From: Takakia lepidozioides
Lineage: Eukaryota; Plantae; Bryophyta
Length of the DNA stretch: 64,000 nucleotides
Direction of reading: 5' to 3'
NCBI GenBank assembly: GCA_030704615.1
Contig: CM060734.1
Coordinates: forward strand, 47,492,001-47,556,000
The translations under genes and the position numbers were made by a program. The notes below the pieces were generated by a model that had not been told where the DNA came from, searched no databases, and worked only from the letters and a program-made list of their open reading frames with translations. This document shows positions 1 to 64,000 of the stretch, in pieces; within the stretch, counting starts at the first letter, position 1; each line of letters begins with the position of its first letter.

Positions 1-274
1 CCTCCTCCTCCTCCTCCTCATCGATCATCAACTTGCGGTTTTGTGTGCGTGGCACCGACCCAACCGAGGCCGCATGCTCTCGCAGGAACTCCTGAAACGC
101 CCATTCTGAAGCACTGCGAATCATCTTGTCAGGCCCGCATGTCTTCGGAGCTTCGGCTGGATTCCCCGCGTTGCTCGAAGCCATTGGCGCACCTGTTTCT
201 CCAGTATTGTCCCCTTGGGTGTCCAGCTTCCAGAACGTACCTAAAATGTCATCTACTGAGAAAACACGTTCCAT
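1..274 (-). CDS. Group C bZIP transcription factor (bZIP63/Opaque2-like), 5' exon; runs off the window start
   Basis: Manual translation from ATG at 274: MERVFSVDDILGTFWKLD...KMIRSASEWAFQEFLREH...DEEEEE. The ME-VFS-DDILG-FW and RSASEWAF motifs are typical of group C bZIP N-termini. Not in the ORF track because it has no stop within the window. Confidence 0.85.
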   Translation of the reverse strand, partial: MERVFSVDDILGTFWKLDTQGDNTGETGAPMASSNAGNPAEAPKTCGPDKMIRSASEWAFQEFLREHAASVGSVPRTQNRKLMIDEEEEEE

Positions 275-2705
275 CTCCCTCTAGCTTCTTTCCTCTGAAC
301 GTCACCCTAACTGAATTTTCCTGGTTCCGTGCTTGCCTGAGCTACCCTCCTTTATTCCAGCACTTGTCTGCCTGGACCCCTCAAGATTATGCAAAACATC
401 CGGAACAGCGAGCATGGCTCGCAAACAACGTGGGAGCTGACCAAGGAGGGGCCCGTCAATGCCTGATGTCTATGCTACTTCCACCACTCCCAAACCAATC
501 CGTCCCGCCCACCCCCGCAGTTATCTTCCTCAATCATCAAACCCCCGGATAGAACCCAACTACCGAAGCTCCCTCGAGTCCAACTCGCACATTCCCACCG
601 AAGTTGCGAAACCGAAACAGAAAAGATTCCCCCAAAGACAGCGTTCTTGAGTGTTAAGGAAGCCCTTTTTGTCACGAACTTGTACTGACTTGTCCTCAGA
701 GCGGTAAACTCATCTGTTCTGCATATCATCACCCAGTAGAAGAAAATGGAGGCTGGAGCACGACCTTGCCTCGTGCTTTGGCTTTCTGCTGCTCTCTCCT
801 GTTGACCTCACCCCAGTGAACCCCTCCCTCGCATCCTCCCAGTAGCACCAACACTAGGGAGGCACCAGCCGCCCGGCATCATTCTGCCTGATTCTCAATA
901 ATACAACAACGTATTTTGGGAATTTTATGCTCCCCAACCCCACCCACCTACCCTCTTCTTCTCTCAGTCCGAGGTGCAGCTCAGATGCAATGGGCAAGAG
1001 ATGGAATACGCAAGAGTCTTGTAAGTAGGCCTTGGTTGGGGCAGTTGTCTTTATTACTGCAGTTCAGCTTTTATATTACTACATCTTGATGCCACTTAGA
1101 TGCCCAGCATATCCTTTCTCCGTTAACTCAGTGCTGGGTTTGCAAGAAGGAAGGCCTTTACTTTACATTTGGACCTTCCCTCCCATATTGTAGCAGGAAA
1201 GAGGAAAGCTCAAGTTTACATGATTGTAGTTGAAGGGTTTGAAGTTAAGAGTGTGATTTGAGGTAAATTTTCAATCCTGAGGACTTTGCTCCCTAGGACT
1301 TGAAAATTCAGGAAAGTCCAGAGGGTAAGAATTTTACATGTTCATGACTCATGGCGGCTTGAAAATGACAAAACAAATTATGGGCAGGGGCCATCATAAT
1401 CCAGAGTTGCCGGGAAAGCTTGTGGATGTACTCGAGCGGCGGAATTTTGCTGCTGAGATCACTATACTTTACAAAGGGAATTTTTCGAGCAGTGCTTCAG
1501 GTGATGGTGCTTGTAGAATCAAAAGGTATTTCGGTGAAAATCAACCCTGAATGAATGACTAAGGCACAGCTGGGCAAAGCACCCAAATGCGGCTCATTCC
1601 TCTTTTGGTAAGTCAGATCGCATGTCTAAAGATGCTGGGTACCTCACACAGGAATTTGCACAAAGAGATTGACGTGATTGAGAACTGCCTCTAGCATTTA
1701 GGATCCAACGTTATGAATGTCTAGTGCCTTTTGGAAAGTATCTGTCAAATGCAACCAACTCCCTCTCTGTTACAATTCCACCAACAACTCAAACCCGTTT
1801 GATCTTCATGCTTTGGAGGAGAGCTCTGCCATCGTTGGTGAAGGCCTTGGTTACGAAGACCAGAGATGCTTAACCCTTCATGACACCTTCCAAATCGTAC
1901 AGGCAGATTAGACCTAGTTTTACACGTTATTGTTCCATAAATAGTTTGAGCTTCGTTTTGAGATTATTAAGAGTTCTTCTCTTTCATTCTATCTTCTCTC
2001 TCACTCACACACAGAATGTGACATGCCCGGCAATCTACAAACAAGTGCTCAATGAGACATAACCGCACCAACCATATGCCCAATGAACAATATATCCTCT
2101 AAACATTCTGCAGGCCAGCTCTTTGTAATTACGATCACAAAAGCAATCACCAAAAACTTGGCTTCAACTTCTCGTTGTTGTTTTTACAACTGAATGGGTC
2201 GCAGTCTTGTCTGTGCAGAAACCAAGTTGTGTGGTCTTTTCTGCGAACGAAATTAAATCCTTCAACTCATACAATTGATGTAGGCTTGATAACCCTTTCA
2301 ATCTTTCACCAATACGAGACCGCAGATATATGAAGATGAATCGCACGCAGTAAAACCAATGGTCATAAAGAATTTATCTGATAAAATTCCAAAAAAATCT
2401 GTACTGAACTGGTAGCAAAAAAATCAAACTGCCTTGCAAGCTGACTCTTTCCCTTGATGGAATCCTTAAAACCATGGATTTGTTCTCAAATCAGCAATCC
2501 TGGGAAAATGTAATGAGCAGGCAAACAACCACACTCTCCATTTGACAACCTTGTTCCCAAGCACACCTCATATCTTAAATCTACACCGAGCTTGGCGATC
2601 ATAAACTGCAGCAGAAGCCGGGTCGGTCAATCCTGATTCTTTGATGGAGAAGGGTGAACGGTCCACCTGGAGTGATTGTAGCGGCTCTACTGAACATATA
2701 AGGGA

Positions 2706-5700
2706 TCAAGTAGGTCCAGCCCTCCTTGATGGATCCTGGTAAGCCTGAAAAGCTCCCCGAGGCGGCGCTGGCACCCCCCAGCTTCTGGGTGAAGGCATCG
2801 CATTACTGAAAGTCCTTGAATACCCTCCTACTGCTGGGGGGTTTCTTGGACTGGGCCCATTCTGCACACAACACGGGCCATTCCACAGCACGCTATGAGC
2901 TATTTGCAGAGTCCATGTCCAACAAGCGCCTCATTCTAACTCATGAAAGATCGGATCAGCCAGCAGGAAATGTGTACAACACACCAGAGAGAGAAGCCAG
3001 AGTTGTATCATGTAAGGAAAGATTACTGTATCTGACCAAGAAAAGAACAGCCTTCTTTACTGATGGGCTTGGGCAGAAAGGGGAAGCGGAGGATAAAAAA
3101 CCTGATCAGAGCTTCGCGTCTCAGAACGGAACTGTGGAGCAGTTCGAAAACCAGACTCAGCACCAGGGGATGAGTAATTTGCCTCAGGGTGAGCCCCTGG
3201 ATCATGTCGTAAGCTGTTCTCCCTTTGAAACTCACTCTTCGCACCCTGCTGTCGTCAATTTTACAACGAACCAAGTTGAAATTAGGACCGTTAACCCTGC
3301 AATGGTACAAAGTTACTATATTGCCTGTTAATTCCACATACTGGATGAACATCTGTATGTAGAGGTCCAGCCCTCACACATACATCTGCCATTCATGAGC
3401 TGTCTGTTCAATCATACTAAGTCAAACAACTTAGAGCTGCACATATAAGCCTTATTCTAACAACCTGGAAAATAGTGCCCATCTTCTTGAGTGCCTTGGC
3501 ACGTTGCCTTAGCACCTCCTTCTTAGCACCAGGTTCATGCAGCACCTGCCACATTCCACATGTAAGCGTGCTACAACAACAATGCAAGATGCATCAAATT
3601 CTACTGAGTAGATTGGACAAGAATGTCACAATGATCACTATGCTGCTCCTATGCCAAGTAGGAGGATAATAAGATAATCTTGAGTGATCTCTCCAAATGC
3701 TTAAGCAAATAGAAGAGTGCAATAACACACAACAGTTACGACAAAGACAAGCCAATATTAGTACTTTGTGTACACTATGGTGAAGATGACTTCAAGAATT
3801 GTACCGCTTGGCAAACATGGGAGATAGTGAGCTCAATGTCAGCAACATTCAGCTTCCACAGAGAATCCAGCATTATTTGCTGCTTGGACTCCAAAAATGT
3901 TCCAATAGCCGCTTCACCCATGCCTCCACCTGCCTGTAGCTGCCTATTTATATCCTCCTGCATCTGCATCAACTGAATTGCACCTGCCACATCCCCCGGC
4001 CCAAAATACAAACACTGGTTTCCCTCTATTATGCACATTAAATGTTCAGAAAACATGAGTATGCACAATCAGTTTTAATATCTAGTCTCCATGGCGGATC
4101 TCCTACGATGGGCAATAGCTCTTCGAGCTACGGAAAAACCCTGTTAAGTTAGCTCAGACTTATAGCAGCTGTGCAAAATTGAGTTGAACTACCACTTCAA
4201 CAGCTTCCACAGAACTATCCTCGTTCCAGAAAGACCTTACGGAAGCAAGCAGCTGCTCACACAACCCAGCCTATAAGCTCTTTGAGCTCTGCAGACGTTG
4301 TAAAGTACCATTCATTTCATTGTTCCCCCTTATAAGACACAGACTACTTGCAATCCCGGACATCCGGGACAAGTTTTATACATACATAAGATAGCAAACC
4401 AAGTTTCCCTCTTGGCAAACACACGTCAGAGACCCCATCTCACAAAGTGCAGGAAGCTCCAATATCAAAGATGGAGCCGATTCACATAACTGGTTTGTGC
4501 AGCAGCCTTCAAGAACAAGAGCCAAATAAAAATGTTGAAAGGCATGCTGGTGTCAGCTAGCTATAAGGGACGCCACCACTCACACACATACAGACATGGG
4601 CATATGAGTAGCAGGGATGTTACCTGTCGCAGCAGTGACCTGAGACTTGATGAAATGGCCTTTGTCACGAACCCATTCAGTCACAAAAGGAACTCCTAAG
4701 AAGAGCATATTCTTGCCAAGCTCCTTTGCAGCCTGCCTTGAGTAGATGTATCCAATCGTGTGTAACATTGCCTCCCCAAATGCTGCCACATTTAAAGTCA
4801 TCATTCACTGAAGTTATGCCAAACCCCCCCAACTTCACAAACTTGACAGTCTTGCATGTCCTCCTGACACACGTTGCACAGATCAGACTCACTCATGGCA
4901 AAATCTCATTTGTGACCCCACTGTAGGATGAAGACACGGACTGAGAGATCTTACCAGCACTGCTTAGCCGTTCAGCCTCAACTCTGCACCACTTGGTGAA
5001 CCCCACCTTGTCACCTTGCACATAGGGTTGAATGCGCTCAAGTAAACGCTGCACTAACTTCTCCTCCCTTTCTCTTTGAATCTCCTGCAAGATTGCACAT
5101 TTTCGAGATATATCTTGCATCAAAGACGTGCTTGATTGCAGTAAACATTTTATTATACTTTGGCCTCTTAAGAGTAAACATTTCCGCCAAAAATTCTTTA
5201 GCACTCCCCAAGATGGACGGACAGCGAGGGAAACCAAAGATACACAAGTCGAAACTTATACCTTAAACTTTCCTTGCATCTGCTGCATGTCAACAGCTTC
5301 GGTATCCATTGCAGCCATGGAAGCCATTGTAAGCTGGAAAATCACCCAGAAAACAAGTTCACCCCCTTCAGTCACCGCCACAAGAATAAGAGATTACTTA
5401 ACTGCAATGATAGTGAGAATGGTATTTAACCCCATTACTAACATAAATGTAAATCATCAATCTATTTGTTGATCACATGATAGTAATATCCCATGGCGAG
5501 TGCAGATTTGGATAGTTTTCCAGTAGATGTAGACCTGGCCCACATAGTCGTGAAAGGCATCACTGCCAAACAGCATCCCAAATACAGCAGCTGGATCTAC
5601 CATCGCCTCCCTGCATCATCCATCATTTGTCCATCATAGGAGCACCATGTTTGAGCCCATTCTGTGCATACTCTACTCTACAAAGTCAGAACTCCATGCT

Positions 5701-7404
5701 GGCTGCTATTTCTAAGCAAGAATGTACATAAATGCTGCAGTGATGCCAGTGTATGGTTATAGGGCAACCTGTGCCTTCAACTACCACCAGAATCCACAGA
5801 ACAGCAGAGAACCATGAAGCCCTCTTGCAAGATAACCAAACATGCAGCAATGTGCCCATGCTTCATGAAGCTTTCAGATGACAACAACTTAAGAGACAAC
5901 CATGCAATGGTGTTCAGCGGAAACCCATACACCCCACCCCCACAATGGGACAATCTATCAGGTTTGCATGGCCATCTGAAAACATCCCAGAATTTTAAAT
6001 GTGTCATGAAGCTTGTGTGAGTATAATATGAGTAAGAATGGGAAGAAGAAGCCGCACGGTGATAGACCCTGCTTGCCCAACTTGTCATAAGCCTCCTTTT
6101 GTTGCGGGTCACTGAGAACCTGGTATGCCTCTCCCAACACCTGCACCCTCCCTCTGCTAATCTCAATCTTTTACCCACCATAGAGGCACTTGGCTACTAG
6201 AGCTAATAAGACCCTGAACGCCATCTTCTTCCAATGTTGTTCCCAATCACACATACATGTCACCCCAGCAGATGGCATGAACTTTATACATGATAATCCA
6301 GCACTCTCAAATTGCAGAAACTCTTCTGATACAATTCAAATTCCAGCTGATACAGGAAAAAGCGCTAACTTGCCTGGAAATTATGAGCCGCTTCTGGATC
6401 ATTTGGATTTTTATCAGGGTGCACCTTCCTTGCCTGTTCTCCATCCAGAACCTCATCCCTCAGTAACGCAGCTCTCTCTCTATCAAACACAGAATGCCCT
6501 GTACTTTTGCAGTGAACTGAAGCAACCTCATTTTCTCAATGCTCTGAACAGAACAAATACACTTTGCTTTTGTTTCTTCCCGGTTAAAATCCTTCTTTTG
6601 CAGCTGTGGCCAAAAACCAAGCGCAGCAACCACACAGTTGGTTGAGCCTGAGCACAGGAATATGTTTTAATTCTTCAAATTTGCTGCAAAATTCTGTGAA
6701 ATCAGAATCGTTACACCTAGAGTTAAGACCTCCTGAATGAGCACGCAAGGTAATTTTTCTGCTGCCAGGTTTGACCAGTTCCAGTGCAATGGTTTACAAA
6801 GATGGTCATAACCCCCAAGTTATAAAACTTAATTTGCTTCCAGATGAGCCACCTCCACAGGTCCTGCATATTTGCGTCCATCCGATAATATTCCGGAAAG
6901 GCGTCAAGTCACGTCCTGGCGACTGAATCTCTGGCTCATAACTCTCAGAAGAAGGGGTCAACTGCGCATTCGCTTACGTTAAGAAGCTGTAGAAGTTAAC
7001 AATTGGGCTTGAAGGAATGTAAATTGCGCCTCTGTCCTGACACTTCCCATGGAAAGACTGCCTAGTGAAGGACACGTCAAAATTCGAGCGAGATATGGGC
7101 TCCTCCTCATAATCAGATAAGGAGGGCAAGATGTACATTCCGTCGGACACCAGAAACAGTGCTCGAAGTTCTTCGGTGAATTTACCTTTGCAGATTGGTA
7201 CTACAACCGCTGATGAGAAAAGCAGCACAGTATCACACAGACAGAGATCACAACATTCTATCATTTTCCCAGTTTTGCAATATTGACAAAAGACGGAAGC
7301 CAAAGACAGAAGGACACCTTAACGTAGTAGGCCTTCTTAATGTCAGCAGGGGTGGCATCCGGGGGTACCCCCAACACTTCATAGTACTTAGTGTCCTTCA
7401 CCAT
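2706..7404 (-). CDS. DnaJ-domain chaperone with DnaJ-X domain (chaperone protein dnaJ 10-like), multi-exon
   Basis: Exons about 7404-7318 ([29 protein letters not shown]), 6433-6374 ([13 protein letters not shown] motif), 6140-6058, 5610-5535 ([12 protein letters not shown]), 5333-5262, 5084-4955, 4782-4624 ([14 protein letters not shown]), 3983-3805 ([11 protein letters not shown]), 3545-3465. Terminal exon(s) between 3300 and 2706 are uncertain. Confidence 0.9.
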
Positions 7405-8777
7405 CTCTCAAATCGCTCGTCTCTTATCACAAAGCCCCCCAACTAGCAGTTCGAATCGAGTTGTTCAAAGGCACATCAGTTAGGAGATAGAGCTCCTTGT
7501 AGACAGATCATCTTCCGCCCCTCTCAAGCTGCTCCGACTCGACCCACCTTCAAGCTTTCCAAGTTAACAAGCTTCAATAACCAGATCTTCCTCTCTCTGA
7601 AAACGACCCAGACCGACAATTGGAAGCAGAAAGTATGCGGTATTGAGGGAGGAGCAGCAACCGACGTCCAGCGATCGAGGTGGTTAGCAAGCCTCGCGGA
7701 AGGGACACCTTCCTGCACCGCGTGAAGCTTTTCACGTAAGTTCTCTCTTCTGTGTTGAGTGCAAAAGTGGCGGATCCTCGGACAGGCCACATGCAGGCCT
7801 GCCATTTGCACACCTGTTGTTCTTCCATTTGAACTCTATATCCTTTGCAGAGCTCGTTTCCTGTTGTCTCTTTCATTGTGAGCTGGACTCTTTGTGTGGC
7901 CAGTGGGCCCACAACATATTTGTAAGCTAGTTCTCTTCACTTTCCTCTCTCCGACTGCAAGACCTCCCTGTGAGAGAGAAATTGCTCTACTTTTTGGCCT
8001 TTGCATGCTCTACCTGTGCCCGTTGTGCGTGAAGTGCTCGAAGTTCTGTGACTGAAATTCAATGAAGTCAACAAAATGGGATTGCAATTTCAAACAAAGG
8101 TACTCAATCAACCACCTTTGAATCCAATTCACCATAACAGTGAAGAACATGGGAGACAGACTCTGAAACAACAATACTGTCATGTGCTCATCTGGAAGAG
8201 GTGATAAGGCAGCAGATTGAGGGACAAATTAGACTAGTGATAGATGCATGTGGAGGACAACAAAGGACATTGTTTCAAGGACAGTCAAGCTCACCAAAGC
8301 TCTAGATTCAACAATTGTGATATTGAACCCGAATGTGGGAAACTGTCATGCTTCCTTAACATCTTTCCAAGGACCACATCATTTAAGCATTACTGAAGAA
8401 AGAAAACTGCCTACAAAGAATGACTGCAGTATTCAATCATTATAAATAGAGAATTGTCTTGGACTGACTTGGCTAACTGTCTGTTTGCTTAGGTGTCTAT
8501 AGACATCTAGAGTGTCCACAGCATGGTTAGTAGCTTAGCTCCTAAACTCAAAAGTTTCACAATTAAGTTGTTGTAACACATAAATCATGTTGTGTTAGAA
8601 CACCAGGACAACATGTCCATTCTGTACCACGTTCCCACGCCCCACCCCCCCTATCCTATATCCACCTCATTAGGACTCGGACCAAAAAATGAAGAGAGTA
8701 TTCAGTAAATTTACGCTGTCTGAGTAGGGCAGCAATGAGCACATGTACAAATGGGGGCTGCATCTGCAAGATTAAAC

Positions 8778-11700
8778 TTAAGTCAGTGATTTGATGCGCA
8801 CAACTTTGGCAACTTTTTCACGTTTGGCCACAAGAGCCCGGGCAGCCTTGACAAGCTCCTCCTTTATCATAAAGAGAACTGCCGCTGCCATGACACTCTG
8901 GACAATCTTGGTGCTCATGCCTTTGTAGAAGCCTGCCAGCCCCTCAAATTGCACCATCTTCACTATTGCATCCAGTGTGCCTGCCAACGTAGCAAAGATG
9001 ACAGACAACTCATTACAGCCTGTCAAGTGGAGAAGGGAAAGAGATAAAGTACTCAGCCCTCCTAAGCTCTACATGCCTATGTTGTTATTACCCACACTTA
9101 CATTTGCCTCTCCATACAACTGCGAGATTAGCTCCTTGGTGATGACTACTTTCACCTACCTGTGTACTGCAATGACTTGTCCCCTGCAATCTCTTGCTTA
9201 GCTTGAAGACGTGACTGCAAAACAATATCTCCACCATTAATACATGTCACCTCGAGGTTTTGAGTCTGACAATTTATAGACCATCACCCTTGGAATGAAA
9301 GAACGAGGAGTCTCTTAACTCAGTAACACAAGGAGACAAGCCTCTCTCTTGATTCACCTGCTGCATGAAGCCGGTCAGAACATGACATAAAATAGACAAC
9401 ACACAAATACCCGTAAACAGGGAAGAGAAAGTGAGGGGGAGAGGCACACCGGAGTTCTGAGGATCTCATTGAGTGTCAAAGGCATGCAAACTGAGTCTAC
9501 ATGCAAGAGTGCTCACTTTTACAACAAGTAGCGGGTATGTCATCACAGTCGCCCCAAGTTTTGCAATGGCTCCAAGCACGAATACCTGCCACACAGAAAG
9601 CTTAACATGGGAAACAGAAAACCCTGAAGGCAGTTTCTTGTCTGACTATCACATTACAGAGCTAAGACAACGCATGATTTTACTTAACTAGCGAGATTTG
9701 TCTCCCGGACTTCGCCTTAATAGATGTAGCAATGCAGGATGCAAGTATGAGAAGGTGCGCCAAAGGATAGAATGTGCTTATTTAGGCTACCCTTCACAGT
9801 TTTGTAAAGAATGAGGGATGCCTTCCCCAAGCTTTACTCAGAACCAGAGACGACAGCAAAGGAGTACCTCTGTAGCGGATACATCCTTCACCCCCTGCTT
9901 GCTCACAGGCCGCTTTAGTGTTAGTTGCTTCAGCAAACTCTCATAGATCATGAATTGAATTGAAGGGTTGCTAACCTGCTTGGCCACACCCACTTCACTG
10001 GTTACGTGATAAGAAATCAGACCTACAATATAACTTCTCCACCTGCTGCCCAAGCAAGCACACTAGACTTCTCTCATACACATTCTAGTAAAGATTTTGC
10101 CTTCTCCTTTGCCAAGTTTCAAAACAATTGCAGGGCTTATGAACACAATTTTTCTAGCAGAAGCCATTCACAGAACTACCAGCACTGCCGAGAAAGAAAG
10201 TACCTACAAGACATAGGTTGACCAACAAACCATAATAAGAGTGGGAAGCACGCCTTTCCACAAGCCAAGCACGCCAGCTTCATTATAGAGCTCTGATACC
10301 TGCAGTGATTAACTGTTACCTCCCTGATTTCCATCAAAGATCCTAAAGCGCATCCAAAAGCAGTAACTGTAAGTATCACGTACTATGCTACACAACAACC
10401 ATATGGTATTTGCAGCTACATCAATGAGAATGTACCGTTTCTAATGCTCCTCGGGGATGAGTAATAGCCAACAAGTTATGGCTGGAGCTGGCAGATGGGT
10501 CAGAGGAAGAAATGGAAGTCTCAATGTCCGGTAGTGGCAGAGCCTGCTTCTGTGCTTGAGCTTGGGTCTGTGCACAGATTCAGTCAACCATAAACTGCAA
10601 CAATATTAAGACCATCTTCAGCTACAGTACATGTTTTCCAAAATATTCTCAAACAGACAATTACCAGTTCACCATCGAAAGCAGCCCCAAGTCAAGCTCA
10701 TACAGAGTAGGACATCCCAACAAGCAGCAATGACCCTCTAGGCATTACTGTGAAGCAAACCCATCGCCACTATAGCTCCTTGTACCTCAAAGATTGACTG
10801 ACATTTTGTTTCCTGTTTTCCCTCTATAAACTTTGGGCACCCAGTGGATGCGGATACAGTTTCCTTCATACTACACTGCTTCCCACCTATGTAACTACTG
10901 TATAAGTAAAGTTTTGCTCTTACAGGACATTTATAGGTTTGAGACTGCAGTGACAATGGATGGGATACAAACAGGCCGTCAAGCCCATACCATGCTTGAC
11001 AACAGAGACAAAGGCAAGTAGTTCCTTTAGATGGAGAAAACCAAGCAATAGACACACCTGCATACGGGTGACCACCACCCATATAGGATTTGTCAGCAGC
11101 ACATTTGCACATCTGCATACATAAAGGAAAGACCAAAGCACACAGAAGTTAGAGGCCGAAATTAATCCATGTAGCCCAGGCACATGTACACATGTTGTAC
11201 TTGTAAGGCGTCAAGTTTGGATTGCGCCTAAGTTTTCTCCGATGAGAATCAAACATCAAATTGATTGAAGTAAGCTCACAGACAATCACTGTAAGCGTCA
11301 GAGCTCCTTTAAACATACCCCGCAAGTGCTGCGACCAAAAGGGATGTGAACATTCCCACTGTGCCATCTCCCCTACCTAGCTTCTTCAGCCTCAAGGCAC
11401 GGGCCTCCGCCTCATTTCTAAATGTCTGGTAGAAGTAATAGTATACACCCTGCAAAGCAACACCCCAAGCTTTTAGTCTTAACATCTCTCTTACTCACCC
11501 CTTCTTTTAACCTAAACCCTCAAGCTTCTGGCCCAAAGGTCGCACTCAAAGAATGATACACATCCAGCGAGAGGTGCAAGAAAATTGACCACTGCTCCCA
11601 ATTCATTTGAATAACCCACCAAACTACAAACGGAAGCAAATCCCACATTCACAGCAAGATATGTGTCTTTAGCATAAGTTAGCCTCTGCTTTAATTGCTC

Positions 11701-12680
11701 GCACACCAACCAGATACATACTAATTCTACTACGACCCATCAAACGCCATACAGATTCTTTTTCTGGCCTACTTGGAACACCGACCCTCCTCCACAATGA
11801 CACTGTTGATTTCTCCCATGCACACATAGTTGCACCCATTGGCTCATTGAGATTGCTCTTTGCTGTCTTGAAAGGCTAGTTATCAAGGTTCAAAGTAAGC
11901 AACCTACCTGGGAGCAAGCGGTCCCAACCAAAGAAGGTGCCAGGCCCCTGTATAAACCTCCCCAGCCTTCCTCCCTGATAACCTGCAACATTTCAGGTTC
12001 CAGATTGAAAATGCTCAGTAAGTAATCACCATGCTTACACTCTTGATCGGATATGTTCAACCATGCTCCTGTCACATCCACAAAAATTGCTTACTCCAAC
12101 AAAGAGACTGTCTTGACATAAATTAGGACAAGCATTCTTCAATAAGGTGACTTCAAACTTAGCTTACATCCTTACCTTCCATATTTCATGCAAGGTTCCC
12201 TTCTGTATTGCCTGAGGAGATCCTTCCAATGCATCACCTTTTGAACCTTTAGACTTCTTCGCCTTTCGTTCTGTCTGCTGCCGGGTGTTAACCTACCGTG
12301 AATAACACAACATTGATATCCAGAAGGAATCATTCAGCATCGAACCAAGGTTTCATTAAGTGTTTGTCCACTTTGTTTCACAAAAGTTCTAGCACTGGGA
12401 GCCAGGTTGTAAGGAGTTTGCCATTCAAAGATCTGATAAGTGATCTCCTGTACTACAGAGCCACATACAACTCCTTGCCCTTGTCCTTGAAACTATTCAA
12501 CTTCACGGCACAACAAAGATCTGAAGAGCACAGAACAAACTAGGCAAACAATCCATACAAACTGGGGAGATCATTAGCCTGGCCATTTGAAGTACGTACA
12601 GCTTGAAGTGGGTAGGTCAAGAGCTGCGCAACGATGCCACCCCCCGCCCCTGCTAACCCATTGACGACAGCATCTGACAT
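8778..12680 (-). CDS. PXN: Peroxisomal NAD+ carrier (mitochondrial carrier family), multi-exon
   Basis: MSDAVVNGLAGAGGGIVAQLLTYPLQA / VNTRQQTERK / VIREEGWGGLYRGLAPSLVGTACSQ / GVYYYFYQTFRNEAE / NVLLTNPIWVVVTRMQ / GLWKGVLPTLIM / VSNPSIQFMIYE / LGAIAKLGATVMTYPLLVVK / SRLQAKQ / GFYKGMSTKIVQSV. Three carrier repeats, GT-AG introns, close to Arabidopsis PXN as recalled. Confidence 0.92.
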
Positions 12681-14404
12681 ACTTGCTAGTGGGATGATGC
12701 TCAGCCACTGGCCTTGATAGCGATATGTGACAGTCTGCAAGAAGATCCAGCTCCACTTGAAGAACTTTTGCAGGTCGTCCTCTTCCTTCTAACAAGGTCG
12801 CCGACAGTGCCAATGAAACTACGTAGCCCCAAATAGTGCACCTTGCAATTGCAACTTGATTCCCCTCCCAGGTCAGATAGCCTTGCAGGGGATTGACCTA
12901 ATTATCAGGTCGATACAGCATAGATCTCGATCTTCTTGCTGGAAGGAGGGACGTAGCAACAGATCATGATCATAGGGAACAAGGAAGACTTACTGGCCAA
13001 TGTGACCAGAAAGATTGAATCGATATTAATATGTCGTTGCACAAGCAGCGACTTGCTGCAATCAGAGTAATATCATATGCTTTATCGCTTAATACAGAGG
13101 TGGGAGAGAAGATGAAGGGAAAGGCTAGATTTTTCTTCTCGAAAAAGTACCAAGATCTGCACAAGCTGCTGGCGACGAATCTATGAAGCAGCCGTGGTAT
13201 CCGAGGGTTAGAATAAAGTAGTGCTATGATCCCCGATCCCAGTGACATCAGCGATACCAAGCTTAAGAGAAAAATTACTCGTCAACATGCACAGGGAATT
13301 TGCTGGCACACCTATGAACACAAACTCATGGTGATGCATAACAAGTGAGGCTCATGAAATGCACCACCGCTTCACACCCATAAGCTTAATCGTCCACTCC
13401 TTCCGTTATGAGTAAAGACACGCGGAGATCGTTGCGGGAGACAAAGCCTCCAGCATCTCTGGCTGGCTCCTGTGATTCGGCGGTGCCAACACCTACCTAC
13501 TGGGCTCCTTAGCAACCTACTAGCGGTGCCAGTCCAGGAAGCCCTGGGCCCCACAAATCCAGGTTTCTGCAGTGTACGTTTCCTCAAGGTGCTCACCGAG
13601 GGTTGCGTGCTGATGCAAGCCACGGTGTCTCACGCGATTCTCGTGGGGCGGCAACGGTCAGAAAGCTTGGCATGGATTGCTTCTTCTCTCTCATCATCTA
13701 ATTAATACAATCCCACCATTTGCTTGCGTTTGCATCTGTCTCCAGACATACCCATCATAGCCCTGGATGATTGCCCTCTACTGCTGGACGACAGCAGGAT
13801 CGGTTTACTCCATTGTTCTAGTTTTAGGGTCCTAATCTCCGCACAAATCACGGGCAATCGGGTACCTTCCTCACCTTTCTGAGGTTGTATGTATAGGGGT
13901 AGATCGATCTTCTTAAACCATAAAGAGAATGTTAAGTGCAAGGTAGTTCTGTGCTTCAATCCTTCAGGAATCTTGTGTTGTGAAGATGGACGGACATTCC
14001 GACCAGCACCTTGAACCAGTGTTTTTCCAGAATGGGCCTTGTCTTGCCATCGAAGATGCATGTGCAATCACATGGAACAGCAAATTGCAGATTTTGCTAG
14101 CATTCCACTCTACACCAGTAAGGGTGGAAGCAGATCACATCATCAGCCTCCTAGAACTGGGACTCCTTGAAAACTGAATGAAACTTCGACAATCAAAAGA
14201 GAACCTGATATTATGGAGTAAAAAATTAAGCTTCCAAAAGTGAATGATATCAAGATTGTGATACTGTGTTGCAGGAGATACTCTCCCCAAGATAAGACCT
14301 ATGTTTGCTGATGATATCGCACTACCAACCATCAAAACTGCGAGTAATTACTCATGGTGAGTCCACAGCTGGTCCTTAGCTATAGTAAAAGAATTGTGGG
14401 TGTC

Positions 14405-17400
14405 CTATAAGAGATATTGTTGGATAAAATCTTTTCTGTATGTTTTGGCAATTGACACTGGGTACTCAATGTACAGAAAATGTGACAAGAGCATATAAGC
14501 TGGCCAACTGCGCATGTTTCTGGAGACCTCGCAAAATTGCATATAGCCTTTGTATGTATTCACACATAGATAGATGTTACCAAAATCAGAAGAAGTGGCT
14601 TCTGATTGAAACAGAACACTTGTGAATGTTGGTGTCACTGGCCTCCTTGCCAATGGCGTTTACCCCGAAAGGTTGTCTACTAGAAAGGAGGTCACAACAG
14701 CATGTATATCCCTGTAAAAGTTCACATGTTGAATGCACCTCAGTCTTGTGTACATGTAGCACATATCATCCACATGCTGGACAATGTGATTGGTGCTTGC
14801 AAGCTGCATTAACTCTACTCCAAGCTTGCTTGATGCTGAAAATGATGGCAGAGAATACATAAGAGCAGACAACTTACTTGTCCACATGGAAGCCTAAAGA
14901 ATTAGCAAAAGGGGTGTCGATAGAGCCAGGGCAGCGACTGACAAACTTCTCCATCACTGCATCTTGCTCCCATTTCACCTGCAAGCAAGACAGAATGGAA
15001 CAAACTTACTAAGCAAGATTCTCACGACATCTGAAAATGTACAGTTCCTGGCCTCCAAGAAGACTGCACCACCTGCCCCTCCACACGACCATATTCAACA
15101 TCCACAAATGGAACGCACATTCACAAATCTAACCTTGTGAACACATCATAATAAATCTATTTTAACTGTAATATAGACAACGCTATCGTGTGCACCAAGA
15201 AAAGAATAACCAATCTAACCAAGGACGTTACGACAGGTCCCAACCAGATTGATGTCTCCTCCTGCCTCCCCCACAGCATCAACCATTTCCTTGGGAGTGG
15301 TCTGCAATGCAAGAATGTAGTTTAATCACCACTCCTGCTTGCTACTCATTTCATAGTATGTATCCTCAACCCACCTTTGGCCACCACCAGAACGTAACTA
15401 GCTTATGCAGCTACAATCATAATGCGCTGCACCACTTTACTTCAGTTGTGATACAAAACAAACCATGGACACCATGACGTCTGGTGATACTGTGAGGAAA
15501 TGAAGCACTCATATCACCTGAACAGATGCCTAACATCTCTTGACTTTGACAATATTTGTGACGCTACCAAACCAAAGAAAATTATGCACACACTTTGGAA
15601 GCAAATCAGACCGTCAAACCAGGCAGAGTGATAGCCCGCTCTCTCCCTCTCAAGGTCGGAATGCTCATGGCATGTTTAATATTCTGCACAACTGTCCTCC
15701 TAGACTGCAAACATCACGGAGCTCTGTTAGAATATAAGACATGCTGTGTCCACAGTGTGATCTTCATGCACCACAATAGCATAACCAACAATCCTTCATC
15801 AACCCATCCATGTAAGTAATTGAAAATGAAGGTGGGGTTTGAAGGAAAAAACACGTGCAACAAAGCCTTGGTATATTTTGTTCTTTGGAAGGGTATTTAC
15901 AAGCATCTCACAATGTGCATCCTTCTGTTGCTAACTGAGACATTTTGGGTTCAGAGCACATCATTATACCTGCACATAAAGAGGTAAAGATGGAGAAACA
16001 GGGCAAACCACAGACTTGCCATTGAGTGGCTCCCGAATTATAGAGGACCAAAACGTTTCATGTGCACTATATGGTCTGCAAGGTTTGTACAGTTGATCAG
16101 CATTGCTTACTTGCTGAATGTCAGCTATAGATGCCAACATCAAACAAGACAGATGAAACCAAAAAAAAAAGCATAACCGACTACTTGGTGGACGAGATGC
16201 ACGTGTTAGTGAAGATGGACATAGAAACAAAAGACAAAGAAAAGAACGTTACAACCTCCATGAAAAGCCAAGAGCTTATACAGCAAAAGAGGTTTATACA
16301 GCAAAAGAGGTAGTCGTTGACTACAACAGTATTCTTTGGGTATAATTGCTTGTCAGATGCATGACATATCTGACTGCTTTCAGTGGAAGTTCATATGTGG
16401 ATTTCAGCCTACCACAGCATATGAGACTCAGGCCAAATTGCCAGAACACCCAACAGACAAGAAAGAGTCTTTATGCGAATTCAGTGCTGCTCTATTGACT
16501 GATCGACAGAATACCAGAAAGCCTGTTGGTTCCGGCATTGCTCCTCTAGCACTGTCGCTTGTGACAGGTCATGGTTGCATTGCCAGTGATATTTTTGAGA
16601 AAAGAGCAGGCAGAGAGAGTGGATTTCAGCCTACCACAGCATATGAGACTCAGGCCAAATTGCCAGAACACCCAACAGACAACAAAGAGTCTTTATGCGA
16701 ATTCAGTGCTGTCTGTTGACTGGAATCGACAGAATAACAGAAAGCCTGTTGGTTCCGGCATTGCTCCTCTAGCACTGTAGGTTGCGACAGGTCATGGTTG
16801 CATTGCCAGTGATATTTTTGAGAAAAGAGCAGGCAGAGAGAGTATAAGGAAATCTATAATGTTCAAAGGGCACAAGGGAGGGAGAGAGCGAGTATGAACA
16901 TACCTACTGGGCCGCACTACAATTGCAGGAAGCCTGATACAACGCCCATCGATATATCCCCTTCTTGTAGCATCTGCTATCAAAAGCTCCGCAATCACCT
17001 TCTGCACAAAGTGTACAGGTACTTTTCTCTCACCCTTCTAGTATTGCTCAAGCTAATGGACTCAGACAAAATCTTTGACAAGCTAACTCACCTGTGTCCC
17101 ATATGAGGATCGGGGATAGGGAGTGGTTGTGTCACTGAATGCCTCCTACACAAAACAGGAGGACAAAAAGAAAAGGTAAGCCGCCTATGAATTCCTGGCG
17201 TTCAGTAGTTTTGGTATCAAAACTGAAATATGTCATGATAAAAACATTAATAACAATTGTGCCCAGTAGAATCACTGACCCCAGCAACGGGAAACACCCA
17301 CATTAAATCCAAATCCCTAATGTAAGCACCACAACCCCATGTTTGGATCATGACATCTCTAGTATGTATCAAAAAGAGCTGCCTCGTCTGTTTTGTTTGG

Positions 17401-19194
17401 CAAAGGAAAGAGACAAGAATAAACAAAAGAAATAGACTTTCGGTAGTAGCCTCCTGACATCTGTAAAACAGACACAAAAGGCAATGGCGAACATGAAGCG
17501 AGGCAGACGTGCTGATTATTTCTTCACAGATAAAAGAACATACATATTTGGCCATCCTAAATTACCAGACAACTGGTTGGTGAGGGGCCAAACACAGCAA
17601 CAGAACTTGTAAAGACGAGACGAGGACAGTGTCCTGCAGCCTTGCATTGCTCAATTACTGCTCTTGTGCCATCCACATTCACCTGTGGACACCACCTTTG
17701 GTTCACTAAAGATATACAGAGATATTGGTGTGTATGCTTTCATGTCTAAGAAAAGAGTCACAGCACTTGCATGCACTACTCTCCACAAGGCAAAGCTGTC
17801 CTCCCCGCTTCATAGGACTTTTTGGCTTACAAATCCAAATTAGTATGATGCCAATCTGGCACAAACAAAAGTAAATGGGGCTGGTGATTTGTACCCTTGT
17901 AACTTGCTTTCCACGAAGCCCAAAGGTATCACAGCTACTCTCAACTGTGTTTACAGAAAATATAGTAAATACTGCTACAGTAAATACACTATTCTCAATA
18001 GAGTAAAGACTGTTGAGGATAGCTGTGATATCTATTTGTAAGTTTATAAGATAGTTTATAGGTATTCTGTATTGCTCAAACCTGCACCAATTTAAAACTC
18101 TGGAGATGGCAGTTGGAACAAATTGACAAAACCTTCTCACCTTCAAACCAAGTTCATAGTCTGCCTCTGCGCCCCGAGGCAGCACAGCTGCCAAATGGTA
18201 GATACTGCATCCACAAGGCACAATCCATAACGTCGTGTGTATAAGACTACTACAGATTTTGGTGCTAACGGAATTCTTTCCTGTTCTGCCACCTTCACTT
18301 CCACAGGTAACCCACCCTGGTTTCGCTTAATACAAGTCTTACACTTACAGCACTTGGGCACTCCTCAATCAAACCAGGATGAAGTAACAATATATCATGG
18401 CAGTCCAGAGACTGCTGAATCTCACATCTTTTTATCCCCTGTCGTGCTGCACTCATATGTCAAAGTCGACAGACCAAGTGACTATGAACAGCGAGGCCAC
18501 TCCCAGTCCATTACAGACATGGGAAATCCCTGCCTGCAACAAAGATACTCAAGTTGGGAGAGGGACCACAAGAGGTAGAAACTCACCTATGCACATCAGT
18601 GGTAATAACGCTTTGTAAGAGTTTGCGATCTGCAACATCCCCAACTACCTGCACGATTCAGGCTCACGTTCATCGAATCGGTCAAAAGTAAATGCTGCTC
18701 AAAAATCCTCCGTAGCTCCAGTCACCAATTCAGGACATATCTCCTACCTCGGTCGCATCCCTCCCAGACGGGTCTGGAATACAACTCGGCTACGGGTACA
18801 AGAAGACTTCCTCCTCCAGCTAGTCGATGCACACTTGTTTTCGTTGCAAATGATGAAAACCCAGCTATATCGGATGTGGAAATCACACAAGGAGTAAGGT
18901 AATGCTGGCCGCGTAGCATTGCTGTATGCCAGTGAATGCCGCCATGCTGCACTCGAGTGCAAGAAGAACGAAAGAGACACAAACAACCAGTACGCGTTTT
19001 GCAGATCATTGACATGCCATGAAATCGCAGGATCAACGAGACAAAGAAAAATGCCTCACATATTTTGCGCCTTGGATAGCGTGCACGGGTGGCACAAAAT
19101 CCAGAAGCACCAGCTTCTGCGTTGGTAGAGCCTGGGCAAGCGCATGACCCAGAAATCCGCAGGCCCCCGTGATAACCACCGTGCCCTCGCCCAT
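14405..19194 (-). CDS. Extended SDR / NAD-dependent epimerase-dehydrogenase resembling bacterial D-erythronate dehydrogenase (DenD-like), about 11 exons
   Basis: Exons give VVITGACGFLG (Rossmann TGxxGxxG), IYHLAAVLPRGAEADYELGLK|VNVDGTR, RLVFTSSVAVFG, SSYGTQ|K (YxxxK), GYIDGRCIRLPAIVVRP, SIIREPLNGKSVVCPV, ITLPGLT|TTPKEMVDAV, VKWEQD, ANSLGFHVD. Canonical GT-AG borders; last exon and stop (14405) are tentative. Confidence 0.82.
16397..16843. repeat. Two-copy tandem duplication, unit about 222 bp, in an intron of the SDR gene
   Basis: GGATTTCAGCCTACCACAGCATATGAGACTCAGG... starts at 16399 and again at 16621; copies nearly identical, both ending AGCAGGCAGAGAGAGT. Confidence 0.95.
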
Positions 19195-19278
19195 CACATT
19201 CACAACACCGTGCCTCAACAAGAACTTTTTTGGGGGTTGATGTGAAGCTCCCTGAGATAGACGCAAAAGATACGTCTT

Positions 19279-19400
19279 CTCTCTCACTCTCAATAAGGAG
19301 AGATCTGGAGCTAAGTCGTTCTAGATTTCTCTCGGGTCTCCCTCTCTCACTCTCACTAAGGAGAGATTTGGAGTTAAGTAGTTCCAGATCTGTCTCTTTC
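19279..19400. repeat. Two-copy tandem repeat of about 63 bp upstream of the SDR gene
   Basis: CTCTCACTCTCAATAAGGAGAGATCTGGAGCTAAG versus CTCTCACTCTCACTAAGGAGAGATTTGGAGTTAAG. Confidence 0.85.
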
Positions 19401-19904
19401 ATTTGGCTTATCTTGGGAGAAAGGGATCCACCGATGGCCCCGCAGCGTTACTTGGAATTATTGGAGGAATCGTTCCCCCATTGTGGGTAAATGCGTTCCG
19501 TTGCTTTGCAGAAGCAGTTGAGCACGAAATCCCCTCGAATCCTTCTCGCAGTGCTACTCTCCAATCACTCCTCTTCCCTCTCTGAACAGCACGGCTTTCT
19601 CTGCACTCTGCACACAGGATTTCCCCTTCCCGCAGCTGCACCTGCACAAAAACCAGCTAAAAGCGTTCTTTCTTACTGACGGCAGCTACTGACAGCAGTT
19701 TTCTGAACTGATAAAGCCCCTTGACGACGGCATCTGATCATGCTTTCACGTATCCTGAAATCCGTGGTGGAGTGATTGTTCATTTCCTTATTCCTTCGTT
19801 ATACAAATGTCTTCGAGAGAAGTCGTGGAGTTTGCTCTGCATCAAGCGAAGTGCCACAAGGCTTTCAAAATATTTGAGTGGGTTTCTCGTGCAGAGGTTG
19901 ATAC

Positions 19905-20035
19905 AAGCATCAATCGTCAGACGGCGCTAGAATCTGTAACTGGTGGCCAGTATATATCGATCAGAGCAATCGCTGCGTTATATCAGGATCCCTCTTGTCA
20001 CTTCAGACCAATGGCATTCCAAAGAACTTCCTATG
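19905..20035 (-). pseudogene. Degenerate relic of the last exon and 3' UTR of the metallophosphoesterase gene
   Basis: TATCAGGATCCCT...CAGACCAATGGCATTCCAAAG matches 31568-31620; minus translation LECHWSE..RDPD with indels. Confidence 0.75.
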
Positions 20036-20784
20036 CGAAGACACGACTATCACACACTTAGACAAGGTGATGATGCATCTTGCCGCTGTATGGCAGCCAA
20101 CCAGGGCGTCCGTCTGGGTTCCATCACTGGCATCTCTTCTTCTGTTGCTCTTTCACCCCTCCTTGCCGCCCTCTTGTGTGGTTAGCATATTTCCTTTCAC
20201 CCCTAATGTACTACGAAACCCATTTCGGTCACGGCCTGTTTTCCGAACCATAACTTTCTGAATCCGGTCTAATTGAAGAGCTGCCAACGGGAAGATTGTC
20301 GTCCAGATTTTAGAGCTTTCCACTGCTACCTGCCCGAGCTTCATTGGCCTTGAAAAGGAAGAAAGTTATGGCTGCTCAAAGTTCAAAATTCATGAACGTT
20401 CGACATCGGACTACAGCGAGAGGTTCATTGTTTGAGCTCGAGGCCGGCTGCAGACATGAGACTTGCTACTGCTGGAAGAAAGCAGGATCAGTAATACTTG
20501 GCATGCTAATCTTAGTGCACATCTCAGATATATCCACAAGCAATCATGTACCTTCCTCATCTTTCCTAGGTTCACTGTATAAGGAGAATTCTTAATCCAA
20601 AAAGAGAGTGTCAAGCGCAGAAGTTTGTTCTCCGCTTCATTGATCCTTCACGACTCTTGTTTGGAGAAGATGGACACACAACTGTTGTTTATCCCTGAAT
20701 AGACGTTGTCTTGCAATCATTTCGACCATGCATGTGCAATTTACATGGCACTACAAGTTGCAGTTTTTGTTTAGCAGTCCACTA

Positions 20785-22255
20785 GTCCATACACCAATAA
20801 GGGTGGAAGCAGATCACCTCATCAGACTCCTAGAACTAGCTGGACACCTTGAAAACTAAATGCAACTTTGACAATCAAAAGAAAACATGATACTGGCGGA
20901 GAGGATACTATGCGATAAGACATCAAATGAAGCTTTGAAAGTGAATGATATCAACATTGTGATGCCTTGTTGAATTAGGAGCTCCGAAACATACTGTTTG
21001 AAAGATCTTTGTCAACAAATGCACGAGTCTTCTTGGGCTACAAGTCCTCACTTATAACCCATTCACAGGTGTTCTATAAAAGATAGTATTGGATAAATCT
21101 TCCATCTTTGTTATTTAAGCGATTGTCAAAGTACAGAAAATGTCACAAGAGCATATAAGCTGGCCAAAAGCGCATGTTTCCTGATACATCACTATCTCCT
21201 TTCTATACAGTATTCCTTCTGCTGCACACGTAGATAGATCATGTTACCAAAATCAAAAGACGTAGCTTCCGATTGAAACAGAACACGCGAATGTTGGTGT
21301 TGCTGGCCTGGCATTGTATATCCCGTAAGAGTTCACATATTGCATGCACCTCAGTACTGCGTACATCTAGCATACAAATTACATACTGTCCGCAATTGGG
21401 ACAATGTGATTGGTGCTTACAAGCTGCATTTACTTTACTCTGGACACGCTGCTGAAAATGATGGCACAGATTACAAAAGAGCGCCAGACAACTTACTTGT
21501 CAACATGGAAGCCTAAAGAATTAGCAAAAGGGGTGTCGATGGCTCAGCCAGGGCAGCAACTAACAATCTCCTCCAACACTGCATCTTGCTCCCATTTCAC
21601 CTGAAAGCAAGACAGAATGAAACACAGCTTAAGTACTAAGCAAGATGATATTCAGTCCCACGACCTCTGAGAATGTACAGTTCCTGGCCTCCAAGAAGAC
21701 AACACTACCTGCCCCTCATAGGAAGCCTCGAAGTTACATTCTCTTCTACCATTTCAACATCCACAAATGGAATATACATTCACAAATCTAACCTTGTGAA
21801 CACATCATAATAAATCTATCTTACCGTTAAATAAAGTGTGCTATCTTGTGTACTCGTTAAGAAAATAAACCTCAAGAAACTTACCAACCAGTCTCCTCCT
21901 GCCTGGCCCACAGCATCAACCATCTCCTTCGGAATGGTCTGCAATGCAAGAATATAGTTTAATCACCACTCCTGCTTGCCACTTGGAGTGCACATTTCAT
22001 CGCATGTATCCGACCCCACCTCTGGCCACAACCAGCAGTGTTGACCTGAACAAGGAGAGACTTGAACTGAAGGATTCTAGATTTGTCTCTCTCATTTGGC
22101 TTGTCTTTGTAGAAAGGAAGTAGACACCGCCGGCCCCTGAAGCGTTACTTGGAATTATTGGATCAGGAACAAAATCGTTAACTCCTCAGGACTCAATCTC
22201 CTATGAACATGGTTTCACGTATCCAAAAATCCATGGTGAAGTGAATGTTCATTAG
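20785..22255 (-). pseudogene. Tandem duplicate of the SDR locus with a large internal deletion
   Basis: 20785-22035 parallels about 14105-15390, including exons TIPKEMVDAVGQAGGD and VKWEQDAVLEEIVSCCPG*AIDTPFANSLGFHVD (in-frame TGA). 22075-22255 parallels upstream sequence 19385-19785. Confidence 0.88.
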
Positions 22256-22636
22256 AGGTTGTGACATTGCTCTGACTCGAGGGAAAGTGGCACAAAGCTC
22301 CTAGGACCCGCTCTCAGAGAAATTGGGGAGGGAGAAAGATTTCCAGGGTTCATTAAGTGCCTGCCTGCGACAGCTAAAAAGACCCGGGAGTTTAATGTTC
22401 GCGGGCCCACAATCCCGAAACAGTGAAGCAACCCGACACAAGATGAAACAAGTCAAACAAGAGTACGAGTGGCGACTGACTCTCGGGGCTGACTGTATGT
22501 ACCATATGTGGCGTGATTGTAAGCTACAATATGCCAAAAGCCAGATTTTACGCTTACTAACTTACCCTCAGTCTGTTGATTTGGAATGCGGGTCCGGGAC
22601 GGGTTAATCGATTTGTTTCCTATTACCCTACTCTAA

Positions 22637-24297
22637 GAGCATCTCCACGGTTTATCTACCCTGGTTACAGGGCAACTGTATCTTTTACAAGGACTGGTGG
22701 GCTGACACTCCACGGTTGGGAGGGTAGGAGACCCGGCAGAGATAGCCCCAGGACATCATATCTCATTAACTCACACATAGCTCACAAATTTAATGTAGAG
22801 TGGTTGGCTGCTCCAGTATGATTGGCAAAAGAGCCATGCTGGAGGCAAATTTAAGGCGGGACGGCAGCAAATCTAGCTGGTTGAGCCAACCGTTGAGCAA
22901 GCTGCGTTACTTTTTTGGACCCCACGCCCTTAGATTGTCATTTCCGGTAGAGAGCATCCCCACCCTTCTCACTGAAATGGCCCCTCTATGACCGTTATAG
23001 TACCTATGACCGATCACCTCATAAATGCTTGGGTCAGGCCACATGAGCTACCATTGCTGGGCCCAAGACTGCTCATTTTTGCCACTTGGCAAACAGTTGT
23101 TTGATAGAACCCCCCAAAAATTGTGATTGATCATAGGGCTCAAGGTTCACACAAGCATTTGGATTGGCTCAACTTTGAAACCCCACAACTTTGTATGGAC
23201 TTCATGAAATCATGCGCTTCCAAGTGTGTTGGGATGCCCAGGATGTGGGGCATCTTATCAATTTTATCCAGGGTAAAAATGACAAAAATTCATGGTTAGA
23301 TCTTCCGCCATTGATGAACGGTCATAGGCCTATCTACCCTAGCTATTGGTGAAGGGGTTGGTTCAGGATTCTCGAAAGATGAAGGGGTCGGCTGCTCGGA
23401 GCCACACCCTTGCTCCCTGGCTACGGCCCTGTATGCTAAGTTCCCGCCTTGCTGAAAAGATGTTCTCATATCACGTTCGGGACCCACCGTTCGCCTTCAC
23501 TGCCCACGCACAGCAGCTGGATTGGAAGCGAGAGGCTAGGAGGTGTGCTCTGACAGGGGGTTGGTGACAGGGGGTTGGTATCCTGTGAGCCCAGCATAAG
23601 CACAACACCGTAGGGGTTAAATGTTTTCGTCATAGGAATTACATGTTAACAGCATGGTGCACATGAGTACCTTCAGATTTATTTTCTCAGTGCGAAAGTA
23701 ATTTTTCTACTGCTTAAACTTCTTGGAAGCATTGGCGCACGTGTAAACGAGGCGCTCTACCGCTGAGCCGCCGATACCCCGGACTGAAAACCACGATTTT
23801 TGTTTTTATGGGGTTTTATGGGTATTCGGTTCGCATAACGTGAGGAAACCCCACGCCTATAGGGTAACATGTTTATCGTATATAGGTGTTACTTGTTTCT
23901 TAAGTGATGCTATGAGGGCCTATGTGAGCAGTTAAAAAAAGTTTCGCAAAGCTTTTAGTTTCTCAATTTTAGTTTCGTTGGGGAACATTCGAAAGGCATC
24001 TAGGGAATATCCTTAATATTCGCTTGTGCTCGCGTGAGCATGCTCACACGCTACCCAACCTCGCTATGACCATGGACCTCGCTATGACATATCCATGGTC
24101 GGGACGACTCGGTTCAGGAACGGGTTTAGGAAACTGAATATCGTGCATGGATTCAGTGAAATAGAGGCGGTTGAGTGTCCGCCCTTAACGGTGTATAGAG
24201 TAGTGGGGCAAGGTGTGGTACGTTTGGAGGCAAATTTGACCTTGTATACGAGAAGTAGGAGTGTAGGGGTTCATAGAAGCATAGGGTGGGGATGCTC
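22637..24297. mobile_element. Non-autonomous PIF/Harbinger (Tourist-like) DNA transposon
   Basis: Left end TAA|GAGCATCTCCAC (22637), right end GTGGGGATGCTC|TAA (24297), giving a 3-bp TAA TSD. A second left-end copy AGAGCATCCCCACCC at 22951 is a perfect inverted match to 24284-24298. No coding capacity seen. Confidence 0.72.
23727..23768 (-). other. Plastid-derived fragment (NUPT): trnV-UAC exon 1 / group II intron junction
   Basis: Minus strand GCTCAGCGGTAGAGCGCCTCGTTTACAC|GTGCGCCAATGCTT: tRNA D-arm, anticodon TAC, then the GTGCG group II intron 5' consensus. Acceptor stem and 3' half are absent. Confidence 0.75.
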
Positions 24298-27200
24298 TAA
24301 TAACACAGGGAAGGTCATGTGAGGTTATTTTTTCCTCATTTTATTCTCGGACTATCTCATGGCCGCGTCTTTTCATATTTCTCATTTTTTAATATTAACA
24401 TCTTCAATGCACCTATGGCCCTACCAATACGGCCGAGGTGAGCTCATAAGCCTACGGCCCATTCGTTGGGTTGGCCAGTTTCTGAAATTTTTCGACGTCC
24501 TTGTTCATCTACCGCACCGGACCTTCTAGCGGCAGACCCTCCAAACTCCAACCTTCGAGCGGAGTGGCAGACCCTCCAACGACCGAGAATCAGACTGTCT
24601 CCAACCTTCCAACGGACTGCAGACTCTTCGACAAAAATATATATTTAATAACCCCGTTGGTTGTTACAAAGGTGTCCACCTTCCTACCCGAAGGCAGTAG
24701 CCCTTCTAGGTCAAGTGACACCATAAGTTACACTTGCTTCGGTAACACATCTACCTTTTTCTTTTCATTTTTACTTTTCTTTTTCTTTTTTTTAATAACA
24801 CACATCACTTTACTGCCATTGATAGAACACCACACCTTGTATTTGTTGTTCATTGCTCTTAACTACCTCGTCATCCGCCACTTTCTACAAACCCTTTATG
24901 TGTATATTGTGGCCCCAATAGACTAGGTTGCCGGGCATACCCACACGCGGGCCCGCCGCAGCCACCCACGCGTAGACAACGAGTTTTTGTTGCTTTACAA
25001 AAGGCTCAAGCTCTATCTATTTTGCTGGGGTGGCTTCATCTGGTCTCCCTTCTGACCCATCATCTTTCGTTTGACCTTCTTTAGGCAGCAGGTGACACTA
25101 TGATTTCTTTTTGTCAATACATCTAGCCATCGAGCTCTAAGACATTTTGTTTCTCCTCTTGAGGACAGCTTTACCCATTTGTACAGTCGCCCCACTTGGG
25201 CCTTTTTATAAAGCTATGTGGATATGTTGTTTCCGTGCAGATGTATATTTGATTTATGCCTACCCTAGGATACCGTAAGTGGACCAATAAATAATATAAG
25301 TTATCCCCACACGAAGCAAACAGCTATTTACTATTTACCCGCACATCCTCACTGTGACAAGTTGCTAGCAAAAGCTTCCTGGTGGAAAAGAACAAAGGAA
25401 CATACAACATACCTGCAGGCATCAGGTACTCTTCAACTCAAAGTTGCTTACGGTATTATGGATTGTTTGAGCTTCGCACTCCGCGATCATTTTGCAAATT
25501 GCGCCATGAAGCTGCATCAGCGAGTGTGCACTGCTACGAGTGGCTGATCTGCACTTGGCCACAGGCAAGCCTCAGGAGGTTGAAGGTTGAGTCTTCTGTA
25601 GCGTCCAAGGGTGAAGTTGTAAAGCTTACAACAGTGTGAATCGGTAGAATCGGTGAATGAACAGGAAACAATGTGAGCTTAATTTAAGTGTCAATATGAC
25701 AAGAGCATGTGCGCAAGTTTATGACTCGGTGGATATTCTTAGTTGTACAGTCAACCTATATTCTATGAGTGTAAACCTTCTTTATGTGAGTTGAAAGCAT
25801 CCGAGGGATGAACTCAAGTCACAGCTTGCACTACTCATCTTCAGAAGACTGTCGGTATGTATGACCTTATTCCCCTTTCACTCGCCATTAAGATGCCGTC
25901 TGGACGCGCGTGCGTAGGTCGTGGCATTCTGTCCACACTTCCATGTTCACAGTGCATACCATCCTTTCGACAGGTTTGCCGTTCTGCTTCTGTAGTACGC
26001 AGCCGCCATAGATCATTCAGACCAAAGAGTGATCTGTAGGACTCCAAGTGCTTCTTGAGTTTTTGATTTTCAGGAGCATAGAGGAGGTATGCACGTATTC
26101 ACGATAACTGCGCGGTTCAAAATTGGCCTCAGCTACGGCTCGCTGTCGCTCATCCGCCATAGTCGACAGTGCTGGTGAGTTTGTGAGGATGATAGGGGGA
26201 GAGAAAAGAGGTGTGCCTGTGTATAGGGATGTCGGAGACCAGCTTCACATCTTGAGCTTTGGTACTTTTAATAACGAGTTAGAAGTCTGAGCCTCCGGTG
26301 TTCACTTTCCACTTTGGCGGAAGAAATCCTGGAGGGATGGGGCAATACTGACGCGCTGTACGCCTTGTGATTTAGTTGCTAGAAACGTACTGAAAGGCCG
26401 ATCATCTTTCTAACCCTGCTTCCCCACCAACCACCAGAAGGTGCTTCTCATGCATAGCAAAACTCTCTTCTGTTTTAGACGTAGTATGACCCTGACAGTG
26501 AAAAGCATATAGACCTAAAAGTTATGGACTTGTTTTGTACATAGAGAGGACGATTTATCTAGAGTATTTCCACAACTTGTTCAATCTGTACATGCTCAGG
26601 AGATTGGAGGAATCAATGCACGTCTTGAACTCCGTACAACACGTGATGCACCTGAAAACTCATGGGTAACGGTGGTTGGAACGATGCTGCTTATAAGTAA
26701 ATGTTGAAGCCTGGTTCGATGAGCTACGTCCACTGTGATTCAGGAATCTTTATAGGGCCCGCCCTCTCTCGTGGTGTTCACTTTCTCGGCTAGCCTGCTG
26801 AGATGGAATATGTTGACTACCACAATCCTATATCGTGATCAACAGTTTTCTTGTCCACACTCTCAATGACCTCAAACACTAGCTATAAAGTGACGAGGAC
26901 AGAAATAGTTAGTGTAACGTGACACGGTGAGCATTATACAACTCGCTCGATTACTTCCACATAGTTTGTGGCCTTGCATCTCTGTGTCCATGTCCAGGTC
27001 TAGAGTCGCACCAGAGCTTGGACGCCTTGTGAAGTATAGAAGTTTGCTCGCGAGCATCTTAAAAAACTGACAGTTCTAAGTGTATGTATCTATGTTCTCT
27101 TCCCGACCCATCCTTGAATACTCCATTACCGCTTGCAATCATACCATCTTTCTATCCTAAAAATATATATAAGTCCCATGATCTTTTTATGCTCATATGC

Positions 27201-27519
27201 TCATATCTAGCACATATATCCGTGCAATGTTCTCGATCGATTGTCACTATAAATTGTTGGCCCGAATCATTTGCATGGAATCGGTGAACAACACATTCAT
27301 AGTGATTACGTGCAATCTATGTAGACCTCTAGAGAGAATGTTATATGATTGCAGTTGGTTTTGGTGGTGTTGTAGTTGACCACGGATCAGCTTCCTCCAT
27401 TGCGCGGGACAGCCTTACTTCCGCCCGAATCTTGCTGTTTAGGCCGAGGGTGGCGAGTGACCATGCAGTCTGGTTTCCAAGCCTGAACTCCAAGCTCCAA
27501 ACCAAGTCCTCCTTTCTCG

Positions 27520-29914
27520 ATGACAATGTCTAGGGACATAGGATTTAGTACGCGTTCTCTTCGTGGGCCTATCATATTCTACGAAGCACCTCAAGATTCG
27601 GAATGGTTTATTGCCATTCAGACCAGGGGCGAATGCGCTGAGGTGATGCGGCTCTTGAAGAAGGAACCTGGGCTGCTACGGCAAACAGGTCTTTACGGCC
27701 GTACTGCTTTGCACAAGGCAGTTATCGAAGGCTGCGCACAGCTAGTGGTAGAAGTGCTACTACTGGTTTTAACAGCCAAAATAACTGTGGATTTGACTCT
27801 CGGGGAACTACTTCAGGCAGTCGATAGTTCATGTGATCAGACAGCACTTGTGATTGCCACAGTCATTGGGAATCGAGATATTATCAACCGTCTGAACGAT
27901 GCCACCAAGTTATGGCAAGATAATACTCCCAGCGAGCTTGGTGGAAGTGGCAACGATTCCGATGTGGCAACGATACCTGACAACGATTCCGAATGGGCAA
28001 CGACGGAAGATCAAGTGAGGGACTGGCAGGATAAGCAGCTACCCAAACTACAGGAGGAATTTTTAACAGTTTTCGAGCATTTCTCTGGCGATGGAAATAA
28101 TGGAGAAGAATTTTATGTCCTTCACTGGGCATGTGCAAAGAATACATGTCAGTCTCAAGAGATCATAAGGCGTATAGTTGCCATGGCGAGGGAGGAACTT
28201 CACTCAGATCTTATACGTTGTCTCTACAAACTGCAAGATCACCGAGGCATGACTCCGTTGCATGTTGCAGCTACCAATGACACTAGCGGCAACCTGTCGC
28301 TACTTCTCGAGTTAATTCCTGAAGAGGAGTTCGAAGACTGTGTGAATGCACGTGATGGTGCAGGACGGACACCGTTGCATCGAGTTGCTGCGCGGTCTGG
28401 AGACAAGTTTGACATGCTTGGTGTCCTTGTGAAGGATGGGAGGACAGACTTGAACGCAGGCTTCTCTCCACTTGGAGGTGAGGGTTATTCATGGCAGTAC
28501 AGTAGAGCTTATTGCAGCTCCAGAACGGCCCTACACTTGGCTGTGGTACACAATAATCCCCTTTGTGTGAAGGAACTGCTCGGAGCAGGCTCCCGTATAG
28601 ATTTGAACTGCGTGTCTGCGCGTATTGTACACTTTGGTGAAAGTATCCACCTTGAAAATTGGACACCTGATCCACACGTGGCCCACGACGACGTGGTGCA
28701 TTGGACACCTCTGCAGATTGCTGCTATCATGGGACATCAGTCCATATTGAAAATGCTAGTCAAGGTACGAGTATGGCATCTAGTTGATCTTCTTCTTACA
28801 TAAGATATTCACAATTAACATACCAGTTCTCCAGGTTCTCTTTTGCTCGTCCTAGAACAGGTCTAACATATTCTAAGAAAAAGTGATTGGCTTCATGTCC
28901 TCGCTGATGGATCACGTTTGTCAGGACGACCGAGCTTACGATCAAGGAAGACTGCACAACAAGTCGAGGCAGCCTGACGATCCCTTCTGGCATTATAGTA
29001 GTGTGTTGCTTATCGTTGCGCGGATTGGCAATCCAGAAGGTCTAAGAATTATCTTGGAGAGTCGAAAATTTAATCCATTTGTCTTGGATTACAAAGGTAC
29101 AACTGCACTACATCGAGCAGCAGATGCATTGGTTAGTTTTCACCATAAAGTGCAATATTACGGAGACTTCGTCGACTATGAGAGTTTGCGACTGCGGTGG
29201 GAAAAAACAAAAACCTATAGAGAAACGACGAGTGGGAAGGAATACAGTGGGAAGAAAGCGTGCATCATCTTGTTGTTACAAGCTGCCGATATGGACTTAT
29301 GGCCCAAAGATGAAGAAGGAAATGATCCTCATCCTGGACCCTCGGCATCTGAGGAAGTGTGTACATGGTGGTATGAAAAGACAGGCGTGCTCATTCGAAA
29401 CACCAAAAAAAACCTAACAATCGGTGCAAATGCCATCTCAGTGACAGCAGCATTAGTTGCAACGGCCTCTTTTGTGGGACCATTACAACCTCCCCTTGGC
29501 ATTGAGAACAATGGCACATCACTGTTCTATGAAGTTCTCGCGGTGAGAGTCTTTATAGTGAGTGATAGCTTGTCATTTTATTTGGCAGTGGCATCCATCA
29601 TGTTATCTGTGATCCCATCACTTCCTTTGCCACAAGAGCCGTTGCCAGGTGAGTTGCGGCGGCATCGCAATGCTCTAGTTGCGGCAGTGTGTTTACTCTT
29701 GCTTTCTATTGTTTGCGTGCTAGTTGCTTTCGCAGCAGCTACAATTGCAGTGCTACCTGCGTGGAGTCCTAGAGTGTTGACATTGAGCACAACCATTGTG
29801 GGTGCAGTTATATGTGTATGGGTATTAGGAGCATTCCTCTTCCGGTTAACTAGACTTACCTTTCATAAACATGAAATTGTTAAAGACATATACGAGAAAC
29901 GGGCCCTTTTTTAG
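27520..29914 (+). CDS. Ankyrin-repeat transmembrane protein with PGG domain (ACD6/ITN1-like), 2 exons
   Basis: Exon 1 27520-28764 with ankyrin motifs (GRTALHKAV, GMTPLHVAA, GRTPLHRVA, RTALHLAV, WTPLQIAA). Intron 28765-28924 (GT..CAG) restores frame. Exon 2 has GTTALHRAA, the PGG-type motif ALVATASFVGPLQPPLG and about 4 hydrophobic helices. Confidence 0.9.
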
Positions 29915-30087
29915 TGGCGTGTGATCAATCACTCAGTACAAATTAAACTCATCAGATTGGTATCGTGTACATGTTACCTTTGAAATTTGCCATGTAACCG
30001 TGGATATTCAGATCTATGTATCATGGGCATTCGCACGGAAACTCATTTTGACGGTTGCAGATTTGTTGCTTTGACATTAGTAAGTTA

Positions 30088-30890
30088 AAACCACCAGCTG
30101 ACCATATATACCTCAGCTGTGTTTTCGCTGTGACGCAAGAGACAGAACATTGAGGATTCAATGAAATGGACACTGAAATATCATGGCTGATGCGTTGCTG
30201 TGAACATTGGATTAAAGGTGTCAATTGCAGTCCTGACAATCTGCTCATCATAATTTACTTCTATATGTCTGACTGATATAATCAGGGTTAAAGACATGGT
30301 TGAACAGACTTTCTGGGAATTTCAGAAAATATATACTTACAGAACGATATCCAACGTACAGGGAACAGAATCTCACTTGGGTTTCAGGACTCCATTTTGC
30401 ACCATAGATTATGGTTACCAGCCACTTGCCAGAGAACTTCTCCTTCAGATGGTCAAATGTGGCGGTGGTAAAAATCCTTAGAGTGTGATCAGATGCAACA
30501 TCTGCCGGTCACAATCAGAGGGTCAGGGTGATAAAGGGCATTTTATCCACTCCATGTTCTCTGCATAAGTTGTATATATGCAGGTCAGAAACTGCGTAAA
30601 ACACTTGTGAAAGAGCTCTTTTAGAGGATCGCAAGCTTGGGCGCGCAGTGATGGTAATACAGTACTTAGTCCCTTTCGACTTCTTCTTCAGGACTACAAA
30701 ACAAGAGAACACCCAAGTGATCTGGATTTGCATTTTGAGGATGACTGTAAAGCAACAGTAGTGCCAGCTTCAACATGGTCGCTACCAGCAATTACCACTA
30801 ATGGCGTTCTAGAGTACGAAGACCTGCAGATACACAGCTGCATAACTTTGAACCCAGTCCTGGTCCCTGATCAACTGGACCCTCTTCATC
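30088..30890 (-). pseudogene. Frameshifted relic of exon 2 and the following intron of the adjacent metallophosphoesterase
   Basis: Colinear with about 33215-33965; translates to YAVSDLH, IVTGRCC/DHTL and GNHNLWCK fragments with frameshifts. Confidence 0.88.
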
Positions 30891-31510
30891 AATCATACCA
30901 ACGGGCTTATGGCTTAGCTAGTACCGACTTATAAATTTTGTGACTGTCCTTTATGTAGCCGTCTGTATCGTCTGCTACAAGTGACAAAATCTCTTCCATG
31001 GTGGTGGACTGTACTAGGAGACAAGCCGGAATGGTTGTGGAGACAATTATGCTACAGGTCTGTAGCAACGTTCACAGATTTAGCTTCAACTGCGAATCAG
31101 TGATATAATTTACAGCTCATTGCATCAACGATTATACAAGCAGGATGTCTGGAATTTAATAGATGTAATCTTGGGGCAGAACCAGTGGGTGATTACATGC
31201 ACTATGAAGCATCTATGGACTGTCGACCAGAGCGGCACCATGTAAAAGCTATCAAGCTGCTTACCTGAAAACTATGTAATTCTCTTTGACAAGAGAACAA
31301 AATTTACTCTTCAGAGTGGGCCACTAATTAGCAGAGACCAACTTTGAGGGCTCACACATGTTTTGCTGGCCACACCAATATAGATAAATTACAATTATTG
31401 TTGCCTACACTAATTTGGGGAGCTCAAAATTAGTGAGAGAAAATCCATTTTTGGAATCATATTTAGTTTTTCCTACAGGGGTCGGTCTAAGCGTCAATCA
31501 ATAAATGGTG

Positions 31511-34500
31511 CTATAAGGCTCTAACTGGGCGATATAGGTCAGCCACCCATGGAGCAAGCTGTGTGTTATCAGGATCCCTTTGGTTACTACGATAGTACTC
31601 AGACCAATGGCATTCCAAAGGACCTTCTATCAATCCATTTTTATCAGAGTCATAGAGACACAATGGTAACCAGTCTATCCCTCCATTAATACGTCTTTCT
31701 CTTTCTCTTGGATATGCGAGTGGTGCTTGAATGTACCTGCCACAATCACCAACAGTCAGGTTACCACCCCGTCCAAAGAAGAAGGTACCTGCTACACTGC
31801 ATGTGCAGACCCAGAATGGCCTGGAGCACAAATGCTCCAAAAATTACTGCCTTGATACACCAAATGCAGGAAGCAGAAAGAATGATTACCTCACTCCATC
31901 TAATGTTGCATCCCAGCAGAAGTGTGTGTGCCCGAACACATGGCAAGCGGTTGGGCTGCCATGAACCCCATGAATACGGCGCACCCTAGCCTCCAGCCAG
32001 TCAGAGCCCACTACTTTTGGCAGGTTCGGATAGAACAGCATGCGCTTCTCCGGACACAACTCGAACCTGCATTGAAGCTGATTTGTTGATGAGTGGCCAA
32101 CGCACTACAAATTATACAATTGACAAATGATGATACTATTTGGCACTGTCATCATGATATGCTTTATGTTCTCAGAGAGGTGGACAGAGAGAGCAATACA
32201 TTCATGCAAAAAATTCACGCACAAATACCTTGGAAGGAAATGAGAAAAGGTGATGACTTGGCCGTTGGCCTGCTCCACCGGATTTTCAAAATCTTCAGAG
32301 TTCAGCCCATCAAAATAGCGAGCAAGACAGTCATCGATCAGACTGTCAAGGGGAGGAGGCCACTTACACAAACGATAGTCCAAAGCCACCTAGTCACATA
32401 CATATCCAACCACGGACGTTCCCAGCTTACCTTTATGCAGGCTCTTCCCACACCCTCTCACCATTGCAAGCCTCCACTTCACTTAAATCACAGTAGGCAA
32501 TGATGACAGAGACCTCTTTGCTCTTTACCACCACCTATTGCTAGTGACAGCTGACAACCACTGGAACCTGATACATGCTATCCAAGCAATCCACAAGAGC
32601 ATGGCTGCTAAAACAGAAGGTGACACGTCAAATTCTATGAAAGAACCTTCTCAGGGGCACGGATGTTGAAACCCTCGATGTTTCTTTCCTTATCAAAGCT
32701 CTGCAAAGAGAGTATGAGAAGAAGCAATATGTAAGTAGACCCAACCTCCCTAACAAATTGCTTCAAATCAACAAGTTGCAATCTTAAAAAGGTAGTGCAT
32801 TCTCCTGATATACAGTGTACGAACTAGCAACTTCCTGATATGCGACTTCAGGGATCAGAGGTAATATTCTCAGACTAGGACAAACTTGCATTGCAAAGCT
32901 TGGAGAGAACTTACTTGCACAAGCTCAAAGACTCAATGTAAGCTACGTGTGATGTGAACAAACACGGAAAAGATAGTGTCCAGCCAAGAAAGAATGGAAA
33001 AAAAAATTGCCTGGTGGTACCAAGAGAGAAGGGGAATAATCCAAACTCCATTCACTTTCTTGGGTTCTGTATCTATGCCAAGTGACTTGCAAGTGTCATT
33101 CAGTGCTTTCAATTTTGCCACTGAATCTAGCTGGCCCAACAAACACAACCCCACATCAGCCATCACAGACTGTCAACTTCACCTCCGCGGCACGGGTGCA
33201 TACTACACATGCAAAACCACCAACTGACCATACCTCACCTGGGTCTTTACTGTGATGCAAGAACAGTACATTGAATCACATGGGTAATACACTCCCTATG
33301 TTGGATTAAAGGTGCTGGCAGGACAATCTGCTCATAATTACTTAGTATCAATAATTCATGTTTAGCCAATAATGAGGGTAAAAAACATGGTTTAATCAAC
33401 CCTGGATATTCCAGAAAATACTATCGAAACAATATTGCACATATAGCAAACAGAATCTCACTTGGGTTTCCTCTGCCTTTTTGCACCATAGATCATGGTT
33501 ACCAGGCACAAAGAACACATGCTGGAATTTTTCCTTCAGGAGGGTCATGGTGGTGGTAAAAATCTGTAGAGTGTCCGCAACATCTCCAGCCACGATCAGA
33601 GTGTCAGCCTGGTAAAGGCTTGATGAGAGGCATTTTATCCACTCCATGTTCTCTGAATAATCTGTATGTAGGTCGGAAACTGCATAAACCCTCATTGTAG
33701 AAGAACTCTTTGGAGGATCACAAGCTTGAGCGGGCAGTGCTGGCATTACACCGCGTCCCTTTCTTCTTCTTCCTACTCTGGAATCTTGCGAACACCCAAT
33801 TGTTCTGAAATTGCTCTTTGAAGATGACAGTAAAGCAATGGTGCCAGCTTGCAAATGCCCGCTACCAGCAATTAACACTAATGGCGTTCTTGAGTATGAA
33901 GACCTGCAGATACACAGTGAATCAGTTTTGAACTGGTCCCCTGCTCAATTGTACCCTCTGCATCTCAGTGTTCTCCTTCATAAAGGTTATCACATTTTTG
34001 CAGGAGCTATTGCGAATGCTAAAGTATGTCTTACTATAAAAGGTTTTTGTCCATCCTCTCTATGTTCATATCTTTCTCTCTCTTCCAAGGTAAGTCATAC
34101 TACCAGCATCAGCCCCTAACAAAGGTATATTCTGTCCCTTTGTGTTCCGCTCAAACTGGGCGCGGGGTCAATGGCCACAAGGCTACAGCAAACAACGTCT
34201 TATGAGTACATTCTCTGTAAAAAAAATTGAAAGCAACACTTATCTCTTCCTTATTTTCTCGAAGGAGAAATTTGATAGTCTATTTTGGATTATCCTTTCT
34301 TACGCCAAAGTGGAATTAGGGCTTTGTGGCTTCCACTATCTGCTACTACATACATGGTCTGTGAAGACAGAAGGAGGATGGTACATCCATGGAGGTTCCT
34401 AATGACCCAACATGACATTTGATGGCAAACTAATCCATGATATCCCGTGCTAGGCCCTGTAGCAGCAGCATACTGGAGTATATGAGTACACCTTCTACAT

Positions 34501-37500
34501 GATCTGGTCAATGTAAATTGCTCTTTTGGCTGGTCTACTGTAGCCAATGCCCTGTGTTGGAATTAGGAAACCTGAAAATGAGAGGCTTGAGGTTTTCTTG
34601 ACCTAACCACCTCCACAAATTTGGAGTAAAGTTATTACCAACCACTTGACTCTTGATCAAGTCAACAACACTCCTTACTTCCAGCCACTTCACTCTAAAA
34701 TCGGTATCAGTGGTAGGTAGAGCTTTGCTGAAGATGTCGCAGCCCCTTCCTACACAAACGCTTCAGGTGGTGGTGGCTAAGTGATCTACTCCTGTGACTC
34801 CCTTGCATGGTTGTACCCAAGTGGGGCTTATGCTCTGATATTGGACATTGTACTTACTGGTTCATTTTGGAAAGCTATAGCACACAAGAGGGCCTGCTAT
34901 TCACCTCGCACATCGTCACTAACCCACATCATATGCTTGTGGTGTTTTTCGGGCTGGGTGCAGGTGAGGGCCTCTCTTCTTCAAGTAGCCTTCTCATATC
35001 TGCAAGACAACTCCATATCCAGCTATGTGATATCAGACAAGAACTCCGTGTAATGCAAATAGCTGCTATGTGTATTGTACTTTGTTTTCAAACAACACCT
35101 CTATCGAGTCATTTGCAAATTTACCATGCATATAGTTTGCAGGAAACTTGATCAAAGAGGAGCTTGGACAGCGTAGGTTCTGGAAATCAGCTCATGATAA
35201 GATAATATACTTCACAGTGATACATAGTGACTATCATTAACCTAGCAGATTGGAAAAATCTCATAGTATAGGTTACAACCCTGGAGAGGGGCAACCCACT
35301 GTTATTCTTTCCTGAAGTCCTCTCATATATAGTGTCACCATAACATTGGTTGCTCACTCTCTACCATGGAGCAGTGTAGCAGTTCATGAAAAACCATGAA
35401 GCATTATGCTTATCTCTGTGGCAATTTGAAGATGGGAGGGAAACCTTCATTTACAGTTACACCACCACCCACCCCCGATCACCTCTATGGATTTGGAGTC
35501 AATGTGTGGATCAAGAGGAACTGTGGTGGTGCCTTCTTTGAAGGCTGTTGTTGTCTATAAATTTGTGGTCTAGTCTGGAATAGACAGATCCTTTCTTGTC
35601 AAGACAAGACAAGACAAGCCCTCTCCTCCAACGTTGAAAATCTTGAGGCTGAGCCTACAGCCATTGCCCTGTCCGGGTCTAATTGCTGGGCAGATCACAC
35701 ACATCAGGTTGATGAACTAATCGTCTATGTCACACTACGGAGGAGCCCCTCACAAAGACGGTTTCTGTTCCCGTTGGTTCCACCCCAACTGCGTGTGGGG
35801 TCCACGGCAAACAACGTCTTATGAGTACATTCTCTCCTTTAATGTGGCTAGTTCTTTGTAACAACGCAACTCAAGGATTGCCTAATTCCGTTATTCTGTT
35901 CAGAATCTTTCACCTAGCACAGAACGGAAAAATAGAAAACGGGATGACGCGCAGCTGCCCTTTAAGATTAGAAGCCCTGGCTGCTCTTCTCATTTGGAAG
36001 ACGAGCAGGCACGAACTGAAGGAGCAATCACCTCACTGCTGCACTATGGCTACAAGCAAGGTACTCATTCAGGCTCTTAACACTTTGTACGGCAACACAA
36101 AGAGAGTGGACGCTATGAGGAACTTACATGGACTTGACTAGTTCTACTTTGAATCTATGCATACTTTTGCGAACCAAGGGTCTCCACCCGTGCCTTGCCT
36201 TGTACTTCACTCTAGTAACACCTCCCTTTTGGGGATGGGTGCTTACTGTCATGTGACCACCACCCCCTCCTCCCCCATGAGACCACCACCACCTACTGCT
36301 GGCTGGCTGAAAGGACCTCCCTTACCTCCCCTTTCTTCACTAGTATGACCTGCTGCAGGGATGACGTTGATAACAAATGTGAAGTGGTTTAAGCCTCGGG
36401 TTCCACAGGGATCACTAACCTGTTGGATTGTTGGTTGGCCATGATGGATCCAGGTGAGGCCACTTCACCTTCTTTTGTTGTAGGAAATGCTAACAAGGGC
36501 AAGAGACTAAGGGAATGGGGCTTTGAGCTCTCCCAAACCTCATATCTGTTTGTATGTGTTAGATTTGTACACAGACACTTGCTGTTCTGCTCTGAATGGG
36601 TTGAAGGACCTACGAGCTTGTACCTACTTCGAAAGGAGTTGCCTTTTGAGGAGACACTAGTCATGCAGTTCCTACTTCTAATGTTGCTTCCTTGGATGTG
36701 AAAGTGATGAGGAAAATCTGTTTGTGAGAAGGGCCTACCTAATGTGCTTCAAGGGAGGTACGGAGGCAGATCTGGGTAGAGGCAATTTGATGATGCCTAA
36801 ATTAGGCTGTCTGATGTCATGAAAAGGAGGCAAACACAACCCATTGTGTTTAGTGTTTCCTTGTCTAGCTTTGACATGCTACATAACACTCTCTCTCTCT
36901 GTCTCTCTCTTTTTTTGAATATGGCTATGTTCTTTGTAACAACAATCAAGTATTGCCTGATCCTGTTAGTCTGTTCAAACAAATTTAATTGGAATAGAAC
37001 AGAAAAACAGAGAATGGGATGGCTCATTTGGGGACACAAACTCTTGGCTACGGCAAACAATGTCTTATGAGGACATTCTCTTGCGGACAGACAAACATCA
37101 CACGGCAAATCAGTTACAATAACGACAATTCAAGTTCATTCCCACTCTCTGTGGATCAACATAGGAAGATGGGATGACACGCCCCCGGAGAATAGGATCT
37201 CCCCTGTTTGCACAACAAGGGATGTGCAGACAGAGCTTCTTCCATGCCCTGCTTACTACGTCCCTGGGGCAGATATTGGTCTCTCTCTAAAGACTCTCCC
37301 TCCATGGAATGAGGGACCTGCAGTGATGAAGACCAGCAGTACCTTGCAGCCTACCTCCAGGAGACATTCCACGTTCATGCAAAGATTGAAGAGTTCTCTG
37401 GTTCTGTTTCTCTTCTCTGTCCCCTGGGTCATACAGACATAATAAACTTCCCTCTCTCTCCTCTCCCTCTGCCCACTAGGTACCCTACTAAATGGGTGAA

Positions 37501-38852
37501 CTTAACATGGGAGTAGATAAACGTCTCTGTGACCAAATGCCCCCTTGCCTATGTTTGTTTGACCTGAAGCAGTAGTGGATTCTGTTGGAGAGAAGGGATC
37601 TCTCCTTAAGAAAATGCCTTCACAGGCCATGCCCCTCCTGTGGAGTGATGATATCTGAATGGTAACAAGTGGATCACTTGGGGCAGCCCCTCTGCTGGCT
37701 GTTTTGGAGCATGCTGACATGCACTCCTTAAGCACCCCCACTTGAATGGATTCTAGAGACATAGCCTGGTTGGAGTTATCAACCCATACTGCAGATGCAT
37801 ACTTCAAGGCAGGCCTAATAACACCGCAAAGCATGGTTTTTTTTACTTCAACTCTTTCAACCTTTCCGTCTTGCATCACGAGTTGGAAACTTTCAGTTTA
37901 AATTCCCCATCCTTCACTGTCTTCCCTGAGCCCCTCACTGAATCACCAATGTCTAAGGTAGCTCTCCAAACAGTCAAGGGTCGAACTTCTCTGAGTTAAA
38001 TTTGCTGTGGGACTCTACCTGTCAATGTAGCATTCTTAGACATAGTCACCGTCAATGCACCTCTGTTACCAAGTGTCAAGATGGTGCCATCGGCCAGTTA
38101 ATTCAAGCCTAAACTTGAGCAAGTAGTTTGAAGGAAACGATGTCCATCCTGGGATTCACCCCAAAAACTACACAAGAAAGATAAGTAACTAGCTGCCAGG
38201 AATTACCTTTGGGAAGATGAGCATTATCTGGAATATGAGACATATTTATAGCAGTAAACAAGGGCATACCCCAGTGAAGACAATATTCATTTTCTGATTC
38301 ATTGTCCTGGGTACTCTCACGAGAGAGACGCCCTCTTCAAATCCATCAAGGGAATTGTGCCTGAACCTCTGTTTACCAACTTCGAAAGTCTCGAGGCTGA
38401 GCCAAAAGCCAAGGCCCTTTTGAGGCTAGTTATCGGGCAAACCACGCACAGCAGATTGATGCTTGTGTGAAGGGATTTCTAGAGGATATCTGGAAAACTC
38501 GGATTAATTGTCTGTTCCAAGGTAAGTCATACTACCGGCGTCAGCCCCTGACAAAGGTAGTTTCAGTCCCTTTGTGTTCCGCTCAAACTGAGCGCGGGGT
38601 CAATGGCCACAAGGCTACGGCAAACAACGTCTAATGAGTACATTCTATCTCTCTCTCTTAAAACGTTCAACATGGATGCCGATCCATTCAGCCAATGCTA
38701 AAACTCGGCTCACTACTGTGACAACTTTTTGAATGCGAAATTTCTGAATTTTGCACAAGATCACAACAGGTGAGCAAATTTACGCACAAATAGGCATACT
38801 GAATTGCAGAGACCGAGGTAGCAAGCGACTGGATGCTTGCGGAAGCCACCAT
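31511..38852 (-). CDS. Calcineurin-like metallophosphoesterase (PptH-like), probably plastid-targeted, 7 exons
   Basis: Motifs VSDLH, VAGDV, PGNHDLW, TFSHFLP and VFGHTH. Exons 38852-38800 (MVASASIQSLATSVSAIQ, phase 2), 33903-33462, 33130-33011, 32700-32647, 32389-32229, about 32067-31893, 31737-31511. Exon 1 assignment is an inference from matching splice phase. Confidence 0.88.
34081..34217 (+). mobile_element. 5'-truncated LINE 3' end, (CT)n-tailed family, copy 1
   Basis: CTCAAACTGGGCGCGGGGTCAATGGCCACAAGGCTACAGCAAACAACGTCTTATGAGTACATTCTCT, shared with five other loci. Confidence 0.8.
35620..35838 (+). mobile_element. LINE 3' end, diverged copy 2
   Basis: AAAATCTTGAGGCTGAGCC ... ACGGCAAACAACGTCTTATGAGTACATTCTCTCC. 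Confidence 0.7.
37030..37081 (+). mobile_element. LINE 3' end, short diverged copy 3
   Basis: GGCTACGGCAAACAATGTCTTATGAGGACATTCTCT. Confidence 0.6.
37110..37470 (+). mobile_element. LINE ORF2 C-terminal zinc-finger relic (RTEX/L2-like)
   Basis: Translation SHSLWINIGRWDDTPPENRISPVCTTRDVQTE..CPAY resembles the SH-L-IE-GRW..P-E-R-C..C..VEDE-HF...CP-Y motif; followed by AATAAA and a CT-rich tail. Confidence 0.6.
37690..37880 (-). mobile_element. LINE reverse transcriptase C-terminal fragment, inverted
   Basis: VIRPALKYASAVW....AMSLESIQVGVLKECM matches the RP-LEYA--VW...LE-VQ motif downstream of non-LTR RT cores. Confidence 0.7.
38270..38658 (+). mobile_element. LINE 3' end, longest copy 4, including zinc finger
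   Basis: EDNIHFLIHCPGYSHERDALFKSIKGIVPEPLFTNF...FLEDIWKTRINCLFQGK...GVNGHKATANNV*, then GTACATT and a CT-rich tail. Confidence 0.82.
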
Positions 38853-39767
38853 CACACGTAGAAGCGCATGCCGCCACGCATTGCGAGCGTCTGTGTGATC
38901 TCACTGCTCCCTCCGTTGTGCCATCCAACTGGGTATGCTGTCAAAGCATCGAAATTGCAATCCTCTCAACATGTCTTGCAAGATGGGTCTTTTTGCGCGA
39001 GGGAATCCACGATTGTCTGCACGGATTAAAATAACCCAGTATGAGATTTCATGGATGACCCACACACCATCATCATCCATCACCACTGTATGTCTCTCGG
39101 TGGCCAGTGTAGCTCTCTGACCTGATCTCGCATTGTAATCCTCACCCTCAAGATTGGGACATGCATCCAGGGAAAGATTTCAGAAGGTCGTCACATCAGG
39201 GGATAAAATCTTACAGGGTTTCAACGATAGTCGAGTCTGGATTTTGGGCAATTCCTGCGTATTGCTTGTCCAGGATCAGATAGATGTTCATGAATAATAA
39301 GCAAGGCTAGACGTACCCATGTATTATGGACTTGACTAACGGTAGGTAGGTTGCAATGGAGAAGTAGGGGTGTGTTCATTTTGGCCATTTTGTAAGGGGA
39401 AAGAAGAGGTGCAAAACCAAGTTGCGCGTCAGATCAGCAGCTTAGCGAGCTCCCTTATACTGCAAAGCCCGTGCTGTAGAAGGTTGCAGGCCAGGGGAAT
39501 CTGGGGCCAAGCTTCAAGGCAACTTGCAGACCTGCTTGCTGACAATTCTCGTTTTTTCTGTCAAGGAAGCAGCCTTGTGAAGTTGTCGGTGCTGTGATCA
39601 ATCGTCTTCACTGATATCGATCTGTGGTAAAGGGGAAGAGGAAGATGTTGCGAGAATGTTATAGATTGTGAAAGAATGAATGAGATGCTGCGGACGTAGG
39701 TAGTTTGGAGTTTGGGGGAGCAGTACGCCAAGCGGAGTGCCGGGTCTTGCGGATCAATTATCAAGCC

Positions 39768-42700
39768 ATGATGGGGAAGTCAGCGTCGAGAAGGACAGGT
39801 GTGGTCCCAGCCACAGCCGCGGTCTCTACCGGTCTGCGTTTCACTTGCCCCTGCCTTGTCCATGGCTGTGAAAGTCTCGTGTTCATTGTAGGGGACGAAG
39901 CGCGGGAGAGCTTGTTGTCCTTTGAGACTTCAGTGTGCACCTCACGGAGCTCCATCTGCAGAAGTGAATTTAGGTTACATTCCAGCAATCTGCAAAGCTG
40001 AACTTGTCTCTTCAAAGGTCATTAGTTATTGTTCACCAGCGTGGATTTCATGCTTGGGTTTTCGAACAGTCTGAGGCCTTGTTCCTGGTGCAGTTAGAGA
40101 TGGTAACAGTCAGATTCTCAAGTCATAGATAGGCTTCAATTTTCGACATTAAGCCCTAATTTTTCTCTGCAACAACTTGTGGAAGGCCTGCTCTCAACTG
40201 GGAGAGGCATAACCATTCACCTGGAATATTCCTGTGATGGCTTGCCTGGCGCTTGGAGTATGCAATTCAAGGTTGGGGATGGATGCTTTCCTTGAAACCT
40301 TTGGAGGTGGTCTGAGTCCCCGATTGTTAGTGATTCCCAGTGCAACTTCCTCTACTCATTCCGTGACTGTGTTGGAATCATTGTCTCTGACCATGTAAGC
40401 ACAGGAAGTAAAGCTGCTCTAAAAGAACTGGAAAAGATTGACTCCCTTTTCAGTCAGTATTCTGATAAAACAGAGGAGTTTTCCATCGGGTTAGTGCCGG
40501 CCATGAATCCTGGATTGGAAATAATATTTGTCCTTGATGTTTAGTTGAGGTGGATGGCTTTGTTTGCTTTGTCCGTCTGCCGAGGAATTATGGGGCATAA
40601 TCTTATGTTTATGTTTGAGCATTCATGCATTTGAGATCATAATTTGATGCAGATAGAAGACCTCTAAATTGTATTAACCTCCGTCCTACACATGTATGTC
40701 AGTGGTGGCAGGAAGTCATCAGACTTTTGCAACTATTGCTGTCAGTGTCTATTTGTGGCTTTCAGCTACATGTCTTGACTTCTCTGCCCTCCAAATTCAT
40801 TGGATGTGAGAGTTATGTTCACTATTGTGGTGGTTTGCAGGCCTGAGGGAATTGAAGCACTGTGTCAAGATCTCGGGGTTGCGCCAACAGATGTCAGAAT
40901 TTTGCTATTTGCCTGGTATGTGCATTTGGAGAAATAATAAAGGGAAGTCTTAAACCTCTTAGTCAGTAGGATCATAGAGTGCAGATCCCACTGTATGAAT
41001 CACTGTTTGATAAGAGTGAAGCATGATACTGATGCCTGTATGTGTACCTGCTTCCCCGTCATCTGATGTATCTAAGATTTGTATGACAGGAAGTTGCAGG
41101 CAGCACGGCAGGGTTACTTTACTTTGGTTAGTGATTTGATTTCCACCTTTGTGCACATCTGCTCCTCAATAAACCTCCAGTTCATATCTAGTCAAGAGTG
41201 ACCTGGCATTTGAAGCTCTAGATTTCAGGGCTGAGCCAGTGTCTTACAAATCAATCCACTCTGTCAACACTTCCACTCTTTTCTTTCTTCCCCCGGATCT
41301 ACCTTGTCTCTACCCTCCTGGCCTCTAAACCCCTTCCCTCATCTTCTCTTGTGTTATGTGTAGCTTGTCTTTGTTGTCACATAAACAACACTGATTTTCA
41401 GTATCTGTAGACTGGCCTATCGCCTCTTTTTAGTTCTCAAATCAGTTGGTGCCCTGGCTGATTGTTTCAGGAGGAATGGCGAAAAGGATTAAGGATAATG
41501 CGAGTAGACAGTATTGACAAGCTCAAGAAGGCACTTCCAACACTACAGCAAGAGGTGCTGCGTTTCTACATGTTCAGAAATCTTATTTACTGATGAACTC
41601 AAAAATACAGGATGTAGGATGTCTCAAAACTTGCTGGAGGCCTCCAATGTGTGGTCTCCTAGGATGGGTGTTGCCAGTGCTTGCCTTTGAACACAGTGCC
41701 AGATGCATGTATTTTTACAGCACTAGGAGCAAGTACCAACTGTAAAGCATTATGGATAAAAGCATGCTGATGCGTGGTTCCTTCTGCAGAAACATGTAGT
41801 GCTTAATTGGTTCCTTCAAGTGGGGATTATTGACTTCCAACCGGGTGGTTTGTTTCAGGTGTCCAATCAATACTTGTTCAAGGATTTCTATACATTTGGG
41901 TTTCAGTACTGCTTGACAGGTAGAAGTTTCTAGACATCTGTTTTTTCTTGTGCTCAAAGTTACAGTTTTTTTGCGTAGCGAGGCTGTTGCTTTCATATTG
42001 GACACTGCATGTTGCTAAGACAGGTAACTGTGATTGACGATATGGCTGAGACTGCTCTGGGGCTGTTGTGCTTGCATCTCTCCTACTTTTGCCGTTGTGA
42101 TCTGTACTCCAATGTGTCAATGCTTCTGTAGAGTGGACTCGACATGTCACTTTTAAGGTTTTGTTTTTCAGAGCCTCGCCAGAAGACACTGGATTTGGAG
42201 ACTTCCTCTCAGATGCTTCAGTTGCTACTGGGATCTTGCCCACACGTGGCCTCTTTCCTTAAGTTCTTACAAGTACTGATTCAACGGCCCCCATCATGTA
42301 CACCTATGTTTTCACATGGTTTGCTATGGGCTTTTGTGCTTTGATGGGTTCAGTCAGACAACCTGCAGCAAGCTTCTTTCCTACTGTTTTCATCAATAAA
42401 ATAACAGATGTGCTGGGTGGTGGGAATGTCTGGTGCTGCAGGAGCAAACAGAGTACAAAGCAATGAATCTGGACCAATGGACAAACTTTCTGCGGTTCTG
42501 TGAGGAGGTAAATTTGCTCTTACCAACCTACATACTCCAATTTCTTGTCCTGGTAGCCTATAACAGTGACATGTAGCATGTATGGTCAATATAGCTTGGA
42601 TTAGTTTTTCTTTAACATCCATTGTGTGCTAGCCATTTCATCCCGAGTCCCTATAAATAACCTCGAAATCTGGAATTAGAATAATAATACCCAAAAACTA

Positions 42701-42909
42701 GCATCGTATGTTGTTGTTGTTTTTAAAATAGCTGAGGTGGTTGGAGCCAAGGACTGGAAATCCTTGTGTTAGAGGTTCGCCACTCAGTTGGTGATTGATG
42801 TGTGGTGCTCCATGTGCAGATCAAATCTGATCTCAGCAACTACGATGAAAGTCAAGCATGGCCTTTGCTTCTGGACAATTATGTGGAGTGGGCTAGGAAA
42901 TGCTCATGA
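39768..42909 (+). CDS. DCN1-like protein (DCUN1D4/5-type, cullin neddylation), 9 exons
   Basis: MMGKSASRRTG.. / SKAALKELEKIDSLF / GPEGIEALCQDLGVAPTDVRILLFAW / KLQAARQGYFTL / EEWRKGLRIMRVDSIDKLKKAL / FKDFYTFGFQYC / QKTLDLET / YKAMNLDQWTNFLRF / NYDESQAWPLLLDNYVEW; stop TGA 42907-42909. Confidence 0.92.
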
Positions 42910-44178
42910 CCTCCACCCACAGCTATTTCTGGTCCCTGTAGAAGTGAAAGGATATTGAGGAGTAGTCGAGTTGCTGATCTTAACCCCAAGTCGGAGGGTC
43001 AGTGCTCCAGTATGGTAGTTTTTCGTAGGAAGCAAACAGGCACACATATTTGGGTGGAGCACATTTGTTTGAGACCTTGGCGGTTGACACCAAGGTCGTA
43101 CTCGGAGGCTGAAAATACATCTTTTGGTAGTGGCAATCGTCTTCCACATGAAATGGTTTTACCTTGTTTGTGCGTTGCTGCTGTAGCATGTCAGCATACT
43201 ATTTGCAGGCACACATTGTTACGGAAAAAGCTGAGTAGTGGGCTGTAAGGAGGCCCTTACCTGTCAAATTCTTTTGTGATGGTCATTGCCTCTAGATTGG
43301 TGCGCATGCCTACTGCATACACCCACACTCACAAATACAAACGAAATTTGGATGCTTCTGGTTTTGATGCTTACTAGTGATTCTCTACAACCAACAGTCA
43401 AACTATCATCATGGATACTCTAAGTAGCTCCAAGGAGTCACAGAAGTATCACACCCAACCAACAAAATCAAGCTCAATTTCTTCCGAGGAAACGAAGGCA
43501 CTGGCACTGGAACTACTTCCCTGGAGGTAATCTCTTTGGATGGACAGAGGCAGATAGACGTGAGCAGAGGAGGATGTAAGAGGGACTGATGAGACCGGCC
43601 ACATGCAGGTGGCTCGTTGTGCTGTTCAGGACGGAAGGCATCGGCAGAGGAGGCACCTACGCTCTTCCATGCCAGCATTGCGAGGGGCAGCTGCAGGATT
43701 GTGGTGGGAAACATTGGTGAGTGCCTGAATCTGCTTACAAATCTCAACTGTTTCTGCACGGGGGACCTTGCTTGCTTGGGCTGTCTAGAAATTGGGAATG
43801 GATAGTGGGACAGTTTGGTTTACCTGCTCTCGTTTGAGGGCTGTACAGCGATGGGGTTGCAATTTTCCTTCAATTTGGTGTGTTGCTTTCACCATGGGTT
43901 GACAGGCTGACCTGTCACCCTCCAGACGATGGGACATGGCCTTTGCGCCTAGTGGTCTTGGTGCCATTAAGAAGTATGATGAAGCCCAGCTGAGTGACAC
44001 AAAACTGGAAACTTGCCTGAGTCGGATTGGTTTGTAAAACCTTGGGATTTTATGGGCTGACATTTCTTCGGACACCACCTGGCTGGCCTCTCAAGGCATT
44101 GAGGTTTGGCACGGATCAAGGTCGCCTGTTTGTTGCATTACAGATGACGGGGTGAGGGAGGGCGGCAGGACACTAGAG

Positions 44179-46945
44179 ATGGCGCGGCGCGTAGGCATGC
44201 TGCCTCTCAGGCGCACAGCCTCTGTTGGACCTTTTAGCCCCACCTCGTCTAAGTCGCATTCCTCCCCTGCGCTCTCCTTGTGCCTGCTTTTTACGGTCAG
44301 GCTTCCGCTCTGTTCCAACAGCTATTGGGTTTTAGAGAGAAATTGTGATGATGGTAGAGAAGGATTTCTGCGGCCACACAGAGTGATGGATGGACTGTGC
44401 ACAAAAGAGAGCTGCAGTGACTTTGCGACGTCTTGTGCTTTTTGGGCGTCGTTGGACTGCGGATGCATCACTGCCACTTTGTTTGCATTGCTGTGCTTGA
44501 AGCAGATAGTCGTTTGTTAATTTTGCAACGTTTCTTGGATGGAAAACAGGGTGTTATCCTGCTGATTGGCTTAGCCTACGGAAATTCAGGTAACTCCGTG
44601 CCTCCTGTGCCTCTTAAAACTTGAAAGTAATCCACCAGATGGATGACTACAAATAGTCCGCTTGTGTGATATGTAGGGCACAATATGGGTTGTGTCCGAG
44701 CATGATAGCAAAGTGCAATAACCTCATCATGTATGAGCTCGCCATTTGAATCACATGTATAAGCAGCTGCCCATCTTCTTCAGGGGTTTCTTACAGCAGT
44801 AGCACAAGGATGCTGCAGAGTTTAGGGTCCGATTTTGTGCACCCATGCAGAGTTTCTGAGTGCAACATTTAAGTAGTAGGTTTAATCTGCGGCTGTAAAT
44901 ATATAATTGAGGAGCTGTCAGTCCTGCTGTCTCATTTGTCATGAATGGGAGACAGACAGACACAGACAAAGATCTGATAATCGTATTGGTGTGACCTTTG
45001 TGAAGTGTTTCGCGACACACGTGAAAAAGACGCCAAAGGCGACAAGGATGCATGGTCACAGGAGCATATCTCAACTGATGAAGGAACCGATGACTTTGCC
45101 ATGCCTCTTACCACTTGGGATGGTGTGCATTGAACCCCTGGCTGTCTAATAGAACGTATTAGAAAATTTGATGCATTGAGATATGGGCGTAAGTCTGTAT
45201 AGCTTGCCAGTATATCTCTTTTTGGCGTTGTGGCAGTCTGTATAACTCTTCAAAAGCCTGCTCATTTACAATATGTCTGTTTTGGCAATTGCTTTCACTT
45301 TTGAGTCCTCCACTCTGCTCATCACGTACAGGTAATGGAGACCATACCACATTTTGTGGATAAGTGTTGTTAATGTGCTGCTAATAAGAGTTATTTAGTA
45401 ATGTTGATTGTTGCAGAGCATTACAAATTGACCAAACAGGTCAAGGCGTTACTTGCTTAGTGAAAGTCACCAAATGTTGATCAATCACAACTCCATCAAT
45501 TTACCAGGTCTCTCCGAAAGCATGGTTCTCTGGTGTGCAGTCAGGCACGAGAATGTCTCGTTTCCTGATTCTTGAGGTAGAGCGAGTGCTAGAGGTGCTA
45601 GGGATTGAAAGGAGCTGTACCGAATCCATGTAAGTACAGCTTTAGGTTTTAGGACTGTTTGTTCTAATAGGTATTGTGCCACAATACCTTGAGATACAAA
45701 TGAGAAGTGAAGGGTATGCTGCAAGAAGAGCTCTGTATTACCACTGTGGCTGTCTCAGTCCCTTGTCCTTGCTGTCCCTCTCGTTAATTTCATATGTAAG
45801 CCTCCGATGTTGGTTGCCAAGCTCAAATACCATGTGTATGGTTCAGGGAATCGAGGTTCATCACGACCCGAGTGTGGAGCGGGAGTTTGTGGTGCCATTC
45901 CCATATTGCGGGACATATATAGCAAGACAATGCATCGCATGCTGCATGTCGGTCCTGGCACATGTGGCATTGTCTCCAGCTTGCGCAAGGAAGAAGGCAC
46001 TCAAGTGTGGGGCATCCAGCCATTCGAGATGAAGGCGCCAGTCCACAAATCATGCCAAAACTTTGTTCACAAAGGAATCATTCGTGTGGTAGATGTGACT
46101 GGGCCCCTTCCTTACAGATCGCGCTCATTCTCGTTCGTTCTAGTAACAGACATATTGGACCTGATGAAAGGGCGGGACCTGAACGGAACACTGCCTGAGA
46201 TTGCACGCTTATCTGCACAAAATATTGTCGTGGTTGTAGGTGAAGCCATCAACTCTACCTTGTCCTGGTAATGTTACGAGATTTAATTGTTTGATGCATC
46301 CCATGCTCATGCCTTGTTAGACACTTTGACAGAACTAGAAGGCCAATGCTATTTGTGCTATTGAATAGAGGACTCAAGTAACACAATCAGCAAACTGTTG
46401 GTGTATATGTCCACCAAAATATCTGGTAGTGCTTGCAATCAATTCAAGGACAGCCAGTTTCTGATCTATGTAATATGGTCTGTATTGCCCTACTGTCCCA
46501 TCAAGTGCAGAGGATGATAGTGTGGCTGGGTGATTGAAGTATGTAACTTCAACCTGTGTTATGGCAGGCAAGCATAGTTTGCGGCCTATTGAAAATAAGT
46601 TGCAGGCTGGCAAGCTCTCAAAGTCTGTAAGTGCTAATTTAATTTGCTGTGATACCTGCCTTCATTTTGAGAAGTTCTACTATTTAGTTTGCTACACTCA
46701 AATAACCTGTGTTGGCGCATATGAACATAGACAGTAATCCTGCTATAAATTATGGTGGAGGTGATATAAAAGGGTGGGTGCAGTCAAAACCACGCAGTCG
46801 TGCTTGGTGGATTCGGCGCTTTGCATTAGCGGGACTGAAGGAGGATGACGATATGAGCAAGCGCTTTGAGATTGCCCAGCAGGAGAAGTCCTACAAGCCC
46901 ACCTCCTACATCTTCCATCTGAGAGTTACTCATTCAATTGCCAGG

Positions 46946-46993
<48 letters not shown>

Positions 46994-47152
46994 GAGGATA
47001 TCTGGAAAACCCGAATCAATTCTATTTTTTATAAAGGTAAGGCTTACTACCAATGTCAGCCCCTGACAGAGGTAGGTTCTGTCCCTTTGGTTTCCGCTCA
47101 AACTGGGCGCGGGGTCAATGGCCACAAGGCTACGGCAAACAACGTCTTATGA
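44179..47152 (+). CDS. CGR2/CGR3-type Golgi pectin methyltransferase; 3' end uncertain
   Basis: Exons 44179-44296 (SKSHSSPALSLCL), 44550-44589 (GVILLIGLAYG, TM anchor), 45848-46239 (AIPILRDIYSKTMHRMLHVGPGTC, PLPYRSRSFSFVLV), 46568-46626, 46784 onward (RSRAWWIRRF, YKPTSYIFHL). Either splices at 46945 or reads through to TGA at 47152. Confidence 0.88.
46948..46992. repeat. (CT)n microsatellite, about 22 units
   Basis: Read directly from sequence. Confidence 0.97.
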
Positions 47153-47490
47153 GTACATTCTCTCTCTCTCTCTCTCTGATGAAAGCCATGTCTGATGCCC
47201 AAAAGACTGTGATGAAAATGAAGTTAGGCTTCAAGAACATTGTTCCTGCACCCCTGTTCACCAACTTCAAAAATCTTGAGGCTGAGCCTAAAGCCCTGGG
47301 CATGTTGGGGTCTCTGGGCAGCTCACATAGCTTGTGTGAAGGGCTTTCTAGAGGATATCTGGAAAGCCCGAACTGATTGTCTATCCCATGGTAAATCCCA
47401 CTACCGCAGTGAGCCCCTCACAAAGGTAGTGTTTGGGGTCTATGGCCACAAGGCTACGGCAAACAACGCCTTATGAGTACAGCTCTCCTC
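46992..47490 (+). mobile_element. Two tandem LINE 3' ends (copies 5 and 6) following (CT)n
   Basis: 46992-47177 and 47236-47490 both contain CTAGAGGATATCTGGAAA...GGCCACAAGGCTACGGCAAACAACG-CTTATGAGTACA followed by CT repeats. Confidence 0.85.
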
Positions 47491-49267
47491 TGGCCAGTGT
47501 AAACCCTGTACCTGTGTTGAGGAGGCGATGGAACCTCTTCAACATTGCAATAGTTCAGTCTGTCTTCTGGATGTCGACATCCATCTTTATCTCTCTTTCC
47601 TCATAACTTCTAAGTGGGTTTTCACGTGAACCCTCAATCCACAGATGTGTTACAAAGTCTCTCGTCCAGGATGCATTCTTAGAGAAGTGGGACAGGACAT
47701 ATTCATATATTTCAAAGAACAATTCAATGAAAACAGCTCAAACCAATTTTTGCCCATTGGGAATTGCACCAATGGTGCACCAGAGCAAATGACCAGGCAA
47801 TGTTTCTGGATGTCCTCAAGCCATAGGAGGCATTTGAGAATGAAGCCTATGCCTGTGTACAGATTTGCACGAGATAGATACTACATAGCTAGTTACTGAT
47901 GTCAATGCAAGCACCATTGTGAGAGTGTGTTGTATCTGCATGTTATGGATTCACCAGCATGACCAGTTACAACTCCAACATTATAGGTACATTATTGGCA
48001 TTGCTCAAGAGATTGTGTCACGTATGCCTCAAAGTGAAAGGAGATGATGGTCAGGGCCTTGATGAAACTAAAGAAACGAAATTCCTGTGGGTTGACTTTT
48101 GTGAAAACCAGGTAGAAGCAGCCTTACAGCTGGGCCTTGTGACAGACATAGCGATTTTTTATCGAATCAAATATTCCAGCTGAATCAGCTGACAGACAGA
48201 GAGACCAACTGGTACATTGTCCATTCTGGTATAGAGCACTAGCAGACATAACAATTATAATGTGAGGACATTTCTGGCGAGACACCTTAGGATCCAGAAG
48301 ATTCTGCTGGCAGATGTCAGAGCTTCATTTGCAAGTATGCCCGATTTTTTCAAGAGCACTGAATGGAACCTTTTGAACCTAATTATGGGGATGGAGGGGA
48401 ATATATTTGAAGTTGACCATATGGAGGGTATGCTTAATTGAACAAGTTGCACGGAGGATTGTATGTACAATTTGGCAAACAGGGTGCAGCCTGACAAACT
48501 ATGTCAGATCATAAATTAGATGGGCAACAAGTTCAAGAATTTTGAAGAAGTATCGATGCTCTACGCAACAGTGGAGAACAACATGAGAGGGCAATCAGGA
48601 TGGTATACTAGGGAGATTGAGAAATTTATAATAATTCGGGGATGGATGAAGTGCGTCATCTTTCCAGTGAAATAGTGGCGACAAGTGTTCAAAGCTCTGG
48701 CTGTGTTCCACCCATGCATGATCTCTCAAGCTAGCTGTATGGCATCAATCAGATTGGCCAATCCAGCAAGCTGTGCATGAATGAAGCCCATGCTACACTA
48801 CAATTCATATGAGCCACCTTTGGAAAAATCTTCTGCAAAAGAAGTAGCAACAGTTGATCTTACCATTCTTCTTGGACACCTCACCTACTTTGGCACGACT
48901 TGGCAAGGGATGTGGAGCATCACATTCTAGCACCACCCAAACATGTTGCAAGTAATATGCGGGATACCTTCACTGGAATCTGCACCAATCCACACAGTCA
49001 TCACGATTCAACAAGTTACAATAAGAATTGGCCCAGATGAGAAGTTAAAGTAGTCCTCCTAGGTACAACATAGCATATTCCTGTTTGGAGCATCATACAG
49101 TGCAGTATATTGCATCATAACTAAAGGCCAAGGAATTGCAGTGCGGAAAACTCTCCACACCTGTGTGAATGATAATAACCCCACGGAATTGATGGCACTG
49201 CACCTGGAGCATGTGATTTCACAATCTCCCCAACAGGAATAGGAAGGAAATGTGTTCGCTGAAACCT

Positions 49268-51349
49268 CTAGCCATCAGATACTCCAGTGTGGATTTCCTC
49301 ACAGTTTGGAGCCATTCGCTGGACTGAATGGCCAAGCAAGTCATGGAGCAAAATACCTGCTGCAACGCTCACGTTCAGACTATCAACTGCTACAGGTCCT
49401 AATACAGCCTGTATTTCTGCACCCTTCATTGGTATCTCAGGCTCAAAAGGACCTCTGTCATTAACTTTCTTAATTTCCTCTGATGGCAACCTTCCATTAG
49501 GACAGCCTTGTACTACCTGATTCGAGACTAAACCAGTGATGCAGACCAGCTCACTGCAAGATCTCTTCACCATTTTTCTCAATCCTCTGCCTTCATTACC
49601 CAGCACTAAGATAGTGGGCAACCCTGGAGAGAGATCTCGAACTGCCACTGACTGCGGCTCATTGGAAGCCCCCACAGCCCGCCATCCATTTTCCACCGAC
49701 ATGTCAATAAACTTAACCATGTTCCGGCACGACCGCACCTCCATCACTTCTAAGGCACCTGCACTTGCCTTACTCACCACCCCGCTCAGTGGTGCTGAGT
49801 TTTTAGCACACACAACCACCCCAGTAGCCCCTAAAAAGTAAGCTGAACGAAGAATAGCCCCAAAGTTTTGTGGATCCATGACTTCATCCAGGGCCAACCA
49901 AACAGGCGTTTCACCTTCTTGACCAAAGGGAGTGTCAAGATTTTCTAAAGGAACCAATTCTAAGGGAGACGCATCCAAAACCAGCCCTTGGTGAGGTCGA
50001 TTGTCCACAAGCAGATTAAGGTCATGTTTGGACGCCTCTTTCACCCTCAGCCCTGAGGACTTTGCATTGTTCAGCACCCACATAACAGCTGGCTTATCCT
50101 TCCTTTTCCCACTTTCAATTTTCTCTACCACATTCTCCTGAACATACAGCGTGTAAAACTTCCGCCTACATGCCATCAGTGCAGCTCGGATAGGCCCCAC
50201 CCCATACACTGGCTCCCCTTCCAACCTCCAGTTCACAGTTCGTTCAGATTCCCTTCCCCACTCTTTTTCTGGCAGCCTATCCCAATCTTCGTGGACATCA
50301 TCTACTTCTTCTCCCTCATCATCACTCTCCACCCACCTCTCGCCACCTCCACTCCTATCCAAGAGATTGACATTGGCGCCTCTGCGTGCGGTCCTGTAGC
50401 CATTGCCTCCTCTACTCAAGACATTGTCACCTCGGCGATCACTCCGGTACCCAATATGGCCTCCTCGGTATTGTTGCGGCTGGTTCTCATCCCATGCTCT
50501 GCTGGTTTTCCTTTCTGAAAAACGAGTATCAGCACTGCGAGGACCCCCTTCCTCACCGCCTCTGCTGGCTGAAGTACCCCTAGTGCCAAATTTGCTTCGA
50601 CCTGTGCCCAAATAGTCCCGCTCCTTGTTGGCAGGAACCAAATTTTTCTCGACATCCGCGCCTGAACGCCTGACCCTAGAGAAGCCGCTCCCAGGTGAAC
50701 TGCCCTCTCTCTGCAGCTTACCTGTTACATCCCCTCCCCTACCCTCTATATTCAGCTCGTCCCATTCCCTCCCAGCCCGCCTCACATTCTCATCGGCCTC
50801 CCTTCTACCTTCTCGAAATCCAGCCTCTCTGTTAGTAAATTTCCCTCCATTTGTCTGAGTGCCATCCCAGGAGGCTATAACATTATTCTCCTTACGGTTG
50901 GATGCACTCCGGATGCTGGGCTTCAGCGAGTCAGAAGCATGTGCCCCCTTGTCAGTATTCCAAGTATTGACCCTACTCGTGGTAACATTAGCTTTTGATA
51001 AACGACCAAGTCTCCCAGTTGATTCAGCTCCTTCAGCAGAGGCATCCATCTGTTCAACTCCACCACTTGAAGAAGGACTTTTGCCGTCAAAAAACACATC
51101 AGCAGCCTCATCCCACACTGTACTTCCTCTCCCCCGTTCCAGAGGGTAAGCCAAAGATCTGTATCCATACCTTGAAGGTCTTTCAGCAAAACCAGATGCA
51201 TTTTTCGTGGTCAACAACAAAGCACCCAAGTTCAATCTAGAGCTCCAAATGGGCCTGAGCATGGTGTAGAGGAAGGTAGGATGGCAATCCTTCCGGTTCA
51301 GCAAACGATCAGATAGTCGAGTGAAGGGGCAGATCCGAGGAGAAGCCAT
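49268..51349 (-). CDS. MRM1: SpoU/TrmH-family rRNA 2'-O-methyltransferase (MRM1/RlmB-like), organellar, intronless
   Basis: About 690 aa ORF with RPHQGLVL, LALDEVMDPQNFGAILRSAYFLG, VVSKASAGALE, LVLGNEGRGL and DSLNVSVAAGILL (SPOUT motifs). Long Arg/Gly/Ser-rich N-terminal extension. First in-frame ATG at 51349. Confidence 0.92.
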   Translation of the reverse strand: MASPRICPFTRLSDRLLNRKDCHPTFLYTMLRPIWSSRLNLGALLLTTKNASGFAERPSRYGYRSLAYPLERGRGSTVWDEAADVFFDGKSPSSSGGVEQMDASAEGAESTGRLGRLSKANVTTSRVNTWNTDKGAHASDSLKPSIRSASNRKENNVIASWDGTQTNGGKFTNREAGFREGRREADENVRRAGREWDELNIEGRGGDVTGKLQREGSSPGSGFSRVRRSGADVEKNLVPANKERDYLGTGRSKFGTRGTSASRGGEEGGPRSADTRFSERKTSRAWDENQPQQYRGGHIGYRSDRRGDNVLSRGGNGYRTARRGANVNLLDRSGGGERWVESDDEGEEVDDVHEDWDRLPEKEWGRESERTVNWRLEGEPVYGVGPIRAALMACRRKFYTLYVQENVVEKIESGKRKDKPAVMWVLNNAKSSGLRVKEASKHDLNLLVDNRPHQGLVLDASPLELVPLENLDTPFGQEGETPVWLALDEVMDPQNFGAILRSAYFLGATGVVVCAKNSAPLSGVVSKASAGALEVMEVRSCRNMVKFIDMSVENGWRAVGASNEPQSVAVRDLSPGLPTILVLGNEGRGLRKMVKRSCSELVCITGLVSNQVVQGCPNGRLPSEEIKKVNDRGPFEPEIPMKGAEIQAVLGPVAVDSLNVSVAAGILLHDLLGHSVQRMAPNCEEIHTGVSDG

Positions 51350-51410
51350 GGATGCAGGCAGGCAGCCCACCTCCCGAGTGTGCCATGTTATTGTCCTTCT
51401 TCTAACCCCT

Positions 51411-51419
51411 AAACCCTAA
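51411..51419. promoter_or_regulatory. Telo-box (AAACCCTAA) upstream of the rRNA methyltransferase
   Basis: CTAACCCCTAAACCCTAAA about 60 bp upstream of the ATG; telo-boxes are typical of plant ribosome-biogenesis genes. Confidence 0.55.
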
Positions 51420-51530
51420 ATTCAGTGATTTTTATTTTTATTTTTTTAAGAACAGGGGACGGAGGCTGTGATGCATGATTCCGGCGCCAGGGGATTATTC
51501 CCCTTCCTCTCCCGGTTTTAGCGTTGTCAG

Positions 51531-52031
51531 TTGTCAAGGGGAATGTAGTTGGCAGAGGAGCCTGGCTAAGAAGACGGAATCTCACGAAGAGGACACAACT
51601 GAATCACACATCCGCACAATGTTCATACAGCACTCAAGCACGCCGCCTCACACAATACGCACACACATCAGATAAAAACCACCACCCTTAGTGCCACGGC
51701 AGAGGGGTTTAAATAGTATTAGGGCATAATCTAATCCTAGCGCCACGCGGCACATACATATAGGCTTTCCAGATGTCATTCCAGCCTGACCATAGAAGAG
51801 GCCACATCATCCAGTTCCATCCTAATCTGATCCTAAACTAGCTATTAGAATAAGACAGCATATAATAAAGCCTTAAGCTGTTGCCAGCTCATCCTCATGC
51901 ATTAGGTAGAAGTTCATCCAGACTACATCCTAACTCCGTCCATCCCTTTTACATCACACGTTCATCTTCCCATCATCCATCCTTCATTCATCTAAGGCGA
52001 AAAAATAGGTGAGGGGAATCCCATCTTCACA
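51531..52031 (-). mobile_element. Probable 3' LTR of the Gypsy element
   Basis: Minus strand TGTGAAG...TATTTAAACCCC (TATA-like)...CCCCTTGACA with TG..CA ends, lying downstream of the integrase C-terminus. No clear PPT and no second LTR in the window. Confidence 0.5.
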
Positions 52032-52289
52032 TATGTGATGCATGTCAGGGCCACTATGAGCTTTGAGCTCCTGCGAACTAAGATCACAGGGAAAACGAAG
52101 AAAGATCTAGCCTAAACAAAATTACACACCCGAAGCAAGAGGGATGGAAAAACCTAGGGAAGAAAACCTCATCCTGCAAACTGGGTGGAGGACAAAACAT
52201 CCCATAGGAAAAACTCCAATTGCTACAAATGGTACAGAAAATTGTCACGAAATACAAAACTACTCTAAAGTGTCAACTGTAAACATCAC

Positions 52290-55200
52290 CTGGAACAAGG
52301 TGAAACATGGGAGCTAGCCAAGTGGGGAGTAGAAGCATGTTGTGGAAGCAATACATACTGTCTGCCAGGAAGAATATCAGAGATCAGGTAAGGGCTATCA
52401 ATCCGACACTTGGCTTTAGATATCTGCTTACCAGGCTGGAGTCTTACACAAACGGACTGTCCTACCTTGAATGACTCAGAATACACAACACGCATGTTAT
52501 AATGCTTGGCCTGAGAAGCTTGGGCAAACACAATGTTAGACTTAGTTGTTTCACGCAAACTATGTCGTTTAGCATCCATGGAAAGCAAAAAGACTTCCCA
52601 ATTTTCAGGCTTAGTTGCTGAGACCTATAGCTAAGAGATATGCAAAAGAGTCCTACATTTCCTACCATACAAAAGTTCAAAAGGTGAGATCTTAGCTTAA
52701 TGGGGCCACTATATTCTCTTCATTGGATTTAGCCTTTGGATTTTGGCAAGTTCCTTTAACTGTTGCTGCTAAAGAGAAAACTGCCTTCACCTACAGAATG
52801 GGCCTCTTCCAATTTGAAACAATGTCTTTTGGCCTGTGTAATGCCACTACCACTTTTCAGCGCCTTATGGACATTGTTTTAGGAAACCTTCGTTGGGAGT
52901 GTGCTTTAGTTTACATTGATGACATCAATATTTATTCTACAACGTTTGTTGCGCATCTGCTGGATTTACAGAGGGTTGTGTGCATACTTCGTGCAGTCGG
53001 GCTTAAAGTTAAAGCCAAGAAATGTTGAATGGAGTAGCTCCATTTCTTGGGCCATCTATTTTCTGCTGCTGGCATAAGTCCTGACCCAAGTAAAATCTAG
53101 TCTGTGTGGAACTATCCACCCCTAGGGATAAAACATGTGTTAAAGCCTTCTTAGGCTTGGGCTCTTACTATCGTCGCTTCATTTTTCAGTTTGCTAAGCT
53201 TGCTGCTCCACTCACTCGCTTGTTATCCAAGGATGCTCGTTTTGTGTGGGGAACTACAGAAACTTTTGCTTCTGAGAAGCTCAAAATTGCATTAACCTTT
53301 GCTCATGTGCTTGCTTATCCTGATTTTACCTTCCCATTTCTCTTGCAAACTGATGCCAGTGATTTAGCTATCTCTGCAATGTTGAGCCAAATTCAAGATA
53401 GCAAGGAGCATGCCATTGCCTACGCTTCCCGCCGCCTTGATAAACATGAACGTAACTACTCTATCATTGACAAGGAAGGCCTTGCAGTAATATTTGGGGG
53501 CAAATATTTTAGGCAATACTTGCATGGTTGTCATTTTACAATTGAAACTGATCATTTATCTTTGAAAGCCTTGCTTACTCCTCGTGAACTAACTAGCAGA
53601 TTAGCTAGGTGGGCTCTGATCCTACAAGGCTATGACTTCAACAGATTCTACACGCGAGGGAAGGATAATGTCAATGCGGATGCTTTGACGAGTGGAGAAC
53701 CCAAAATCCCTAAAACATACACTACCTTGCATGATCTTGTTCCTCATGCTTCGCATACTGCTTCATCTGTTGTGCCTGTTTCGGATCCGTTTGCCTTGTG
53801 TCATCTGCTGGATTATCCTTATGTTCTCACAGATCTGCTTGACACTTGGGATCTGCTTCAGTTTGATTTGTTGAATTTCCGTGGTATGGCATGAATTCAG
53901 GTCTGGCATCTTGTAGTAGGCTCTGGTACTTTCCCTTACCTAAGGCCTGTTCATCTTGTCTTGCATCTGCCCTGGTTTGTTTCCTGACCAAGGGACTGAG
54001 ATGCTCTTTATAGCCTGCTTGCTTCCTCATAGGCAGCCATCTGAAACATGACGTCGGGATTATGGAGAGGAAGACAACGGGGGCGGACACTTCCTTCTCC
54101 CCTGCACTAATCTATTGTTGTGTGGCCATGAGTGATGTAGGCATGGATGATCCATTGTATGATGCTCTCCTCCACAGATGCAAAAACGGGCACCCACCTT
54201 TTGGCATATCAAAGCTGCTCATGCGGCAAGTCAATTATCTTACCAGCCACCGGAAAGTGAAGGGATATTGTGCAGAGTCACTGCTTTGGAAGGTCCCTCT
54301 GATGTGGACGTCCCTTCTAGGTCCGAGTCCATGCTTCCTCGCATTTGTACCATGCTTCTACTTATGCTGGTCAGTGGGGGGTTAAAACTGTCAAAAGACT
54401 GCAGAAGCAGTATCACTGGAAAGGCCTTAGTAAAATTGTTTCAACTTTCATTGCAAGGTGTGTACCCTGTCATGCCAAGACCATCCTACCTAGGACCGAA
54501 GCATCCTTATCTTTACAGCCAATCCCGATGACTGAACCATTTGCCAGGGTTGGCTTAGATCTTGTTGGACCCCTTAATCCACGGTCCAAGAGCCATGCAT
54601 AACTTGCGGTTGCTCGGATTTACCTGACGAAATGGGTTGAGCTCTGACTAGGGTGCTAAGGAGTGTGAAGTGGTGCGTTCAATGGTTTCTTGACAAGGTG
54701 ATACTTCGAATCTTGATGGTGCCCCCTCTTGAAAAATCCTCACGGATCAAGGTACTCCATTCAGGATAAGTGAGGAGGGAAAAGTGGTGCAGTTCTTCTT
54801 TGACAAGGTGATACTTCGTCGTGGTTGCCCTCTTGAAATCCTCACGGATCAAGGTACTCAATTCTGCAACCAACTTATGGAGATTGTCTTGTTTAATCTC
54901 ACACACTAATCATGCCGTTTCTGGTCCCTATAATCCCCAGTGCAATGGTTTGACAGAACGATTTAACAAAACTATGTGCCAGATGCTAGAAAGAACCAAC
55001 TGCCAGTAACTCCCATGTAAGAGCCTGAATCATTTCAGGAGATTGGAGAAATAGAAGCCCCTGAAATATGACTCCAAAGTCTGCAAGGAACAGCTAAGGC
55101 ACCTGCATAATAGAGGTGTGATGACTAACATGAATTATGCTAGTTCAGATCAGCTAGGTCCAACTCAATTGCGGAATTGTCGCTTGGAAGTAGTAACAGT

Positions 55201-55670
55201 GATACTATATTGGCAATACTCAGGATGAAAAAATCGACTGCACAATCTATTTGGTGTGCAAAAAAATATAAACAAATATACAAAAGAAACTGCTTGGCAA
55301 CACCAAACTTTCTTAAGTACAGAGGAACCTGTCACCTTAGGTCGCCTGGTAGTGCTGTCAACACCACCTGTTGAGTTGTCTAACCTCCAGTTTCATGTAA
55401 CATAAATGTTGTTAGATATTGTTTGGATGAGAGACTTCGATAAGTTCCTCTAGTCACTCTTGCATAGCTCGGCCAGGGAGGTACTGTCTGCATGCGTACA
55501 ATGTTTCGTTAATGCATGGCAAAGGGTAGACATCTTTCTTTGTGATGGCGTTTAAACGCCGAAAGTCCACACAAAAACGGGTTGAGCCATCCTTCTTACC
55601 CACCAAGACAATGGGACTGGCCCAAGGGGATATGGAGGGGGTGATGACACCAGCATCAAGCATCTTGGTA
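52290..55670. mobile_element. Degenerate Ty3/Gypsy pol (RT, RNase H, integrase), internally inverted
   Basis: Plus 52695-55005: FSSLDLAFGFWQV, VYIDDI, FLGLGSYYRRFI, QTDASD, YSIIDKEGLAV, IETDH, VGLDLVGP, YNPQCNGLTERFNKT. Minus 55670-55495: PWASPIVLVGKKDGSTRFCVDFRRLN. Minus 52693-52290: SPFELLYGR. Many stops and frameshifts. Confidence 0.93.
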
Positions 55671-56349
55671 ATCCGATCTGTGGCATCGACTCTTGGTGGC
55701 CTTGCTGCTATGGTGCTTCCTCCAGACGATACTTCGCATCCCACGAGAAGGAATGGCAAAACAGTGCATCGGGTGGCTTCGGGGCCTGATCACAATGCGA
55801 AGGTGGAATCGGCCAGACTACTTCAGGCTCGGGTAACAAGAACTATGGAAGTACCTTCACCTGGGTATGGACGGGTTTATACTTTGGTCACATCTGGGTC
55901 TGTTTTGCACGACAGGGCCTATCAGGTGACGGTGGGAAATTTTCCGGGGTGTAGTGTGCATGCGTGAGGAAGCTCTAGGAAAGAGAGGGAAATGGGTTCC
56001 CTGCAAGCATCTTTACTACATCTTTTTGCGTAGGATGTATTGTGATCCCAAAAGAGACCAAATCATTCACCAGACGACACTAGGTCCTGGTGAGGTACGG
56101 ACACTTTTGCAGCGAGACATTGGCAATATCGAGTAGTGTTGCATATGTTGCGATTTTTCGCAATGTCGGAAAGGGCTGCCTTGTTGGTAGAACATGTATA
56201 CACAGCTCTTAAAACTGGACAAGCAGACAATGTCTCGTTTTGAAAGGTAGTTTATTTTTTCATCGGGTTTGGTTAACGAGCCTCTAAAATTGAGTGCGTC
56301 AACGCACACCACTTCTGCCCCCACCCCCAATATTTCCCCGGGCAAAAAC

Positions 56350-56385
<36 letters not shown>

Positions 56386-57374
56386 TTGTTTTGTTCGCGG
56401 GCCTGCCAAACATGGACAAGTGTCAGTATGAAAGCTCATTTTATTTTTTGACGGCCTCTACAGAAGCATTGCGTAAATGAGCTTCATGATAACCATCTGT
56501 TTTTTTTTCCACTTCATCTGGAATAACAGGCACCTGAACAAGTTTCACAATGACAGCTCATTTGTTTTCCACGTCCTCTATACAAACAAACCCTAAATAA
56601 GCATTCATGATGACCATATGATTTTTTTTCACCTCTTCTTCAATAACAGAAACCTGAAGAAGTTTGACAATGATAGAGCTCAAGTTTTTTTTTCACCTCT
56701 TCTTCACAAACAATCCCTAATTTATTCCCTAAATAAGCATTCATGATGACCATCTGGTTTTTTTTTCACCTCTTCTTCTATAACAGAAACTTGAAGAAGT
56801 TTGACAATGATAGAGCTCAACTTTTTTTTCACCTCTTCTTCACAAACAAAGCCTAAATAAGCTTGAAGATGGTCATCTGTCAAATTTTCACCTCATCTAC
56901 ATTAATAAAAACCATTGCCTGTTTCACAATGAGTGGTCATATTTTGGGGCCTGTTCTTGCCCATCCTCATTATTTTAATCCTTTCCTTCAATATTCATCC
57001 ATCCATCATTCAATCCACCATGGATGCAATACTGGAAACGTCAGATAGCTTGACAATGAGCATCCAAACTTTTCTTGCCTCTTATTCATGCAAGAATCCC
57101 TAAGTAAGATTCATGATGACTCACCCAGCCTTTTATTTCACCTCTTCTTCAATAAGAAAACCTCAGTAACTTTCACAATGACCATTCCATGTTTTCTATA
57201 CCTCTTTTTTTAAGCGCTATAACTGCTTCCACGACAATAGGACCCTCTCTAAACAGAGGACTCGGGTATGGGGCCTGCTTCTTCCTCCACTAAACCCCTG
57301 GGCTCGCGCTTAGAGGGCAAAGCGTGAGCCGAGCTCCTGGGCTCACGCGGCTAGGTTCACGCCGTAGCTGCGCT
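55671..57374 (+). mobile_element. 3' part of GCM-MULE transposon: SWIM finger exon, subterminal repeats and terminal repeat
   Basis: YQVTVGNFPGCS..KWVPCKHLYYIF (SWIM, frameshifted), stop at 56136, tandem repeats, then terminal motif ending TCACGCCGTAGCTGCGCT at 57374. Confidence 0.8.
56430..57200. repeat. Imperfect tandem array, unit about 122 bp, about 5 copies (subterminal repeats of the MULE)
   Basis: AGCTCA at 56433, 56555, 56677 and 56814; recurring TAAATAAGCATTCATGATGACCAT and TTTTCACCTCTTCTT. Preceded by an A-run at 56351-56383. Confidence 0.88.
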
Positions 57375-57899
57375 CCAGATTAGCCCTGCCCGTGCAGGCC
57401 TTGAAGTTACCATTGCTGATGGCACGGCCTATGAACATAGGGTTGGTCACTTTGCCTATTCACATTAGTGGAAAGACTGTCCTGCTTAACTGCATTGTCA
57501 CGATGGGTGAACAAATTTTATCGGGGCTGGATTGGATGAAGGGTGCAGAAGGTCAGCATTGATGTCATGAACAATCTGATGTGCCTGCACAATGGTGAGG
57601 GACAACCTTACAAAGTGAGCCTGAGCCATGTTACTATTGCTGTTGGGACCTCTATGGCCAACTATTCTCGTCTCAAGCTTCAAGCTGAGCAAATGAAGGA
57701 GTAGGTGGGTTTGCATTATAATTGGGCCAGGTTCAGCCAGTTTCAAACACCTGGTGATAATCTGTACCAAATCATTTCCCTCCACCAGGTAAGAAGTCTG
57801 GACCTCCTCTACTTGTGGAAAAAAATACCATGTTGATCCGTGCTCCAATTGACTTTATTATCCCTGCTTTTTCTCAGCGCATAGTGCCTATAGGCCTAG

Positions 57900-58462
57900 C
57901 TTTTGCTTGCCCTGTAGGTCATTTCCTTGAGATAGAAGGCTGGAAAAAAACTTACCCTACAAAAGCACTGTCTGATTGCTTCTGGGGTTCTTGACAGGGG
58001 ATTTAAGGGTGAGGTCAGATTACTGGTTGCTAACCCAGAACGTATTAGCATCAGTATACGCAAGGGTCAGGTCATCGCTAGGCTCACTGCTTCTCCCTTG
58101 TATGCCTCTGTTCAGAAAGGCCTCAGTTTTCATGATATTGGACTGGTGGATTCTCCCATTGACCAACTCCAGACGTTTGCCTCACACTCCAGCTCCACTG
58201 TCAGTGGAACGCTCACTCCTGAGCAAGAGCAGCATTTCCAGTAGGTCTTAAAGGATATCAACATGGGTGATCACTTCACCCCTCAGCAGATTTGTCGCCT
58301 GCATATGTTCCTCCGTGACAATCTCAACATCTTTAGTAAGGGGCCCCATGACTTAGGCCACACCACCCTTCTTGATCATGGCATCATCACGGATGGTAAG
58401 CCTATCAAACAACATGCTTATAGGGAGAGTGTTCATGAGCGTAAGGTCATTCATGAAGAGGT
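57900..58462 (+). mobile_element. Gypsy pol 5' segment (dUTPase-like stretch and RT N-terminus)
   Basis: LIASGVLDRGFKGEVRLLVANPERISISIRKGQVIARL, then IFSKGPHDLGHTTLLDHGIITDGKPIKQHAYRESVHERKVIHEEV, which normally precedes KMLDAGVI. Confidence 0.8.
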
Positions 58463-59873
58463 GCAAACGAAAGCTGACGTCCTCCAACTTGCCAATCTCC
58501 AGTGCTATTAGGGAGGTTCCCACCCGCACTGGCCAAATGGTTGGTGGGGGAGGCTTAGCAATGTAGGAGTCACGGACGGTACCATTCACACAGCGAGCCA
58601 TATCGTCCGGGCAGAATCAGAATTTGTGCATCTTCGACTCCTTTGACATATATGGCCGAATCAAACCTATGAACGTCGGAGCTGGAGTACCCGCCGAGCC
58701 TTTGGCTATCGTGGACTTACACTTTTCATAACTAATGGCCCTCACTGCAGCGCAGCCAACTCTAGACCCTGGAGTAGTTCGCTCGATGTGCCATTCGGAG
58801 TCAGCACACGGTGATTCCTGCACTGCCCCCTTGTGGTCCTGCTGGAAACCCTCAATTACAGGGGTTGCAGGTAGCTCTGTAGAAGAGGAAGCACCAGCAA
58901 CCTCTTTCCTACTGGACGCCATGCTTTGTAGTGGAGAAATCTTGGGTACAGAGAAGTTGTCTCTGTCATGGCGATGTGAATCCCCATCTGATCCTGGAGG
59001 TGTATTTAGCTTGCGTTTGCAAGTCCCGAACCTTTCCTCTCCTTCCAGATGGGGCTCCCTTGATTGGAGAGGCGAGCCCATTGTGCACCTGTTCACCGCC
59101 TTTGCCATCTTCGTTGGATCCCCGGACCTTCTTGCAGCCCTCAGCATCAACTATGCTATATCTGGTCCCTTGCCCCCACATCGCCCCCTGAGGAAGTCAC
59201 GATATCTTGTTTGCTGGGTTAGAGCTCGTACCAGATCATCTTTGTAGCAATGTACAGATCTCTTCATGCTTTGCCAGATTGCTGCTTCCAGGCGGCATGA
59301 ACACTTTTTGCCAGATTGCAGGACGGCATGTCCGCAATGTCCTCAAGGGACATGTTCTGTGAAAGGAAAATGAAAGAGCGTCATTCATGCAAGCGCGGAC
59401 TATTCTGGGAACAAGGAAAGAAACTGGGCACATACAAGGGATTGCAGAGGTGAAAGGCAGCTTACAGTAGTCATGAATGCCCCCCATTGCCTGTATCTGA
59501 ACCAGTCTTCCAATTCTTTGACACCGTCCTGATCAGTAGCCCCTGACGAGAACCACCATGCTCTCACTGTCTGGTACATGGTCTCAGCCTCTTCCATTGT
59601 AGTCGCATTCTTGTACAAGAAGCAGAGCCTCATATGCTCCGCCTGCAGATCTCTTCTGATGCACCTCTTTGTATGTTTCTGCAGGGACTGAGTCCAGTGG
59701 AATAGACATATGCGCTCCCTATTAGGCATGGGTACCTTTGGATCACCAGATCCAAAAACTCGGCGCACAGCATTGAAGTTAGCCTGTGCACTATCCGCCA
59801 TAAACCCGTTGAAATTTATGCCTGTATGTCCATTAGACTCCATGACTGAAAGCAAACAATTCCACATTATCAT
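58463..59873 (-). mobile_element. Middle part of GCM-MULE transposase (second Asp, CxxH, degenerate Glu, 4-Cys domain)
   Basis: GFMADSAQANFNAVRRVFG, RICLFHW, intron about 59465-59359, PSCNLAKSVH, WHIERT..C..C..HKF*FCPDDMARC. In-frame stops are present. Confidence 0.8.
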
Positions 59874-59879
59874 TCTTAA

Positions 59880-60300
59880 CTAAGAATTTGAGTCTTTAGT
59901 CATGTGGAGTATGAGTCCATGTACTGATTCATATGGAGTGTGAGTCCAAACTATTATAGAGTTTGAATCCAACTGCTGACTAATGTGGAATGTGAGTCCT
60001 TATTGGGGAGTGTGATTTGTAACTTGGAATCTGAGTCCTAGCCCAAGTGGAGTCTAAGTCCTAATTAGGGAGTATGAGTCTTAATTATTGTCCCAACATT
60101 AGCTGCCCTACCTTTGTAAGGAGAGCATAGAACTTAAAGTTTGATATGGTGGACAAACAGTCCACTATGATGGACTGTACACATAACTATGTGGTCCAAA
60201 TCTTGGGACTCCATGCAATGGTAAGGACTACAATGACATGTATGGACAGCTCAAATTACAATCATTATGGTAGACGCTATACATGGGCTGTAAGTTCTAA
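59880..60300. repeat. Short degenerate GAGTCC/GGACT motif array (5' subterminal region of the MULE); similar motifs at 62630-62790
   Basis: Repeated GAGTATGAGTCC / GTGAGTCC / GGACT motifs at about 20-30 bp spacing. Confidence 0.65.
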
Positions 60301-60416
60301 CCTTTTAAATTCAAAAACCTCCAGACAATCAGTTTCCAAACATCTTAATCTTGACTCTGAGCCTCTAGCCTTTCTCTTGAATAAGTGGGAATTTTGAGAA
60401 AATGCTATAATCTCTC

Positions 60417-61650
60417 ATGTTTCCACATTTGGGGGTTGTGACACTGTCGGATTCCTCGGATGATGAATTGGCAGAAATACTGGCTCCCATGAACAGTCTT
60501 CCTGAAGGGGACATCGATGTTCAGGAAATCGTTAGCGTCATCCCACATCTGAAAGCATTGTCAGGAAAACCAGGATCCAAAAACGAGATCGCAGGGATAT
60601 TGTGGGATTCATTCGCAACAAAAAGGGTTCATTTCCTTCCACCTTCCTTCGACGGTGACATCCTCTTTGAGCTGAATCCAGCAACTTGTGCTGGGGGCCT
60701 TTCAGGTCTCTTGCAAGGAATGGATAAAAAGCATGATGGCCATCCATGGTGCAGAACCAAAACGTCCAATATCCACAACGATGTAAACTTGACATTCAGA
60801 AGGAGCGTTTGTGTGGGGCATCTGAGATGTGTGAATGCAAGTTGCCAGCGTTTCATGAAGAGCGGTGCTAAAAATGAGAGTGAGTGGGAAGGACTCTCCG
60901 ACAATCCTTTTATCCCAGGCTGTGCCCCACCGTCTGCCAGTACATTTGTTTGTAAGTTCTGCAAGGCGGCCCCCTCCTGCATTGCACATTGCCCTGCTTG
61001 CATGTACTATGTTACTCACCGTTGCAAAACCATGACTCGAGCCTACATTCATTTTGGGACTCACGACCATCCTGTGTCTCACGGCGATTGCAGAGATAGT
61101 GTGGAGTTGGCACGTGGGCTTGTCGTGGAGGAGTTTGCAAAGTCCCCTTCAGCCAAACCATCTGCCATAGCGCTGGCTGCCAACAAAAGTTTCCTAGAGA
61201 GGCACATTCTTGGGCAGGGAAGCGAATGCAGCTCAAGACTTGAGGGAGCTTCTTTGGATGCAGTGATGGATCACTTCTCCGTGTTGAGCTCCCCCAATAT
61301 TAGGAATCAGGTGAATGCATTGAGAGTGCGCGGTGGAAACACAGGGTCCATCGACAACATTATGGAGCTCAAGCGCATAAGTCAATATGACTTTATCAAA
61401 TCTAGCATCTTCCCGGGTCAGGGGTCAAAGGTTTACTTGTTCAAGATGTCTACGGTGGGCGAGGGCAGTGGCGTCGGCCTGGCCAGACGTATGCAACAAG
61501 GGGGGGATCTGGAGAAAGCCTGGATGATGTTCGATCATTGCAAACGAGTGAAGGGTTGGACAACCATGTCTTGCCATGTTTACGACCCAAACTACCAAAG
61601 AATAATGACAATTGCCATCTGTGACATGCAGTCTGAAGATACAGAGTCCA
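60417..61650 (+). mobile_element. N-terminal part of GCM-MULE transposase (GCM-type Zn domain and first catalytic Asp)
   Basis: Open frame of about 411 codons: DGHPWCRTKTSNIHN..RRSVCVGHLRCVNASC..CKFC..C..HFGTHDHP, then AWMMFDHCKRVKGWTTMSCHVYD..AICDMQSED. Confidence 0.85.
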
Positions 61651-61718
61651 CGCTTTGCAGCTTCAACGTGAGCTCAGCTCCCAGGCTCACGGGGCTGGGC
61701 TCACGCCATAGCTACGCT
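61651..61718. repeat. Terminal repeat of the GCM-MULE (partner of 57323-57374)
   Basis: 61667-61718 matches 57323-57374 at 43 of 52 positions, and similarity stops at the same base (..TAGCTRCGCT). Confidence 0.75.
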
Positions 61719-63880
61719 GATTGCTATATCGTGAGTTGTGAGATTCGTCCCCACCTTTATTGGCCAATGTTTGGTGGATGAGGCTTTATGTCCACTGAAG
61801 CTCGTATTGTCTCATTCACACACCTCCTACTGTCGTCGATGCAAAACCAGAACTTGTGATTCATTGCCTCCATTTGCCCGAATGGCCAAAAAAAACCTGT
61901 AAAGGTAGGAACTGGAGTCCTTACACTACCTCTGGATATTGGTGATGTGCACTTTTGAAATATGTTGGTTCTGATTGCACTACATTGCACTCTAGGCCCA
62001 ACATTAATACATTCTATGCGTCAGTTTTTTTTTCACAAACTTCATAGAAATTTAGGATTGTGGATTAATACCAACAAACTATGTATAGGAAAAATGACGT
62101 AGTGATGTCAAAAAATGGATAATGTAGGCTGCAATCATGGAAGAATCATCAACGCAACGTTGGTGGCAAGCCTTGGAACGTAGATGTTACATGTAGATAG
62201 GTGCAACATTATGACTCACCACCTATCTTATGCCTATATGTCATCCTCAAGTGATCAAAAATAGTACCTCCATCAAGGATTTCCTGAAAGTCTCTCCTTG
62301 CCATATTTGCCACAAAGGTTTCAACCGTTGGCCGGCATCCACCGTTGGCGCAGCTCAACCACTTTTAGTTTTTCCGCAAGTGCCTGCATCTCTGGGACCC
62401 AAAACTGGAACACCAATCAAGATGCATGATCTGTGAACAGCTGAAGTTCCTTATACACCTATTTGACATAGGCTTCATGTGGGATGTCATACAAGCAAAG
62501 ATGGTAAGTATGCTTACAAGATACCACCACCATGTGAGTAGAGCAACTTCATGATCAAGCCAGTTAGGAACATTTAAGTTTCAAGTATTTCTGATTGCAA
62601 AGTTTGTATGTTTTCTTGTTTACAAAGTGTGGTTCTTGACTTGGGACTTAAGGTCCAATCCTCAGGACTAGTATAGTCTTACGATTGGACCTTCAACCCC
62701 TTTCATTGACTATAAGTACTCCCAATGTGGGACTACAAGTATTACTATTAGTCTTCACAGTGGAACGAGTCCTTATTGGGGCGTATTACCGTGGACAAAA
62801 CAAAGGGGGCCACCATGCACCGTGTCTGCAATGCCTGCACAAAAAGAGGAATATGAAAATATGGCAGAGTTGAGCTCAGAATGATTGATACACTTTATTT
62901 GAATTCACAGATAGACGCTTACAATGAATGGCATGTGCATTTGCCCTGGTTCCGTGAACGAAATGTATGTGTTTGTCATAAATGCAAAGTCTTCACACGG
63001 TAACCTGGAAACCAGCATGGGAAGCGGGCATGGCTCGTATGTGTTCAAAGAGAATTTGGCGGAGCCCCACGTGAGCTGTCCCGCTGCAGAAGGGTGATGA
63101 CTTCTCCGTAGCCTAGTGTGGCTTGGTGAATGAATTGGTCTCTCTTACCGTCGCAACACATAATTACAAGGTATATATAATATTGATGCTTGCAGAGGAT
63201 CCACTTCCCTCTCATGCCGAGAGCGCCCTCACGCATCGTTACAAAATCCGGACAAGTGCATTTAGGGAAATTCCCCACGGTAACCTGATATTCTTTGCCA
63301 TGAAGAATTGAGCCAATAGACAGCACTGTGTAAATCCGTCCATACCCCGGGGCAGGGACTTCGGTGATACGAGTCACCCGAGCCTGCAAAATTCTAGCCG
63401 ATTCCATCTTGCATTTGTGATCTGCACCCGATTCGTCATCAGCCGATTAGCGCTGTTTCTCAGCCGAGGACAAGAAATATTCACGCACTTGCAATGCCCA
63501 ACGCAAACCGACCTTCAAAATTTCAATCCAATGTCGTTGTGGATGTTCGATGTTTTTGTCATGCACCAAGGGTGTCCGTCATGTTTCTTGTCCATGCCTT
63601 GCAGAAGCCTAGCCAGTCCACTGGAAGACGTGGGAGGGTTGAGCTCAAACAAGATGTCCCCATCAAACTTTGTTGGCAGGTATTGAACTTGCTGCACACG
63701 AAGGGACTCCCAATCAACAAAACGCAGCTCGCTCTTGCACCCAGGCACCCCTGCGAGGGCTTTCAATTTCGGAATGACACTCGTTATCTCCTGCAATTCG
63801 TCATCATCCAAGATGGGAGTCTACACTAGCGGAGGAATGTCAGAAACATCCTCCGAGGACGAGTCTGAAAGAGTCACGAA
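61719..63880 (-). mobile_element. Second, diverged and internally deleted GCM-MULE copy or copies
   Basis: 63880-63480: VTLSDSSSED..YLPTKFDGDILFELNP..QGMDKKHDGHPWCMTKTSNIHND. 63420-63045: intact SWIM (CTCPDF..CKH). 61990-61719: 4-Cys domain (HKFWFCIDDSRRC). Confidence 0.85.
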
Positions 63881-64000
63881 TGTAGTGGATGTGCTCACCT
63901 CTTGTTTCACATGAACTGTGCCCTTCTGCTGCACGACTGATGCTGCAGTGCCAGGGGTAACTACTGATCCTGCTGATTGTCTTCTCTCTTTTCCAAGGAC

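Follow-up and report, generated by a model that had tools for sequence, protein, structure and literature searches.

The systems described so far that lie closest to the element reported here are the Mutator/MULE transposons (MuDR MURA, Jittery and the FAR1/FHY3 relatives) and IS256 (ISCth4, PDB 6XG8). With these it shares an RNase H-like DDE core with a CxxH motif after strand beta-5, an N-terminal WRKY-GCM1-type domain, a C-terminal SWIM finger, TIRs that are tens of bp long and numerous deletion derivatives. It differs in being too diverged for the Pfam models PF10551, PF00872 and PF21056, and in carrying an extra 4-Cys module, a conserved N-terminal region and one intron at a fixed position. 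MULE transposases with an insert-containing WRKY-GCM1 domain, the insert lying between conserved cysteines, were described by Babu, Iyer, Balaji & Aravind (2006, PMC1702500). The same authors described GCM as animal-only and proposed that GCM1 arose from such a MULE domain when a Zn-ribbon entered the linker (PMC1702500). Like their MULE domains, the domain studied here combines a WRKY-GCM1 fold and an insert with fusion to the catalytic domain of a MULE. Apart from that 2006 paper, our literature search found no description of a GCM-like domain on a plant transposase.

The element, copy 1, lies in a window of 64 kb, the whole stretch of DNA that was analysed. Copy 1 is very probably a dead, single-gene copy of a multi-copy Mutator (MULE/IS256) DNA transposon that underwent two inversions after insertion into a plant-like genome. 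The first-pass annotation had placed the locus in a plant; an ankyrin-PGG gene in the window, spliceosomal introns and the plant-metagenome label of a sequencing run that contains the sequence fit this assignment. Tblastn and junctions in other copies reassemble copy 1 into one element of about 4.96 kb from four pieces (61650-61718, 59874-61649, 58461-59873 and 55673-57374). The first-pass annotation had joined four pieces into about 5 kb, and its start at 55671 falls within 2 bp of 55673.

The reference for mapping the pieces by tblastn was L001, a relative that is intact (exon 1 730 aa, exon 2 463 aa). Its exon-1 residues 215-586 matched 60534-61646 (+), exon-1 565-730 together with exon-2 4-314 matched 59933-58404 (-), and exon-2 324-455 matched 55737-56115 (+). 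The canonical order was read from contigs of other copies in four sequencing runs from two studies. In 4/4 runs, position 59873 was joined to 61649 on opposite strands. From 58460, other-copy contigs ran on into retroelement sequence (55652-55672, reverse-complemented) and into transposon sequence (55673-55702, also reverse-complemented). These junctions set the breakpoints at 55672/3, 58460/1, 59873/4 and 61649/50. Since the other copies show the normal order, copy 1 carries two local inversions, of 55673-58460 (block A) and 59874-61649 (block B); one of the two has a breakpoint in common with the neighbouring retroelement. The leader of 543 bp is single-copy at 90% likeness, and the 5' junction between TIR and leader therefore cannot be confirmed from other copies.

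Alternating orientations would also arise if the assembly were at fault and the true locus collinear. All four breakpoints (4/4) lie in repeated DNA, where assemblers err, independent contigs bridge only junction 59873/4 and the outer terminus, and the bridging contigs derive from a sample that may also be the source of the assembly. However, the junctions link non-homologous DNA (retroelement to transposon, TIR to unique leader), and repeat collapse does not make such joins. Each of the two inversions is reciprocal with an offset of no more than 1-2 bp, and contigs with zero mismatches at single-copy depth cover 59844-60465 and cross 59873/4 in two runs. An assembly artefact is thus improbable, and we describe the locus as an inverted element.

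Table 1. Features of copy 1 and of neighbouring elements in the window.
Feature	Position	Strand	Description and evidence
5' TIR region, copy 1	61650..61718	-	52-bp core 61667-61718, outer end 61718; contigs, repeat identity, relatives
Inverted block B	59874..61649	+	Leader and first 411 transposase codons; tblastn, contig joint
Leader in block B	59874-60416		543 bp; short GAGTCC-type repeats at about 59890-60090
Transposase, first 411 codons	60417-61649	+	Open, no stop codons
Zinc domain with long Cys-rich GCM-like insert (predicted)	60627..61106	+	AlphaFold model pLDDT 83; structural matches
Zinc-domain landmarks	W 60747; SNIHN 60765-60779; CVGHLRC 60810-60830; CKFCK 60951-60965; HDHP 61062-61073	+	
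First catalytic Asp (MFDH)	61533..61535	+	Strand beta-1 of RNase H-like core; invariant in alignments
Block E, original orientation	58461..59873	-	Rest of exon 1, intron, first ~300 codons of exon 2; tblastn, splice sites
Rest of exon 1 in block E	59873 to 59466	-	Open
Second catalytic Asp (FMADSA)	59795-59793	-	Invariant in 21-25 relatives
CLFH (CxxH) motif	59708-59697	-	C and H invariant in 21-25 relatives
Intron	59465 to 59357	-	GT..AG, pyrimidine tract; position common to all relatives
Exon 2, first ~300 codons	59356 to 58461	-	3 stops, 1 frameshift
Lys codon AAA at catalytic-Glu position	59306..59308	-	Relatives NLAE[T/S]VHNKW; alignment, tblastn
4-Cys module (WHI..C-x11-C..FC-x6-C)	58590..58795	-	Between core and SWIM finger; conserved in relatives; stop codon inside in copy 1
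Transposon part of inverted block A	55673..57374	+	Exon-2 end, 3' region, 3' terminal repeat; tblastn, repeats, loose ends at 58460
SWIM remnant, copy 1	55941-56010	+	Frameshifted, CxC lost
Exon-2 stop in block A	56134-56136	+	
3' region in block A	56410-57185	+	Poly(A) run and tandem repeats
Retroelement fragment (protease/RT-start-like), rest of inverted block A	57375..58460	+	Was the transposon's 3' flank; continues 55672 to 55454 (-)
Third fragment, diverged family member	61719..61990	-	Exon-2 residues 192-283 with 4-Cys module; abuts 5' terminus of copy 1; tblastn
Copy 2	63045..64000	-	Zinc-domain N-terminal part joined straight to SWIM end; runs off window; tblastn, alignment
Copy 2, N-terminal part	64000 to 63443	-	Zinc domain, one stop
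Copy 2, SWIM end	63422 to 63081	-	Intact CxC..CxH at 63260-63186

The outer edges of the 52-bp repeats are the true element termini, in keeping with the first-pass annotation, which had them bounding the element. The repeats (57323-57374 and 61667-61718) are identical at 43/52 positions (82.7%, E 2e-9), and an 18-mer of the terminal repeat occurs 2 times against 0.03 expected. They are direct in the sequence as it stands and inverted once both blocks are turned back. For the outer edge, 61718/9 is the point at which five contigs from other copies end, and their flanks are unlike. Coverage by contigs was far deeper in TIR bins than in internal and unique bins. Homologous termini with a conserved terminal motif were found at five loci of other subfamilies, and GCTCAC-type words are clustered in the terminal repeats of every subfamily examined. 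Further TIR copies were found neither in the 64-kb window nor in metagenome contigs. Against the metagenomes, a 35-mer of the terminus gave no match and the 18-mer matched 120 loci, all by chance (upstream identity at most 17/34).

The flanks of copy 1 (57375 onward versus 61719 onward) mismatch at each length of 8-11 bp, giving no target-site duplication. They are unrelated to each other, a retroelement on one side and a fragment of another transposon on the other; flanks from two different entities indicate at least one further rearrangement, which is unexplained. Motifs and read junctions suggest the RT-like identity of the retroelement pieces, and Pfam gave no match to these short pieces (55457-55759 and 57392-58508). 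Weak target-site duplication candidates are present in two relatives: L125 has 10 bp repeated with one indel, and in L001 there is a 6/10 match adjoining a 10-bp terminal repeat. For L122-L124, no left end could be placed.

The transposase gene of copy 1 encodes about 1000 aa and has one GT..AG intron, as first proposed, at a position that the relatives have in common. Family alignments showed the D, D, C..H and E of the core to be invariant or nearly so, with a spacing of D-66-D; the first Asp lies on beta-1, the second follows beta-4 and CxxH follows beta-5. Both Asp codons and the CLFH motif lie where the first-pass annotation had put them, and its reading of Lys in place of the catalytic Glu also held: relatives have Glu, and most of the genome's other copies differ at position 59308 (T>C) and have the codon GAA (Glu). 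Inverted pieces and exons were searched piece by piece rather than as one joined protein. The core model was built on the exon-1 portion of a relative that is intact; as the exons were kept apart, it does not include the Glu helix.

The 4-Cys domain and SWIM finger named in the first-pass annotation are conserved in alignments of the relatives, and the SWIM sequence of copy 1 itself is frameshifted. A CxC-x(n)-CxH finger is aligned near the C terminus in copy 2 and nearly all relatives. Pfam SWIM (PF04434) matched 8/27 members at the right place, below the gathering threshold (best E 0.0095), as was the match in copy 2 (E 0.048). An N-terminal region of about 120 aa is conserved in the family transposase; an HMM search of 59800-60700 for this region in copy 1 gave nothing significant.

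Exon 2 of copy 1 contains three stops and two frameshifts, and a 1-bp deletion lies at 59241 relative to other copies. By its sequence copy 1 is dead: with Lys for the catalytic Glu, this damage to exon 2 and no N-terminal region, it would be unable to cut and paste. Only 543 bp separate the 5' terminus from the transposase ORF, and repeats fill the 1.2 kb behind the stop, leaving no room for a second gene. The family therefore includes a single-gene form without cargo. In four relatives (L001 and L122-L124), no Pfam match to ParB or a methyltransferase was found upstream.

Placement in a superfamily relies on predicted structures with moderate scores, since Pfam is silent on the family. Searched at E up to 10, the pieces of the window, eight relatives with a full exon 1 and 21 core segments gave no match to MULE (PF10551), Transposase_mut (PF00872) or ZSWIM1-3_RNaseH-like (PF21056). 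Pfam MULE, Transposase_mut, GCM and FAR1 did not match any of about 45 family members scanned, nor did three alignments of the family yield a match to MULE, GCM or FAR1. A core profile gave chance matches only against PDB sequences. For the predicted core, ISCth4/IS256 ranked first in both structural searches (Foldseek E about 4e-3, moderate scores). All named neighbours in the ESM Atlas were MULE, the nearest being Pfam-MULE clusters.

Weakly scoring structural matches include Hermes (hAT) and P-element transposases; together with the absent Pfam MULE match, they could point to another C/DxxH-bearing DDE superfamily (hAT, P, Kolobok). The ranking of ISCth4/IS256 and the all-MULE neighbours speak against this, as do the SWIM finger and WRKY-GCM1 domain, which are typical MULE companions, and the D-to-E spacing of about 130 aa is too short to accommodate the large insertion domain of hAT. 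Domestication as a host gene family is at odds with the presence of terminal repeats, with the many copies, their dissimilar flanks and the decay seen among them. We consider either origin of the gene highly improbable and retain the Mutator placement.

Copy 1 belongs to a family, as a second diverged copy had led the first-pass annotation to propose. Copy 2 has 67-69% nucleotide identity to copy 1, and the third fragment has 64% nucleotide identity to 58516-58765. Searches returned 43 homologues for exon 1 and 308 for exon 2, and one public protein library holds 1781 cluster representatives of the family. The best 150 of these 1781 were all fragments of the same family; none linked it to named MULEs, and none was a spliced protein of full length. 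The proposal of a distinct, poorly described lineage fits the absence of Pfam matches and of any describing paper found.

The N-terminal zinc domain is predicted by its model to belong to the WRKY-GCM1 fold. The model has the four-stranded zinc-stabilised sheet with C..C ... H.H ligands that is a feature of this superfamily, and the top nine structural matches, all WRKY or GCM, stand clearly above unrelated ones. Motifs noted earlier at the N-terminal site were located at 60747-61073. GCM sequences have the patterns W..[ST]N.HN, C-x5-C-x3/4-C, C-x2-C and HDHP, like those here. In GCM (1ODH, PF03615), too, a long insert separates Cys and His ligands within the beta-sheet zinc fold that is predicted here, whereas the present domain sits on a plant transposase and has no HMM-level similarity to it. 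Pfam GCM (PF03615) did not match any of 23 members at E up to 10, a zinc-domain profile against PDB sequences gave chance matches only and did not find 1ODH, and structural alignments gave 14-15% identity to GCM.

There is roughly an even chance that this is an ordinary insert-containing WRKY-GCM1 domain of MULEs, its animal-GCM likeness superficial or convergent, and that the term GCM-type adds nothing. Several observations run counter to that reading. The best PDB match in Foldseek was GCM 1ODH, over the whole 157 residues (158 columns, probability 1.00), and the stretch aligned with GCM, 123 residues, was also much longer than that of any other match. The relatives conserve seven Cys and three to four His (seven Cys and three His invariant in 23 of them), enough for two zinc sites as in GCM, and in one near ESM Atlas cluster Pfam GCM is assigned to 12% of members. 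The insert looks like the proposed intermediate or a GCM-like state rather than a plain basic insert, because it has about 77 residues between C-x5-C and H-x-H, with four further invariant Cys. It is nevertheless doubtful that the domain of this lineage, with a WRKY-type sheet, inserted zinc module and HDHP end, is truly homologous to animal GCM.

The interpretation given in the first-pass annotation is supported overall. As to its GCM-type label, the predicted fold is WRKY-GCM1 and 1ODH is the sole full-length match, but WRKY domains score as well and Pfam GCM is silent. The checks it had suggested gave an RNase H-like core near ISCth4/IS256 and the GCM structural match, no match to PF03615 or PF10551, and a below-threshold match to PF04434.

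The transposase of the family has, from N to C terminus, the N-terminal region, the WRKY-GCM1-fold zinc domain with its GCM-like insert, the DDE core with CxxH, the 4-Cys module and the SWIM finger. In intact members, the zinc domain may bind the terminal repeats with their clustered GCTCAC-type words, and the DDE core would then cut and paste the element. Copy 1 would have inserted first and later been scrambled by the two local inversions.

Copy 1 is a real but ordinary dead copy of a Mutator lineage that is probably undescribed and, dead and rearranged, is itself of little weight. If the placement holds, plant-like assemblies contain a large Mutator lineage that is invisible to standard annotation (1781 representatives, with no Pfam domain called on the homologues examined). 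For annotation, the family termini and invisible ORFs account for many 'hypothetical proteins'. Outside animals, no transposase has been reported with a DNA-binding head closer to a GCM domain, and this bears on the origin of GCM and WRKY-type transcription factors from transposases. If the homology to GCM were true, the lineage would represent the type of MULE that gave rise, by domestication, to the GCM transcription factors, and the 2006 proposal of Babu et al. would become directly testable with a living transposon family outside animals.

From 55.4 to 64 kb the window consists of nested repeats, within which copy 1, a Mutator-type (MULE) transposon, lies in pieces. Several shorter ORFs on both strands of this region resemble the same protein family as its 454-codon ORF. 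By word search, the long ORF has 43 homologues (best identity 58%) and the second exon 308, and no precomputed Pfam domain was found among either set. An intact relative, L001, on a 675-kb ENA contig, has an exon-1 ORF of 730 aa and an exon-2 ORF of 463 aa separated by ~250 bp. Both L001 exons were used as tblastn probes, and their matches show that the gene of copy 1 is complete from residue ~120 onward, in three alternately oriented stretches. This agrees with the first-pass annotation, which had put one element together from four pieces.

Features of the window and matches of the L001 exons to copy 1
Feature	Position	Strand	Remark
Ankyrin-repeat and PGG-domain gene	27520-29914	+	
699-codon uninterrupted ORF, SpoU-type RNA methyltransferase domains	49268-51370	-	
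Ty3/Gypsy-type retroelement, RNase H and integrase domains	53106-55009	+	
RT-like piece	55672-55454	-	adjoins Ty3/Gypsy-type domains, opposite strand
L001 exon-2 residues 324-455	55737-56115	+	tblastn
L001 exon-1 residue ~587 to exon end, plus exon-2 4-314	59873-58404	-	tblastn
454-codon ORF	60417-61781	+	resembles unannotated protein family
L001 exon-1 residues 215-586	60534-61646	+	tblastn

The pairing of ankyrin repeats with a PGG domain is typical of plants. Summed k-mer depth reached 125,000-154,000 at 62800-63199, compared with ~60 in unique sequence and 3,000-6,000 over most of the transposase gene; this is an extremely abundant repeat overlapping the 3' part of copy 2, the diverged family member alongside.

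Logan contigs from four runs, three from one sample and one from another study labelled plant metagenome, were placed on 57200-63199. In all four runs, contigs of other copies joined 59873 directly to 61649 on the opposite strand. The joint is in frame (..SEDTES followed by MIMWNCLL..), as in the relatives, and the transposase is therefore restored by turning back 59874-61649. From 58460, some other-copy contigs pass into the reverse complement of 55652-55672, which is retroelement (..HEE followed by ITKMLDAG..), and further ones into that of 55673-55702, which is transposon (..FRLH followed by RSVAST..). Turning back 55673-58460 thus puts together not only the transposon but also the retroelement next to it. 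The inversion junctions are reciprocal within 1-2 bp. The outer terminus at 61718 and, of the four inversion junctions, only 59873/4 were bridged by contigs with no mismatch and with single-copy depth. We consider it improbable that the apparent inversions are an assembly artefact, and the scrambling, two inversions particular to copy 1, is taken as real. The inversions (2.8 kb and 1.8 kb) are separate, and both fall within 6 kb. No inverted repeats were present at the breakpoints of either, and one breakpoint falls where the palindrome-rich terminal repeat ends on its inner side.

The 52-bp terminal repeats claimed earlier are present (57323-57374 and 61667-61718, 43 of 52 positions identical), and an 18-mer noted in the first-pass annotation occurs within both and nowhere else. 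In their present arrangement they are direct, not inverted, but after the blocks are turned back they become inverted repeats ending a ~4.96 kb element on the minus strand. Five contigs end at 61718/9 with unlike flanks. Summed depth, which is not copy number, was 81,515 and 18,229 in the terminal bins, far above the ~3,000-4,000 of the internal bins, which in turn lie above the ~60 of the unique bins; this excess points to many derivatives sharing ends. In the L001 genome, five loci belonging to other subfamilies have a homologous motif at their ends, with clustered GCTCAC words and then ..TAGCGTCG[TC]TG. Together, the contig stops, terminal depth and shared motif show that the element truly ends at these outer edges. 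The terminal repeat is itself made of short palindromes, and perfect palindromes of 18-40 nt (GCTTGCGCT[A/G]GCGCAAGC) recur every 180-550 bp upstream of the intact relative (L001 2316-3974).

No target-site duplication was seen at copy 1: the 8-11 bp adjoining one terminus do not match those at the other. Weak candidates were seen in relatives: 10 bp with one indel at the locus L125, and 6/10 at L001 beside a 10-bp terminal repeat. Copy 1 has unlike flanks, on one side a retroelement fragment (57375-58460) and on the other, at 61719-61990, a piece of a further family member, so at least one further rearrangement must have happened, with its breakpoint exactly at a transposon terminus; aberrant transposition is a possible origin.

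Copy 1 is dead. The single intron first proposed is present and runs from 59465 to 59357 on the minus strand, with GT..AG borders and a pyrimidine tract, at the position where the exon-1 ORF ends and the exon-2 ORF starts in every relative. Exon 1 is open across the inversion joint for 547 codons. Three in-frame stops interrupt exon 2, which also has, relative to other copies, a 1-bp deletion at 59241, and the SWIM finger is frameshifted. The reported mutation of the catalytic Glu to Lys was borne out (AAA at 59306-59308, GAA in most other copies). The same change occurs in several unrelated copies (P0044, P0119, P0132, P0154 and P0160) in the relatives' alignment A5, probably through G-to-A transitions that recur once copies are silenced. 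The ~120 N-terminal residues conserved in the family were not detectable in copy 1, where a 543-bp leader (59874-60416) stands instead; it is single-copy at 90% likeness and has short GAGTCC-type repeats. Copy 1 is too compact to hold a second gene, and upstream of four relatives Pfam detected neither a ParB nor a methyltransferase gene. Short, irregular repeats made of GAGTCC/GGACTC words occur in the leader at 59890-60090 and again downstream of copy 2 at 62640-62790, perhaps as subterminal binding sites, perhaps as a minisatellite. The 3' untranslated part of copy 1 (56349-57185) has a run of ~35 A, then tandem repeats with units of ~60-137 bp.

Pfam recognised no domain in the transposase family apart from a below-threshold SWIM in 8 of 27 members. 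Two parts were folded from alignments of natural relatives, with exons and inverted pieces kept unjoined. The core model (residues 398-721 of the relative P0005, pLDDT 78) has RNase H-like order, with the invariant D of MFDH on beta-1, the invariant D of FMADSA 66 residues on, after beta-4, and CxxH after beta-5. The zinc-domain model (60627-61106, pLDDT 83) adopts a WRKY-GCM1 fold. Its top Foldseek match was the GCM domain over the whole length (1odh_A, probability 1.00, TM 0.46/0.47), and its longest structural alignment, 123 residues, was also with GCM. The relatives share C-x5-C-x4-C, C-x2-C, two further Cys and H-x-H, ligands enough for a pair of zinc sites; ~77 residues separate the WRKY-type ligand pairs. 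None of the HMM searches with this domain reached GCM. An ESM Atlas neighbour from Mucoromycota, 12% of whose members have a Pfam GCM domain, is a lead only. The GCM-type label is kept at the level of fold, and the zinc domain is classed as a WRKY-GCM1 domain whose insert is GCM-like; it may or may not be specifically related to GCM. The extra 4-Cys domain described earlier (W-H-I..C-x11-C..F-C-x6-C) is kept by relatives between the core and the C-terminal SWIM finger, itself recognised by motif (CxC..CxH) in alignment A5.

MULE transposases commonly have insert-containing WRKY-GCM1 domains, and GCM1, described as animal-only, may have originated through the entry of a Zn-ribbon into an insert of this kind (Babu et al. 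2006, PMC1702500). The MULE clades tabulated by Dupeyron et al. (2019) have SWIM, FLYWCH, CCHC, PHD or C2H2 fingers, TIRs of 14-640 bp and TSDs of 8-11 bp; GCM or WRKY types and bryophyte hosts are unmentioned among them. Our literature search found no publication on this lineage.

The mode of action of MULEs is established knowledge (see also Liu & Wessler 2017). By analogy, the zinc domain of an intact family member would bind the terminal repeats, and the DDE core would then excise and reinsert the element. The GCTCAC words clustered near the termini in every subfamily examined are candidate binding sites, and the 4-Cys and SWIM modules probably make DNA or protein contacts. What the first-pass annotation observed is confirmed, and its interpretation is supported. 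Copy 1 is real, but it is a dead, rearranged copy from a large Mutator lineage that is probably undescribed; the novelty belongs to this lineage and to its DNA-binding domain rather than to copy 1 itself.
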